Source: Oopsacas minuta (Eukaryota > Animalia > Porifera). From it: 64,000 bases of DNA. The translations under genes and the position numbers were made by a program. This document shows, piece by piece, positions 1 through 64,000 of this stretch; the stretch's first letter is position 1, and every line of letters starts with the position of its first letter. The stretch spans positions 248,001-312,000 of the forward strand of contig JAKMXF010000311.1 of NCBI GenBank assembly GCA_024704765.1. Reading direction: 5' to 3'. The notes below the pieces were generated by a model, which saw only the letters and a program-made list of their open reading frames with translations, was not told the DNA's origin and ran no database searches.

Positions 1-1271
1 AATAATTGATTATTGAAGATATCGCTGCTAGTAATTTACTATATTATTGCCTTCAGATAGAATCAAAACAAAGGTTACCTCAATATACTAATGACAAATT
101 ACAGGCAAGGAAATATACAGATGTTCATATGATATATATTCGTTCTTGGAAAAGGTGATCTCGCAAGTAAAAACTAGACAATAGATAAATAGGTGATAAC
201 TTTAAAGATTAGATGAATGCTAGCCCATACTGCCATGAATTATCAGTAATTGCATTACGTTACACGACAGAATAAATGTTTCAGTGATAATATATGATGC
301 AGTATGTTAGCAGTTCATGAATGAATTGTTTTAGGTGGCTGTGAATTTATGTAGAAATTCGAAGCCGATTTTCTGAGTTTGGTCGTTCCATGGTCCCAGT
401 TTTCCCTCCAATTTCGGGTAGCAAGGCATCTGACAGGGGATAAGACAAAAATCCTGGGGCTGTTTTTATTGACAAATTTACTCCCAAAATTCGCGAGGTA
501 TTCCGCGGGGAGGCACTCAAAATGATTTTTCCGGAGGGGTTTGATGCAAAAAGGACAAAAATCCGGGGAGTAATCTCTCGGATCCCTAAGAGGGAATACT
601 GCTTGCTCCAGGAGTAATGAACAGATTGTTTTTGGATTATAGTTCCATAAATTGCAATTATTTCCTTATAATTCAGTTAGCAACACGATCATTATGTAAT
701 TGTATTGTTTCGAAAAGCAAAAGTAATGCAAGACATATTCAGCTATAAAGGCAGCATGTAAAACAAAGCTGTCAATAAATAGAATTCTATGAATGCACAA
801 AAGCCATAATTCAGAACAAAAGATTCTATATTTCACCCATAGGAATACATGATAGAAAAAATCTACAGAGCAACCTTATCTATAGTATATAGTGGTCAGC
901 ACTGAATGCAAGAAGTGTATGCATAGACTTTATCCATGTGTTCTATGCACTTACATGCTTTTGCAAATAAGAAAACCTGATGAACTTAGTGATTTTCTCC
1001 GATAAAATTATTGTTTAAATATATAACTAGTTTCCGTTAACATAATTTTCTAGAATAACATACAGATAGTGAGTAACATTTGGCACAATAGCTTGACACA
1101 TTCAGTGGTAGTGTACCTATTGCATATAGGGAAATGATGTAACAGTTTATAGTGTGTATTTTCCAGTGCCCTCAATATTCACATGTCAATATCAGCGACC
1201 GATAATATTAATCTTCCGATTGGATAACTCAACGCGAGTTGTCTTAAATTGAAAAACAAATATTCTTAGTT

Positions 1272-1509
1272 CATACCAACCCTCCTGGATCATTGGACTA
1301 CCCCGGGAATTTACAATAAATTCAGGGAAGAGTTTGAGAATCCAAGGGAAGAGTTTGAGAATCCAAGGAAAGATTTGCAAATTTATGTGCTTTTGCCTGA
1401 AATTACTATTTATTGGATATATAACTTGGGAATTCAGGGAATTTGTCGAAAATCTCGGGATTTAGTAACAAAAATCCTGGGAAATTATAATAATGGGTTG
1501 ATAAGTATG
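1272..1509. mobile_element. Non-autonomous TIR element (family E, termini CATACTTGCCAAC...GTTGGYAAGTATG) with an internal 21-bp tandem duplication
   Basis: Degenerate left TIR cataccaaccctc and right TIR gggttgataagtatg. Flanks ttagtt/ctagtt. The interior matches copies at 6224-6426 and 28804-28892, with partial copies near 7790, 22900, 47560-47709 and 61000-61093. Unit agggaagagtttgagaatcca occurs twice. Confidence 0.8.
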
Positions 1510-1616
1510 CTAGTTATATGTCCATAGAGGCAAACCTGGCGCCTCACCAATCCGTGAGATTCGGCATCTATGTAAATGTGCTGTATTAACCAGTTTGAAT
1601 TTCATAGCAAGAAGAT

Positions 1617-4600
1617 ATGGCTGCTCAAAAAGAAAGAGGAAGCACGTTCTCATTTTGGTCACACTCAAGTACACGCCACACGAGCAAACAAGCAGCAGTT
1701 GATATATCCGGAACAGATTCACTACGAGCTGAATTGAGAGGAAATATCTCTGAACTTAAGAACTTAAGTTCAAATAAGAACAGCATGGGGCGATTCTCAA
1801 ACTCAACTGAAAACTTGGCTGAATCTATAGATGAAGATGGCATTCCAATACTACCACCACCTCCTACTTTCCTGGGTCGTATTCTAAGAAGCATTGAAAA
1901 AAGCGAATTTCAAGAGTTGGTGGATCAGATTCCAGATGAGAAGCCGTTAAGTAGGGACGAGATGAACTTTTTAAATGGTAACAAATTTTCTAGCATAGAA
2001 ACAGTCAACTCACGTTATATCGTATATCGAAGTAATTATCGCGGTCCATTAAGCTCCGAAATAACGAGAGTTGACTCTAGCTATGAATTTAGCCAATATC
2101 TATGGTCATTTTGCTACAACTAATACTTATAACTCCTTGACTACTGGTTGAAAATTAAGGAGAGCATTCTATGAGTCGAATGGTATTCATATCAACTAGC
2201 GGCCTGATAGAAACTCCAGCATATTCGCCTGCCTACGCTAGTACGGTGCCCTGTATATAAATTTTGCGGCAAATGTTATAGTTTGCTATAAAATCGATGT
2301 CAGTCAGCGGCTATTCAATTATAACAGTCCATAAGAATTCCAAATTTTGGTATGGAATTAATACCGCATCCATATGTGATTATTAATACAACCTTGATAG
2401 AGGCTGTGATTAGAATGAAATAAAGGCAGAGTGATTAGTATCACTCTAATGCGACGTATCATAATTTGCTATCGAACTAAGCATAAATTATCAGCCAATT
2501 AAACTTTGCTATATCATAAAGGTACGGGCAGTTTAACATTAAGAGAACTTCGTGCAACTACTGGTGCGTTATTGAGTTTAGGCTGGGATAACGCAAGTCA
2601 ATATACTGATGGTGTTATGAAGATTGGAGGGCTGAGACCTTGTAGACAGCAAGCACAGCAGAGAATTACTGAGTTGATATCTAATATACATTCCAGGACT
2701 TTAGGTAAGTTAGATTTGAATGACAATTTCTTAGAGAATGAATTGTGTTAATTCTATAAAATAAAGGTTTGTTTGTTTGTTTGACCTATGTCCATTGTCC
2801 TATTTGTTTATTTACTCATTACGTTGGACAATATTGACATTTTCTAATATTTTTAAGTTTAGAATCAATTATCTTCATAGATTCTCCAATTCCACTTCAA
2901 CTAGTATTTGACTTAACACTTGGGTATTTACCACTCAAGCCAGGATTTTTATACAAACCAAAGTTCAATAACAGTATAGAAATATTCGGACCGAGTGAGG
3001 ACGAAGTTCTACAGACATCTCACGAAGTAGAGAAAAGATTAACTATTCCTACGTTTGTTCGCACTCAATTTAAGTACAATAAAGTCACCTGTTTTCTTGG
3101 TAAGTTCAGTAACCCACTGGAATGGCTTATTAAACTATATTCGGGAAGTTTATTTCAACATGGTAGTGCTATCATCAGTTAATATAAACATGAGTTATTA
3201 ATTAAAGTATAGTAATTGAATAAGTAAGTTAAGGAATTTGCTTAGGAAATTATACAGTTGGTATTCTTACAGTATTGCACGAATATAGTCAAGTAGGTTA
3301 TGTTAATAGTAAAGTGAGATATCTGTTGAGAAACTCACTCTTGCTAGCGCCACTAGTGAAATGCTAAATAGTTGTATATTCTATAGCTAAATTGAATAAA
3401 GTTGGAAATGTCAGCTGTTCCCAACCTGGGGTCCATCGATCCCTTGGTTGTCCACGGGCGCGGACGATAGCAGGGGTCTACAACATCTCAAAATTTGAGT
3501 TGTAGCCTATGGGAGGGGGTCTACCGGGTAAAAAAGGTTGGCTAATGTAACTAATATATTTCATCAATGTTTAGACTGTTTCTTTCTCTGCCAAAATAGA
3601 TCTAATTTACTTGTGTATGAAAATAAGATGTACATATAACACGCTCCTTTAGGTTGCTATCATCCAACACGACAATTCAGTTTTGAAACAGTCTCAAAGG
3701 ATTATTTGCTATATAACCTGCCCAAGGGCTCATATCAGTATTGTACATTCGCAGATGCTACAAGCAATGAAATGGATATGAATACGCAAGGATTAATGAA
3801 CTTAGCAGGAATACTAAAGCAAAGTGTACCCAAAATTAAAAAAACTTCAGGGGAAAACAACAGTGAAGAAGGACGCGAAATAGCAGAGATTCCAAAATCA
3901 GGAATATGGAATGCAAGTGAAAATCTAATTAGATATATCATGACTACAAGGATACCAGTGATTATTTATCAAAACCATCATCCGTATTTCTTCTGTCAGT
4001 TAGGTAAGGTCTTTGAAATTATTATACATACTTGAATACATATAAGTATATTGATTTCAGTGTTGCTAGATGTGTGCCGACAACGTTCATGCCTCACTTA
4101 AAAGTTCATGGCAAAAATCATAGCTCATTCCATGTTCATACCATAAATGCCATAATATTAGTCAAAAGTTCATACCAAAGCCAAAGTCAATGAACTTGGT
4201 TCATTATTTGGCAACCCTGATTTATTCATTTGTTTCAAATTTTAGGAAAAGTTGTCTACTCAAATGTACCACCTGAAATAAAATCAAACATCTGGAATAT
4301 TGAAGAAACTTTTTATCAACCTAAACTTGTTGAACTTACCCCACATTTCAATACAAATGCAAAATTGGATATAGAGGAAGTATGCAAGAAATTGGGAGTA
4401 AAGCAAAAAGCTACTATCAATTATAGGTACAGTGTAGCCTCAACGAACGGGGTGTCAGGACGCCGAAATATGTTAACCAGTTTCCCCGTTTGTGGAGGTT
4501 CATCTATATGAGACTAGGAATTTGATTTATGTTTTCACTCCGTTTCCAGAAGTTCCCTTGTGAGATATTGGCCAGTTGTTCTAAGCAAGCGAAAATCAGA

Positions 4601-6855
4601 ATTTAATTAATAGAAGCAATAATATAAAAATGTAATCAGCCACGTATGTGCGGCTTAAAAACATATTAGTAAATTTCACAGACATTTTGATTAGAATAGG
4701 ATATACGTAAAAACAAGTTGCATATTCTAAATACATATACGTTGTTATGACTTGCTAATGAGTTCTAATATTTACCAAAAGGTTACAAGTCAAACATCTG
4801 GATCATCGTAACTACTTAATATTCACATTTACTTTCCGTATGGACGGACAGCCGAACGTAATTAGTGCAGAAAGTCCTGAACATCATAAAGTAAGCATGA
4901 ACTGCATGTGTCCAGATAAAAAATATGATATATCATTCATTATTGCAAAGAAGGAAACTCTATTGGATATGGATACACAAGCAAGGTTAGTTAATTTCAA
5001 ATACAATTAATTATTAAAGGCATGCGCTCGATAAATATGATTATAATTTGTCTGAATATTTGTCCGTTTTGAAATGTAATCTGTGGTGAAGCAGATATTT
5101 GCATTTCCATCTATTGTTTTTCTAAAATGTTGAAAAGCAATTGATATCGATACATCTCGATTCAACACACCGTTGCGAATAATGGCATAATCAGTCAACC
5201 AAGCATCTTTCTTAGATTTCTCTCTTCACTGAAGTTAAATGACTGTGGCCAGTTAATCTGCGACCCAGCTAACGAATACGAAGTAATATCCGCTGAGAGT
5301 ATAGACTGTAATACAATACAGCATGGACATTACATAGTATCTTGTGAGCAGAAACAAGTACTATACACTTCAGATATAAGCCGTATGCTATTCTATACAA
5401 AATCCTTACAGCCAGCACAAGGGAAATTACTCATAGATTTCTCATATGGACGTAGAATGTCACAAGTTACAGCTGAATCACTGTACTTCCATGATAATAT
5501 TGATAAATTGTCTTATGAACACCCATGGGATACTTCAGAAAACGGTTCGCTAGATCGTAGCTCGATGGCTCCATCGCCAGATGCAGAAAAGGGTAGTAAG
5601 GATTTCGTAGTTTTCTCACCTATCCATGGGCTGGATACTCTACAACCAGGTAATGTGTATCTTAGTCATTGTCAACTCATACTCAGGGGCGGATCCAGGG
5701 GAGAAAAGGGGCTGAAATGCCCCGAAATATATGTATGACCGTAGGAGACGGTTCGGTTGGTCAGATTTCAACTGCTAATAGAAATTGTATTAGTCACCCA
5801 GACCCATTTTAGTGGCTAAATATCCTGGATCCGCTATTGGGACATCAGCAATGTTTCCCATAAGATTTTATAAAGCGCTCATAATTTTGATAGTGCGTTG
5901 CGCTAACATACGGAAATACATCGTCAATTAAATGATTTAGGTTAAACGGCGTGCTAAACGCGATTCATGGGAAACAGTGCTCATAGGTCATAATCTATCT
6001 ATTTTTAGGAGATCAATTCAACATCAGAAGAGATAGGTCAACTACACTGCCTGATACTTCACAAATACATGATGCTGGTCATAACTTGTACATAAGTAAT
6101 GAAGCGATGCGAAGAAGTGTGCGTAGACCACATGAAGTGAATAAAGATACAAACCAAGATTTGATCACTATTGCACCACAAAAATATGGTAAGAGAGTAG
6201 GTTCAATTCTGTCTATTTTATGGCATACTTGCCAACCCTCACGGGATTTACAAGAAATCCGGGAAAGAATTTGAGAATAAATAATTGCAAATTTATGTGC
6301 CTTTTCCAAATAATACCCTGACATTATAATTAGGAAGTGGGACTTTGAAATACAGGAAATATTTCAAAAATCTCGGGATATAACAAGTAACATCAAGGGA
6401 ATTATCATAAGAGGTTGGTAAGTATGCTATTGTGAACAGTAAACGTCACCAAGTATGTACACAAGTGCTAACCGTATAAATATCTAGGGAATTCCTATGT
6501 ACTAATTGGTAGTCATAGAAACCCTCCACAAACGGGGCGTGTGGAAATGGGGAACTTCGGGAAACGGAATGAAATAAATAGAGCGAAGACCTAGCCCTCT
6601 ATGACTATATTAATAAGATTTTTGTTACATCTAGGTTCAAATGAGAATTTAGATTCAACTCAAAACACACGTCAATCCACAATTCAGCAACTGAAACGTG
6701 TAGGAAATCCTTCAGTTAAGCTCAGTAATAGTACAAATAGACCAGGAAATACAAGATTTTTACACATAGAAGAGACGGATACCTTCAAACAAATAGAGAA
6801 GATAGTTGATCATGATTTGGAGCCGATGCTGGATTTAATTCTCACAATTATTTAA
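1617..6855 (+). CDS. Uncharacterised multi-exon protein with one clear and one degenerate KH-like segment
   Basis: Coding-like exons with GT/AG ends near 1617-2100, 2521-2705, 2862-3100, 3652-4002, 4246-4426, 4782-4985, 5200-5649, 6010-6188 and 6633-6855 (ends ...LDLILTII*). Exon TGSLTLRELRATTGALLSL...VMKIGG...RQQAQQRITELI fits the KH pattern. Exact junctions at 2100-2520 and 5020-5200 are unresolved. Confidence 0.6.
3412..3547. mobile_element. hAT-like MITE (family D, TIR CAGCGGTTCCCAACC)
   Basis: Starts cagctgttcccaacctggggtccat and ends aaaaggttggctaatg. Same core as copies at 14647, 18250, 32009, 48040, 60805 and 62765. Confidence 0.75.
4078..4215. repeat. Dispersed repeat built of gttcatgcc/catgaac motifs (family H)
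   Basis: Repeated gttcat(g/a)cc motifs. The reverse complement of 46490-46805 shows the same motif array. Confidence 0.5.
4430..4575. mobile_element. TA-flanked MITE (family C, TIR CAGTGTAACCTCCACAAACGGG)
   Basis: cagtgtagcctcaacgaacgggg...gacgccgaaa...ccccgtttgtggagg. Other copies at about 6520, 6991, 8432, 19280, 28015, 33260, 37678, 40440, 45812, 49742, 52246, 53079, 54666 and 56630. Confidence 0.75.
5684..5839. mobile_element. MITE with CAGGGGCGGATCCAGG termini
   Basis: Left caggggcggatccagg, right cctggatccgctattg. A related right end (tggatccgccattg) lies near 19540. No TSD recognisable. Confidence 0.65.
6224..6426. mobile_element. Family E TIR element, full copy
   Basis: catacttgccaaccct...aggttggtaagtatg, flanks ttatgg/ctattg. 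Confidence 0.85.
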
Positions 6856-6990
6856 TTAGAAATCTGTATATATTTTGGGTGAATTACGTATGTAGGAATT
6901 GAAAAGTGGAATTAATCAATGAAAGTATTCAGTTGGAGCTATCTTAATATATATCTACTCATAAATGTATATAATAGCCACGCATATTGA

Positions 6991-7176
6991 CAGTGTAACC
7001 GCCATATAAATAGGAACGGATTTTTCATCAATTATTTGGTACCTAAACGGGCCTATGGAAACGGAGTGAAAAACAATATGGTGAATTCCTATTCCATACG
7101 AAAGGACTTCCAAAAGGTGGGAAATGGGGTAGCATTTTTCGGCTTACCTGTCGCCCCGTTCGTGGAAGTTACACTG
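6991..7176. mobile_element. Family C MITE, full copy (Tc1/mariner-pogo-type termini)
   Basis: cagtgtaacc...gttacactg followed by TA. Confidence 0.8.
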
Positions 7177-8002
7177 TAGTATATATTTCAGAATTATAGA
7201 TAACCATCTGTAGATTATGAAAGGAATTTGGAGGCAGTTTGCGTTGAAAATATGAGCTGTTAAGATAATCATATGGATATATTGGATATGAAAGAAAATA
7301 GGCGTACTACTGAAACATGAATAAAGTAACAATTATGAAATAAAAAATTGCATAGACCGTCAGCAAGATCTATGTTAGCACAATTATAATAATATCAACT
7401 ATCCTAAAATATGAATATTTCGCGACAACATGAAATATCCTTCTAATGTTTCGAAAAATTTGAAATTTGTCATAATAAAGAGGTGAAGATAATCGTATAT
7501 TTGATTACACGAATGAATGGTAACATCTGTATCTAATTGGAAAGGAAAATTGTTTCAAGAAATATATTTTCCGTTACAAACATTCCTTGTTTGTAGATAA
7601 CAACTATAGAGATGAGATGCTATGTAATATGTAATGATTCAAAGACAAACAAGTTCTGCCTGTGAACGTGAAGTAATATCTCAAAAGTGAGATATGATAG
7701 TTAAGATATGTCCCATATACTGTCTCCTTGCTGAAAAGCGCTCGACGCGGCGAGTTATTAACGTACAAAATAATTATCTTATAGTCGCCAACCCTGCCAG
7801 GATTTTCAAGAAATTGATCCTAAAATATTAGCAAATTTGTGTGCCTTTTCCCCAAATAATTCCTGAAATTACTATTATCATGCCGAATAGTGTAGGAATT
7901 TTGTAATTTGATGTATGTTAAACAAGTAGGAAGATTCTACCATTACAATACCCATTAAATATGTGTATTCATTAATAATAAGTGCAATGATATACAAGTG
8001 TA

Positions 8003-9002
8003 CTAAGTGATCAAGTTCCCTCTTGCTTGTCCAATTAACTTGAATGCTTCCTCACTTCCTGGCGCTTTATTCTTATCAGGATGAAGCAAGATAGCTAAAC
8101 TTTTATACGCTTTCAAAACCTCATCTTTACCTGCATTTCTCTTTAAACCAAGCATCATATAATTGTCAGTTGCATGTCGTACACGTTGTACAAGAGCTAA
8201 TTCCTCTTCTGTGTATGAATGGGGAGTTGGTTGGCTAATCGGTTTATAACAGTTATTGACCATAGCCACTACTCTGGTGAAAAGATCCATCATTGCTTCG
8301 GTTATGTTTTCATCTGCTTTTGAGGATGTTTCGTGATATGAAAAATTTCGTTTTTCACACCAGATTTTCGCGTCAACTTCATCAACTTGCCTATACAGTA
8401 TTAAGATGTAAAATAAGAGATTTCTCTCTATAGTGTAACCTTCGCAAACGGGGAACAGTGTCTCCCGCTTGTTGAGGTTAATCTGTATTAAATACGGTGG
8501 AACTTTGCCATAAATACGGCCGGTTTAAAGAGGTTTCGTTGTGATAAAATTCGGCGATTCATACCCAAAAGTGTAATATTGATAAATTGAAAATTAACCT
8601 TTTAGAGAGATCAGATTTATTCCCACAAACAACTACAGCTATTCGTTCCATCAATTCTTCCGATTCCAAATGCTTTCGTAGTTCTTGCAGCCATTTTGAA
8701 AGCGAATCAAAAGATGTTTTATTGCATACATCAAATACTAAAAGTATTCCTTGAGTGTCTTTATAAAATTCATTACGCACTCCATAGAAAACTTGGTTAC
8801 CAGAAGAGTCAAAAATATTCACTTTTATGTCTAAAGTCATAATATTCACTTTTGTCACTCCAAAATCGATTCCAATGGTTGGCATGTATCTTGAAACGAA
8901 TCTATGTTCACAATAGCGTTTTATTATGCAACTTTTGCCAGTGTCAATATCTCCTAAAGTTAAGATTTTGATCCGTTTTATTTTCGTTTGATTGCTTGTC
9001 AT
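8003..9002 (-). CDS. DNAJC27: DnaJ homolog subfamily C member 27 (RBJ/RabJ; Rab-like GTPase plus C-terminal J domain); exons 9002-8599 and 8390-8003
   Basis: GDIDTGKS P-loop, TIGIDFG, DSSG and GNKSD motifs. A 208-nt GT-AG intron (8598-8391) joins SKR|QVDE in frame. J domain with HPDKN. Confidence 0.93.
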
Positions 9003-11329
9003 AGCTATTCATTGGAAATGTAAAGTAGATTAAGAGTACTGATAAGGTGTGAAAATCCGCTGGAACCTGGCTAATTGCAAACGTTCAGGGTTTTTGATTT
9101 TGCGTGCGTTTCGCTTATCAAACAAATAAACAAATATTTCAATAGACCTTACACTTAAGTGTTACATACAAATAACTAGCAGACAGGTGTACCAAGTTTC
9201 TCAGTCATAACTATATACCCTGTGCACAAAAATATATTCAGTAGATGTAAGATTGCTTAATTGGTTCATAATGTTCAGGTGCGCTCTAATTGACGATATT
9301 ATAATTGCAATCTAAACTTGTAAATGCGACAAATGCTAAGACTCTGGACTTGATAGCATCAGAATATTGGCTGTGTTCAACGAAGTTCTCATCAATAATA
9401 CACCTTGTAGGTATATTCATACTGATTGTATCTGAACATGTGTAAATGTGTAGGAGGTTATGCAAATATAAATCTACAAGTCAACAGGTGTATAGAGTCT
9501 TATTCTAGGAATATAAGCGATAAAAAACGAAATATTATTTTCATGTATAATGTGAGAGATTATATAAATAATTCGTAAGTAATCGCGAAATTATGTTGGA
9601 ACAATTGGTGATTGATGATCAATCGCGAGCAAATGTTCTGCTAGTCTAATCGAATAAGATATCTGCAAATTACTACAAAGTTCTGTCCAATTGAGTATAC
9701 TGTAGATCGCGCTAATTATCCTCCAATACATACATTTTGGGACTAGAAATTGTGTCGAATAATTATTCGAGGTTATACTTCAATTGTTAATCAAAGGGTG
9801 AAATGAATTCCACCAAGATTTTATCAATATGTCCAGTTGTGCACTGTATGATCTTAAATTGTACAAATACGGTCATAGCCGTCAAATTAACAAAAATCTC
9901 ATCGGTTTATTTGGGAATAATTATCGCCGCCCCTTGAGCTTCGATAAAACAGGAGTTGGCTGAACTCAAGGGTATGAGCAATTTGATGTGAATTACAAAA
10001 TTATTATCTGCATATCCATGGTTAAATTACCTATAAAATAGTGTATTTCTCTTTATTAGTGTGGGATAGTGATATCAACAATAAGATTCCCCTCACGGTT
10101 GCAATTTCTAATATGTAAATTAAGGGAAGAAAATATGCAATACAAATACAATTGCATTTTGTATAACATTATTGATTTGGTGAAAGTATATATCAACCAT
10201 AGAATAATATTAAAAGGCAATAAACATACTTTCAAGCATAAAGATATATCCAATCAAATCAATTAAGAACATCTCAATTAGAAAACAATAGAACATCAAA
10301 AGATGAAAGAAAATTGCAGCATGTCTTAAACCGATATCCCCAGGGAGTATGTGATAAGGTGCGACAAACATTTGGCATAGGTATATTGTAAATACACCAC
10401 AAAAATCATTCTACGACTAAACAGTACATATGTCTTCCACCTGAGATTATCAGAAGGGCAGTACAGATTTCGTCCTTCCACCAACTCAGTATATACATTA
10501 ATTATAATACATTTACTAATTTGATAATCACAGATGCATTGAAAGAATGCATTATTCAAATAATTTCAGTTTTGGTGATTGATACATTACGAGCTCTTAA
10601 TGGAATAATATATGTATTGTATGGTGAAAATGGATCCGAATTGCTTACTTGATTTCACCAATATGTAGCATACACTTCCATACGATTACAGCGTATATTT
10701 ACGTAATGTATAAACTATTTGCTGGTCAATACCGCTAATGCAAGTTCATGGAAAACTTGTAATTGTTTATTTTCCGATTCTCCATACATTTTGCTTAGTG
10801 TGAACCAGCACAATTGAGAGCTCATGAAACGAAAATCATTGAAAAGGTGGGAGGAGATGTGATGAATAATTTCTAAAACGAAGATAACCGAAAGTAATTG
10901 GATTTAAATTAAAACTGGTTACATTCTACCAATCTAAATATTCGGATAAACAATTAATCAATACCCCACATATTCCCAGGTTTAGAATAAAATTATAAGG
11001 CAAATCAATAACTATTTCTTTATTATCAAATTTCGTCTCAATCAACTACATTCAGGTATTGGGTGATATAAAATAATTGCAATTATATAAATCTCATTAG
11101 GTTAAGGTAATCATCAAATTAGACTGGAAAGGAGATTTCTTTACAGTCACTAGAGTAGTCTTTAAAATAGTTAAGTGATAGGCCTTTGTTGGGAAAAGCA
11201 AGTAGTTGATAGTGATTAGCTGCTGTGAATAGTGAGCGAGTTAGAATGTTAGATCGCTAAGCTGGCCTACTACGATTTGTTGCTATAGAAACAAGAAAAT
11301 ATGAAATATGTATCGAACAATAGGCAGTT

Positions 11330-11764
11330 TCAACTTATGTATATGAAATTTACCTGATCATCCTGATGTATAAGTTGCTGTAGATGAATAATATATTCCT
11401 TTGCATTGCGTAGAATTTCCAATTGTGAATCTTCTTCACGATGTGGTGTATATTCTACCAGGGCATCCCTCAACATTAAAAGATACTGGTTGTATTGTGA
11501 CTTCGCCAGGATAGGTTTTAACGGTGATTTTGATTGTGATTTGAAGCTTGAACTACGTTGAGGCTTTTTGCTTAGAGACTTGCGAGTTGATTTCACTTTT
11601 GTTTCCGATTTTGTACAAACATGGCCTATAAATATAATGTATAAAGGTAGTAATTCTAAATATATATCTTTGAGAGAATTCTTACCTTTGACAGTAGCAG
11701 AACTTGCTGCCCGAGGGCTGGATGGTGAAATTATTGTACTTTCGCCGCCTGTAGTTTTAGTCAT
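11330..11764 (-). CDS. Helix-loop-helix protein lacking a basic region (Id/emc-like); 3' exon not resolved
   Basis: YLLMLRDALVEYTPHREEDSQLEILRNAKEYIIHLQQLI matches HLH helix1-loop-helix2 with Id-like spacing. No ERxR basic motif upstream. Probable 60-nt intron at 11685-11626 (gtaag...atag) and a donor at 11353. Confidence 0.7.
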   Translation of the reverse strand: MTKTTGGESTIISPSSPRAASSATVKGKNSLKDIYLELLPLYIIFIGHVCTKSETKVKSTRKSLSKKPQRSSSFKSQSKSPLKPILAKSQYNQYLLMLRDALVEYTPHREEDSQLEILRNAKEYIIHLQQLIHQDDQVNFIYIS

Positions 11765-11833
11765 TTCTGCGATTTTATCTATATTTTTGTGTCTAAGAAT
11801 AAATCAATTCTTGAATAGTATAACTTACGATGG

Positions 11834-11841
11834 TTTATATA
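11834..11841 (-). promoter_or_regulatory. Possible TATA box (TATATAAA) about 70 nt upstream of the HLH start codon
   Basis: Motif and position only. Specificity is low in AT-rich DNA. Confidence 0.2.
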
Positions 11842-12355
11842 CTTTTCTATTCAGTATACTTTCCATTCGGAGATAGCACCCAGATAAAGTGCATTACTGT
11901 CTAGTGGAGTGATTAAATGCAGCTAACTGCCCACAGGCTGACTGAAAAACCATAAATGATATCCAAATAAGGAAACTTTGGAAGTTTATAGAGATCAATT
12001 CGAATTGATTAAATAAAGGCTTCTGTATACGGGAAAGTTTTCAATGGACATATTATCACAAATAGTTCAATAAATTTTTAAAGAATAATAATGATCTTGC
12101 ATAAATCGAAAATTTTAATCTTTCGAGCATGCATATAAGTGGTAAGATTCGCATTTGGAGAATATTGATCATATTCCCGGAATTAGGAAATTGTCAAGGC
12201 CCAATTCTGTAGTACTTGAAACTGTCTACAAAATCCAGTGATTTCTGCTCAATTAGACAATTTTTCTTGTCCAATTGAGCAGAGAAACAAATCTTTAATC
12301 AAAGCTCATAGGGCACATATATTAACATTGTAATACTTCCAAACTACCATTGGCC

Positions 12356-12421
12356 CAGGGGCGTAACTAGAGTCAAGCTATAGGGTGCCAAACCCCTAGC
12401 CCCTTCCCAGTTACGCCCCTG
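12356..12421. mobile_element. 66-bp MITE with perfect 13-bp TIR CAGGGGCGTAACT
   Basis: caggggcgtaact ... agttacgcccctg read directly. Confidence 0.75.
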
Positions 12422-13548
12422 ATAGACCCATGTTTTAGAACTGTAAATTCAGTCAACTGCGATGAAAAAATAGTTTAGCCTCATATTTTGGTAAATGGTA
12501 TCAAGAATTTCCAATAAATCGTCTTCACGATTCTAATGCGTTGGTGCCAATAGCTTCGGCGCTTTAACAGAAAGGAACTCATAATGGTCTTCTCATCAAT
12601 TCCATTAGAACGATAACTAATAGTCAAGGTATCTTTCTCAATTTGTAAATATTATAAGAATTTACTCTTATCATCTCTAGTTTCCTTTGTTTTGCATAGT
12701 TTTCAATGGCTTATCTTTAGTAATTTATAATATGTCTTATGTATCAACTGAGAGATTGTAATTTTATTAATACTAATTACTTATCATATTCAAGGTATGT
12801 TTCTCAGATAATTGCACAAAGAAAATCGCAATTCCTTACATGGAAGTTGGCTTACCATATGTGGCAATAATATATAAATATACTCGTTACTACTCACTAG
12901 GAATATTACAAATGTTCAAAAACTGAGAACATATGTCTGATATGTTCCAATGTCCTGTTGCTAGACTCAATGTGTTGTTTAGAATTTTAAATACTCACAC
13001 ATAGTGTGTAAGATTTCGCGAATATCTTTGTTGTCTATATGAATGAACAAATTGAACAAAAGATATCTCAAGCAATTCTCCATCTGTTTGGGACCTAAAT
13101 GGTCTTCCGAAAGTATGATGTCACTAATTAGATATTGTTTGTGAATTAATAGTGTAAAATGCCATTTTACAGCCTTAAAGTGTATTTTGAAAGAATCGTC
13201 ACATTGAAATGATTTCGCTCAGAATTAGTAATGTTCATTTAGTTGAGCGAAACCCTCAGTTTAAATTCCTCATCTTTTCGTTACTCTCCCATCTGTTCAA
13301 GGTATTTAATTATATCTGCTAAAGTAACAAGTAAACATCTGATGAGTGCTTCTATTGGAAACTCACTAAAATGTAAATATTATTAGCAAGTCGTTTGAAA
13401 CTATTATAAACATTTTAGTGGATTCTAATAGGAAAATGAAATATTGGTTGTTTGTACGAAATGTAATAATAAACCGTGTAGTATACCCTCTATTATCCGA
13501 ACATCTTCGTCTTTGAATTTCTAGTATGGTGTTCGGATAAGTGAAATG

Positions 13549-13604
13549 ATGACATATGAAAAATTGATGACATATGAAAAATTGGTGACATATGAAAAAT
13601 TGGA
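13549..13604. repeat. Tandem repeat, 18-bp unit (gacatatgaaaaattgat/ggt) x3
   Basis: Read directly. Confidence 0.9.
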
Positions 13605-14646
13605 TTTTAGTAATTTAGTATATTTTTAAAATAGTATAAGAGTAGTCAGAAGCTTCAAAAATATTGTTATAATTTTGGGAAATTTAATTCGAGTATTCGC
13701 TCAAAATCTAATTAATAATATTAATAATATAATAAATTAGCCCTCTTCACGTAGAATCACACTATACAAACATACGCTAGTATTTCGTAGGCGTTACTCA
13801 TATATTATTCCATATGTGTCTATTTAATTAACTTGTTGGAACAATTCATCAGCCAAATTAATGCCTAAAGCATAAGCTTGGTTGGGTTATAAACAAGAAT
13901 ATTATTTACAAGTAAAAGCCCATAATTGACGAATATATTAAATTTGCAGGTGCTTAAAAATGGGCAATAAGTTCAGCCCATTAATAAATCAAAAATAATT
14001 AAATTCGACTGGAAGATATTGCGTACACAATGAATTAAAGGTCACAATTTTTTGACGCTATATAATTACTAAACTCTTTGTCTAATTAAAAAACCATTAT
14101 AATAATGGTATTTAAAGTTTGTTTACGTCTTACGTAAATAGAAATAATATCTAGAAAACTTAAAACAACAAATTTAGTGCTTTCTATAAGGATGGGCATA
14201 CAGCTATTAAATTTAATAATCAGTTAGTTCACCTCCAAGATGCAGATGGTCGATAGCACATACATCTGTCGTATTAAGTCTCACACAGATAATAGAATGC
14301 CGTTATTAGGACATAGTAGATAATTGAAGAATGATAAATTGCCAACGTGATTAACTTGTATGACTATTAAACGAGAAATACCAAAGATTCAAAGAAAATA
14401 CTAAGTTGAATGACAAGGCATAAATGTTAATTGGTAAGTGGGAAGAAATAATTAACTTTTAAGCTGTATAGGATAATAATAATTTGGGCAATTTCTAGGC
14501 TTGTATTCTGAATTAGATTCGGTATTTATGGTTTGCTTGGGGCGTATTCGCAAAATAGCATACGTTACAGTAGGAATTCTAAAATAACTGAGAATGTATC
14601 TTAAAAACTTTTCAATTAAAAATTAGAGACGAATTATGTTTTTTAC

Positions 14647-14779
14647 CAAAGGTTCCAAACCTTGGGTCCATGGACTGGTCCACAGACGACAGCAGGGGTC
14701 CACAGAATCTCAAAATTTGTATTACAGTCTATGGGAGCGGGTAACAGAATGTGTTGGGTTAAAAGGTTGGGCGCCGTTG
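14647..14779. mobile_element. Family D hAT-like MITE, full copy
   Basis: caaaggttccaaacc...ggttgggcgccgttg. 8-bp flanks ttttttac/tattatac (6/8 match). Confidence 0.75.
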
Positions 14780-16523
14780 TATTATACAAATTTGTTGAAC
14801 GGTTGAAAAAATTGATTTTTGCATGGAGACGTATACGCGTGTTAACTATATAACTCGGGCTAGTTCTACACGGGAAAAGAGAAATTCTAAACCAAACAAA
14901 CTCATTTAAGTTACTATAACATATGGCAAATTTAATTATGCAGTTAAAACATATGTGAATGGAAATCCAAATTTGTATAAAGACAGTTGGGACCTGGAAA
15001 CAGGAATTGAATTAGCGCCAGTTAGTAACTACTGAATGATATCTAATTATAATAGAAATAATGTATTTTCTCCATCTGTACAGAATACAATTTGAATTTG
15101 TAATTATAGTGATAAGGAATTCACTCATACAATTAACATGAATTAAAATAGAATCACTGTAGTTTCCTAAAAGACAAATTAGGAATAATGTATTTTTCCA
15201 TCTGCCTATGAGAATGTTAATTCCATTATAGATATTGGCTGTTAAAATGAACAAAGACTTCGAAATCTAACCGATAATCTATTTTAACTAATAAAATAAT
15301 TAAATAAGCAGGTGTAACAAATGGTATTTAGACTCAATATCTATTTCAATGAGTTCTAAGACTAAGTGTATGACATTAAACACTTGATGGAAAGAATCAT
15401 CACTACTAATAGTAACCTATTCAAATGATTTGGTTTGATAGGTTTCAAATCTAGCAACAAAAATGCATGTAGAGCAAGATTTGAAGAGAATAGGAAATTA
15501 AAATACTAATCGAATAATCCAGATGGGAATTTCAAAAAGTTGATCGAATGCCTTATGGTAGTGATATTAAATGAACGTATATGAAAGCGCAATCAAAATG
15601 CTTTAGATTTTCTTCTGTCAAAGACAGTATCAATAGCAATGTAAGTTCTAATAGATGCAATGATAGAATATTTCAGGGTCCTTAAGCGTATTAATTCTGA
15701 TAAATACAGTTAGGAGCTAAATTCTCGGACCATAACACTATTTCTAGTTCTCATAAATGTTATGTTTTCACGAACCTGTAAAACATCCTGACTCATAAAC
15801 TTATTGAAGTGAATGCACTTGTTGATCTTCAACAACTGAAAACACATAGAAACAGCCCTAAAAGGCGAGGGCTGGATTGTTAAAGAATATAAAGTGTAAT
15901 TGTTAAAATTTAAATAATACAAGGTTTCAACAACAATTAAGACGATCGCAAATATTCAACTCGAAAAGAATTTTACAAAATATGAAATGGCTAAATACCC
16001 TACAAACATCATGTAAACAGTAATGAATGGCAATTATTTAAACCTTAAGGCCAATTTTAAGGCAATACTTTCAGGATTCATCTCTGAAAAAGCTATCAGA
16101 AACCAAAAAATAATTATACACCAGTTCGTTGACAAGAACTATTTAAGTAAATAGAGTTCGTATTAGATTGTTACATTCTATACAATCCAAATACAGGTTA
16201 ACTTGATCAAAGTAGTGGTTTGTACTGATAGCAGAAGTTTGAAAGTAATTGTAATATAATGTTGATGGGGATAATGTGTATAACAAAGAATTAAGCGAAT
16301 TTAAGTACTTTATTGTTAGTTGTGAAGTAGTGTAATAGTTCTGAGACATATGTGATGTTTATTGAATTGTTGCGTCAGGATCGAACAGCTGTTTTATCAT
16401 ACTATCTCAGCCCTAATTTGTTCAAAATAATGCTAGCAATAAAAAATCGAAATTCTTTCAAAATATTTTCCAAAAACACTGAAACGTTGTTTATACAAAT
16501 TTCGCAAAAAGGAAGCGAATATA

Positions 16524-16673
16524 CAGTCAACTCCTGTTATACCTAACATGGATATTTCGAAATACCCGCTTATATCGATATCTGAAATTGTACAGAAATG
16601 GTCCCAAACTGTCAATATCATCTATCGGTTATATCAAACTTATGTTGAGCTTCGATATAACGAGAGTTGACTT
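16524..16673. mobile_element. pogo/Tigger-like MITE (family A, TIR CAGTCAACTCCCGTTATATCGAA)
   Basis: ta|cagtcaactcctgttatacc...ttcgatataacgagagttgact. At least 15 further copies or fragments, at about 9865, 18814, 19994, 27476, 30469, 32631, 37150, 38602, 40030, 41233, 44491, 48515, 56742, 57795, 58257 and 61830. Confidence 0.8.
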
Positions 16674-16781
16674 TGCGAACACGATATGTATTTTTACAAG
16701 TAACAATCGTTTACATTTATACCTGCTGCTAATTGTTCCATCAAATATATATACAAACTACAATAACAATCTCTATATGAA

Positions 16782-19700
16782 CTACAGGTTCCATGAAGAT
16801 ATCTCCTCGCTAGTAGCCTCTGTGTAGAAAGAACGGTTTATTGTATCTATCATAAGCTGTCCGCAATACACACAATCATTAGCTAATATATCTTCAATAC
16901 TTTCCTGTATCTGGTCAGCTTCAATGAGAAATTTCTCTGTGTTTTGCTGTGAAGTACTAGGAGTGCTCATTTCAAGTCCACGCATACCTTGTTTCCTATC
17001 GAGTAATGCTTGTAATTCCTGTCTTTTGTGTTCAGATGCACCGTTTAGATATTCATCTTGTAGACAATGCATATGAAACACATGTTGACAAGGGAATAGG
17101 AAAAATGAAGATGATAGAATTGGATATGAACATTTATCACACCTTCTTGATGATGTAATTATACCACATCTGTTACGAACTTCTACAATATCTTGTCTTA
17201 TGTTACGAGCACTATCTTGTGCTTCAGTCATTTCTTCCTTTAGATCATGAATCTCTTTATTATACGTTTCTAAAGTACGACAAATGACGTCACGAAAATG
17301 ATCTATCGTCTGAAAATCAGGGAAAAATGGTAAAATATCTTCGATTTTTAGAAGTTCACCAAAATCGAGACTTTGCATTGTTTCCGCTACGTCTTGAGTT
17401 TTCTGTAACATTTGCCATGCTATTTTTAACCATAATTTTTTCCGCAAATCTTTATCATTTTCCGGTCGATTTGCAGCCATTTTCGCCAACTCGATATCAA
17501 CGTCCAATGCCAGTTCAACAGCTTCATGGTAAAGCTCCAGGATAATATAGATTATTACGCAAGATCTGGACATTTTATGCTCAGTGCATAAACGTAGTGC
17601 ATATTCTGGGTCGTAATTTATTGTCATTCTATTCCAATCTTGTTCTAAGTATGAAATGAGTTTATCTTGCTTACGAAGTTTACAGTAGAGAGAGATTAGG
17701 AAATTGTGTATTGAAGTTGATCTATTATTCATACTATTCACTACGAATTCTAAATATTCTAGAACATGCTCGCTCTGTTCAGCTTGCCAATATTGAGAGC
17801 ATTGTACTAACGCTGGGATTAACTTTTTTGGGTTTAATAACTGTCCACTTTCCTTGAGTGCAACTACCGTCTCTTCGGGATTGTGTTTCATTAACACTGG
17901 AATGAATTTATAGTATAAATCTTTATTACGTTGTTCCCGTAGCATTAGTAATGCTGATTGGTATTGGTTTTGTGATAGATGGTGGTTAATTACACGTTCA
18001 TAATCTTGCATTAATGTTGCGAAATATAACAGGTTTGTTGTGTCCCCGTGACCTAAAGTTAGAGAATTAATGTAAACTGTCAGATTACGACCTATGCGCA
18101 TCGATTGTAACGAATTGGAAACATTTTTTTCCAATTTCTACATTTTTACACTTGTTCAATATTCAAAATTCCAAAATATTTTCGCCCATATATTTGATTG
18201 TAATTTGTAGTACAGTAATCTGTCATAGTTTCTAAGTCAAGTGATATGACAGGGGTTCCCAACCTGGGTCCCATGTACCCTTGGTGGGTCACAAATGGCA
18301 GCAGGGGATCCACATGATCTCAAAAATTGTATTAAAGTCTAGGGAGGTTAGTGCACAGAGTGTGTTAAAAATTAATATAAGAGATTAAAACTGACATATA
18401 GGGTTAGAGAATGCAATTGTAGTTATTTATCATGACCGTTGACCTACTTTGAATCTACTACTGACTGTACATTTACAACATACCAAGCAACAGCTCATAA
18501 GCCGTATTTCTATTCACATCTAAACTCTGTCTAACAATATCCATCTCAAGAAGTGATTGGAATTCCCTAGTAGCTGATTTGAGCAATTCTTCCTTCTCTG
18601 CCTTGTCTAGTATTGTAGTTGAGGGACTCGATAATTGATCTCTGAGGATTGATATCTGATTCAGCATTAATTCAAGTAACCAACAACTGAGTAGTGTAAC
18701 TTGTGTTTGGTTTTCAGGTCCAAGTTGCTGTAGTCTGCGTAGTAGGAATATTTTTAGAGCATGTTGATCATCTGCTTGGATAAACTTTAGTGCAACCTAG
18801 AATTATATTATTACAGTCAAACAGTCAAAGTAACATATATTCATCGATTATATTGAAGTAATTATCACGGTCCCTTGAGCTTTGCTATAACGGGATTGAC
18901 TGTAATATAAAGTGAATGTAATCATGTATAATACCTCTTCAAAAGAAATTGATGTTTGAGCATAACATTCAGCAGCTTCATCGAACTTAGATTTTTTGAA
19001 ATAACTCTCTGCTTGTGCTCTGTTTACTCGATCCATTTGATAGGTATTCCTCTAAAATAACAACAAATAATAATTAGGACAACAATATTTTCAATAGATT
19101 CTTACCCTGCAATATTTCTTGGCTGTATCATAATCTCCTTTCTCAAGATAACATCTCCAAACATCTCTGATTTCATTCTGAATGACGTAACGATTGAAGT
19201 TCTTTTCACTATACAGCCACATGTCACCAGTCATTGGATCACGACACATACCTAAAGTAAGATAACAAAGTACAAACGAGGGTGCTAGGAGGCTGAAAAA
19301 TGCTACTCTGTTTCCTGTTTGTGGAGAATTATTTGTATGAGACTAGAAATTCGTATTTTTCACCTCTGGAAACGGTTCTCATATTTTCCTGTATATCTTA
19401 TGCCGGTTATAAGAACATATTTACTACTGCCAAGGAGGTCTTATAACCGGCATCCGCTGTATAGCATTTAATCCGGATACCCCCTAAACTGCTTGCAATG
19501 CTCATCTCACTGCTCCCCCTCTTTGAACAACTTGGATCCGCCATTGACAGCGCCCACTCAGCCTTAACATTATTTTCCTTTCCCTTATGAATTTCTTAGT
19601 AGGAAATAAATCAGTAATACAGCAATACAGCAGGATTCTAGATATTCATGTAAATGTATGTGATCCCTAATTATTTCCGATAAATAAACATTGGAATGGA

Positions 19701-21694
19701 ATACGTTTCGCATTTCAGAAGTTTCATAACATTCCGTTAAGATTAAATATGATAGATAGAAACCTTTTAGAAATACAGATCTGTTAGAGACATAATCTTG
19801 AAATACAATCTGTAAATTTAGGAGAGAAACAGCTTCGAAACGGTCTTTGAATGCTAGAATGCAATGGAATTCTGTCATACAAATGTAGAGAGGATAAGAA
19901 TCTGGATTCTGTCGATTAACCTGAGATATTGGAGAGAAAACGTAAAATATATCTTTAACAGATTTCAGGTATTGAATGCGTAGATTTCTAATACAACCAA
20001 CACTTGTTACATCGAAAACGGATATATCTAAATCTGAATTTGTGCACTAATTTGGATTGTTAAAGTAAGTCTCATCGGTTATATCAAAGTTATGCTGGTT
20101 CATTGCGCTTCTATATAATGGGAGTTAACTGTATATTAACACTGTCGTTGAAATGACAATAGCAGAGGTTCTCAACCGGTAGTTAAGCTACTCATATTGT
20201 GACGTGTTGCTTCCTTGTTTACCTATTAGCATATAACTACGTCATACAAATTAATTATAATACAAATATTACTTACCTGTTTAAGCTGTATTAGCTCACA
20301 GTCAACAGTAACACTCTTAGTATCACGATTAGTGAAGTCTAAACTCCCGAAATATACGCCAGCTCCTGTTAACCAAGAGAATTTGCTAGGAACATCTTGA
20401 GCATACGGTGACCATGTACAGAAGTTTGAATAGGACAAGTTACCGGGTATCTCGTGGAAAGCTGGTGAACGGTTTACGAATAGACCGGCATATACCGGTG
20501 AGTCATTTAATAGATCTCCGATGAATTGGAATATACGGTTTGGAGTTGTTACTATTGCAATAAATCTGCGTTTATCATTTTCAAATGGTTGAAGCAATAA
20601 TCCTATAGATAGATAATCAATTCATATTTGCTCACTAAGTTTCAAATGCAATACAGTAGTGACGAAGTGCATTTTCGAGGAATCACGATACATTATTGCA
20701 TGCTTGTCGTGGGTCAAACTTTTGACAATAGGCTAATGGATTGCAACAACTTGCTAATGGCTAAATTAGCTTTTAAGAAACCTCATACATTATAACAGTC
20801 GCTAATACAACATGTTGTTGTATAGCCTGATTTTCTACACCAAATATGTAACGAGAAAACAAAGTTTGGTAGTCAAATATCGGATATGAAAAATATCGCA
20901 AAAATACCGATATTTTCAACATTTGTATTTCCGATGTTTCGTATCGATATTTGACAAAACTTGCAGAAAAATAATTACGCACCAGTAACTTTTTCACTTT
21001 TCTCTAGATCAACAACATGAAGTTCTTTCACATATTTTTCCAATGCACCACCCGCAATCTGTTTCTTAAGTGCTTTCATAAGTTCTTCATTTTGTGGTTC
21101 AATCTCTGTCTCCAATAGAATCCCCTTATTTGTTCCAAGTACTATTGGATATGTAGTTTGTTCCGTAGGTTCACGTCCCGGGCACCAAGCTACACTCTCA
21201 ATGCATACCTGACGAAGTTTACTCAAATGTTTAAGTTTTTTACTTCCTTTCCCACCCTCGAGGTAATAATTCTCACCAGAGGTGGTTGATATTATCACGT
21301 GTTGGCCGGTTGGATCTTGGAAAATTTTCGACACTTTATCGTCTGGTGATGCGGTTTTTTTCGGTAGTTCAGCGGGTGTATTTGTCTTTTTCCGTAAATC
21401 ATATTGCCAAATTTGATGGCCTTGTACATACACAACCTTTTCATCACTTACAGTAACATGACTAATTTGCTCCTCGAGTTTTGTAACATTAAAAGTTTTA
21501 ACTTTTTTAAATATGGGTTGTTGTTCATCAATATTTCCTACGTCACTACCGCGGCCGTAATTCGTGCCTGAAAGATCTTGAGAACGGCGAAACGGGTCGC
21601 TATACCCTGGTCCCCCATATCCACCTCTCCTCCCTGGACCTTGGTACACTTGTGATTGCTGAAATTGATCAAATAGTCCAAATTCCTGAGACAT
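16782..21694 (-). CDS. VPS18: Vacuolar protein sorting 18 (HOPS/CORVET subunit), multi-exon
   Basis: N-terminal beta-propeller (IFQDPTGQHVIIS, IESVAW, IVLGTNKGILLE), Pep3 segment (HCILAFKDRFEAVSLLN), clathrin-like repeat, and C-terminal RING-H2 (CDKC...FPCQHVFHMHC...CVYCG). Likely start MSQEF at 21694. Confidence 0.93.
19400..19459. mobile_element. Small TIR element (family F) with perfect 15-bp inverted repeat atgccggttataaga
   Basis: atgccggttataaga...tcttataaccggcat(ccgctg|ta). A related left end, cagtggatcccggttataaga, lies near 49698. Confidence 0.7.
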
Positions 21695-24600
21695 CTTATA
21701 ATCACTAGGATGAGTTGACCCTACTGACACACACAATCGACTCAATTAAATTAATTAAGTGAACCAATTACGAACAAATGTATGCAATATTAAGTACGCA
21801 TGCGCTGTACACTTGTCCTAGATAAATATTCAATTTCAAATATGTCCTATCAATTAGAATTCATTTTAAACTAACTACTGGCAACAGCCGTCAAGGCAGT
21901 GATCAGATATCAATAAGTATTTACATGTAATTATCAATGTGACTATAAGAAATGCATAAATGAATGTACCTATCATCATAGTGCCTTGAATTAATCATAT
22001 TTAATACATTTAACAGTAATTCTTGTGTTCCTTTGTGAAGATACCATCCACTCTATGCAATGGGATAATGGCATGTCAGAATTGAATTGTCAAGTGATAA
22101 AACATATTTGATCAAGATTGTCGAAACAATGAAGTGTTTGATGCTAATGCTTACAATGAGAAATCTGGCCTAGCTACAGAATTCAATAGCTTAAGATCTC
22201 TTACTTATTAACTAGATATTTGGCCCAGTGGGGATTCACGATAAGCGACCCTGACTGTTTAATGCCCGACGTAAGTTCTATTCGTGTGGCCTCGGCTATA
22301 CAAAAATAATTGACTGGCATATAAGTAATGAGCAAAAATCTCAAAATTAAGAAGAGCAAACACAAAACCCTGATATCAATAGGATGTCTAAGAGGAAATG
22401 TATGATTCGTTACAATGAGTGCATTTATCATGAAAGGTAACTCTGGATAAAAATAGATATATTTTATCGACGAATGGAAGTTTTGTAAATGCGAATAATT
22501 TAAGTTTGTACGTCAATCCATCTGTGTTCTATGAATGGTCGTCCAGTATTTTATTGACTTCATATGTATACAAGTTAATTGACAATAATAAAGAAGTCAT
22601 ATAGAAGGAGATTGGAGCAACAAATGATTAAGAAATGTAGTGGCCGTATTATACTACAAATCTGGGAAAGGAAATTTTAAAGATACTGTATGTTTGGTTT
22701 ATGTTAAGCTGACTAACAAAACTTAAACAATTGTAGATACTGATTCATATGAACCTAAATTGTGATAAAAACGAGGTCGAATGAGCAAGTCTAATATATG
22801 CAAACCTATGGAATTCATGTTCGTGATGCAGGTGGAAATTAATGCTACTGCTTTTTGCTAAAATGAGAACTTCGGGATTCCAACGATATTTCAAACTTCC
22901 CAACCCTCCTGGGATCCCCAGATTACCTCGGGATTTACAAGAAATTCAGTGAAGGATTTGAGAATCTAATTCGTTTCCATCCGATAAAAAATAGGTAAAT
23001 TTAACTATCCTCTAGAAACTAATCCTAATACTACCACAACACAGGTGTATTAGCTGATAATACAATAGCTAATTAACTGACTGCCTAAATATAGGGAATT
23101 GATTTATTAGGCAATAATATCACTCAATTAGTGAAATTAAAATCGAGTAGCAGTATTATATGACCTTTAGTTCAAGCATCTCCGCCTTATCAAGTGCACT
23201 TATGTATATTTCAAAGGATATAACGGATTATGCATTTAGTAAAGTTACATATACTCTTTGAATATCCACCAATATGCAAGTTAACGCCTATAACAAAGCT
23301 AAGCTGCATTGATCTTTAATTAAAACACAGATCGCATAGAAATTAAACAAGTCCATCCTTGCACAATAGTGTTCATGTTTTTGGGTGTTAGGAATATTAT
23401 ACATAAAGTCTATTGGTGTTTCTTAACTTGAACTCCAATGTAATTATTAAATAGACTAAGCATATTGATTTCAAAGGAAAATCATTATTGGATGGATAGT
23501 TTTAACTCAAATAGGATGAGTCAAACACAATAGACTTGATGTCAACATTATGCCCATAATATGCGTAACTTAAATAAAAGTAGTGAATATTTATTGTGTG
23601 TAGAATTATGTGTCAATATAGAATTATTAAATTTTATCATAATAGAAGATATCATTGTAGTGAATAGTTTAATTACGATTTAATAAAGAATTCACAATCA
23701 AATACTTCTCCCAGACAACGTCATGCTACATTTGGCACTACTTACTTAAATTTGTGCCAAATGTAGTACGTTGTCTGATTAAATTGAGCATGAGGGTATC
23801 ACCAAGCACCATTCTCCCTATGAAATCACAGATAGATAAAATAGATAGACAAAACACTAGATTTCCATTCATAAATAGATTTGGGCAAATACTTGCATAT
23901 GATTGCTATAAACCAATTCGAGATATCCATTATAGCGCCAAATGGTGGATAAAGAATATGTCATCTGATGAAATTATGATAATTTCATCGCATCCAATTG
24001 TATAACATCATAAAGAATTCAATGTTAGACATGTATCTTAATCTCTCTTTGTAAAGTATTATAATTAGCATACAAGAGACGCCCAGTTCACTTGCTTACA
24101 TAGAAAATACTTCCCCACCAGGTGTATTGCTATTCCAACCCAAATACACGTGTATTGGATCATTAAATTTCAAGGCTGGTACTTTGTTATCAAACGTATT
24201 GCCTACTCCAGGAATAAGCAATTTGATAAATACTTGTTGTATTGGTGTGTTAAATATGAAGGATCTTATGTAACAGTCATGACGTAATAGTATTATATAC
24301 ATAATGCTCTACATACATTTCTGATTGTTCGACCTGGAATAGCTTGATAAAGACTTATGATTAAATATTCGTATAGGTAATAAGTAGCCAATTTATTTGT
24401 GCAAAATATTTATGGAAAATGCCCTCAAGTTTTCAGAAAGTATATAAGGCCAATAAGAAATAAGTTCCTATTTTGAAAACTACTAAATTTAGAAAATTAA
24501 GTTGACAAAAAATTTACAAGAATTCGAATTCTACTAACGAATAACTACGTATGTTGATTATCGCTATTTCACGGCAGGTTATTGTAGTTAGACCCAGGGG

Positions 24601-25028
24601 TTTATCTAGGTGCTCTGTATGACCTAAAATCTGCAGACCGTGAGACACAAAGTTGTATAGGATCAATATGTTACCGTCCAAAAAGTGACAACAAAGAGAT
24701 CCTTTGCAAGAAAAGGTGCTGACCCAGGAATTCTCGAATAAACACATTGTTGGAGCCCTCTAATTTTTGGCATAATACACCCTTTAGAAACGATTCAGTT
24801 ATATATATAACAACGCAAAATAGTATGAGCAGCTTAGTATAAAATTCAAACAACACACCTTGTTATTAGTCATTGTGTACACTTTTGTATTAGAACAACA
24901 TAGAACTGTAATGAACACATACAGTTAAAAGTTAAAAACATTCTGTACATGTTAGTACCCTAGTATATGTTACATTCAAACTGTTTGCTTGCAAAAGGAC
25001 CAAATAAATATGAAAAATAAATAATAAA

Positions 25029-28000
25029 TTAGGAGAAGTATGGTCTTTTGGGGACTGGGGGTGGTTCCTTGTGCGGGACAGGGGGTGGGGTATTTTGTTG
25101 GATTAAAAACGATTCTGACGGTTTTTCACGCGGGGGTATTATTGGAGGTGGTGATGTAGTTGTTGGTTCTGGGTTATAAACATGGGATAGGCTTGTTTTG
25201 CGTTTTGGAGCTTGTATGTAGTTGTGAGGAGGAATCTCAGGTAAACTCGTGTCACTAGATGAAGAATGTTGAACCTATAGCATAGAAAATGAGAGGTTAA
25301 ATATGGTCGACACAGTAAAAACTACGTGATTTATACTAAATGGGTTGTTATGTGCATCAAATCAATATTCTATCTCTAAAATAGAAAAAATAAAAAATAT
25401 CGAGAAACTCGAAAAAATGGGAATATATCAGAGAAAATATCTGGAAAATCAATATTGAAAATTTGATATTTTTCATCCGAATCTTGCAAATTTCATTTTT
25501 TCTCCGTGGACGATGTACAGCTAAAAGTATAATAGATTAATGGCTGATACTTTCAGGGTACACGGATAATTACCAATTTCAGACAAAACAAAATCTATGA
25601 CAATCTGTTTCAGGTCTCTAGCCACTAAGGTGGGTTGTATATTGACGCGAGGGTGTGTAGGATTACAACTTGTGCCGACTGCCATTAGCTATTAATTAAA
25701 TATGTTAATGTTACATAATTATTCTGAGGTAATATTCCACGCATAAAACTCTCACTAAATCAATCTTTGAACAGATATCGAATATTGAATACAGTGAAAC
25801 TTCTACAAATAGGGAGACGAAATATTTTCAAACTTCTATCATGTACATTGACTGAGCAGTGTGCGATAATGTGATATTTCGACAATCCCAAAAGGTGACA
25901 ATTACGTCATATTTCCGTCAATGTGTGTATTTTCGTCCAAGACACGAATTTGACAGATCCAGGCCCAAATACGCTCGCGGCTCCATTTGCCAAAATCAAC
26001 CCTGGGGTCTTCCAGTTTCTTCAATCAATTCCAAACATACAAACATATATACGTATATACGTATATATACACACAGAGATTAATTGATTAAAGTTACCTC
26101 AAATCGTCGCATATCGACCACAGAAAATGTTCTAGACTTTGGAGGTGGAGGCGATACTGATTGGAGAGATTGTGATAATTCCGCTACGTGTAGGTTATCA
26201 TGGCTAGAATCCAGAGTTTCATTTCTTGGCTCTTTCTTTGGGACAGGAGGGGCGTGTCTCCTTACCGGCGGTTGAGGGCCGTTGGAATGTGAGACAAACG
26301 GTTGAGGCATAGGAGGCGGGGGAACCCTGTGGTTTAAGAGAATATAAGGATCGTACTATATGAGTTTGAAAATATACAGTCAACATCTGGTAACTCGAAC
26401 ATTCGTAATCTCGAGCGAATATTCACTTCCTTTCGTTGTACTTTTAGTACTTATTACATCCGTTCACTCGAACATTCGTTATCTTGAACAGATTTTTGAA
26501 TTCCCCTGGGGTTCGAGTTACAGAATGTTAACTATAATTTAATTAAAAATAAGTGAAAATGGCACCGAAAAAAACTCAAGCATTTTGTTCCATTGTTCTC
26601 GTGACCAATTTTCAAAATACATCATAAATTAAGGAACACAATTGCCATAACTTAATATTGCTATCTTCACAACAAGCCAGATAATAGTAGTAAAGATTTT
26701 AGCCTTCAATAGATAATTATTCAAAGTTACCCATCGTCTAGATCTGTTGAACTTGAATAACTCATATTCGTATCGTCACTCTGCAGACTAGCTTTTGAAT
26801 TCCTATAAAGGTAATCAGAATGTCTTTTAACCTCTAAATTGACAACATTGAGAGAGTTTTCGCGCAAAACCTGTGCTGTAGATTCGTCTATAGCTATGTA
26901 TTGATCGTCATCTATCGGGGAAGTTGCTATTGATTCGGAATCTCTTATAGCTGAATATGAATTAAAAGGGATTGGTGGTAGCGGTTGATTTGTAATTGAA
27001 TGGTCCTAGAGAATAATTAGGAATACATTTAACAAATGACTAAATGCTGTTTTCCAGAGGGAATTTTCACATTATTCTACATTTCTGGATATATCCCCGA
27101 TTCCTCCCGAAAGTATCCACTAATATAGCAAAATAATATTTTCCCAGGGTTAAGACGTGAAATCCTGCGATAATCCATGCACTTTATTTCCATTTTTAGC
27201 AATATTTCTGAATATTTTGGGAGGAATGGGGGAAAAAGCGTGATATCTCGGGAAATTTGTAAATGGATTGGTATAAGCATGATGCTTGGCAAAACCATTT
27301 TTATACAAACCTGCATTTCAGGGAAGAGAGAAACAGATCTCTCTTTCTTAGGAATAGGTGGAAGATCTATTTCTGGTGCTGTTTGCTGATTCTTTATTTT
27401 GTGTATTTTCCTTTTTTTCGGGACCACTATATCAAAATAAATTTATACTATAATAAATGTACATCAAATTAATGACAGTCATATCGGACACGGATATATC
27501 GAAGTCTGAATTTGTACAAATATGGAGCCAAACCGTCAAAGTAGCATAGATGAAAGACATCATCAGTTCTATCGAAATCCGCATATTTCGAAGGAATTAT
27601 CGTGGGACCTTGAGCTTCAATATAACAGGAGATGTTTGTATTTTAAATAATGATCAACATAAGTCAATACAGAGGACTTTTGCTAGTTTAATTGTATTAC
27701 GATTTGACAAACAAACCAAACAAGCTTTTATGTTTCTTCTTTGGGCTCCTACCACCTACACTATCGTCACATCTGTCATCCCAGATTTCTGAATTTCTGA
27801 TATCAACAAATAAACTCTGTGTTAGTTTAGCTGGATCATCTGATATACCAGAAATGGGATAAGTACCTAAATATGAGTATTTTGTAATTTATTTTAGTGA
27901 CGTTAGATAGAAGTCTGATGATAAATAAGAACTAATGACAAATTCAAATTTTGCGAAAATCATAGAAAATGTTCTCTAGCTAAAATATCAAATCCAAATC

Positions 28001-31000
28001 CAAATACAGAAGTAACCGCATAAACGGGGTGACAGAGACGCCGAAAGATGTTACCCCGTTACTGCCAGATTTCCTGTCGTGTAGGGTCAATTTTAAGGGA
28101 TTATGAATTCGCTCTATTTATTTTCACTCCGTTTCCAGAAGTTTCCGTTTTCAACGGCTTCATTGTGGAGGTCACACTGTACGTACGTAATAAACTCACC
28201 AATAGTTTTCTCAACATTGCATGAAGCAGTTAGTTCAGATCTTCCAAATACATTTCTCTCCAGCTGTATAAAACAAGTCTCCATCTTCTCATGAAATGGC
28301 TTAAGATCACCACTAACTCTCTGGCTGTGTAGAATTAAGCCTTCGCGTAATACTTCTATTTGATTTACTATTAAAACATTTAGTTGTTGTACGAACTCAT
28401 TGTGTTCTGGGTGCTCAATCAGATAGTTGTCATTAAAAAATGCCTAAATACACAATGCGTAACTACGTTTAGAGGTGACATTTAAAAACAAACATTCCAT
28501 GCTCACCTTTTGGTAGTTACTAATTCCACCCATTACAGCTGCATCAATTACTCCATTAAGAGCCATACTAAGTGGGTTAATGCTAAGGCCAGGATCTTTC
28601 TTGTATTTACTGATTAAACTCTCTATTTCTTTATTCTTAAGTTCTACTGTTTGTAGCGCGTTTTCTAACGGACTGATTTTTATCTAGATATTTATATTTG
28701 TCAAAGGTAAAGATCGTTGCTAAAACCAAGAGAAATAGAATAATGAGCTACAAATAACTTGAATTTGGAATGGTTATTAGCCAAAAAATCTTCAGCACGG
28801 ACGCATACTTGCCAACCCTCCCAGGATCCCAGGATTATCCCAGGAGTTTACAAGAAATCCAGGGAAATTATTGTAAGGAGTTGATAAGTATGCAGACGAG
28901 TCTTTATACACCAAATAATACAAACCTTACTAGAAGAGGCTACTTCAGACCATTTCAATATCCCAGGGAATTCCTCTCTCGTTATATAATTTGTCCTCTC
29001 AATCCACATACTAGCAAACTCGTTCTCTTTATCTTTCTTACCGACATGATACGCTTTATTATATATGAATGTTATCACAGAATTTCCTTTATAATATTCG
29101 TATACTTTTTCAGGAACATTTTTATCTCTGAATAAGAAGAAATCTTGAGGAATAGGTTCTACCGCGTAGATTTGTAAATGCATTGATTCTGAGTTGAGGA
29201 TTACGTCTTCAGGAGGGTTAGTAGTAGACATCAGCTGGAAGGAACATAAATAATTAGAGTACCTTAGTTCCAGTGTTCCACCCAATTTACGGGGAGGCAA
29301 GGCATCTGATACAATTACACCCAAATTTCGTGTACTCTAAATTCCTGGGACAAGCAAAATGTAAAATATCAGGGTGGATAAGGTATTACATTTCCGCTAA
29401 ACTATCTATATTAACGAAGAACAATGCTCTGAACAGGTGTTTCAATTATATGGCGACAACTTTATTAAACTCTAACAAATACAAACGAAGCAATTAGTAA
29501 ATACCACTATTAATGATACACATTTTGAGATAATTAAAGATTTCCTTTAAGAAATTAGAGGAGAATTTAATCAAAATGATCTTATGAGATAAATTGGGAA
29601 TTTACAGGAAATTCATCACTCGTAAACAATGAGAATAACGCAAATAGTAAATATCTGTAAGAAACCCGTAGATTATAGTCGTTGATAATTTTAACGAGTA
29701 CATAGTGTATTACATTACCTGAGCATTAGGGAATTCTTCTTGTAATTTGAACATAAAGTCATTAAGTTTCTCGTACTCATTGCCTTGATATACGAATGAT
29801 TTATTCTATAGACAAAGATAAAAGAAAACGAAGTGTTGTTAATCTTCGTTAATTGCCAGATGAATATCAGGCCTGCAAATCCACGAACAATAAATAGTAA
29901 ATAAAGGCAAAATCGTATTAACCAATTAGATTCTCATCGAAAAGGAATTGAACGGGGCTAAAATCTCCACTCTTCCTTGTGGAGTTTCGTTGTAACCATG
30001 TTCATATTAACAAGTGTCTATTCTATGTCGAGTATCGAGGATAATTCAGATCAAAGACTGTTTCAATATCAGTGAGATCTACAATGTTTGAACCCGATTA
30101 TCACAGTTCAAACATTATCTTATAATTATCTAATTAGATAGAACACGGAATTTCGGATATAATCACGATTTTAATAGAATTAAATTAGACAAAGATGTGA
30201 TCAGGCATAGAAGTTACGAAGCGATTTCATGAATAGAGACTGCATCCAGATTGTTGATGTGGTAAGCTACATACGTTTGAGTGAACTTTCTTTCACTGTG
30301 ACACAATAACAGTGTTGGAGAAGAATACATTAAAGTATAGACAGCGTATGTAGTAACATGAATAGATTTCTAATGACGTATTATCTGTCTGGGATATAGA
30401 ATGCTATTGAAATTGCGTAATAATGATTTCAAACAATATTCGAGCCAACGCTCATGGGACAGTGATAAGTACTTCAATATACGCGGAGTTCGATATAACC
30501 AAATATTTTGTTACTTTGACGGTTTGGGACCATATTTTTACACTTTCAAGGTTTCGATATAAGCATGTATTTCGATATGTCCGTATAAGGAGTTACTGTA
30601 CTTATTCAAAAACTCCATGCAATTGTTCTATTGATGATCGCTTAACATTCCATCAAGTAAGTCTCACAAGATAAAGGTTTTAGGAGTGCAAATAATTATG
30701 GACTGGTGGAATTTGAAAGTTGACATAAGATATCTGGAATTTACGGACAGTTAAGACAGTTTAAACAGGTTTAACACGAATTTCATTTGGCCAAGTTGAC
30801 CTGTTCAAAATATACCCGGTTGGTCCAGTTGAAACCTAACCAACCTGAATGTCTCATACGCTCATATTCATGTTTGCTATAATTAACCATAATAGTAATT
30901 TTAGGATAACTTTTGTATTAATTTAATTCACTTTTATCACACTTAATTAACCTACAATTATGATGTAAACTGAAGAGGATTCAATAGACTTTATTATCCT

Positions 31001-34000
31001 CCTCAGATGGCTTGATTGTACATGTAAATGATAACACATGAACATGGGAGTCAATGTTTATCACCATGTTAATATGTATCAAAAGCCAAGAAATAGCAAG
31101 AATTACTCCAACTTTTTCGTATAAAAGAAGAACACTTAGGTGAATAAATTAGCATAGTTTAACGTACAAAACGTTTAGTGCATTAACATTGGACAATTCT
31201 ATAGGAAAATTGGGATATATTTAGTATAATGATATGTGAGCTGGATAATAGGAATTATCCATCAAATAGTAATAAATATAATTATTGTGAATCATGTCTG
31301 TAGCGGCCAGCTGTACATTACAGCCAAATTCGGCTAGTGCAAGGGTTTTGACATGTCTGATACTTACAGCACTTATCTTAAGAACTAGTAAAGTGTGTAT
31401 CAATAGGTAACATTACTGAAACATATTGGCGCAATATACCGAGATAATCACAATATTTAACACGTCCGCGATAGGAAGCCCAAAATACTGACTCACAGAA
31501 GAGATCAGAAATTGTTTTCAAAAAATTCACTTTTTTGAGAAAATCATTTTATAGTGAAGGTTGCTGACCCGGGCCGGCTTCGAGTCTAATAACTCGACCC
31601 GTTGCGACCTTTACTCTGTGACCCACCAGTGGCTCATGTCGTTGCAAATGTGTTACATAGTTGTATCAACATACCCGAAGGAAGAGAGGAAAGCCTTTAC
31701 CAAAGAATCCAGCTTTAAAATAAGCTCTAGGAAACCTCAATTCTTGAATAATCCTAACATAGAACTTGGCTTGTGTTTGCTAAGAAGAAAAAAGAAATTA
31801 TTTGTTTGTTGCAGAAGAAAATATTCAGAAAAAGTGTATTCTTAAAACTTACCAGAATATCACTCAGTTTTACATAATCAAATATTTCCTCTTCATATTG
31901 CTTACCAAGCTCTTTGCATAAGATTATTCCCATCTCCCAAGCCTAAGTGTTAGAAATTAAATGAATATATAAATACACCAAAAAATCAATCGAGTGGTAA
32001 AATTAGAGCGGCGGTTCCCAACCTGAGGTCCATGGTCCACGGACGACTGCAGGTGGTCCACGAGGTCTCAATTTTGTATGGAAAATTGGTACAGGGGTCC
32101 ATGTGGGTAAAAAGGTTGGGAACCAACCGGTGGTTTATAAGTTCTGGAATGCCCATGATATTCATCATTCAATATTCATACAATAAGAATACATATATGA
32201 GAAATGTAACACGAAATTCTAAAATAAATACCCCATACAATCAGTATATACGAATCACAAGCATCCAGATATAAGCTAACCTTTCCTCTATCAAAATACT
32301 CAATGGATCTTTTCAATATGTATTCTTTCCTATCCCGCTCTCTTTCCGATGTATAAACGTTTTCCATAGGGGGTAGTAGAGCATCTGTCCACTAATTAAC
32401 ACATGGAGAACTCAAGTATAAATCTGTTATAGAAAATATAGTTTTGGGAATTTGAAAAGTTTCAGTCAAAGAGTTCATTGATTTATCGAAGATGATAATC
32501 GAATTCTTTGAAATTTGTTGCTTCACCTCTCACAATAAAGCTTCATTAGCTTCGAAAGTGGTGATATATTTCGCGAAATGATCCTTTAAAGGCAATGTTC
32601 AAGCTTGACAAACGAATCAATTCCTCAATACAGTCAAACCACGTTGTATCGAAGCCCAAGAGAGCATGATAATTACTTCGATATAACAGATTAAAATTTT
32701 GTTATTTTGACTGTTTGGGACGATTTTGTACAATCTCAGATTTCGGTATAAGCGGATATTTTGATATATCCGTGTCCGGTATAACGGGGAGTTGGCTGTA
32801 TAAAAATAACGAATTCTTACTTATAGATAATACGTAATATCAGCTAATCAATGAGACCAAAATCCTTATGCTCCAATTAAACGGAGTCTTTTTGAAATTC
32901 CAAACGGATAAAATGCTCAAACTAATTACTAAATTAGACCAGGTGTATGTCTACAATAGAACACACAATAAATGTCTAACTTCGCATTATTTATAATGTA
33001 CTCAATTATTAGATAGCAAATCACTAACAAGTAATGCTAAATGCACTAGGCTAGTGCAACAGTTTGTTATCATATAGCATGAGTTCGCTAATGGATATTG
33101 TAACAATTCTCAAGGAGGTACGAAACATTTGTCTGTAATTGGTTATCAAATACATATGGGGAATATAATTGAAGTATTTCTATATCATTAAATCAGAATT
33201 CCTGGGTTTTAAGTGTGTGAATCTATCTTTCCTGATGTAGAATTCTCAATTTTCTTTTTCTAGAGTGAAACCTCCACAAATTGGCCTGTGGAACGGATTG
33301 AAAAATAGAGGGAATTCCCAATCCCATAAAATGAACCTCCACAAACGGATATGCAGAAACTTGGTAGCATTTTTCGGGTCCCTGACACCCCATTTGTGGA
33401 GATTACACAGTAGTATGTATTAACCGAGTTTTACTGTAGATAATACTCTCGTATATCCATGCGATAGCAAAATATATTATGATTATGTGAGCTCAAAGTG
33501 TTCATCAACGAATTACATAATCTCCCTCTTGTGTATAAACTAATTATATTAGTTAAGATAGTAATTCCATATAAGGAACAAAAATTATACAATTTAAACT
33601 CCAACCAAATTACTAATGAGTGAATGGTAATCCTTTTTTACACAATACATTCTTAAACAGATTTTATCATACACTATTTGACGTACTGAATTTCTCGTAT
33701 GTATAAACTATTCAAAAAGATGAACAGATCATTGTCAGGGAATAATTAGTAAAAACGAATACATTTGAGATGTATTGTAAATGGTTTTACATAGCAATGC
33801 AATATTCTTTGTTGTAAAAGCTTAATTATTAGAAATAAGGTTATATCAAAGGTTTTTGTTAATTCAAGCTTTTTAAAAGAGATAATTCAGTATGATTTTC
33901 AAGTATTTGTTGCTGTTTGTGTTTTACAAATATTCTGTCTGGGCAATCGATGATTTCGGATTTGATGTTTTGAATTTAAGACAGGAAATAGAGGCAGTTA

Positions 34001-35342
34001 AGGTTGAGATTTTAGGCACAAATAATGCTAGTTTTGATGTGCTAATTATCGTTCGCAGTCAGGTTGGGGAATATCATCAAAAACGTTTGGAACAATTCGA
34101 GGGAAATTTAAGGAAACAAATCCATGACGAATACACGCTAATATTTGCTATTGTTTGTCTTCACGAGATAGAGACTGTAGTACAAGGAAGCTGGACTTTA
34201 ATCCCATTAATCCAACATGAATTTCGCTTTGTACAAAGCGCAAAATGGGTGATAATAACCGAGGATTCCACCGAACTCAATCTCTCGAAATTATCATCAT
34301 TTCTATCTACAAAGGACCCTGTACTACCGCAATACTTTGGACATTGCATCATAGACAAAAAACCTGTAATTATCCATCACTTCTGGCCATACACCATGGA
34401 TAAGATAACATTAAAGTATCCACTTTTCGCTTCGGGTGTTATCTTCAGTCAAACTGTTGTTAGATACTTGAGTGAACTTGATATGGATGACCACATACCA
34501 TCTAATATACCTTATACTACTATTGATATACAACATGAAATAGCGAAGTTAATAAGCACAACGCAGTTGGTGAATTTGACATGTGAAGAATCGTTTTGTG
34601 TTGAGAAAGATAGACATTGTATGACTTGGGTGAATGTACAAATGAATAAGGGCTGTGAGAATAAGGATTATACATATGAAGGTTTAAGTATTGCGGTTAA
34701 AACGTATGCTGAAAACTATAGCACGCGGTTACAGTTGATAATTAAAACGTGGTTGAGTGATACGAGGGATATCACGAAATTCTTCACGCATTCTCTCGAA
34801 AATACAAGCCAATTCGATGGGGAGATTAATTTCATTGATGTTGGATTCAATAATACTGGAGGTGGACATTGCCAAAAAATGCTGTTTATTATGAAATATT
34901 TCTTACAAAACGAGAAAGGGCATTGGTTAGCTATTATAGACGATGATACGTTTATTAATATGGAGAGATTAACAAGAATTTTATCGTGTATTAACCCGGA
35001 AAGCGAAGCAATAATACTCGGAGAAAGATACGGTTTCTTACAAATTGAAGATGGAGGCTATCCCTATATAACAGGAGGAGGAGGCATTCTTATAAACAGA
35101 AAAGCTATAAGAAAATTTATTGATGAGGACGTGTATTGTCCTGTGGGAGCACCTGATGACATGTGGCTTGGTATGCACAGTAAAGTACATGGTATTATAA
35201 TGTTAGATTTCCCAAATTTTCATCAGTCAGTGGAATCTACATATCATAAGGATTACATTAAGAGTTTTATGCCTGTGACGTATCATAGGATAGGTACTGT
35301 TAAGGAGTATGAAGATACTCTCAAGGGATAGTGTTATGTAGC

Positions 35343-35383
<41 letters not shown>

Positions 35384-38300
35384 AATTTGTATGATAAGTA
35401 TGTGTATTGAGTTTATGAGCAGTCTACCTGGATACCTGGATTATCCCGGGAATTATTTACAAATGTGTGTGCATTTTCCAACTAATAAGATGAAAGTGCT
35501 ATTTGTGGATGTAAAACTAAGATTAGGAGAATGCTTTAATGGGGAATCGACAAAACTGAGTACAATTTACTAGCAAAACTATTTTGGTGAACAAAGTGTA
35601 GATGAATATCTTATATCAAATATGCAGATGTATGGCTACTCTATTGATTAAGTGCTTTACTAGCATTCTGAAATATGTCCACGTGAACAGAATACAGTTT
35701 TTATTTGAGCGTAGTTACTCTCATATATACGTGAAGGAGATTATAATGGGTCACCTTGTAATTCTATTATTATGGAAATAATTCTATGATGAGAGCTCGA
35801 GAGGATATATTCATTGATGAGTATGCATAGTTTTTGACAAATAAGGTATAAAGAATCCAATAAAATAAATGGTAAATGGACTGATTTCCCTTGTTAGAGG
35901 GAACTAATGTTTCCATATTTAATGTTTGGAATAATTATGACTAAAATAAGAGTATCTGTGCATGAATAAAGTAAATTGCCATTAAGTGTAGGTAGTCTAT
36001 TAATAAACTGCATTAAATATTAGTAATAATAAACTAGAATTAGTCATCTCTATTTCATTATAGAATACTAACCTCTAACATATCTGAATAGAGTAATAGA
36101 GTATTAGCCGCTTCGCAATAGTTCTGTGCAGCTTCATGTATGTCAAATAGCTTGTGTATATATCTTATGTACACACTAAGATGGTCAATTTCTTTGTAGA
36201 AATTCTATCAAATAGAAATAATTGATCAAAACTTTTTTAGACATGTTGGATACAAAATTTTGAATGTTACCATTAGATTGACTATACAAGATAACTTTTG
36301 ATTTCTATGTTCGTCACCAGGCTGTATATTTCTGAAATCAACTAATCTCTCCAATAGTTTAGTGACCTTATTAACCAGGGATAAACTATTCGCACTGAAA
36401 TCATTATCATCTTCTAGGTTGCAGAGTTCAGATAGTCTAAATAAAAATACACTTAAAACTTGCAAAAATTAAAGAAAATTTATTTATTTACGTTTCATTA
36501 AAGACGTTAGTATATTCTTCGTCTCCTCGACCTTCACTAACGAGTTCATCTAATCTATCCATTATTTCCTCTTCAACCTAAAAACAATATCAACTATGGA
36601 TTAAAATAAACAGTATTCGCATTAATACGATCAAAACTGTGTTTCTAACCGTTTGCAATGTATCTGTAGCATTATACATTGTCTTCATAATGTTGTAGAA
36701 CACTGGGATAATCATCTTTCTTAAATCTAGTAACAAAATTGACTATAAACACAATTCGTTATAGAGACATTAGTGACTGCCTCAGGGGTTTATCCGGGAA
36801 TTTCTGAGCCAGCACTTTGCTCCCTGCCTCACCAAATCTTGTTACGTCACTGATAAACATTATACACCATTATACATGAAGGGATCCCGATTTTATGTGG
36901 TAGGCAGACAGTTAAATGGGAGCTTTTTGCTTCATTTCTTCCCTCACTTAAGATAGAAATATAATTAAATAGAAACTTACTAATCTCTTTCACCAAAGAT
37001 ATTTCAAGAAATGAATGAAGAATGAATGGAATAAAGAATTTCTGATTTTCACCTAGAAGAATGAACAAATTACTACAGCACTATAAATGTGGCTGAATTT
37101 TTGTAAATATCGTCCCAAACCATCAAAGTAACATTAATCCCATCAGTTATGTAGAACTCTCGAAGAATTCATCGCGGGCTCTTAAGCTTCGATACAACAG
37201 GAGTTGGCTGTATACTTTATTCAAAATACAACCATTCTATCCTTGTTATCATTAAAATGCTAATAATATACCATACCCATATGGTATAGAATATAAACTT
37301 CTGTATAGGGGGTTTCTTACTTACTCCTAGACAAAGTTGCTAAAAAATGCATTACCAAACGAATCACATGTTGAAAGTGTTTGCTATTAATAAATGAGTC
37401 TACACAGGTGTGTATGAGATTGGGAGTATTATACATACATACATACGTATATTAAACTGGTATGATGTTATTCAATAAAAGTTTAATTAGAAATTAGAGA
37501 ATTATTAAATTATAATATTAAAGACTGTGTGTATAGAGGAGAGGCAGTTTTTGTAATTAAAATACTATATGGACACAATAAAGGTGAGTATTTTATATCC
37601 GATAAAATTACCTTTGTCAAACTATAGGAAATTAAAGCTAGTAAATTTTATAGCAACGTGGATGTTAATCTATTTAGAGTGTAGCCTCCATAAACGGGGT
37701 CCTAGGAACGTTGAAAATGCATCCCTCGTTTCCCGTTTAAGAGGCTCGGACACTAGGAATTCGTTCTAGTTACTTTCACTCCGTTGTTTCCGCGATTCCA
37801 AAGGCCCCCGTTTTGAAGGGTACACTGTATAGAAGTTGTATAATGCAATAGAGTAACGTTGAAGGAGAAATCATAAGCAAGCATCTCATTACTGCAGTAA
37901 ATACATCAGATACTTTTATAATTCGATGAACTGGTGTGGCCTTTGATTGCTAATTCATGTAAAAATACAGCTTGCATTCTCTGATAATTTTGCAGAATTA
38001 CCACAGTATACTATTGCAAAAATTGACATAAAAATACTATAACGTAAAGTCAAGATGATGTCTAAGTAAGTAAATATTCATCTGTCTAGAATAATAAATT
38101 TATTGCAAGATATCACATTTAATTATTGCTTGGGTGACTTAAGTACTTCGAGTAATATATCTATGATTGTCTTATCTCACATTCTTATTTCTCAGATAAG
38201 TATTTGGGTAAGGAACATCTCGATTGGGATAAGATATAACCTGTTGACCTAGGCAAAAGTGGTCGAGATTATGAAAGCAAATGAATCCAGAACGGCAAAG

Positions 38301-41300
38301 ATCAGAATGACAAGATGACTCAAGTCATAGAGTTCGTGATTTATGAATAGCTCTGGTAAAATGTATTATCCCAATTTAGAGTGTGAATTTATTCGAATTT
38401 CGCGAACAAACCTAACATGCTCCATTTCATGAGGACATCTCTAGCCATTACAATTCTCATATCACCATACATTTTGAGGAATTTCAAACGCTTAATTTCT
38501 CCATAGTTTTCTAACTGTAGTGAGCGATGTGTGATGAATCTTGTTGCAAGGTCAAAGTAATCTTTCCATAGCTAAATAGATAAAAATTGAATTATTAATT
38601 ACAGTCAAGGACGGCGATAAATACTGCGATACAAGCGGAATTCGATATGACAAATATATGTTACTTTACGGTTTGGGATTGTATTTGTAGAATTTCAGAC
38701 TGAGAGTTGACTGTAACATAAATTCAATCGCTTATATTGAATTATCGCGGGCCTTTGATATAACGGGAGTAGACTATATATCACTGGGCAACATCAAATT
38801 TATTCCTCGAATGAAAATATATTACCTAGACTAACTTTGGGATGCTGATTCCAAATCTGAAATCAGAATTGGTCTATCACGTCAGGATTTCAAAATCCGA
38901 ATTTCGTGAATTTTCATATCTTGAAATCCTGACGTGATAGACCAATTCTGATTTCAGATTTGGAATCAGCATCCCAAAGTTAGTCTAGGTAATATATTTT
39001 CATTCGAGGAATAAATTTGATGTTGCCCAGTGTAATCATCGAATAATATTATCCATACAGATACAGTATAAGAGACAAAATTTTGGTGAGGCATACGTAT
39101 ATGTATTTCTACGTATAAGGCACCTGTATAGAGCTGCAAATAAATACAGTCCTGCTATATACAATTGGGAGATATCGAATCATTTTTTACAAAGACCATG
39201 GATAATATTATGCCATTTCAAAGAAAACAGTCAAACGACAAAGTCTCTCGGAGTAATTAGGTGTAAACATTTGACGTCTTATCCAGAAATTCGTATTAAA
39301 AGTGCTCGTATGAACGAAGTTCCACTGAACTGTAGTGGACTTTATTATTAATAGAATACTCAGTCATAAATCACAATAAAAGTTTGCGAATGCTTTTTAA
39401 CAAATATTCAAAACATTGATTTGTCATATAGCCCAAAATTTATGTGATTTCTAGTTAGATCCAAGAAGATAAACAACATAATTAACTCTGATTTACATCT
39501 AATTAACCTTGTGTATGTATGTACAGGTCTAAAGCACAACATATATTAAATATTTTCAAAGAGCTCTCGTAATTGTTTACTAATCAATGTGCATGAGTAA
39601 TCGCATAAATAAATAAAGAGATGATCTATAGAAACACAATAATGGTCGTTAATACTTTGTTTGGAGATAAGAAAGTTTAACAGAAACCATTGAATTAAGT
39701 ATATTTCAATGCAAGGTTGGGGATATTTCATATGGAATTTGGCTCTTTGTGCATGGACAATGGGACATAGTTTTATTGTCCCATGGGGCAAAATTCATGT
39801 TCATATATAGGAACCCTAGCTCTATAAGGCGTGAAACCACCGGGGGCTCCGATAGGCACATCAATTGAGACCGTATATGGCAAAGAATACTCCATAGTTA
39901 CTTCGAGGGGCTAATCGCATTTATCACTACACTATACTATAGTCTGCAGAGTAAAAACTGTTTCGAAAACTCGATTTCCATAGTATTAAACATCACAATA
40001 GAAAATTTATCTAAATACGGATATTTAAATACGATCAACTTCTATTATATGAACTTATATCAAAGCTCAGAGGATCGCGAGCTTATATCGATTTGGGACA
40101 ATATTTATACAATTTCACACTTCGATATATGCGGGTTTTCCATATATCCGTGTTTGATATAACCGGAGTTGACTGTAATATGGAGATATATAAAAACTCA
40201 CCAATTCATCGAAATATCGTGTGTTAGTTGTTAACTGCATTGACATATACATAATAGCTTTGAGTATAACTCGGTTTTGAGTGAGGTACATGAATGTCCA
40301 GTCTCTGGGATATATTTCATTTTTAACTAGCATTAAGAATAGTTTGAAGCAGGACGATAGCTTGTTCTAGAAATAGGAATAGCTCATAAATATGTGGTTG
40401 AAGTTTGTACATAAATTGAAGTTATAAATGTATAAGTTACAGTGTAATCTCCACAAACGGGCCCCTGTGGAAATGGGGAACTTCTGGAATACGGAGTGAA
40501 AATAAATAGAGCCAATTCTTATCCCCATATGAACCGCCATAAACGGGAGAACGGGGTAGCATTTTCGGCGTCCCTGCTATTTGTGGAGGTTATCCGTATT
40601 AAATAAACTAACCACAAACTGTTTAAGCCATTCTTCATAATGCTGAGCTTGCATAATATCAAGTAAACCAAGCAGGTTTGAGAGATTGGTGCCCTATAGT
40701 AAGATAAGAATTCATTGTATATAGAAATACGTATTTACCAACTGCTGTTAAAAAATTTCAAGCTTTTCATTACTAATCCCTAGATTGGCAATTTTAATAT
40801 AGACAATAAGTCCAGAAATATAGCAAAAAATAGCAAAATCTCGGGGATTATCATAATTTTCGCCTGGATATGAAAATAATGAAATCAAACTCACAGCTGT
40901 TTCTAAATTAGCAGCTACTGCATGATGATCCACTGTATTACAGAACTCCATTGTAGGAGCTAGCAGCTCTAAAACTGTCTGTGATATATCTCTATCATTC
41001 AACGGCTAGAATAGTACGTAGTTAATATATAGATTTGTGATAAAGAAGCATGGATTAGCTTACAAAAGTTCGACTCTGTAGACAATGCACTAAAGATGCA
41101 ATAACATCAATTGTCTTCTTGATACAGAGTTGGTTCATTAGGTGAAGTGACAGTATGCGTGTTATAACAGGAAGTAAGATATTACGGGCATCTAATGGAG
41201 AAAACAATAATAATATTCCCCATGACCCCTAGGATTCAACTCCCGTTATATCTAAGCCCAAGGGACCACGATAATTACTTGATATAACCAATTAAAGATA

Positions 41301-44300
41301 TGTGAATTTGACTGTTTGAGACTATATTTATACAAGTTTAGATTTCCCATATAAGCGGGCATTTCGTTATATCCGTTGTCGTATTCGACATAACGGGAGT
41401 TGAATGTACGTAAGTATTAATGTTACCTGAATCAACCATTATTTGTATAGAAGATGTGAGTATATTCTCAATGAAAATAAGCCTAGCTTCATAGATTATA
41501 TTTTGACTAATATTTGTGCTTCTGTCCACATAGCTATCTACGAAATTAGCAGCCCATTCTCTACAAAAATGGTAGTTAAAAGAATGTGAAAATCATGATC
41601 GACTTACAGTGAAATTCGCCTAACTAGCAAGTTCCCGTATTAGTAAGGAAATTCGTGCAAATACGACTTGCAAATATGTGAACTCCACTGTAGCCCTTTA
41701 AGTACATACGCAATATCTCGTTTTGTTGCATCTTTAACATCGAGTAGAACAGGAAATACTGAACAAAAGTTCTTCAGAGCCTCTGACTATAAATTATATA
41801 ATTAACCAAAATTTCACTTTGTACAAATTAATACCAGATTCGGACTGCTATATTAGGCACGGCCCCGCGTACATAAGGACGGACGCACGGGCGTAGCACA
41901 TCTTCCATACCATTAGGGCATCTCCCTAGTCCCTATAGATTAGCGGTTCCTAACCGACCACAGGTTAGGAACAGCTGCTATAGGTGCTGCACGAAAATCG
42001 CTATAATATACCTGTCCTTTTATAATCCCAGGTCTCTCAGGTGTCTCAGCTAAACTCATCATAAGATGAAGTGAATTCAACGATTTTTCAATGTACAATT
42101 TATGTCCATACTGCTTCTTAGGTGCAATTCTATATAGAAAATTAAAGGTAAAGAACATTTAAGCGTATAAGAATATACGAATTTTACCTGATTTGCAATT
42201 TCTGAGACTGTACGATGAACTTAAATAGATATTCTAAGGCCTAAGAGTATTAATGTGTCAAAAACAATGTATAATAATTACGTAACATTTGACCCTTACA
42301 GACATGGTGTGCCAAATAGTTTCTATAGCAGTATACTCTTGTCCTTCAATAACATTCTGAAATGAAGACTTTTTAGATAAATCCTCTAAAAGTATCCTAA
42401 TTTGGAAAATAAAGTAATTGAGTAGGTTGGCAGTAGTATTAATGGCAAACTCCCAAAGTAATCAGTGCATATTTTAAGCACCCATATTAGTTAAAATCAT
42501 TAGAAAATGCAGTATAAATGTTGCTGAGAAAGTAAGGATAATTAGGCTGGGTAGGAAGCTTGCTTTTAGGGGTTCACCAATGCCATATATGGCATCCTAT
42601 GCCCTTGGGAAGGTCTGAGAGAAAGGCAAACACTCACTAAAAGTGTGCCTCTTTAACGAGAGGGTGGGTAAACAGAAATGGGCCTTGGTTAAGTAGCTAT
42701 AGTGGAAGATGCCACTTCAGGGTGGTTGACACTCATGTTGCTTTTCTTAGGTTGAGACAATGCCCATGGCCAGCTATTGAGTTCGATAAGCAAGGTGCTG
42801 TAGATTTATCTATGGCATAACTCAATTCAGACTACTCTCCTTCCCAGTCTATTTTTTTGTGGAAATTTCAATTTTTTGAGGGATTGGTAAAAATTCGGTA
42901 AAATTTAGTTTTCAAAGAGTAGATAATTACTTGTGAACAGAAGATGCTGAAAAATGACTCTCTATATACTCATCTAATACAGTCTTGAATTGGTCGTACT
43001 TCTTGTCAGTCAAAAGATGCAAGATTTTCACCTAAAAATTGACGAAATATAAGTATAAATCGCAAGAAAATATGAAAAAGTATTAAGAGAACTTACAATT
43101 GCATTGAATACCAATCCTTGGATATTCTCAGTGGTCTCAGGCTCGATTAGAATAATGAATAAGTTGTCGAATATGTCTCGCATAAACTACAGAAAAAATC
43201 ACCTCCATTAAATAACTGTTAATATTAAAAATACTATTTACAAACCTTTATTATTTCCTGGCCACTAACAAGACATAAATTCTTGAGTAATTCAGTCAAA
43301 TCTTTACGTTTCTCACGCCATTTCAAAAATGACATCACACTCACTAGAAATAGATCACAAAATGTACAGATCCAAATTGTTATAGAGGTGGAAATCTACA
43401 GATCACCATAAACCCTTGGGCAAAGTTTCAGCTCTTAATCTTAACGGTGTGGGCTGTAGAGCGAACACGGAAAAACGGGCAACTATACAAGTCGGCACAG
43501 TAGTTAATGTAATTATGTATTAGCAAACCTGTTTGAGTTAGATTTGTAGATACAGTCATAGTTTGCAAAATAAAATTCTCGTTTGGAGATAATTTAGTGT
43601 TGGGTTGATCTTTAGAATAAGGATTAGTTTTATGAGGCTCTCCTCTGTATGATGGTAAATGAAGATAGGCTAGTGCATTGTTCCATTTGTCATCATCAAC
43701 CTATGTTCAAAAAATTAATAGAATACACTCTACAGGGCCCGTCGGAAGTTCATGAAAAGTAGTACAGCCATTATGGAAAGTGTGATGGCTCAGCTGCACT
43801 ATCGCCTATAGAACTCGATTTGTATTAAAGGTGTCCAAGCCTTACTACATGCAGACGTACACCCCTTGCTCTAGGAAAGTAACTACTGATTGAATCATCT
43901 GAATAATAGAGAGGCGAAAATGTATTGTAATGCCTCTAACGGTCTAAACCAAGCGTGTCATAGACTTATAGTATAGTTGAAATCGGGTATGTTTGCCGCG
44001 GAGTTTATATTGTGCATTATGCTGGGCAAGTATAATGTATTCCGACCGTATTGATTAGAAATAAAAGTATTGAAGATTATTAGCAATTAAAGTAGCTCAT
44101 ATTCTTAAAAAATTGTACCACAGAAATATGCTATTAAAATATCACATAATTTTGTATTTGCAATTTTCTCCTCGCAATACGAAGCAATATAATTATATTA
44201 TTCGGATATACCCGGTAGAGAAATATAGTCCACTGGTCATCTTTAATCATGGTATCATCCTGATTTGTCAAGCGGAGAAAACCATAAGCAAATGGCCTAT

Positions 44301-47300
44301 CTAAATCCTTTTTAACGTTCTCTAAGGGAAATTACTATAATAAATACAAGAAATTAATGTAATATAATACTAAAATTTTGAATTCAATTTGTGATTTTTA
44401 TGGTTTTAGCGTTTTTGCTGTCAGATTTTATACTTGAGGGTCAAAAGTTATAAAATTGTGATAACAATTACTCCATAACTCTTGGGGAATAAGTCAACTC
44501 CCGTGATATCGAACATGGATATATTGAAATACCAGCTTATATAGAAGTATAAATTGTACGAATATGGCCCCAAACCGTCAGTAAAATAAATCACATCGGG
44601 TATATCCAAATCCGCTCATATCAAAGTGATTATCGCGGTCCCTTGAGCTTCGATATGACGGGAGTTGACTGTATGAAATTTACAACTTACTTGCTTGCTC
44701 GTACGAACGGACATGTCTGAATACAAACCTCAGATGACTGTGTTTGAATATATTGTTCAGCATTGGTATATTTACCTGTTATATAAACATAGCTAGGAAG
44801 TAGCTTTTGCATACATATTACAACAATTAAGCATTATTGAAGCACGAAAAAGCGTTGTCATATGTTTCCAAAATCGAAGAATAATTAGTAATGAAATTTA
44901 AGGTTAAAATGATAAATACAAGTTACTACCTGCGAAACTTACCCTGAATATTTCATCAAACCTAGGAGTATTAGAGTGATAGTAAATTATAGAAGAGCAC
45001 ACATTAGAAGCATCTTCTCCTTCTCCGTATTGAATAGCATTCTAAATCGATGACATTGAAAACAATAGCGTTTTAGAATAATGTAATTATCATCAGACGC
45101 AAAGAGAACATAAAAATATAAATAATGAATTAGCGAAAGTTAGTAGTTTTGAGCGAATTCCATTAAAATGAATTCCAACACACATAGTGCCTTCAATTAA
45201 TATAGTGCTAGTTTAAACAATTCCATTACTGTGCTAAGTTGTCGACACAGATTGTAATTTTAGATTTTTACTATAAAAGGAATTTCGAAAAGTAAATTAT
45301 TCGAATTTAAAACATACTTCAATGACTGATCCATTCACATCTAGAACTGATACAGATATTTCTACATTACGTGCTGACTTCTTATTTCCTATAGAATTAC
45401 AGAAATAGGTAAAGATAGTTCGTAATAGGAATTTACCTTAATAAATGTAGTGAGTAGTAGTTTACCTTTCTCGAATTCTCCACGTAGCAGAGAAATATAC
45501 ATGTGATTCCTAACAAGTCCTAAATAAATATAGATTAAAGATAAGTAATTTTGATAAAAAAAAAGTATCTAAGAGACAAACCTGGTAAAATTACTTCTGG
45601 AAAACCAAGTTTTGGGACATAAGCTACTTCTTTTGTTAGTAAATGAGGGAAAGTCTCCAATAACTAAATATCAAAATGAGTTTACAAAGCTGGTCATTAC
45701 GGAAGTAAAATAACTTACCTTGGATAAGTCTCCCTCTAGAGATTTGAGACTAATACGAACAGTATGATTAAGTACTCCAGGAACTAAAGAAATAAATAGA
45801 ACAATATATACAGTGTAATCTCAGCAGGCGAGGTGTTAGGGATGCCGAAAATGCTACCCCGTTACCCCGTTTGCAGAGATTCCGTAGTGCAAATAATACA
45901 GAAATTTAGTTATGGTAATTACCTAAGCTAGGTGCATTTAGGTCTTTTTCCTTTTTGAGATGTTTCCTTATCAAATCTTCATGCATCGATGAAAACAACA
46001 ATTCATTGCTATAATACAATCAATAAAAGGTAGTACAATTGGCTATAAATTCAATTTACATACTCTTTAGTTGTTGGTAAGTGTATGACAATCTCATAAG
46101 TCCTCTCTAAATCTTCTAAAAATGATTTTTGTTCGGTTCGTTTGGCTTTTAATATATTATCCAATGGTAGAACTATCAAGAAATATAAATAGTCAAAATG
46201 CGAAGGTATTTTCTAATAAAAATATATGAATTTACCTCCATTGCCAAAAGGTCGTCTGCATGCGAAACTTACATTCGATACTTGTCGGCCAGATTTCTCC
46301 AGCATTCTACCTAGAAAACCCGAATTATTCATAGAATTTCTCGTGCGAATATTTAGTAAGAAACCAGTTTTCACTACAAACCTCTTCTCACTACTCTTAC
46401 AATCAAGTATAAATCTTTCAACAATTCTAAAGGACCTACATCCTAAAAGGAGATTAATGAATAGAATGATTACGTCAGTATATTATGGAATATGAACTTA
46501 CCATGAATAGCATGGGTGCTATTTTAACTGGTATCATGTCTGAACCTTGAAAACCTAGTCCATGTTTACCCATTTCTGAATAGTAATATTCACTGGAAGA
46601 AAAAATTTTAAAGTTATACGTATATGAAAATTTACGTAATTTGGAAAGTATTGCCAGAACATGAACAAAGTAGATTTTGCCCAAGAACTTTGGCCTGGAC
46701 TTTCTACCTTTGGCATCAAATTGGCATGAAGGTAGGCATAAACCTTTGTTAATTTGGGATGATTCATGAACATGGCATGAGTTTTTGGCATGAACTTGTG
46801 TCACATAATCTGTCAAAACAGAAATTGTTTTGTACTTACCTGATGAATTTACATGATTGGTGATTATATAGAGATATCAATATCTCAGAATCTTCCTTCA
46901 CAAAACAACTGTACTGCTTCAATACAACATAAATATGATTTGGAGTCAATACACTACGCACTCTGTTATCACTAGAGCTTATTGTGCCTGTACGTGACTA
47001 GATAGGAAAAGTATAAATAGGAAGGAGAAAAGATTTTTACAAGAAATTGCAAAACTTACACGCAGTCTCTGTGAGACATTATCGTTAATCCGTAAATGCT
47101 ATAAGAGTAGAAGAATGACAGATAAAATTGGTACAAGGAAAAGTTATGATAAACGGAATTTTGTATAGAAACCCCAAATCCACACAATAAATTGAATGAA
47201 ATATATTTGAAAACGACATTTGATAGAAATTTTTAGCAATAATCTTTCAAAGTTGTAAAGTCGAACCCAAGGTCTAGCTCATTAAATTGGAACTTAACCT

Positions 47301-48722
47301 TAAACTTACTGTTTTGAAAAGTTGGTAAGAACTAGCTGTATTGACTTGAATGAAATTTCCTTCCTCAGTTTTAGGCAGTAAATCTAAACCCAATTTCCTA
47401 AATAAAGTTACAACACAGTTATAATCACTATAAGGCCTAACTAGTTTGTGAACTCACCAATTTGTCCAGTCAATCTTCTCTGTCATTTTAAGCTTGAATT
47501 CTTTTAGTTCATCCTGCGAGAAAATAATAGAAATTATAGGGCGTATTCTTTTGAAAATAAACCCCAAATTATACTCCAATTTTCCCTGGATTTTCATCGC
47601 CAAATCGAATCCCAATATTTCCTCAGATTTCGCTTTATCTTCATTCCAGAAATATAGCAAAATAGAAAATAGCGAATTTCCAGGATAATCCAGGGAGCGG
47701 TTAGCAAGTATGCGTAATTTATAAAAAATATTATCATAAATTCTCACTGTAGAATATGCTCCTTGTATAAACTTTCTTCTTTGAGAGAAAAGCTCAAACA
47801 TATTATTTGATATAACTTCTATCAAATCATCTGACTGTAAAATAGAAAATAATTGAAGTTCGTATATTCGCAAAAAAACACAGAAATTACCTGTTTGAAT
47901 CTGTTAGAACCAGAAAATATATGTTTCTACATAATCAAGGAGAATAGATAAAATTCAAAGTTATTAGAACCAAAAATAAAATTACAATATATTCTGTATG
48001 TAGGTGGTCTCTCCATTCAGTTAGAATTCCAATTAACTCCCATGGTAGTTGGTCTCCTTGTGGGATGATGTGTTTAGCCTCCCTAAAGTAACAAAATTTG
48101 AGATCCTGTGGACCCCTACTGTCGTCCGTGAATGGACCCTAGGTTGGAAACCACTGTTATAAATCACTATTAGTAATTTACCCTTGTTGTACTGTAGTGC
48201 TATCTATCACATGAACATATGTAGCAGGAAATATACCCTATGATGAAATATCATTGATAAAAAGTTGCTAGCTGAAAATATTAGATAATTTCACACCTTT
48301 TCATCTGGTTTAGTAGAATCGTAACCTCGAAACCATCCTATAGAGATTGTATAGAAAATATTAACACTTTTGAAGAGAGAAATAAAACGTATTTACTGTA
48401 CCAGAATTCTGCTCGACAATTTCCATCTGTGCTCCTAATATTAAAGATAGTTCGTAGGGAGCACGTGCTGTGAATGGGTAGATAACTATATGAATATATA
48501 AACAGAGAATAATACAGTCAACTCCTGTGATATCGAACACAGATATATCTAATTATCGCGGTCTATTGAGCTTCGACATAACGGAATTTGACTGTAGAAA
48601 CTTTCAAACATTTTCAAACAAAATTTCAAAAGGATATATTGCAAGATTATCACGATAAACTTACCAAGAGCAATTTGTCGCGTGTGATGAGTGAGAGCCC
48701 ATCCTGTTCTGTGTACGGACAT
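25029..48722 (-). CDS. Dedicator of cytokinesis protein, SH3-containing DOCK-A/B type (DOCK1/DOCK180, CED-5, mbc-like) Rac GEF; many exons
   Basis: Start MSVHRTGWALT at 48722. SH3 exons (IYPFTARAPYELSL...GWFRG...GIFPATYV). DHR1 segment (IIYYHSNTPRF near 44960). FMRDIFDNLF/HFSASSVHK segment at 43200-42950. DHR2 ([47 protein letters not shown]). Proline-rich tail ending PVPKRPYFS* at 25029. Confidence 0.93.
26377..26534. mobile_element. Tigger-like MITE (family B)
   Basis: ta|cagtcaacatctggtaactcgaac...gttcgagttacagaatgttaact|a. Confidence 0.7.
28804..28892. mobile_element. Internally deleted family E element (89 bp)
   Basis: catacttgccaaccctcc...ggagttgataagtatg, flanks cggacg/cagacg. Confidence 0.8.
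32009..32127. mobile_element. Family D hAT-like MITE
   Basis: cggcggttcccaacc...aaaaaggttgggaacc. Confidence 0.75.
32631..32798. mobile_element. Family A MITE, full copy
   Basis: ta|cagtcaaaccacgttgtatcgaa...ataacggggagttggctg|ta. Confidence 0.8.
33892..35331 (+). CDS. B3GLCT: Beta-1,3-glucosyltransferase (GT31, Fringe-like, two GT-A lobes); intronless and nested antisense in a DOCK intron
   Basis: 479-aa ORF with an N-terminal hydrophobic segment, VIIHHF...YPLFASG, AVKTY, GHCQK, IIDDDT, ILGERYG, YITGGGG, APDDMWLG and FHQ, all matching B3GLCT motifs. Confidence 0.88.
   Translation: MIFKYLLLFVFYKYSVWAIDDFGFDVLNLRQEIEAVKVEILGTNNASFDVLIIVRSQVGEYHQKRLEQFEGNLRKQIHDEYTLIFAIVCLHEIETVVQGSWTLIPLIQHEFRFVQSAKWVIITEDSTELNLSKLSSFLSTKDPVLPQYFGHCIIDKKPVIIHHFWPYTMDKITLKYPLFASGVIFSQTVVRYLSELDMDDHIPSNIPYTTIDIQHEIAKLISTTQLVNLTCEESFCVEKDRHCMTWVNVQMNKGCENKDYTYEGLSIAVKTYAENYSTRLQLIIKTWLSDTRDITKFFTHSLENTSQFDGEINFIDVGFNNTGGGHCQKMLFIMKYFLQNEKGHWLAIIDDDTFINMERLTRILSCINPESEAIILGERYGFLQIEDGGYPYITGGGGILINRKAIRKFIDEDVYCPVGAPDDMWLGMHSKVHGIIMLDFPNFHQSVESTYHKDYIKSFMPVTYHRIGTVKEYEDTLKG
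35343..35383. repeat. (TTG)n microsatellite, about 13.7 units, 11 nt after the B3GLCT stop
   Basis: Read directly. Confidence 0.95.
38782..39032. mobile_element. 251-bp foldback element: perfect 112-bp inverted arms with a 27-nt spacer and CAC...GTG termini (Chapaev3/CMC-like by recollection)
   Basis: 38782-38893 is the exact reverse complement of 38921-39032. Flanks tat/taa. Confidence 0.9.
40440..40596. mobile_element. Family C MITE
   Basis: ta|cagtgtaatctccacaaacggg...tttgtggaggttatccg|ta. Confidence 0.75.
41941..41977. mobile_element. 37-bp minimal family D (hAT-like) element with an 8-bp TSD
   Basis: ctatagat|tagcggttcctaacc-gaccaca-ggttaggaacagctg|ctataggt. Confidence 0.8.
42545..42850. 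repeat. GC-richer interspersed repeat, possibly SINE- or LINE-tail derived
   Basis: Compositional outlier in a DOCK intron. The minus strand contains cccatttctgtttacccacc...gaggcacac...gtgtttgcc...cccaaggg, reminiscent of L2-type tails. Single copy in this window. Confidence 0.3.
44491..44671. mobile_element. Family A MITE, full copy
   Basis: aagtcaactcccgtgatatcgaac...ttcgatatgacgggagttgactg|ta. Confidence 0.8.
46490..46805. repeat. Family H repeat (catgaac/ggcatg motif array)
   Basis: Reverse complement resembles 4078-4215. Confidence 0.5.
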
Positions 48723-50005
48723 ATATAGGCTAGCATACAGTAAAGAAACAACATACAAATAAGAGAATATCTTTTTGAGGTCATATTTTGCATTTACAGT
48801 AGAATCTACTTATCGAGAAGAGGGACTATTCTAAGAGGGATTCAGATAAATGTTTAGCTACAAACGAGCTAAATAGCAACAAAATATGCAGCCATTTAAG
48901 TCAATACATGGTTCGTTCTCCTTTCATCAAAGAGATACAGTCAAACCAGTTTTTCTTACTATATGCATATTCTTGCTCAGATTGCAAAGAATTTTGGCTT
49001 TAATACATCAGTTTATTCTTACTCGGGTTTTTCTCACTACATTTTCCTGCAAAGAAATAACTTCTAAAAACCGGTTTCGATTGTATTTATACAAACATAA
49101 TACAGATTGTATTGTAGATTAAATCTACAACTCAACATTCTTCCAAAATTCACACTGAAGTCTAAATATCCACAAAATACCGGAAAATATAACCACGCAT
49201 TAATATGTAGGATCAGCAATATAATATCTGTAAAATTACAAACCGCCATCAGAAGTATCTATCTCAACACAGAAAATTATGTTAGATTCCATAAATCTCA
49301 ATAAATACCGCTTCAAAGATTAGAGCCTACCTTAAATTGTTAAAACAGTTTCTTATACAATAATAAAGCCTGAAAGTTATTTGTGATTTTCTATAAACAC
49401 AAAGCAAAATTGTATTTAAGTTTTCCCAATTCGATTGGAACATATTATGAACAAGGGTAGAGCATGTCATTCTCATAAATAGAGGCCACATTTATAGAAT
49501 TAGATATATACATATTGTGTAATGTATTGACATATTTGTAGTCTCATTCAGGTGAAATATGGATACGTCTTTTAGCTTCTTGTAGTTATAAAATGTATGG
49601 AGATTTGGCTATAATATCCTATGTTGAAAGTATAATACGCAGTTCCATAGGCTATGGCAGTTCATTATTCATTCGCTTTGCGGTTGTTCATACAAATACA
49701 GTGGATCCCGGTTATAAGAATATGCCTGGTATAATATTTACAGTGTACTTCCACAAACGGGGTGCCATGGACGCCGAAAAATGCAAATTCCCCGTTCGCT
49801 GTAATACAAGTAATACCACTATTATCTAGAATTTCCAAAATTTTCAGGATTAGATATGTATAACATAATACGGATATGTGTAAACAATAAATGTCTCAGT
49901 AAGCATGTAATTCAAATGACACAAAAGACAAATTAAACTAGATTATTATAAAATACGAACATCTGTGATTTGTATCTCATAAGTGTGATTAGAGAAAGCT
50001 GCTAT

Positions 50006-53000
50006 TTATACCTGAGCTTTTTGTAAATTTGGCGCCAGACATATTGCCTCTAACTTAAATTCCTTCGATACACAATAAACTCTAACTCGAACTGGTGAAA
50101 ACATTTTCAAATCTTCATCGAATGTTTTACCTTCCCCAATTTTCCATGTCATTGTCAAAGAATGCGGAAATGCGGATTTATTAAACACAAAATTCTCTGC
50201 CATACCCTCTTGTATGAGTTTCTCACAATAAACTCGTACTTCAATACCAATACGAGTCAACATGACGTCAAAGGAACAATCTAGAACCTTCATAATACGA
50301 CCATCTTCCTCAATAGGACCTGTATTGAATAAGAAATATGCAAAGAATAATTGATTACACTGTAAGCTTGCCTTCTTCGCATTAGCTTTAGATTCGTTAC
50401 ATTCCTCTGTGACAATATCGTAGTCAGGTTCCGCAATAGTCAGAGCAGGGCCTTGACCAATAGCAGCTGCCAATTGTCTATGAACCATTAGATCAGGGTA
50501 TCTCCGTATAGGAGAAGTAAAATGGGTATATAAATGGAAATTGAGTGCATAATGAAGAGAATTTACTCCTTCCTTAAGTCTAAAATATTTCGCTAAATTC
50601 ATCGGGATTGAGCAAAGATTTGAAAGTATACAAATCTCATCTGCATCATGATTTTCTTGGAAAGCATGTAGAGTTCTCATTATACCCCCAGCACTTGAAA
50701 TATCAATATTAATACCATGATTAGCACACACTTTTTGTAATTTATTTTCTAACTGGTGTTGATAGGGTGAGGGGTGTAGACGTAGGATAGCGTGTTCTGG
50801 GAAATGTTCTGCTAGCTTTTGAGCTACTAGCTTATTTGCTAGTAACATGAATTCTTCTATTAGGAAGTGACTCGCATGTCTAGTGTAAGGTCCGTAACCT
50901 AGAAGAAGAAGTGACAGTGTGTATAACGGCCATCCAGATCTGGTCAAATTGACCGTCATAGTTGACACTGTATAAATTATGAACTATAGAATATAATTGG
51001 TACTAAGGAACTCACCAATAGGATGTCCAGTTACAGGATCAATGGAGAAAGACAAAATAATTTTCTGTAGAATTAATGAACCGTCCTTAATCCTCAGTTC
51101 ACGTAATTTACGAGCTAAATAATTCAGATTCTGAACAGATTCAATCACATCTTTCACTGTTTGACCTTCAACTTTCTTTTCCAATTCCTCCTCTAATTGT
51201 TTCGTGGGTTTTTCTAATATTTCAGCAGCCAGTTCGTAATGCATTTTGATGCAAGAACGTATTATAGATCTGCCATACCATATGTCAAATGGTTGACAAG
51301 ATTCGTTCATTTTAAACACGACAGAAAAAGCTAGACGCTCTACTTTAGGATTAAGACTGCAGAGTTTGTCTGCTAGAACTTCAGGTAACATTCGTATTAC
51401 TTTGTGAGTTAAGTAAACACTTGTACCGCGTTTCTTCGACTCTAAATCTAAGAAAATATATTATAGTATAGTCTCGTTATAACAAAGGTCCCTAGTCCCA
51501 GTTTATGGAGGTAAGGAAATTTTCCCTCTCTTACTTACCTAGAGGAGAATTCTCCTTAACAAAATAGCTAACATCAGCAATATGCACACCAACTTCATAA
51601 GTATTATCATCAATCTTTCTACAGTGTAGAGCATCATCCATATCTCTAGCTGTAGCCGGATCAATTGTATAAATACACTCTTTTGTGTAATCTCTACGGG
51701 ATTTGTATTCATCAGCTGGTATGCTCCAATCTTGCAAAGGTAGACAATCGATTGATTCTTTTGGGAATGTATTGTCTTGTGTAATATCGTTTTCTATGAG
51801 CAGAGCTTCTATTTGTATTTCAAGCTTGCTTGCATCTCCTAAACAGTCTATGAGTTTGCCATTAGCATAAGGAGAATCAACCTAATGGAGAACATAGGAT
51901 AGTAAACTCCTGTTATACCGTTATATCTAACACAAACCTTCCATTCATTCATCTCTGCAGCAAATATAGAAGTATCATATTTGCGTTTATCATCAACATA
52001 ATCTTTAGGACATTGCTGTAATGGTATTATCAACCTAGGTATACGAGAATCTCTGGGAGAGAATAATACTACTTCATTCGGTGTGTCATATGCCTTTAAG
52101 AACCCTACTGTCTTTCTTGAATGTTTATATTCACTTATGAATACTACTTTACCAAATTTTGAATGTTCTAGGTCTTGAAATGATGGTGGTGTATTGGAAT
52201 CTGTGTTTGACGAAGCTACAATCTCAATAAAATAATAATTCTTACAGTAAAACTTCCATAAACGGGGAACTTCTGGAAACTGATTGAAAATAAACAGAGC
52301 GAATTCCTAGTCCATACAAATGAACCTCCACAAATGGGGAATTTGCAGAAACGTGGAAACGGGGGTAGCATTTTTCGGCGTCCCTGATACCCCGTTTGTA
52401 GAGAGGTTATACACCTTATCTTAAAATAACACAGTATAACTTACTATATGCTTCATCAACAATTTTCACTACCACAATATCCATCGGCATAGCTCTATTC
52501 CTATTCACTACACCCAGTACAAGAACATCTCTATCATCCATTGGATTGTACACATATCCTTGCTCGTAGTTCTTCTGGTTAATACGGAATGGACCTTTTA
52601 TAAATAATCCTGTGTTTAAACCTTCTTGTACAGCTGATTCGGGGATGTATTGGGGCATAGGAGGGTCTAGTTTCTTGTTCATGAATGATATGTTCTCCTT
52701 TTGGGCTGGTTTAGATGGTAGAGGAGGATTGTCATGTTGTCTTATTGCTTCTTCAGGTTTTGATGCTATTTCTCCTATGATAATATTCGAGTAATAATGC
52801 AATGGACTTTGTTTGTACAGCGGAGTTCGACTACGGAGACGTGTTTGTAGTACTATATGTTCATTTGTTTATTGATAAATGTGAATAGAGAAAGATATAC
52901 AAATTGTATTTACCTTGGTTTGATTGTGTATATACAACAGGTGTTGTTTTAGATGTAGTAGTAGCATTTTGATCTGATATAATATTATTGTTAAGAGGGT

Positions 53001-54049
53001 TGATTGAAAGCTCTAATGGTGCTGATACTAGCTCTGAATAATCACAAATATGAATAAGTATAATCATATATATTTTAGAGTGTAATCTCCACAAACGGGG
53101 TAGCATTTACCGGCGTTGTGGCTCCCCGTCTATGGAGGTCACACTTGTCCTGTTTGTGACAATTGCTCAATTTCAACACAGCTGTATATTTCAATAAATA
53201 GAAATTCAATTTACCTTCATTCGATGCTACTTTGACTGGTTTGGGTCTACTCTCATTCTGATTAACAGTAATATGACTAGATGCCTGTATGGGAGGAATA
53301 TCCAACTCATCTAGTAACTGTTCCTTAGGTTTTTCTGTATCACTACTCGCTTCTATTTGTCTGGATCTATTATGATGATGTCTACTGCCTCTTCTTCTCG
53401 AATCTTTATGCCTATGTTTAGAATTGTATGATGGATCGGGTTTCTCATTGGGAGCAAAAATACTTTTCTTAATTGGAAATCTATTCAAAGCTTGGTGGAC
53501 GTGAGGTGCAATTCCGTTAGAAATATTCGGGCCAATTGGGTACCCAGGTTGAGGATACTGGTTGTGAAATGGAGCAGGAGATTGTTGCTGGGTCATTTGA
53601 TACAGCCATGCAATACTCGTGTGAGCTAGAACCTTATTAACCGCGAGTAATAACTCAGTAAGAGATGATTCTGAATTCCAATCATAGAATATTGAGTATT
53701 CAACTTTACCCGTATCAGGGTTATAGAAAGGTTGTAAGTATTCGACTGGTATCGCAAAATCGGTTAGAGTTACTTCCGGTGTTGGCAATGGATAACCTCT
53801 ATCCAACCATAAATGTATTAAATAGGATATTCCACCAGTTTGCAATGGAGTAAATCCAGGCCCTGACACCTGAGCAATTTGGTATTCAATAGAATTTTTC
53901 TCTATAGTAGATAGATGCAATTTAAAGTCATTGAAGTCTTGCAATAGTGAAACAGCGTGTTGAATTACTGTATCAGGGTGAGTGTAGTTTAATTTGGCTA
54001 GATGCTTTTTAGCATTGTCCAAATCTTTTCCAGTGCCAGGAGCATCCAT
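50006..54049 (-). CDS. DIS3L2: DIS3-like exonuclease 2 (RNase II/R family: CSD1-CSD2-RNB-S1) with a predicted N-terminal TSG101-like UEV domain
   Basis: CSD1 (GPFRINQKNYEQGY...NRNRAMPMDIVVVKI), catalytic TIDPATARDMDDAL, EVGVHIADVS, SHFLIEEFMLLAN and HYALNFHLYTHFTSPIRRYPDLMVHR. Predicted exons 54049-53215, 53033-52914, 52774-52445, about 52201-51940, about 51885-51539, about 51449-51015 and about 50900-50006. The DIS3L2 identity is strong; the UEV fusion is predicted from splice phase. Confidence 0.9.
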
Positions 54050-54446
54050 ATTTATCGCTAGTTATACTTTACCTATTTTTATAGGCTGTAGTAGGTAGTG
54101 ATAGTGTATAGTGTTAGTAAGTAGTGATAGTGTATAGATTACTGCAAGTACATGTAGTGATTTAAATTGTTACTGTAGTAAATTAGAATTGAAGTATAGA
54201 ATGCGAATTTAACTGCTATTGATTATGTATCATTTCTATAGAAATACTTCTTGAAAAGCTACATAAGTTTCTAACGGTGTATAGCAAGTATAAATGGGAG
54301 AATATAATAACAAAATAATAATAGAAGTTACAAAATACTAGTAAAATAATCATTGTATGTAAGCATGCAAAATGATACAACTCAAAGCTACTATTGCACA
54401 TAAAAGTTTCATGTCTAAATATAAACTACTAATTGAGGGTGAAACA

Positions 54447-57400
54447 CTAGAATTTGAAGGTTAAGAGATAGCGGATTCTATTCTGACTCTCTTTGTAGAT
54501 CAGATATTCGCTTTGATAGAAATTAGATCCTGAATATTTTCCCTGATTTATTGCCTTTCCTTGAGGCACGGTTACTTCATGACCATCGAGCGTAATATTA
54601 GTATCATGCTTGCCATCTAACAAATGAATATTAGAATATAAATATGGAAATAGATCAAAGCTGTAAGGTGTAACCTCTACAAACGGGTTGTCAGGGGTAG
54701 CTAAAAATTGTTTCTGTATGGGACTTGGAGATCGCTCAATATATTTTTTACTTCATTTCAAGAAGTTCCCCGTTACCACAGACTCCATTTGGAGATTACA
54801 CTGTATTTTTCTTCAGGACAAACTTACCAGGTTCAGTTCTACCTCTAGCAACAACACTATCGTATCCACTGGGTGCTTTCACTAGACTACTGTTATCTAT
54901 TGTTATAGTGTTTTCATTTCCTAGAGCTACTTCATTCAAGAACATTATGCCAATTCCATCGCTTGAAGGGCGAACTATACAATGACAAAGGGATGAATCA
55001 TAGAAATAGCTAGCAGGATAAATTGGTAATACATATTCAAATGATAATTAAGGGGCTAAAGGAAGTCTGTGAAGATTCAATCACTACTATTCACCCGTTA
55101 GTTAGTAAATATATTGTGTAGTTGAATTTCACTGATAAATTAATGACAAGATTCATGCAGTAGGTAAACTTGATGTGGGCAATAGAGCTGAACAAGTAAT
55201 TATAGTTTAGGTATTATTCAACTTATAAATGATAGAACTTACCATATCCAGCAGATTTTAACTGTTCAGAAGCAAAATAAATTCCTTTCCCTACTCTCCC
55301 ACCAGAATGCGGCATAATCCTAAGACCACCTTGAAGTATAGCCGCTACCACAGCTACATTAGTGCCATGCCATAGGAGCTTTCTGTTGGCTAGCTTGTCA
55401 TGTTGTTTGTAGCGATCTGAAGCTGAGTGTCTGTTTACACTCCAAATATTCTTTATAACAGGACCGCGACCACTACCCCAAAATCCAGCGCTAGTACTCT
55501 TCGTATTATTAGTATAAGTTTCTAAGATCTAAAGCAAAAATACAATTTAATATACTTACAAACCCATTTTGCAATTTGCCCTCCTGGATTTTCAATATTT
55601 CCCGAGATTTCACGCCATTCCCCATATTCCAGTGTTTTCAACTTTTGCACACGATTCCTTGATAAAACATGAAATACAGGTTGAATAACTGACCTTATAA
55701 AGAGGTGTAGCAGGATCTATCAACTCTAGATCAGTATTCAATAGCTTGTAGTTAACGTCATATGGATGTGGAACCTCTTCTAGCTTTTCATTACCCTTAT
55801 CCTTGTCTTTCTGCATTGATAGAGCTAATTCAATGTCTCCAAGAACCTATAATAGGGATATAGTGTAGAACTGATATAAATCTTTTACATTTCATAGTTC
55901 CCCTATAAGAGTACTAGTTATTGAACCATGGATGTCGTATTTAGTTTATCTGCTTCGATGTTGTCAGGTAATCTCCCATATTTCATAATTATAACATTTA
56001 ATGTACCATTAACATATCTTTCTTCTTCTGTAGAGCTTCTGCATTATTTATTGTAGGAGGACGTTGGCGGCCAAAATCATGAGGAATAACTGTGTAGAAA
56101 TCAGAAGTTAAGTCTGCTAACTTAGATGATCTTTTCGCATTTAGTTCTTTCTCAATTTCCTCTAAAGCTTCGAAGCCTTTCGCAATTTGACCTTTGCTAA
56201 TCTTTCCTAACGGCATCTTCTTAACATCTATAAGATTGTAATTGTTAAGTAGTTGATATGTGAATTTTCGCATTATCAAAATGTGTATATATATAGTGTT
56301 TTGTAAACAAATAATAGAAATCTTGAGATAATCATAGAGACTTGCTCTCAACAGCTACACAAGGGTAACACAATAAAATGAATCCGAATTTCGTACTTCA
56401 AGTGTATCATATATAAATTCGTCATATTACAACCTATTGGTGTATGAAGCGAGGCAACTAACCGATATCAAAGCTCTTCATAGCATTATTAAACATATCA
56501 TTATCGAATATTAGCTTAATCAGTTCTTGTGTAGTCTTGTCCAAAGTACAGCTTTTGATTTTCTTAGGTTTGCTATCTGGCTTAGCATCTATTTCCATAG
56601 CTATCTAGAGGAGGGAATTACATATAATGTGTGACCAAACAAACGGGGTGCTAGGGACGCTAACAAGTGCTACCCTGTCCCCGTCTGTGGAGGTTCATTT
56701 CGTAATGGACAAGGAATGCCATTACGAAATGAATCTCCACAAACAACTCCTGTTTTATCGAAGCTCAAGGGACCGTGATAATTACTTCGATATAAACGAT
56801 GAAATTTATGATACTTTGACGGTTTGGGTGGATAATTGTAAAATTTTCAGACTTCGAAATATCCGGTATTCTGAAGTAACGGGAGTTGACTGTGCATATT
56901 TATAAATATCAGCTGATATGAAATACTACATACTTCATCATCTTCAGAATCTGCCATCTCCAATAGCGTATACTTTCCAGCTGCGGGTACAAAATCATTT
57001 CTATGATCCCAATCATTCTTGGTCTTATCCTTAAACTTCTTTGCGAATTCCTTCTCTGCAGCATCTTGTAGCGGAAATGGTCCTTTCATTGCAGATTGTC
57101 CATCTTCTCCCTTATGAATATTGAATAAGTATAACATAATTATAAAATCCCATGATTTCAACACGAAAATATCCAGAAATATAGTAATGAATGGAAAATT
57201 CCCCCTAAATAAGACGTGAATCTCTGGAGGGTTGCTAAGTATTGTATAACAAATTTAAAAGAATATGATTCTATTTATAGAATTCAACAACTCACAACAC
57301 GGCCCCATCTGTTCCACACATGATAATCCAATCCAGCCTGTAACAATTGTATGACGTAAAATTTATTGTTGTTATGTCCTACATTTGTCTGATTCAGCAT

Positions 57401-58007
57401 ACAATCAAAATCTTCTACAACTTGATAGTTGCTTGAGAAAGGAACTTTTTTGTCTACTTTTCTTTTTGATGAAGATGATTTTTTGATTTTCTTAGCTAAA
57501 ATTTGAAGATAATGAGAAACTTGTTTCAGTTCCATATGATGTATGCTTTGGGGAGGTATTTCATTATTTTATGACATTATAATACGAAATAATGACAATC
57601 TTACTATTATCTTGTTCTTGTAACAATTCTTTAGCTTTCTGGAATTCTGACTGTTCAGGTTCTTTCTTAGCTTTCTTTGATTTAGGAGCTGTAGGTTCAT
57701 TATCATCTAAATCTAGTGCTTCTGCGAGACGTGCTACTAACTCAGCTTTCTTGCCAGCTGTATCCAAACCTATAGAATATTTGATATATATTAAACTCCC
57801 CTGTTATATCGAACAAGGATATATCGAAAATAGTGACGGGAGTTGAGAGTATATTCAAGAATATCTACCTTTCTCTTCTAGAGCTTCTCGTAGCTTTGCG
57901 ACTGTAAGCTGAGAAGGTTTTATCTGCTCAACTTCTTTTGCAGCAGTTGTACCCTTTACGGATTTAGTAGCAGAACTAGTTTTAGCTGTCTTTCTTGTTG
58001 CTCTCAT
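54447..58007 (-). CDS. PARP3: Poly(ADP-ribose) polymerase 3-like: SAP-WGR-regulatory-catalytic
   Basis: WGR (LNQTNVGHNNNKFYVIQLL...NRWGRV), regulatory domain (KMPLGKISKGQI...FYTVIPHDFG), and catalytic HGTNVAVVAAILQGGLRIMPHSGGRVGKGIYFASE and QSEYLIYKESQ, with the H-Y-E triad. N-terminal LTVAKLREALEEKGLDTAGKKAELVARL is a SAP motif. Confidence 0.92.
54666..54803. mobile_element. Family C MITE in the last PARP3 intron
   Basis: aggtgtaacctctacaaacggg...tttggagattacactg|ta. Confidence 0.75.
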
Positions 58008-58256
58008 TACAATTTCAATTTTTTCTATTAATCTGCTAATAGTCTATACGTAGTTATATATTTTATTGAGTATATGCTGATAGTAGCAATGGATTCAGGC
58101 CTTTGGAATGTGTATGTAATTAATACAAAAATGACAGAATTTGTTGGTAATTTTTGTGGTCAATTAGTAATTACAAATTCCAGAGCTATCATATTGTTGC
58201 TAAGGAATACCAGTGTAACAACACATGCAAATTAAAATCATATTCAAATCAGATTA

Positions 58257-58412
58257 CAGCCAACTCCCATTATATCAAACCCGGATATAGCGAAGTCTGA
58301 AATTATACAAATATGGTCTCAAACGGTCAAAGTCTCAGTATTTAAATCAGTTATATCGAAGTAATTATCACGGTCCCTTGAGCTTGTAATATAACGGAAC
58401 GAGAGCTGACTG
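58257..58412. mobile_element. Family A MITE
   Basis: ta|cagccaactcccattatatc...ataacgg...gagagctgactg. Confidence 0.75.
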
Positions 58413-58585
58413 CACGTGAAAATCCTTCCCAAATATTCAAATTTGATTCTACCACAAATATAGGATGAGATATGTTGATGAAATACCAAATATAAGGAAA
58501 TACAAACAATTATCTAATCAGATGATATAGTTAAAATCAGAATATATGAACTTTTAATCAAGCTATGGACTCTTGCATGCATAAA

Positions 58586-60772
58586 TTATTTCTCAATACC
58601 GTAAAACTCATAAACTTTAGTAACATATTCTATTGGGAAGCGACATTTAAAGTCAAATTCGCCTTCATGAATATTTTTCAACTGTAGATCCATGTATACG
58701 GATAGCATTTCTAAGTTTAAATCTTTGCTTAGAGTATCGCGATTATTTTCATTATCAAAAGTCGCAGCAATTAAAGTTGGGAAAAGTATATTCTTCAATT
58801 CGGGTGATGAAAAATATTTGAAAGGCAAATCGACGAGATGTTGCAAGATGGTGGGTAGCCGTCCGGACTGTATCGCGTCTTGGTTTTGAGTGGAAAACAG
58901 CACGAAATATCCAACTGAAATAATAAGTTGATCTAATAGCTCGTTATTACCGTGAAACTTTGAATAACCTATAAGATAACTGACTAGTAACTTAAATTCA
59001 TTCACACGAGTTTCATCCGAGCCAACACCAGCCTGCATAGCCGTGTGATTAATCAGAAAAGCATTGTTTATGAAACCAAATGCGATTGTTGTAATCGCGA
59101 TTGTACGCGGGGATAATTTAGGGGGCGATGCATTCTGCGGTTTCGGGGGTCCTGAGTGTAATATTATACTGTAGAGAAGCGAGGTCACGTTCATACTAGG
59201 AAATTGATTAAGCTTTGTGGAGAAGGTATGTGTATGTGTATTTTCAATGTACTTTTGTTTCGTGTTAGAGACGATGTAACAATCTTTTTTCAGGTGACAA
59301 GTAATTATTTCTAAAATTTCCATAGATTTCAGTACTATGCTCTCCGTATCTGTGTTTTCCATAGGACCGCAAACTACATTGAAAATTACGAATATTTGAT
59401 CCATTAATCCAATAGAGAGTGCGTAGTTAATCAAATCAAGGCATACTTCTTGTAAGATTGGCTTATTAACATGTTTGATTTCTGAGAGGCCTTTTAACGA
59501 AACCAGGATAAAGTTGAAGAGGGAAAGTATTGTATCTGTAGCTCCGACATACTCAAAATCCTCCTTCATTCGATTATGAGATGGTGATTGCATTTGGTAA
59601 TAGTACAGCATGTAGGAGCCCCAACGAGCGACCCATAGTCTTACTAACTGTAAGAATATATCCAAGCATGTTATATAGCTCACACTAGCGACTATATAAA
59701 TACAAGTACGCTCATTTATACCGGATATTGTCATGAGACAGCTTGCTGTTGTTTGGAGAATTTTCCAGAAAGTTGGTGTTATCCTTTCGTAGAAATTGTC
59801 AATGTAATTACTGATGAAAATGAAAAGTTCACCAAAAATATTTAAACCATCGTTCTGTATGAATAATAGCGGAGCAGTATTTGCAGTTGCACTCTGTAGT
59901 AATGCGTTTTTTACTTCTGTTAACTGATGGGAGTTTTCCTCGATTAATCTCATCTTTTCCACTGGATTTATTTGCAAGATTAGAATTCTACTTAGACAGG
60001 TGAATGTCTTTGAGAACTGTAGCTTAATCGCACTATTACTACGCACTGTACGGAAATCGAATGTAGGTATTATTTTCGGGAAATTCGCTTCAAGTTTTAA
60101 TTTCAACTTTCTGGCCTTTTTTTTATCAGCTTTCTGTATGCCCTGTAGTTCTGTGGGTAGAGATTTGATCTCTCCGGTGTCAGTCACATCTTCGATAAAC
60201 CAACGGTCACCCAATTTAAAATTCTTCTCCTCACAATTTTCTATGTTATCTAACGCCTCGTGATGCCTGCTGGATCTGAAATGAGCTAGCAAGTACAATT
60301 CTGAATGGAGTTTTGTGTTGCAAATTTTGCATATTTTTGATGGTTTATACGGGAAGAATGGGAGTATTGCTTCAGGGAAATTATTGCATGAAGTTACTTG
60401 AGATTCATTTGATTTTTCTGTATCGTTTTCTGTTTTTGATGGCTTTTTCTTACTTTTTACTGGCAATTTTGGGAAGTTTACACTCTAAAAAGAGATAAAT
60501 ATATATAACATGTACTCTAGGTATTCCCTTGATAGCTAGCATAATTAACCAAAAATAAGTTTCCCACTAATATTCCAGATTACTACCTCTTGTAGAATAT
60601 ACTTTTTGACCGCTTTCTTCCTCTCTAATGTTAAATCTTTAGAGAGAGCTTCTTCCAATCTAGTCTTCTCTTTCAATTCTCTCTTTTGCTGCTGTCTTAT
60701 TTCTCGTTGTTTTCTCTCCTCTGCTAGCTGAGCTAATCGAGCTTCTTGCTCTGCTTTTAGTTGTTCTTTCCT
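58586..60772 (-). CDS. SCAPER: S-phase cyclin A-associated ER protein, 3' part (exons 60772-60587 and 60484-58586); 5' exons not found in the window
   Basis: E/K/R coiled-coil exon, U1-type zinc finger CKICNTKLHSELYLLAHFRSSRH, and C-terminal GYFVLFSTQNQDAIQSGRLPTILQHLVDLPFKYFSSPELKNILFPTLIAATFDN. In-frame GT-AG junction QE|SVNFPKLP. Confidence 0.85.
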
Positions 60773-60804
60773 CTGAAACACGAAAGATATAATATTTACT
60801 TTAA

Positions 60805-60960
60805 TAGCGGTTCCCAACCTTTTTCACCTGTCAACCCCCAATACTAATTTCAACACATTATGTAGACTCCTCCCATAGACTGCAATACAAATCTTGAGAT
60901 CCTGTTGCTCTCGTCCGTGGACTACCAAGGGAGCTATGGGTCTCTGATTGTGGACCGCTG
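60805..60960. mobile_element. Family D hAT-like MITE in a SCAPER intron
   Basis: tagcggttcccaacc...ttgtggaccgctg. Confidence 0.75.
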
Positions 60961-61669
60961 AATTATAACCTATCAAAAAATCGAAACAATTTCTCTTTTG
61001 GACACGGTATTCCCAAGCATAATACTCAACATAACTACATAAGTGCGAAATTTCGCGATATCCCGGAAAAAATGTGACAGTTGGCAAGTCTGCCATATTC
61101 GAGTAGTCACACGACTCCACTCTAGTTCGGATTATTACTAACTATTACTCTTTATCATCACAAAAAACAAATAATTCGATTACTAATATATAACATATAC
61201 AAAAATAGAATACTTCCTTATTGTGTCATAATATTTTAGGAATAATTAATAAACTAATCATTTGAGCAATATTTGTAAGGAATTAAATTCTTAGAATAAA
61301 AATGATAATTTGATATTAAGCAAAATTTGTAATATATGATTAGGTCAGTGATTATTATGCGTTTAGTAACTACTCGTATATAGCGAATCATGCAAAATAT
61401 ATAGAGTTTGTGTAATTGATTTAGGTGAAATGAAATAGTATACCACACGACAAGTTATAGTTGAGGTTGATTGGTCAGGAACAAATTCTTGTAGTCATAA
61501 AGATAAATTACTAAATGCAATCAAACCTATGATATATCAAATGCTCATATACTTATTGGAAACCTGGAATAGACATTCTCCTAATCATTTTGCCCTTTGT
61601 TGAAATGGACCACGTAAGTTGATATGACTTAAATATGTGTGAGTGAGTGACTATCAAAGAACATTTCTG

Positions 61670-61748
61670 CATAACCTCTATGACAGGACATACATAACCT
61701 CTATGACAGGACATACATAACCTCTATGACAGGACATACATAACCTCT
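61670..61748. repeat. Perfect 23-bp tandem repeat (cataacctctatgacaggacata) x3.4
   Basis: Read directly. No spacers, so not CRISPR. Confidence 0.95.
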
Positions 61749-61924
61749 TTGATATTACCAAATTTAAGCAATATTTTCTTTACACTGAAAATCTTATATA
61801 GTAAACTCAGTGATAACAAGTCAGATATAACTAAACTCTGGTTATAACAAAATGAAACTGGGGTCTCGAGTATTTTGTTATATAACAGGAGTTTACTGTA
61901 AGTATTTACATAGTCCACTTAGAA

Positions 61925-64000
61925 ATGTCATTAAAACCATTACTACTTCTCCTGCTCACTCTCGTGCTGGTGATACAGGCAGACAATGACACATGTCCTA
62001 CAGAAGTAACAAGAAGGAATGCCATACAATGCTTCACTTATCCCAGATCAAGATGTGTTACAGAAACACAAGTATTCTCAACTAACACTTCTCTATTCAT
62101 AGGAAATAGTACGGTTGTAGATTTAGAATCAGAGCTACGAGTTTTTAGAGTGCTTAATAAACTGTTGGCGAATTTTACTGGAATGCAGTTAGGCTGTGAG
62201 GGATTCTACCAAACTCTTATTTGCTTATATCTATACACACCATGCTTTGAGGAAAAACCGTTGAGATTTTGTGAAGAATCATGTATAGCCATCAAGGAAT
62301 CTCAATGTACAATTAATTCAAACCTCTTCACAGTAGTTGCCGAGACGTTAAACGATTCAATATTTAGCGAAGTTAATTTCGAAGATTGTACTGAATTAAA
62401 CCAGCGCGTAGACGGTTATCCAGAGATAGAAAGTCAGGATTATAGTGCAGGATTAGGCTGTACATATGTTGGATTACCTGGTGCGAAAAATGCAGTGAAC
62501 GGACAGGTTAAATTAGTGACAGATGACACACATGATTCTACAAATATTTATGCTACGTCGTCAGATGGTGTAGTGCAAGTGTTGAATCTTGCGGCGAATA
62601 TTTGGGGAGATGTTTGCATCGAGGAAGGGATGAGTGATGAAGAAAGGGAGAAAATTGCTCATGTCGTGTGTAATAGTATTGATTATCCAGGAGGACATAC
62701 TGAGGTAAGGATCATATACACATATGATACAAATTTCTAAACTGGGGGGTCAAGGAATTTGAAACAGCGGTTCCCAACCTTTACGCCCGTGGAGCGTGGA
62801 CTCCCTACTGTCGCCCGTGGTCCACCAAGGGGTCCATGTTCTCTAAGTTGGGAACCGCGAACATCTGCCTTGAGGCATCAAAGTTTTTTTTGAAAAATTA
62901 CGTTTCAACGGCTAGTCGAGTATGGAGATTCAAATATTGATATTTTCAAATATTTTTCCATATGATTCAGTATATGATTGATCATATTTCACACTTTCTA
63001 TGTAAATTCGATGAGTTTTATGAAATGAAATTTCTCTAGTCTTTTATCGGAGGACCTTCAACATCATCAGGGTACTATATGATAAACCAGCTAAGCTGTA
63101 ATGGCAATGAATCTCAGCTATCTGACTGTATACACAATGGTTATGATTACAAGAATTGTGCAATTGACAGGCGATTACATGTAAGTTGTAGTAAAGAGTT
63201 AGGATCTCTACGGCTAGATAATGAACAGAGAGGAGACCATATGGTATCTGGGGTACCGATTATACAGCTGACGAGCGGTGTAGCTGAATTCTGTGCGGAC
63301 ACGTTCACGATGGAAACCGGGAATGTAATCTGTAATTATATTGACGCTTCGTTCCCAAACTTAACTATAACTTATTCTGGTCAGTTTGAAAATGAAGATA
63401 TCGAATTGGCTACTTTTAATTGTGATGGAGGTGAAGCGCGTATTCTCCAGTGCGAACAGGTCAATATATCATGCCCATCGAATGAGAGAGTATTGATATT
63501 TTGTGAAAACTTAGAACCAGATACAAGGATTTTCATCAATTTAACCCCCATGGAAAGCGTAATACTCGGAGCTAGTATAATAATACTCATTCTATTGCTG
63601 ACCATATGTTTTGTTATTATAATGTTCTGTCGATACAGAAATACCACAAACAAGAAAATACAAGGGAATCTTTCTAATACATTAACAATGAGAACCATGA
63701 ATACTTCTGTTTCTATCACAGGCCAATATCGCCTCCCACAGACCGCAAGCAATGGCTCCACTGCAACCAGACCCATCATAGACTATGATTATAACCCAAG
63801 AGGATACGCCATCGAAAACAAAAATAATTCAAAATCTCTACCGAAAGAAGAAAGCACAGTAAGTCCAATACAAAACTACATGGTTACTACATTAGGAGCA
63901 GAGAGCCTACCTACGGATGTAGAGCTCACTAAAAACTACATAACGGAGTATTGCGGGGCGGATATATGTGATTATTTTATACCTATGGATAAATTGGAAC
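61925..64000 (+). CDS. Single-pass receptor: signal peptide, Frizzled-type CRD, two SRCR domains, TM and cytoplasmic region; probable receptor tyrosine kinase, truncated by the window end (exons 61925-62704 and 63040 onward)
   Basis: Signal peptide MSLKPLLLLLL. CRD pattern C..LICLYLYTPC...FCEESCIAIKESQC. SRCR1 GVVQV..WGDVC..AHVVC|..LSCNGNESQLSDC..C..LHVSC. SRCR2 LRL..FCAD..NVIC..FNCDGGEARILQC..LIFC. TM VILGASIIILILLLTICFVIIMFC. The frame stays open to the end, ...DYFIPMDKLE, which resembles the lead-in to a kinase domain. The kinase itself is not visible. Confidence 0.8.
62765..62860. mobile_element. Family D hAT-like MITE in the receptor intron
   Basis: cagcggttcccaacc...aagttgggaaccgcga. 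Confidence 0.75.

What the first reader, a model, noticed from the sequence alone, without database searches (positions are those of the whole stretch)
52440..54049. UEV-DIS3L2 fusion: a ubiquitin-binding-type domain on the uridylated-RNA exonuclease
Seen in sequence: the ATG at 54049 opens an 835-nt exon ending GAA G|gtaaat (53215). A 120-nt exon follows (ttattcag|53033-52914|gtaaat), then tcatag|52774, which begins the DIS3L2 CSD1 exon. Both junctions are GT-AG, phase 1 and in frame (..ASNE|ELVSAP..SNQ|GEIASK..). Unspliced, the first exon only runs into a MITE and stops. Established knowledge: residues about 10-145 align with the TSG101/Vps23 UEV (YTHPDTVIQHAVSLL ~ YKYRDLTVRETVNVI; IHLWLDRGYPLPTP ~ ICLWLLDTYPYNPP; GKVEYSIFYDW ~ GKIYLPYLHEW). 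There is no Cys at the E2 active-site position, so the fold is catalytically dead. The RNB catalytic motif DPATARDMDDAL is intact. Characterised DIS3L2 proteins have only a short disordered N-terminus. Inference: a nuclease recruited through ubiquitin or P(T/S)AP motifs, for example to ubiquitylated stalled ribosomes, ESCRT/endosomal RNPs or retroelement and viral Gag particles. This would couple ubiquitin signalling directly to oligo(U)-dependent 3'-5' RNA decay.
Basis: partly seen in the sequence, partly recalled or inferred. Interest (0 to 1): 0.9.

Follow-up and report, generated by a model that had tools for sequence, protein, structure and literature searches.

The report
UEV domain fused to DIS3L2 exonuclease
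In this small animal genome, probably a glass sponge, and in six related assemblies, the RNA-degrading enzyme DIS3L2 carries an extra N-terminal domain that is a diverged, inactive copy of the ubiquitin-binding UEV domain of TSG101; the fusion is real and conserved, but what the domain binds is unknown.

Summary
The ATG at 54049 opens an 835-nt exon. It is spliced (53215|53033, then 52914|52774) to a complete DIS3L2 body, giving a 7-exon gene of about 1,076 aa on the minus strand. One run (X4) behaves as RNA. It has a contig joint at 53033|53215, loose ends matching 52914|52774, and joints at four further introns.

Six related assemblies keep the same ORF directly upstream of DIS3L2. In five of them the phase-1 donor and phase-1 acceptor are the same; the sixth (L015) was not checked at the junction. 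In one relative the only gap is a 64-nt intron.

The N-terminal about 150 aa is a diverged TSG101-type UEV. Pfam UEV is below threshold (17.3 bits against 27). Profile comparison links it (99.5%, E 1.7e-22) to a sister UEV family that passes Pfam and matches TSG101 UEV structures (E 4e-10). It has no cysteine and is under strong purifying selection.

The TSG101 residues I recall as binding ubiquitin and PTAP are not conserved. The ubiquitin co-fold gave no answer and the monomer models are poor. The fusion and the homology are therefore supported, while the proposed ubiquitin or PTAP recruitment remains inference.

No paper in the held library describes this architecture. The scan had already noted the paralogous UEV locus in this genome, but not this fusion.

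The parts
53591..54049 (-). Residues 1-153: diverged, cysteine-free TSG101-type UEV domain (first part of exon 1).
   Evidence: Pfam UEV E 0.0045, 17.3 bits, covering profile positions 2-111 of 121, below the cut-off of 27. hhalign to the sister UEV family 99.5%, E 1.7e-22. That family matches TSG101 UEV at E 4e-10. The joint profile matches TSG101 UEV at E 1e-7. Atlas features point to UFC1, UEV and UQ_con. pN is 0.16-0.26 while pS is saturated.
53215..53590 (-). Rest of exon 1: Gln/Pro-rich stretch, a basic Arg/Lys/His/Ser cluster, then an acidic stretch ending in the conserved VK(V/I)xxxE|G exon end. Poorly conserved linker.
   Evidence: Only 20-35% identity between lineages, against 57-70% in the UEV. 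The basic cluster and the exon end are conserved. No Pfam hit.
53034..53214 (-). Intron 1 (181 nt, GT-AG), containing a short repeat also found in intron 3.
   Evidence: X4 joint 53033|53215, depth about 880. Repeat families D1, D3 and I1.
52914..53033 (-). Exon 2, a 120-nt phase 1-1 linker exon. It is variable between lineages: 105 nt in L001 and absent in L002.
   Evidence: (loose ends at 52776 and 52913).
52445..52774 (-). Exon 3: start of the DIS3L2 body and cold-shock domain 1.
   Evidence: Pfam Rrp44_CSD1 at 28.7 bits. Aligns to human DIS3L2 residues 38-118, E 3e-12. X4 joint 52215|52445.
51938..52215 (-). Exon 4: first half of CSD2.
   Evidence: OB_Dis3 profile positions 2-45. The donor at 51938 is fixed by X4 loose ends at 51883 and 51935. 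The alternative donor at 51932 is also in frame but does not fit those loose ends.
51539..51881 (-). Exon 5: end of CSD2 and start of RNB, with the DPATARDMDDAL motif.
   Evidence: OB_Dis3 positions 47-77 and RNB positions 1-53. X4 joint 51447|51539.
51016..51447 (-). Exon 6: middle of RNB.
   Evidence: RNB positions 56-174, 108 bits. X4 joint 50896|51014 with the cut shifted by 2.
50006..50898 (-). Exon 7: end of RNB, the S1 / Dis3l2 C-terminal domain, and the stop codon.
   Evidence: RNB 112.7 bits and Dis3l2_C_term 48.5 bits. Best solved relative is human DIS3L2, E 4e-50.

Best explanation
One gene on the minus strand (54049 to 50006; 7 exons; about 1,076 aa) encodes the genome's only DIS3L2 3'-5' exoribonuclease. 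It has an N-terminal extension of about 345 residues.

Shown: the extension starts with a diverged, cysteine-free, TSG101-type UEV domain of about 150 residues, followed by a fast-evolving Pro/Gln-rich and basic linker. It is spliced in frame to a complete CSD1-CSD2-RNB-S1 body. The fusion is conserved with the same splice phases in related lineages and is under purifying selection. The same genome also keeps a canonical TSG101 and a stand-alone UEV plus Pro-rich paralog, which is the fused domain's closest relative.

Inferred: the domain arose by duplication of that paralog and fusion to DIS3L2. It acts as a protein-recognition module that brings or holds the nuclease on particular protein-marked RNPs. 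Ubiquitin or a ubiquitylated protein, such as a stalled ribosome, is the single most likely ligand class, at roughly 35-40%. The logic would be that of the CUE-domain endonuclease Cue2.
For: - Splicing: X4 joints and loose ends at all six introns; open frame across all exons.
- Conservation: six relatives (P0001, P0002, P0007-P0010; 54-71% identical in the UEV) all lie directly upstream of DIS3L2 exons on the same strand, with PARP further upstream.
- Splice phase: the GAA G|GT donor and the AG| acceptor (AG|GAGAA in four) are both phase 1 in the window and five relatives. L002 has only a 64-nt intron between the UEV exon and the CSD1 exon.
- Selection: UEV pN 0.16-0.26 while pS is saturated.
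- UEV homology. No Cys in residues 1-160, and Glu or His at the E2 active-site column.
- DIS3L2 identity.
- Gene content: the only other RNB gene is a PIN-containing DIS3. Canonical TSG101, with UEV and Vps23_core, is on C110. The paralog is on C324.
- Precedent for a ubiquitin-binding domain on an RNA nuclease: Cue2 (PMC6598757, PMC9841427).
Against: - The DIS3L2-linked UEVs alone do not reach any solved UEV by HMM, and Pfam UEV is below its cut-off. The UEV assignment is therefore transitive.
- AlphaFold models are poor (pLDDT 41 and 51), so the fold is not shown independently. The Foldseek hits to TSG101 UEV have TM of only 0.40-0.45.
- The TSG101 ubiquitin- and PTAP-contact residues are not conserved (residue roles are from my own knowledge of the TSG101 literature).
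- The ubiquitin co-fold gave no answer.
- RNA evidence is from assembled contigs of one sample. Each junction rests on one or two contigs. An extra DIS3L2-only isoform from a start inside the gene is not excluded; a Met in the LDPPM motif is conserved.
Confidence: 0.7

Rival explanations
1. The UEV-like domain no longer binds ubiquitin or PTAP. It serves another role: binding a lineage-specific partner, self-association, or intramolecular regulation of the nuclease (for example by docking on the linker or covering the RNA entry funnel).
For: The known TSG101 contact residues are replaced. Other surfaces are invariant within the fused family, namely STxEKN on the hairpin, HLWL and QPFYN, which suggests a conserved but different interface. 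The domain is so diverged that Pfam misses it.
Against: UEV and UBC-like domains bind ubiquitin through more than one surface, so loss of the TSG101 residues does not exclude binding. No partner or intramolecular contact was identified here.
Confidence: 0.3
2. The domain keeps the other TSG101 function: it binds a short proline-rich motif of the P(T/S)AP kind and brings DIS3L2 to ESCRT-0/ALIX-type adaptors or to retroelement Gag particles.
For: It is homologous to the TSG101 UEV. It is followed by a Pro-rich stretch, as in TSG101. The paralog sits next to Argonaute/Piwi and eIF4E genes.
Against: The pocket residues Y63, Y68 and M95 of TSG101 are L, I/V/T and P/Q here. The C-terminal part of the groove could not be aligned. 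No P(T/S)AP motif is conserved in the linker.
Confidence: 0.12
3. There are two separate genes, a small UEV plus Pro-rich protein and an ordinary DIS3L2. The joints come from read-through or conjoined transcripts without a functional fused protein.
For: Unspliced, exon 1 ends in a stop 2-46 codons past the donor in every lineage, so intron retention would give a stand-alone protein like the paralog. A Met in LDPPM is conserved. The RNA evidence is contigs from one sample.
Against: Donor and acceptor phases and sequences are conserved in the window and five relatives despite saturated synonymous divergence. The cassette exon is always a multiple of 3: 120 nt, 105 nt or absent. A 64-nt intron in L002 leaves no room for a promoter. 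The spliced form is far deeper than the one unspliced contig listed, about 855 against 47 at intron 3. No conserved stop follows the conserved exon end.
Confidence: 0.06

Closest known systems
DIS3L2 (human, mouse, S. pombe Dis3L2; Perlman-syndrome exonuclease)
   Same: Same domain order CSD1-CSD2-RNB-S1 with the Dis3l2 C-terminal signature. No PIN domain. The RNB motif is intact. Best solved relatives are human and mouse DIS3L2.
   Different: Human residue 38 aligns with about residue 345 here. The sponge protein therefore has about 300 extra N-terminal residues containing a folded UEV-type domain, where the solved DIS3L2 proteins have a short tail.
TSG101 / Vps23 UEV domain (ESCRT-I)
   Same: Homologous over the whole domain by transitive profile evidence. 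No catalytic Cys. Predicted order is two N-terminal helices, four strands and a C-terminal helix. A Pro-rich stretch follows, as in TSG101.
   Different: There is no coiled coil and no Vps23 core; the domain is attached to a nuclease instead. The ubiquitin- and PTAP-contact residues are replaced. Pfam UEV is below its cut-off. The genome keeps a separate canonical TSG101.
Stand-alone UEV plus Pro-rich paralog of the same clade (G000 C324; P0003, P0005, P0006)
   Same: Closest relative of the fused domain: 24-31% identity, hhalign E 1.7e-22. It shares the N-terminal helix, the PF(Y/L)N loop and the C-terminal W-containing helix.
   Different: It passes the Pfam UEV cut-off. It is not linked to DIS3L2 and sits next to Argonaute/Piwi, NHL and mit_SMPDase genes.
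Cue2 / NONU-1 / N4BP2 (CUE-domain SMR endonucleases of no-go decay)
   Same: An RNA nuclease carrying ubiquitin-binding domains that bring it to ubiquitylated collided ribosomes (PMC6598757, PMC9841427). This is the working analogy for the proposed mechanism.
   Different: Unrelated folds (CUE and SMR against UEV and RNB), and an endonuclease rather than a processive 3'-5' exonuclease. Ubiquitin binding is shown for Cue2 and not for this protein.

Membership tests
DIS3L2 (RNase II/R family, DIS3-like exonuclease 2) | RNB catalytic domain with an intact acidic motif | tested here: met
   RNB profile covered from position 1 to 324 across exons 5-7 (72.6, 108.3 and 112.7 bits). DPATARDMDDAL is present.
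DIS3L2 (RNase II/R family, DIS3-like exonuclease 2) | Two N-terminal cold-shock domains and a C-terminal S1 / Dis3l2 C-terminal domain | tested here: met
   Rrp44_CSD1 28.7 bits; OB_Dis3 45.4 and 26.1 bits; Dis3l2_C_term 48.5 bits; Rrp44_S1 25.3 bits. All are above their cut-offs.
DIS3L2 (RNase II/R family, DIS3-like exonuclease 2) | No PIN domain, and closer to DIS3L2 than to DIS3 or DIS3L1 | tested here: met
   No PIN hit in any exon. Human DIS3L2 scores E 4e-50, against DIS3 at 2e-24 and DIS3L1 at 3e-21. The genome's PIN-containing DIS3 is a separate gene on C300.
DIS3L2 (RNase II/R family, DIS3-like exonuclease 2) | Preference for 3'-oligouridylated RNA | not testable with these tools
   This needs a biochemical assay. 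The genome has three PAP_assoc (non-canonical nucleotidyl transferase) genes that could supply U-tails.
UEV domain, TSG101/Vps23 type (Pfam PF05743) | Match to the family model above its curated cut-off | tested here: not met
   No hit on the 278-aa exon product. 17.3 bits, E 0.0045, on residues 1-160 against a cut-off of 27. Five of the 7 fused-family members match only below the cut-off.
UEV domain, TSG101/Vps23 type (Pfam PF05743) | Homology to established UEV domains over the whole domain | tested here: met
   Fused family against sister family: hhalign 99.5%, E 1.7e-22, 152 columns. The sister family passes Pfam UEV at 29.8-51 bits and matches TSG101 UEV chains at E 4e-10. The joint profile matches TSG101 residues 9-135 at E 1e-7. 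The fused family alone finds nothing.
UEV domain, TSG101/Vps23 type (Pfam PF05743) | UBC-like alpha/beta fold | tested here: inconclusive
   AlphaFold pLDDT 41 (single sequence) and 51 (7 sequences). Foldseek on the weak model still ranks TSG101/Vps23 UEV first (E 1e-4, TM 0.40-0.45), then E2 enzymes. Atlas features give UFC1, UEV and UQ_con.
UEV domain, TSG101/Vps23 type (Pfam PF05743) | No catalytic cysteine at the E2 active-site position | tested here: met
   No Cys anywhere in window residues 1-160. The aligned column is Glu or His in all 7 fused-family members.
UEV domain, TSG101/Vps23 type (Pfam PF05743) | Conserved ubiquitin-contact (hairpin tongue, lip) and P(T/S)AP-pocket residues of TSG101 | tested here: not met
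   V43, F44, N45, D46 and F88 correspond to I49, E50, K51, N52 and T94. Y63, Y68 and M95 correspond to L69, I74 and P101 (mapping). The roles of these residues are from my own knowledge of the TSG101 literature, not from a tool.
UEV domain, TSG101/Vps23 type (Pfam PF05743) | Binds ubiquitin | tested here: inconclusive
   The co-fold with the genome's own ubiquitin (L020:1495-1722) scored 0.00. The tool's verdict was 'no answer'. This needs a binding assay.

The most novel reading that the evidence does not exclude
In glass sponges the only DIS3L2 is directly recruited by a UEV domain to ubiquitylated RNPs, such as collided or stalled ribosomes. Ubiquitin marking would then be read out by a processive 3'-5' exonuclease. 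This would be an evolutionary 'natural experiment' that couples ubiquitin signalling to uridylation-dependent RNA decay in one polypeptide.
Probability: 0.3. Interest if true: 0.75.

Novelty: new variant of a known kind. Interest (0 to 1): 0.6.

Why it matters
DIS3L2 is the cytoplasmic nuclease that clears uridylated RNAs, and its loss causes Perlman syndrome in people. How it is directed to substrates other than through the U-tail is poorly understood. A lineage in which the sole DIS3L2 has carried a conserved protein-recognition domain of the ubiquitin-system type for a long time suggests that protein marks can also direct this nuclease. It also gives a concrete construct to test.

The case has a practical lesson. 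The domain falls below Pfam's threshold, so automatic annotation would show this protein as an ordinary DIS3L2 with an unexplained N-terminus. It was recognisable only through a clade-specific sister family.

Tried and rejected
- phmmer of exon 1 against solved structures found only chance hits.
- A profile of the fused UEVs alone against solved structures found nothing.
- AlphaFold on a single sequence and on 7 sequences gave pLDDT 41 and 51, too poor for surface analysis. The Foldseek result on that model is used only as weak concordant evidence.
- Complex prediction of the UEV with the genome's ubiquitin scored 0.00, verdict 'no answer'. The alignment was not used by the tool. This is not evidence either way.
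- The look-up of sequencing runs listed no run on record as RNA. X4 was recognised as RNA only from its joints.
- Literature searches for DIS3L2 with UEV, and for UEV domain with RNB, found only unrelated papers. The Oopsacas genome paper mentions none of DIS3, TSG101 or ESCRT.
- I could not search full-length annotated proteins, because no reference exists for the spliced 1,076-aa product and no single ORF is long enough for the length filter. Whether public gene models of this or related genomes already show the fused protein is therefore unknown.
- The 1.84-billion-protein library held no relative of the domain longer than 411 aa. Records of the window's own genome appear to be left out.
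- The attempt to tie the 'BUSC20-1 ... METAG' records to Vazella pourtalesii metagenomes by accession failed.
- The donor at 51932 was rejected in favour of 51938 because only the latter fits the loose ends.
Full report
**What is in the sequence.**
On the minus strand the ATG at 54049 is preceded by an in-frame TAA 15 nt upstream. It opens an 835-nt exon that ends GAAG|GTAAAT at 53215. A 120-nt exon follows (53033-52914). The next exon starts at 52774 after TCATAG. Unspliced, the frame continues 46 codons into the intron, through a short repeat also present in intron 3, and stops (324-aa ORF; repeats).

Downstream, four more exons complete an open frame that ends at 50006.

**Transcript evidence.**
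No run is on record as RNA. When the four runs of the single sample were laid on 49700-55600, X1-X3 gave co-linear genomic contigs. X4 gave contigs that skip segments with CT..AC ends, which is GT..AG on the minus strand.
- Second junction (52914|52774): seen as loose ends. At 52776 two contigs continue with TGGTTTGATT, the start of exon 2 on the plus strand. At 52913 one contig is preceded by GTTTTGATGCTATTTCT, the top of exon 3.
- Fourth intron: loose ends at 51883 and 51935 fix it as 51938|51881. They exclude the alternative in-frame donor at 51932 found.
- An X4 contig (53545-54090) covers the ATG.
- One unspliced contig across intron 3 has depth 47, against 855 for the spliced form.

The gene is therefore (54049-53215)(53033-52914)(52774-52445)(52215-51938)(51881-51539)(51447-51016)(50898-50006), about 1,076 aa. 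This rests on assembled contigs from one sample, with one or two contigs per junction.

**The body is DIS3L2.**
- Pfam finds Rrp44_CSD1 in exon 3, and OB_Dis3 (CSD2) split neatly across exons 4 and 5 (profile positions 2-45 and 47-77).
- RNB runs from position 1 to 324 across exons 5-7. Dis3l2_C_term and S1 are in exon 7.
- The best solved relatives are human DIS3L2 (E 4e-50) and mouse DIS3L2 (E 1e-46), well ahead of DIS3 (2e-24) and DIS3L1 (3e-21).
- Human residue 38 aligns with about residue 345 of this protein, so about 300 residues are extra.
- The genome (61.46 Mb, 365 contigs) has only one other RNB gene. It is an intronless 969-aa DIS3 with a PIN domain. This is therefore the only DIS3L2.

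**The N-terminal domain.**

*Direct tests are weak.*
- No Pfam hit on the 278-aa exon product.
- No solved relative by phmmer.
- On residues 1-160, Pfam UEV scores only 17.3 bits (E 0.0045) against a cut-off of 27, although it covers profile positions 2-111 of 121.
- Language-model features put the domain among UFC1, UEV and UQ_con clusters.

*The decisive evidence is transitive.*
- An exhaustive HMMER search of 1.84 billion representatives found six relatives.
- Three are close (P0001, P0002, fragment P0004). Three are distant (P0003, P0005, P0006; 28-31% identity; E 6e-16 to 6e-11). The distant ones pass the Pfam UEV cut-off on their own (29.8, 32.9 and 47.1 bits).
- The fused family (A2, 7 sequences) aligns to this sister family (A3) with hhalign probability 99.5%, E 1.7e-22, over 152 columns.
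- A3 matches TSG101 UEV chains at E 4e-10 over the full domain. The joint profile matches TSG101 residues 9-135 at E 1e-7.
- The fused family alone finds no solved UEV.

*Fold and active site.*
- AlphaFold models were poor (pLDDT 41 and 51).
- The predicted order of elements, two N-terminal helices, four strands and a C-terminal helix, fits a TSG101-type UEV.
- Foldseek on the weak model ranks TSG101/Vps23 UEV first and E2 enzymes next, at TM 0.40-0.45.
- There is no cysteine in residues 1-160. The column of the E2 active-site Cys is Glu or His in all seven members.

I conclude that this is a diverged, catalytically dead UEV of the TSG101 kind. It is not a threshold-level member of PF05743.

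**Conservation of the fusion.**
- A word-indexed search added P0007-P0010.
- For all six full-length relatives the contig shows the same order on one strand: PARP, the UEV ORF, then DIS3L2 exons. The fragment P0004 also lies downstream of PARP.
- The UEV exon ends at a conserved VK(V/I)xxxE followed by G|GT in phase 1. The CSD1 exon begins after an AG in phase 1, mostly AG|GAGAA. This holds in the window and five relatives. L015 was not resolved by my motif search.
- The small exon between them is 120 nt here, 105 nt in L001 and absent in L002. In L002 a single 64-nt intron joins the two parts. All versions keep the frame.
- Across these lineages synonymous sites are saturated (pS 0.75-0.79). 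pN in the UEV is 0.16-0.26. The linker is only 20-35% identical.

These findings argue strongly against two independent genes or an accidental read-through.

**Origin.**
The same genome keeps three UEV genes:
- A canonical TSG101, with UEV and Vps23_core 1.2 kb apart on C110.
- A stand-alone UEV plus Pro-rich paralog on C324, next to an Argonaute/Piwi gene and an NHL gene. Its neighbourhood is conserved in relatives.
- The fused copy described here.

The fused domain is closest to that paralog and cannot reach TSG101 without it. The likely history is TSG101, then the paralog, then a copy fused to DIS3L2 that evolved faster. This is inference.

**Organism.**
The assembly size and the count of 365 contigs match the published Oopsacas minuta (Hexactinellida) assembly of 365 scaffolds. 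That project produced RNA-seq, DNA-seq and mate-pair libraries (PMC10280926), which fits one RNA-like and three DNA-like runs from one study. This identification is an inference. The relatives come from unnamed ENA assemblies, presumably other glass sponges, which I could not verify.

**How it most likely works.**

*Shown:*
- A complete DIS3L2 with a conserved N-terminal UEV-type module and a flexible linker.
- The linker carries a conserved basic cluster.

*Inferred:*
- The module is a targeting or docking domain. Ubiquitin is the ligand expected from family history.
- A nuclease carrying ubiquitin-binding domains has a precedent in Cue2 at collided ribosomes (PMC6598757, PMC9841427).

*Against a simple transfer of function:*
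- The TSG101 residues that, to my knowledge of the literature, contact ubiquitin (V43, F44, N45, D46, F88) are I49, E50, K51, N52 and T94 here. Those lining the PTAP pocket (Y63, Y68, M95) are L69, I74 and P101 (mapping).
- The hairpin STxEKN, HLWL and QPFYN are invariant within the fused family. This points to a conserved interface of unknown specificity.
- The co-fold with the genome's own ubiquitin gave no answer.

I put ubiquitin or a ubiquitylated target at about 35-40%, another protein partner or an intramolecular role at about 30%, and a PTAP-like motif at about 12%.

Three PAP_assoc genes show that candidate tailing enzymes exist. Uridine preference itself was not testable.

**Novelty.**
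No paper in the held library links UEV with DIS3L2 or RNB. No relative of this domain longer than 411 aa exists in the representative library. I could not query full-length annotated proteins, and the window's own genome records seem to be withheld, so a silent gene model with this fusion may already exist in public proteomes. Because Pfam misses the domain, such a model would not be annotated as UEV.

I rate it a new variant of a known kind: DIS3L2 with a new, conserved, clade-restricted N-terminal domain. Interest is moderate to high. The structural claim is solid and the functional claim is open.

Noticed in passing
G000:C324:292842-293882 (L011:2842-3882); relatives L003:219-1199, L004:10001-11236, L005:10001-11125: A stand-alone UEV plus long Pro-rich paralog that passes Pfam UEV. 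It sits just downstream of an Argonaute/Piwi gene and near NHL-repeat, kinase-like and mit_SMPDase genes, with conserved neighbourhood in three other assemblies. All copies end in a conserved ...ARKV... tail. I did not test whether it is spliced to anything downstream. It is the closest relative of the DIS3L2-fused UEV.
   Followed up: partly
window:52312-52420 and 53079-53150; also 55019-55215: Short repeat units sharing TCTCCACAAACGGGGTAGCATTT..CGGCGT lie in introns 1 and 3, in direct and inverted copies. Contigs also show a one-base insertion variant at 52311.
   Followed up: partly
window:54447-56351 and beyond, minus strand: The upstream neighbour is a PARP gene: a PARP_reg-like ORF, and a catalytic C-terminus ending at the stop at 54447. 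It lies only about 400 nt from the UEV-DIS3L2 ATG. The PARP then UEV-DIS3L2 order is conserved in all relatives. RNA contig depths over its 3' exons are 10-40 times those over DIS3L2, although contig depth is a poor measure.
   Followed up: no
window:52914-53033; L001:9012-9116; L002:8947-9010: The linker exon between the UEV exon and the CSD1 exon is evolutionarily labile: 120 nt here, 105 nt in L001, and absent in L002. It always keeps phase 1-1.
   Followed up: yes
G000:C300:225239-228148 (L008:970-3879, minus): The genome's DIS3 (PIN, CSD1, CSD2, RNB, S1) is a single uninterrupted 969-aa ORF. The DIS3L2 gene has six introns. No DIS3L1-like third RNB gene was found.
   Followed up: partly
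window:54618-54830: In the RNA-like run one low-depth contig (12.8) skips 211 nt with non-canonical AA..CA ends inside the PARP 3' region. This may be an assembly artefact or a repeat collapse.
   Followed up: no
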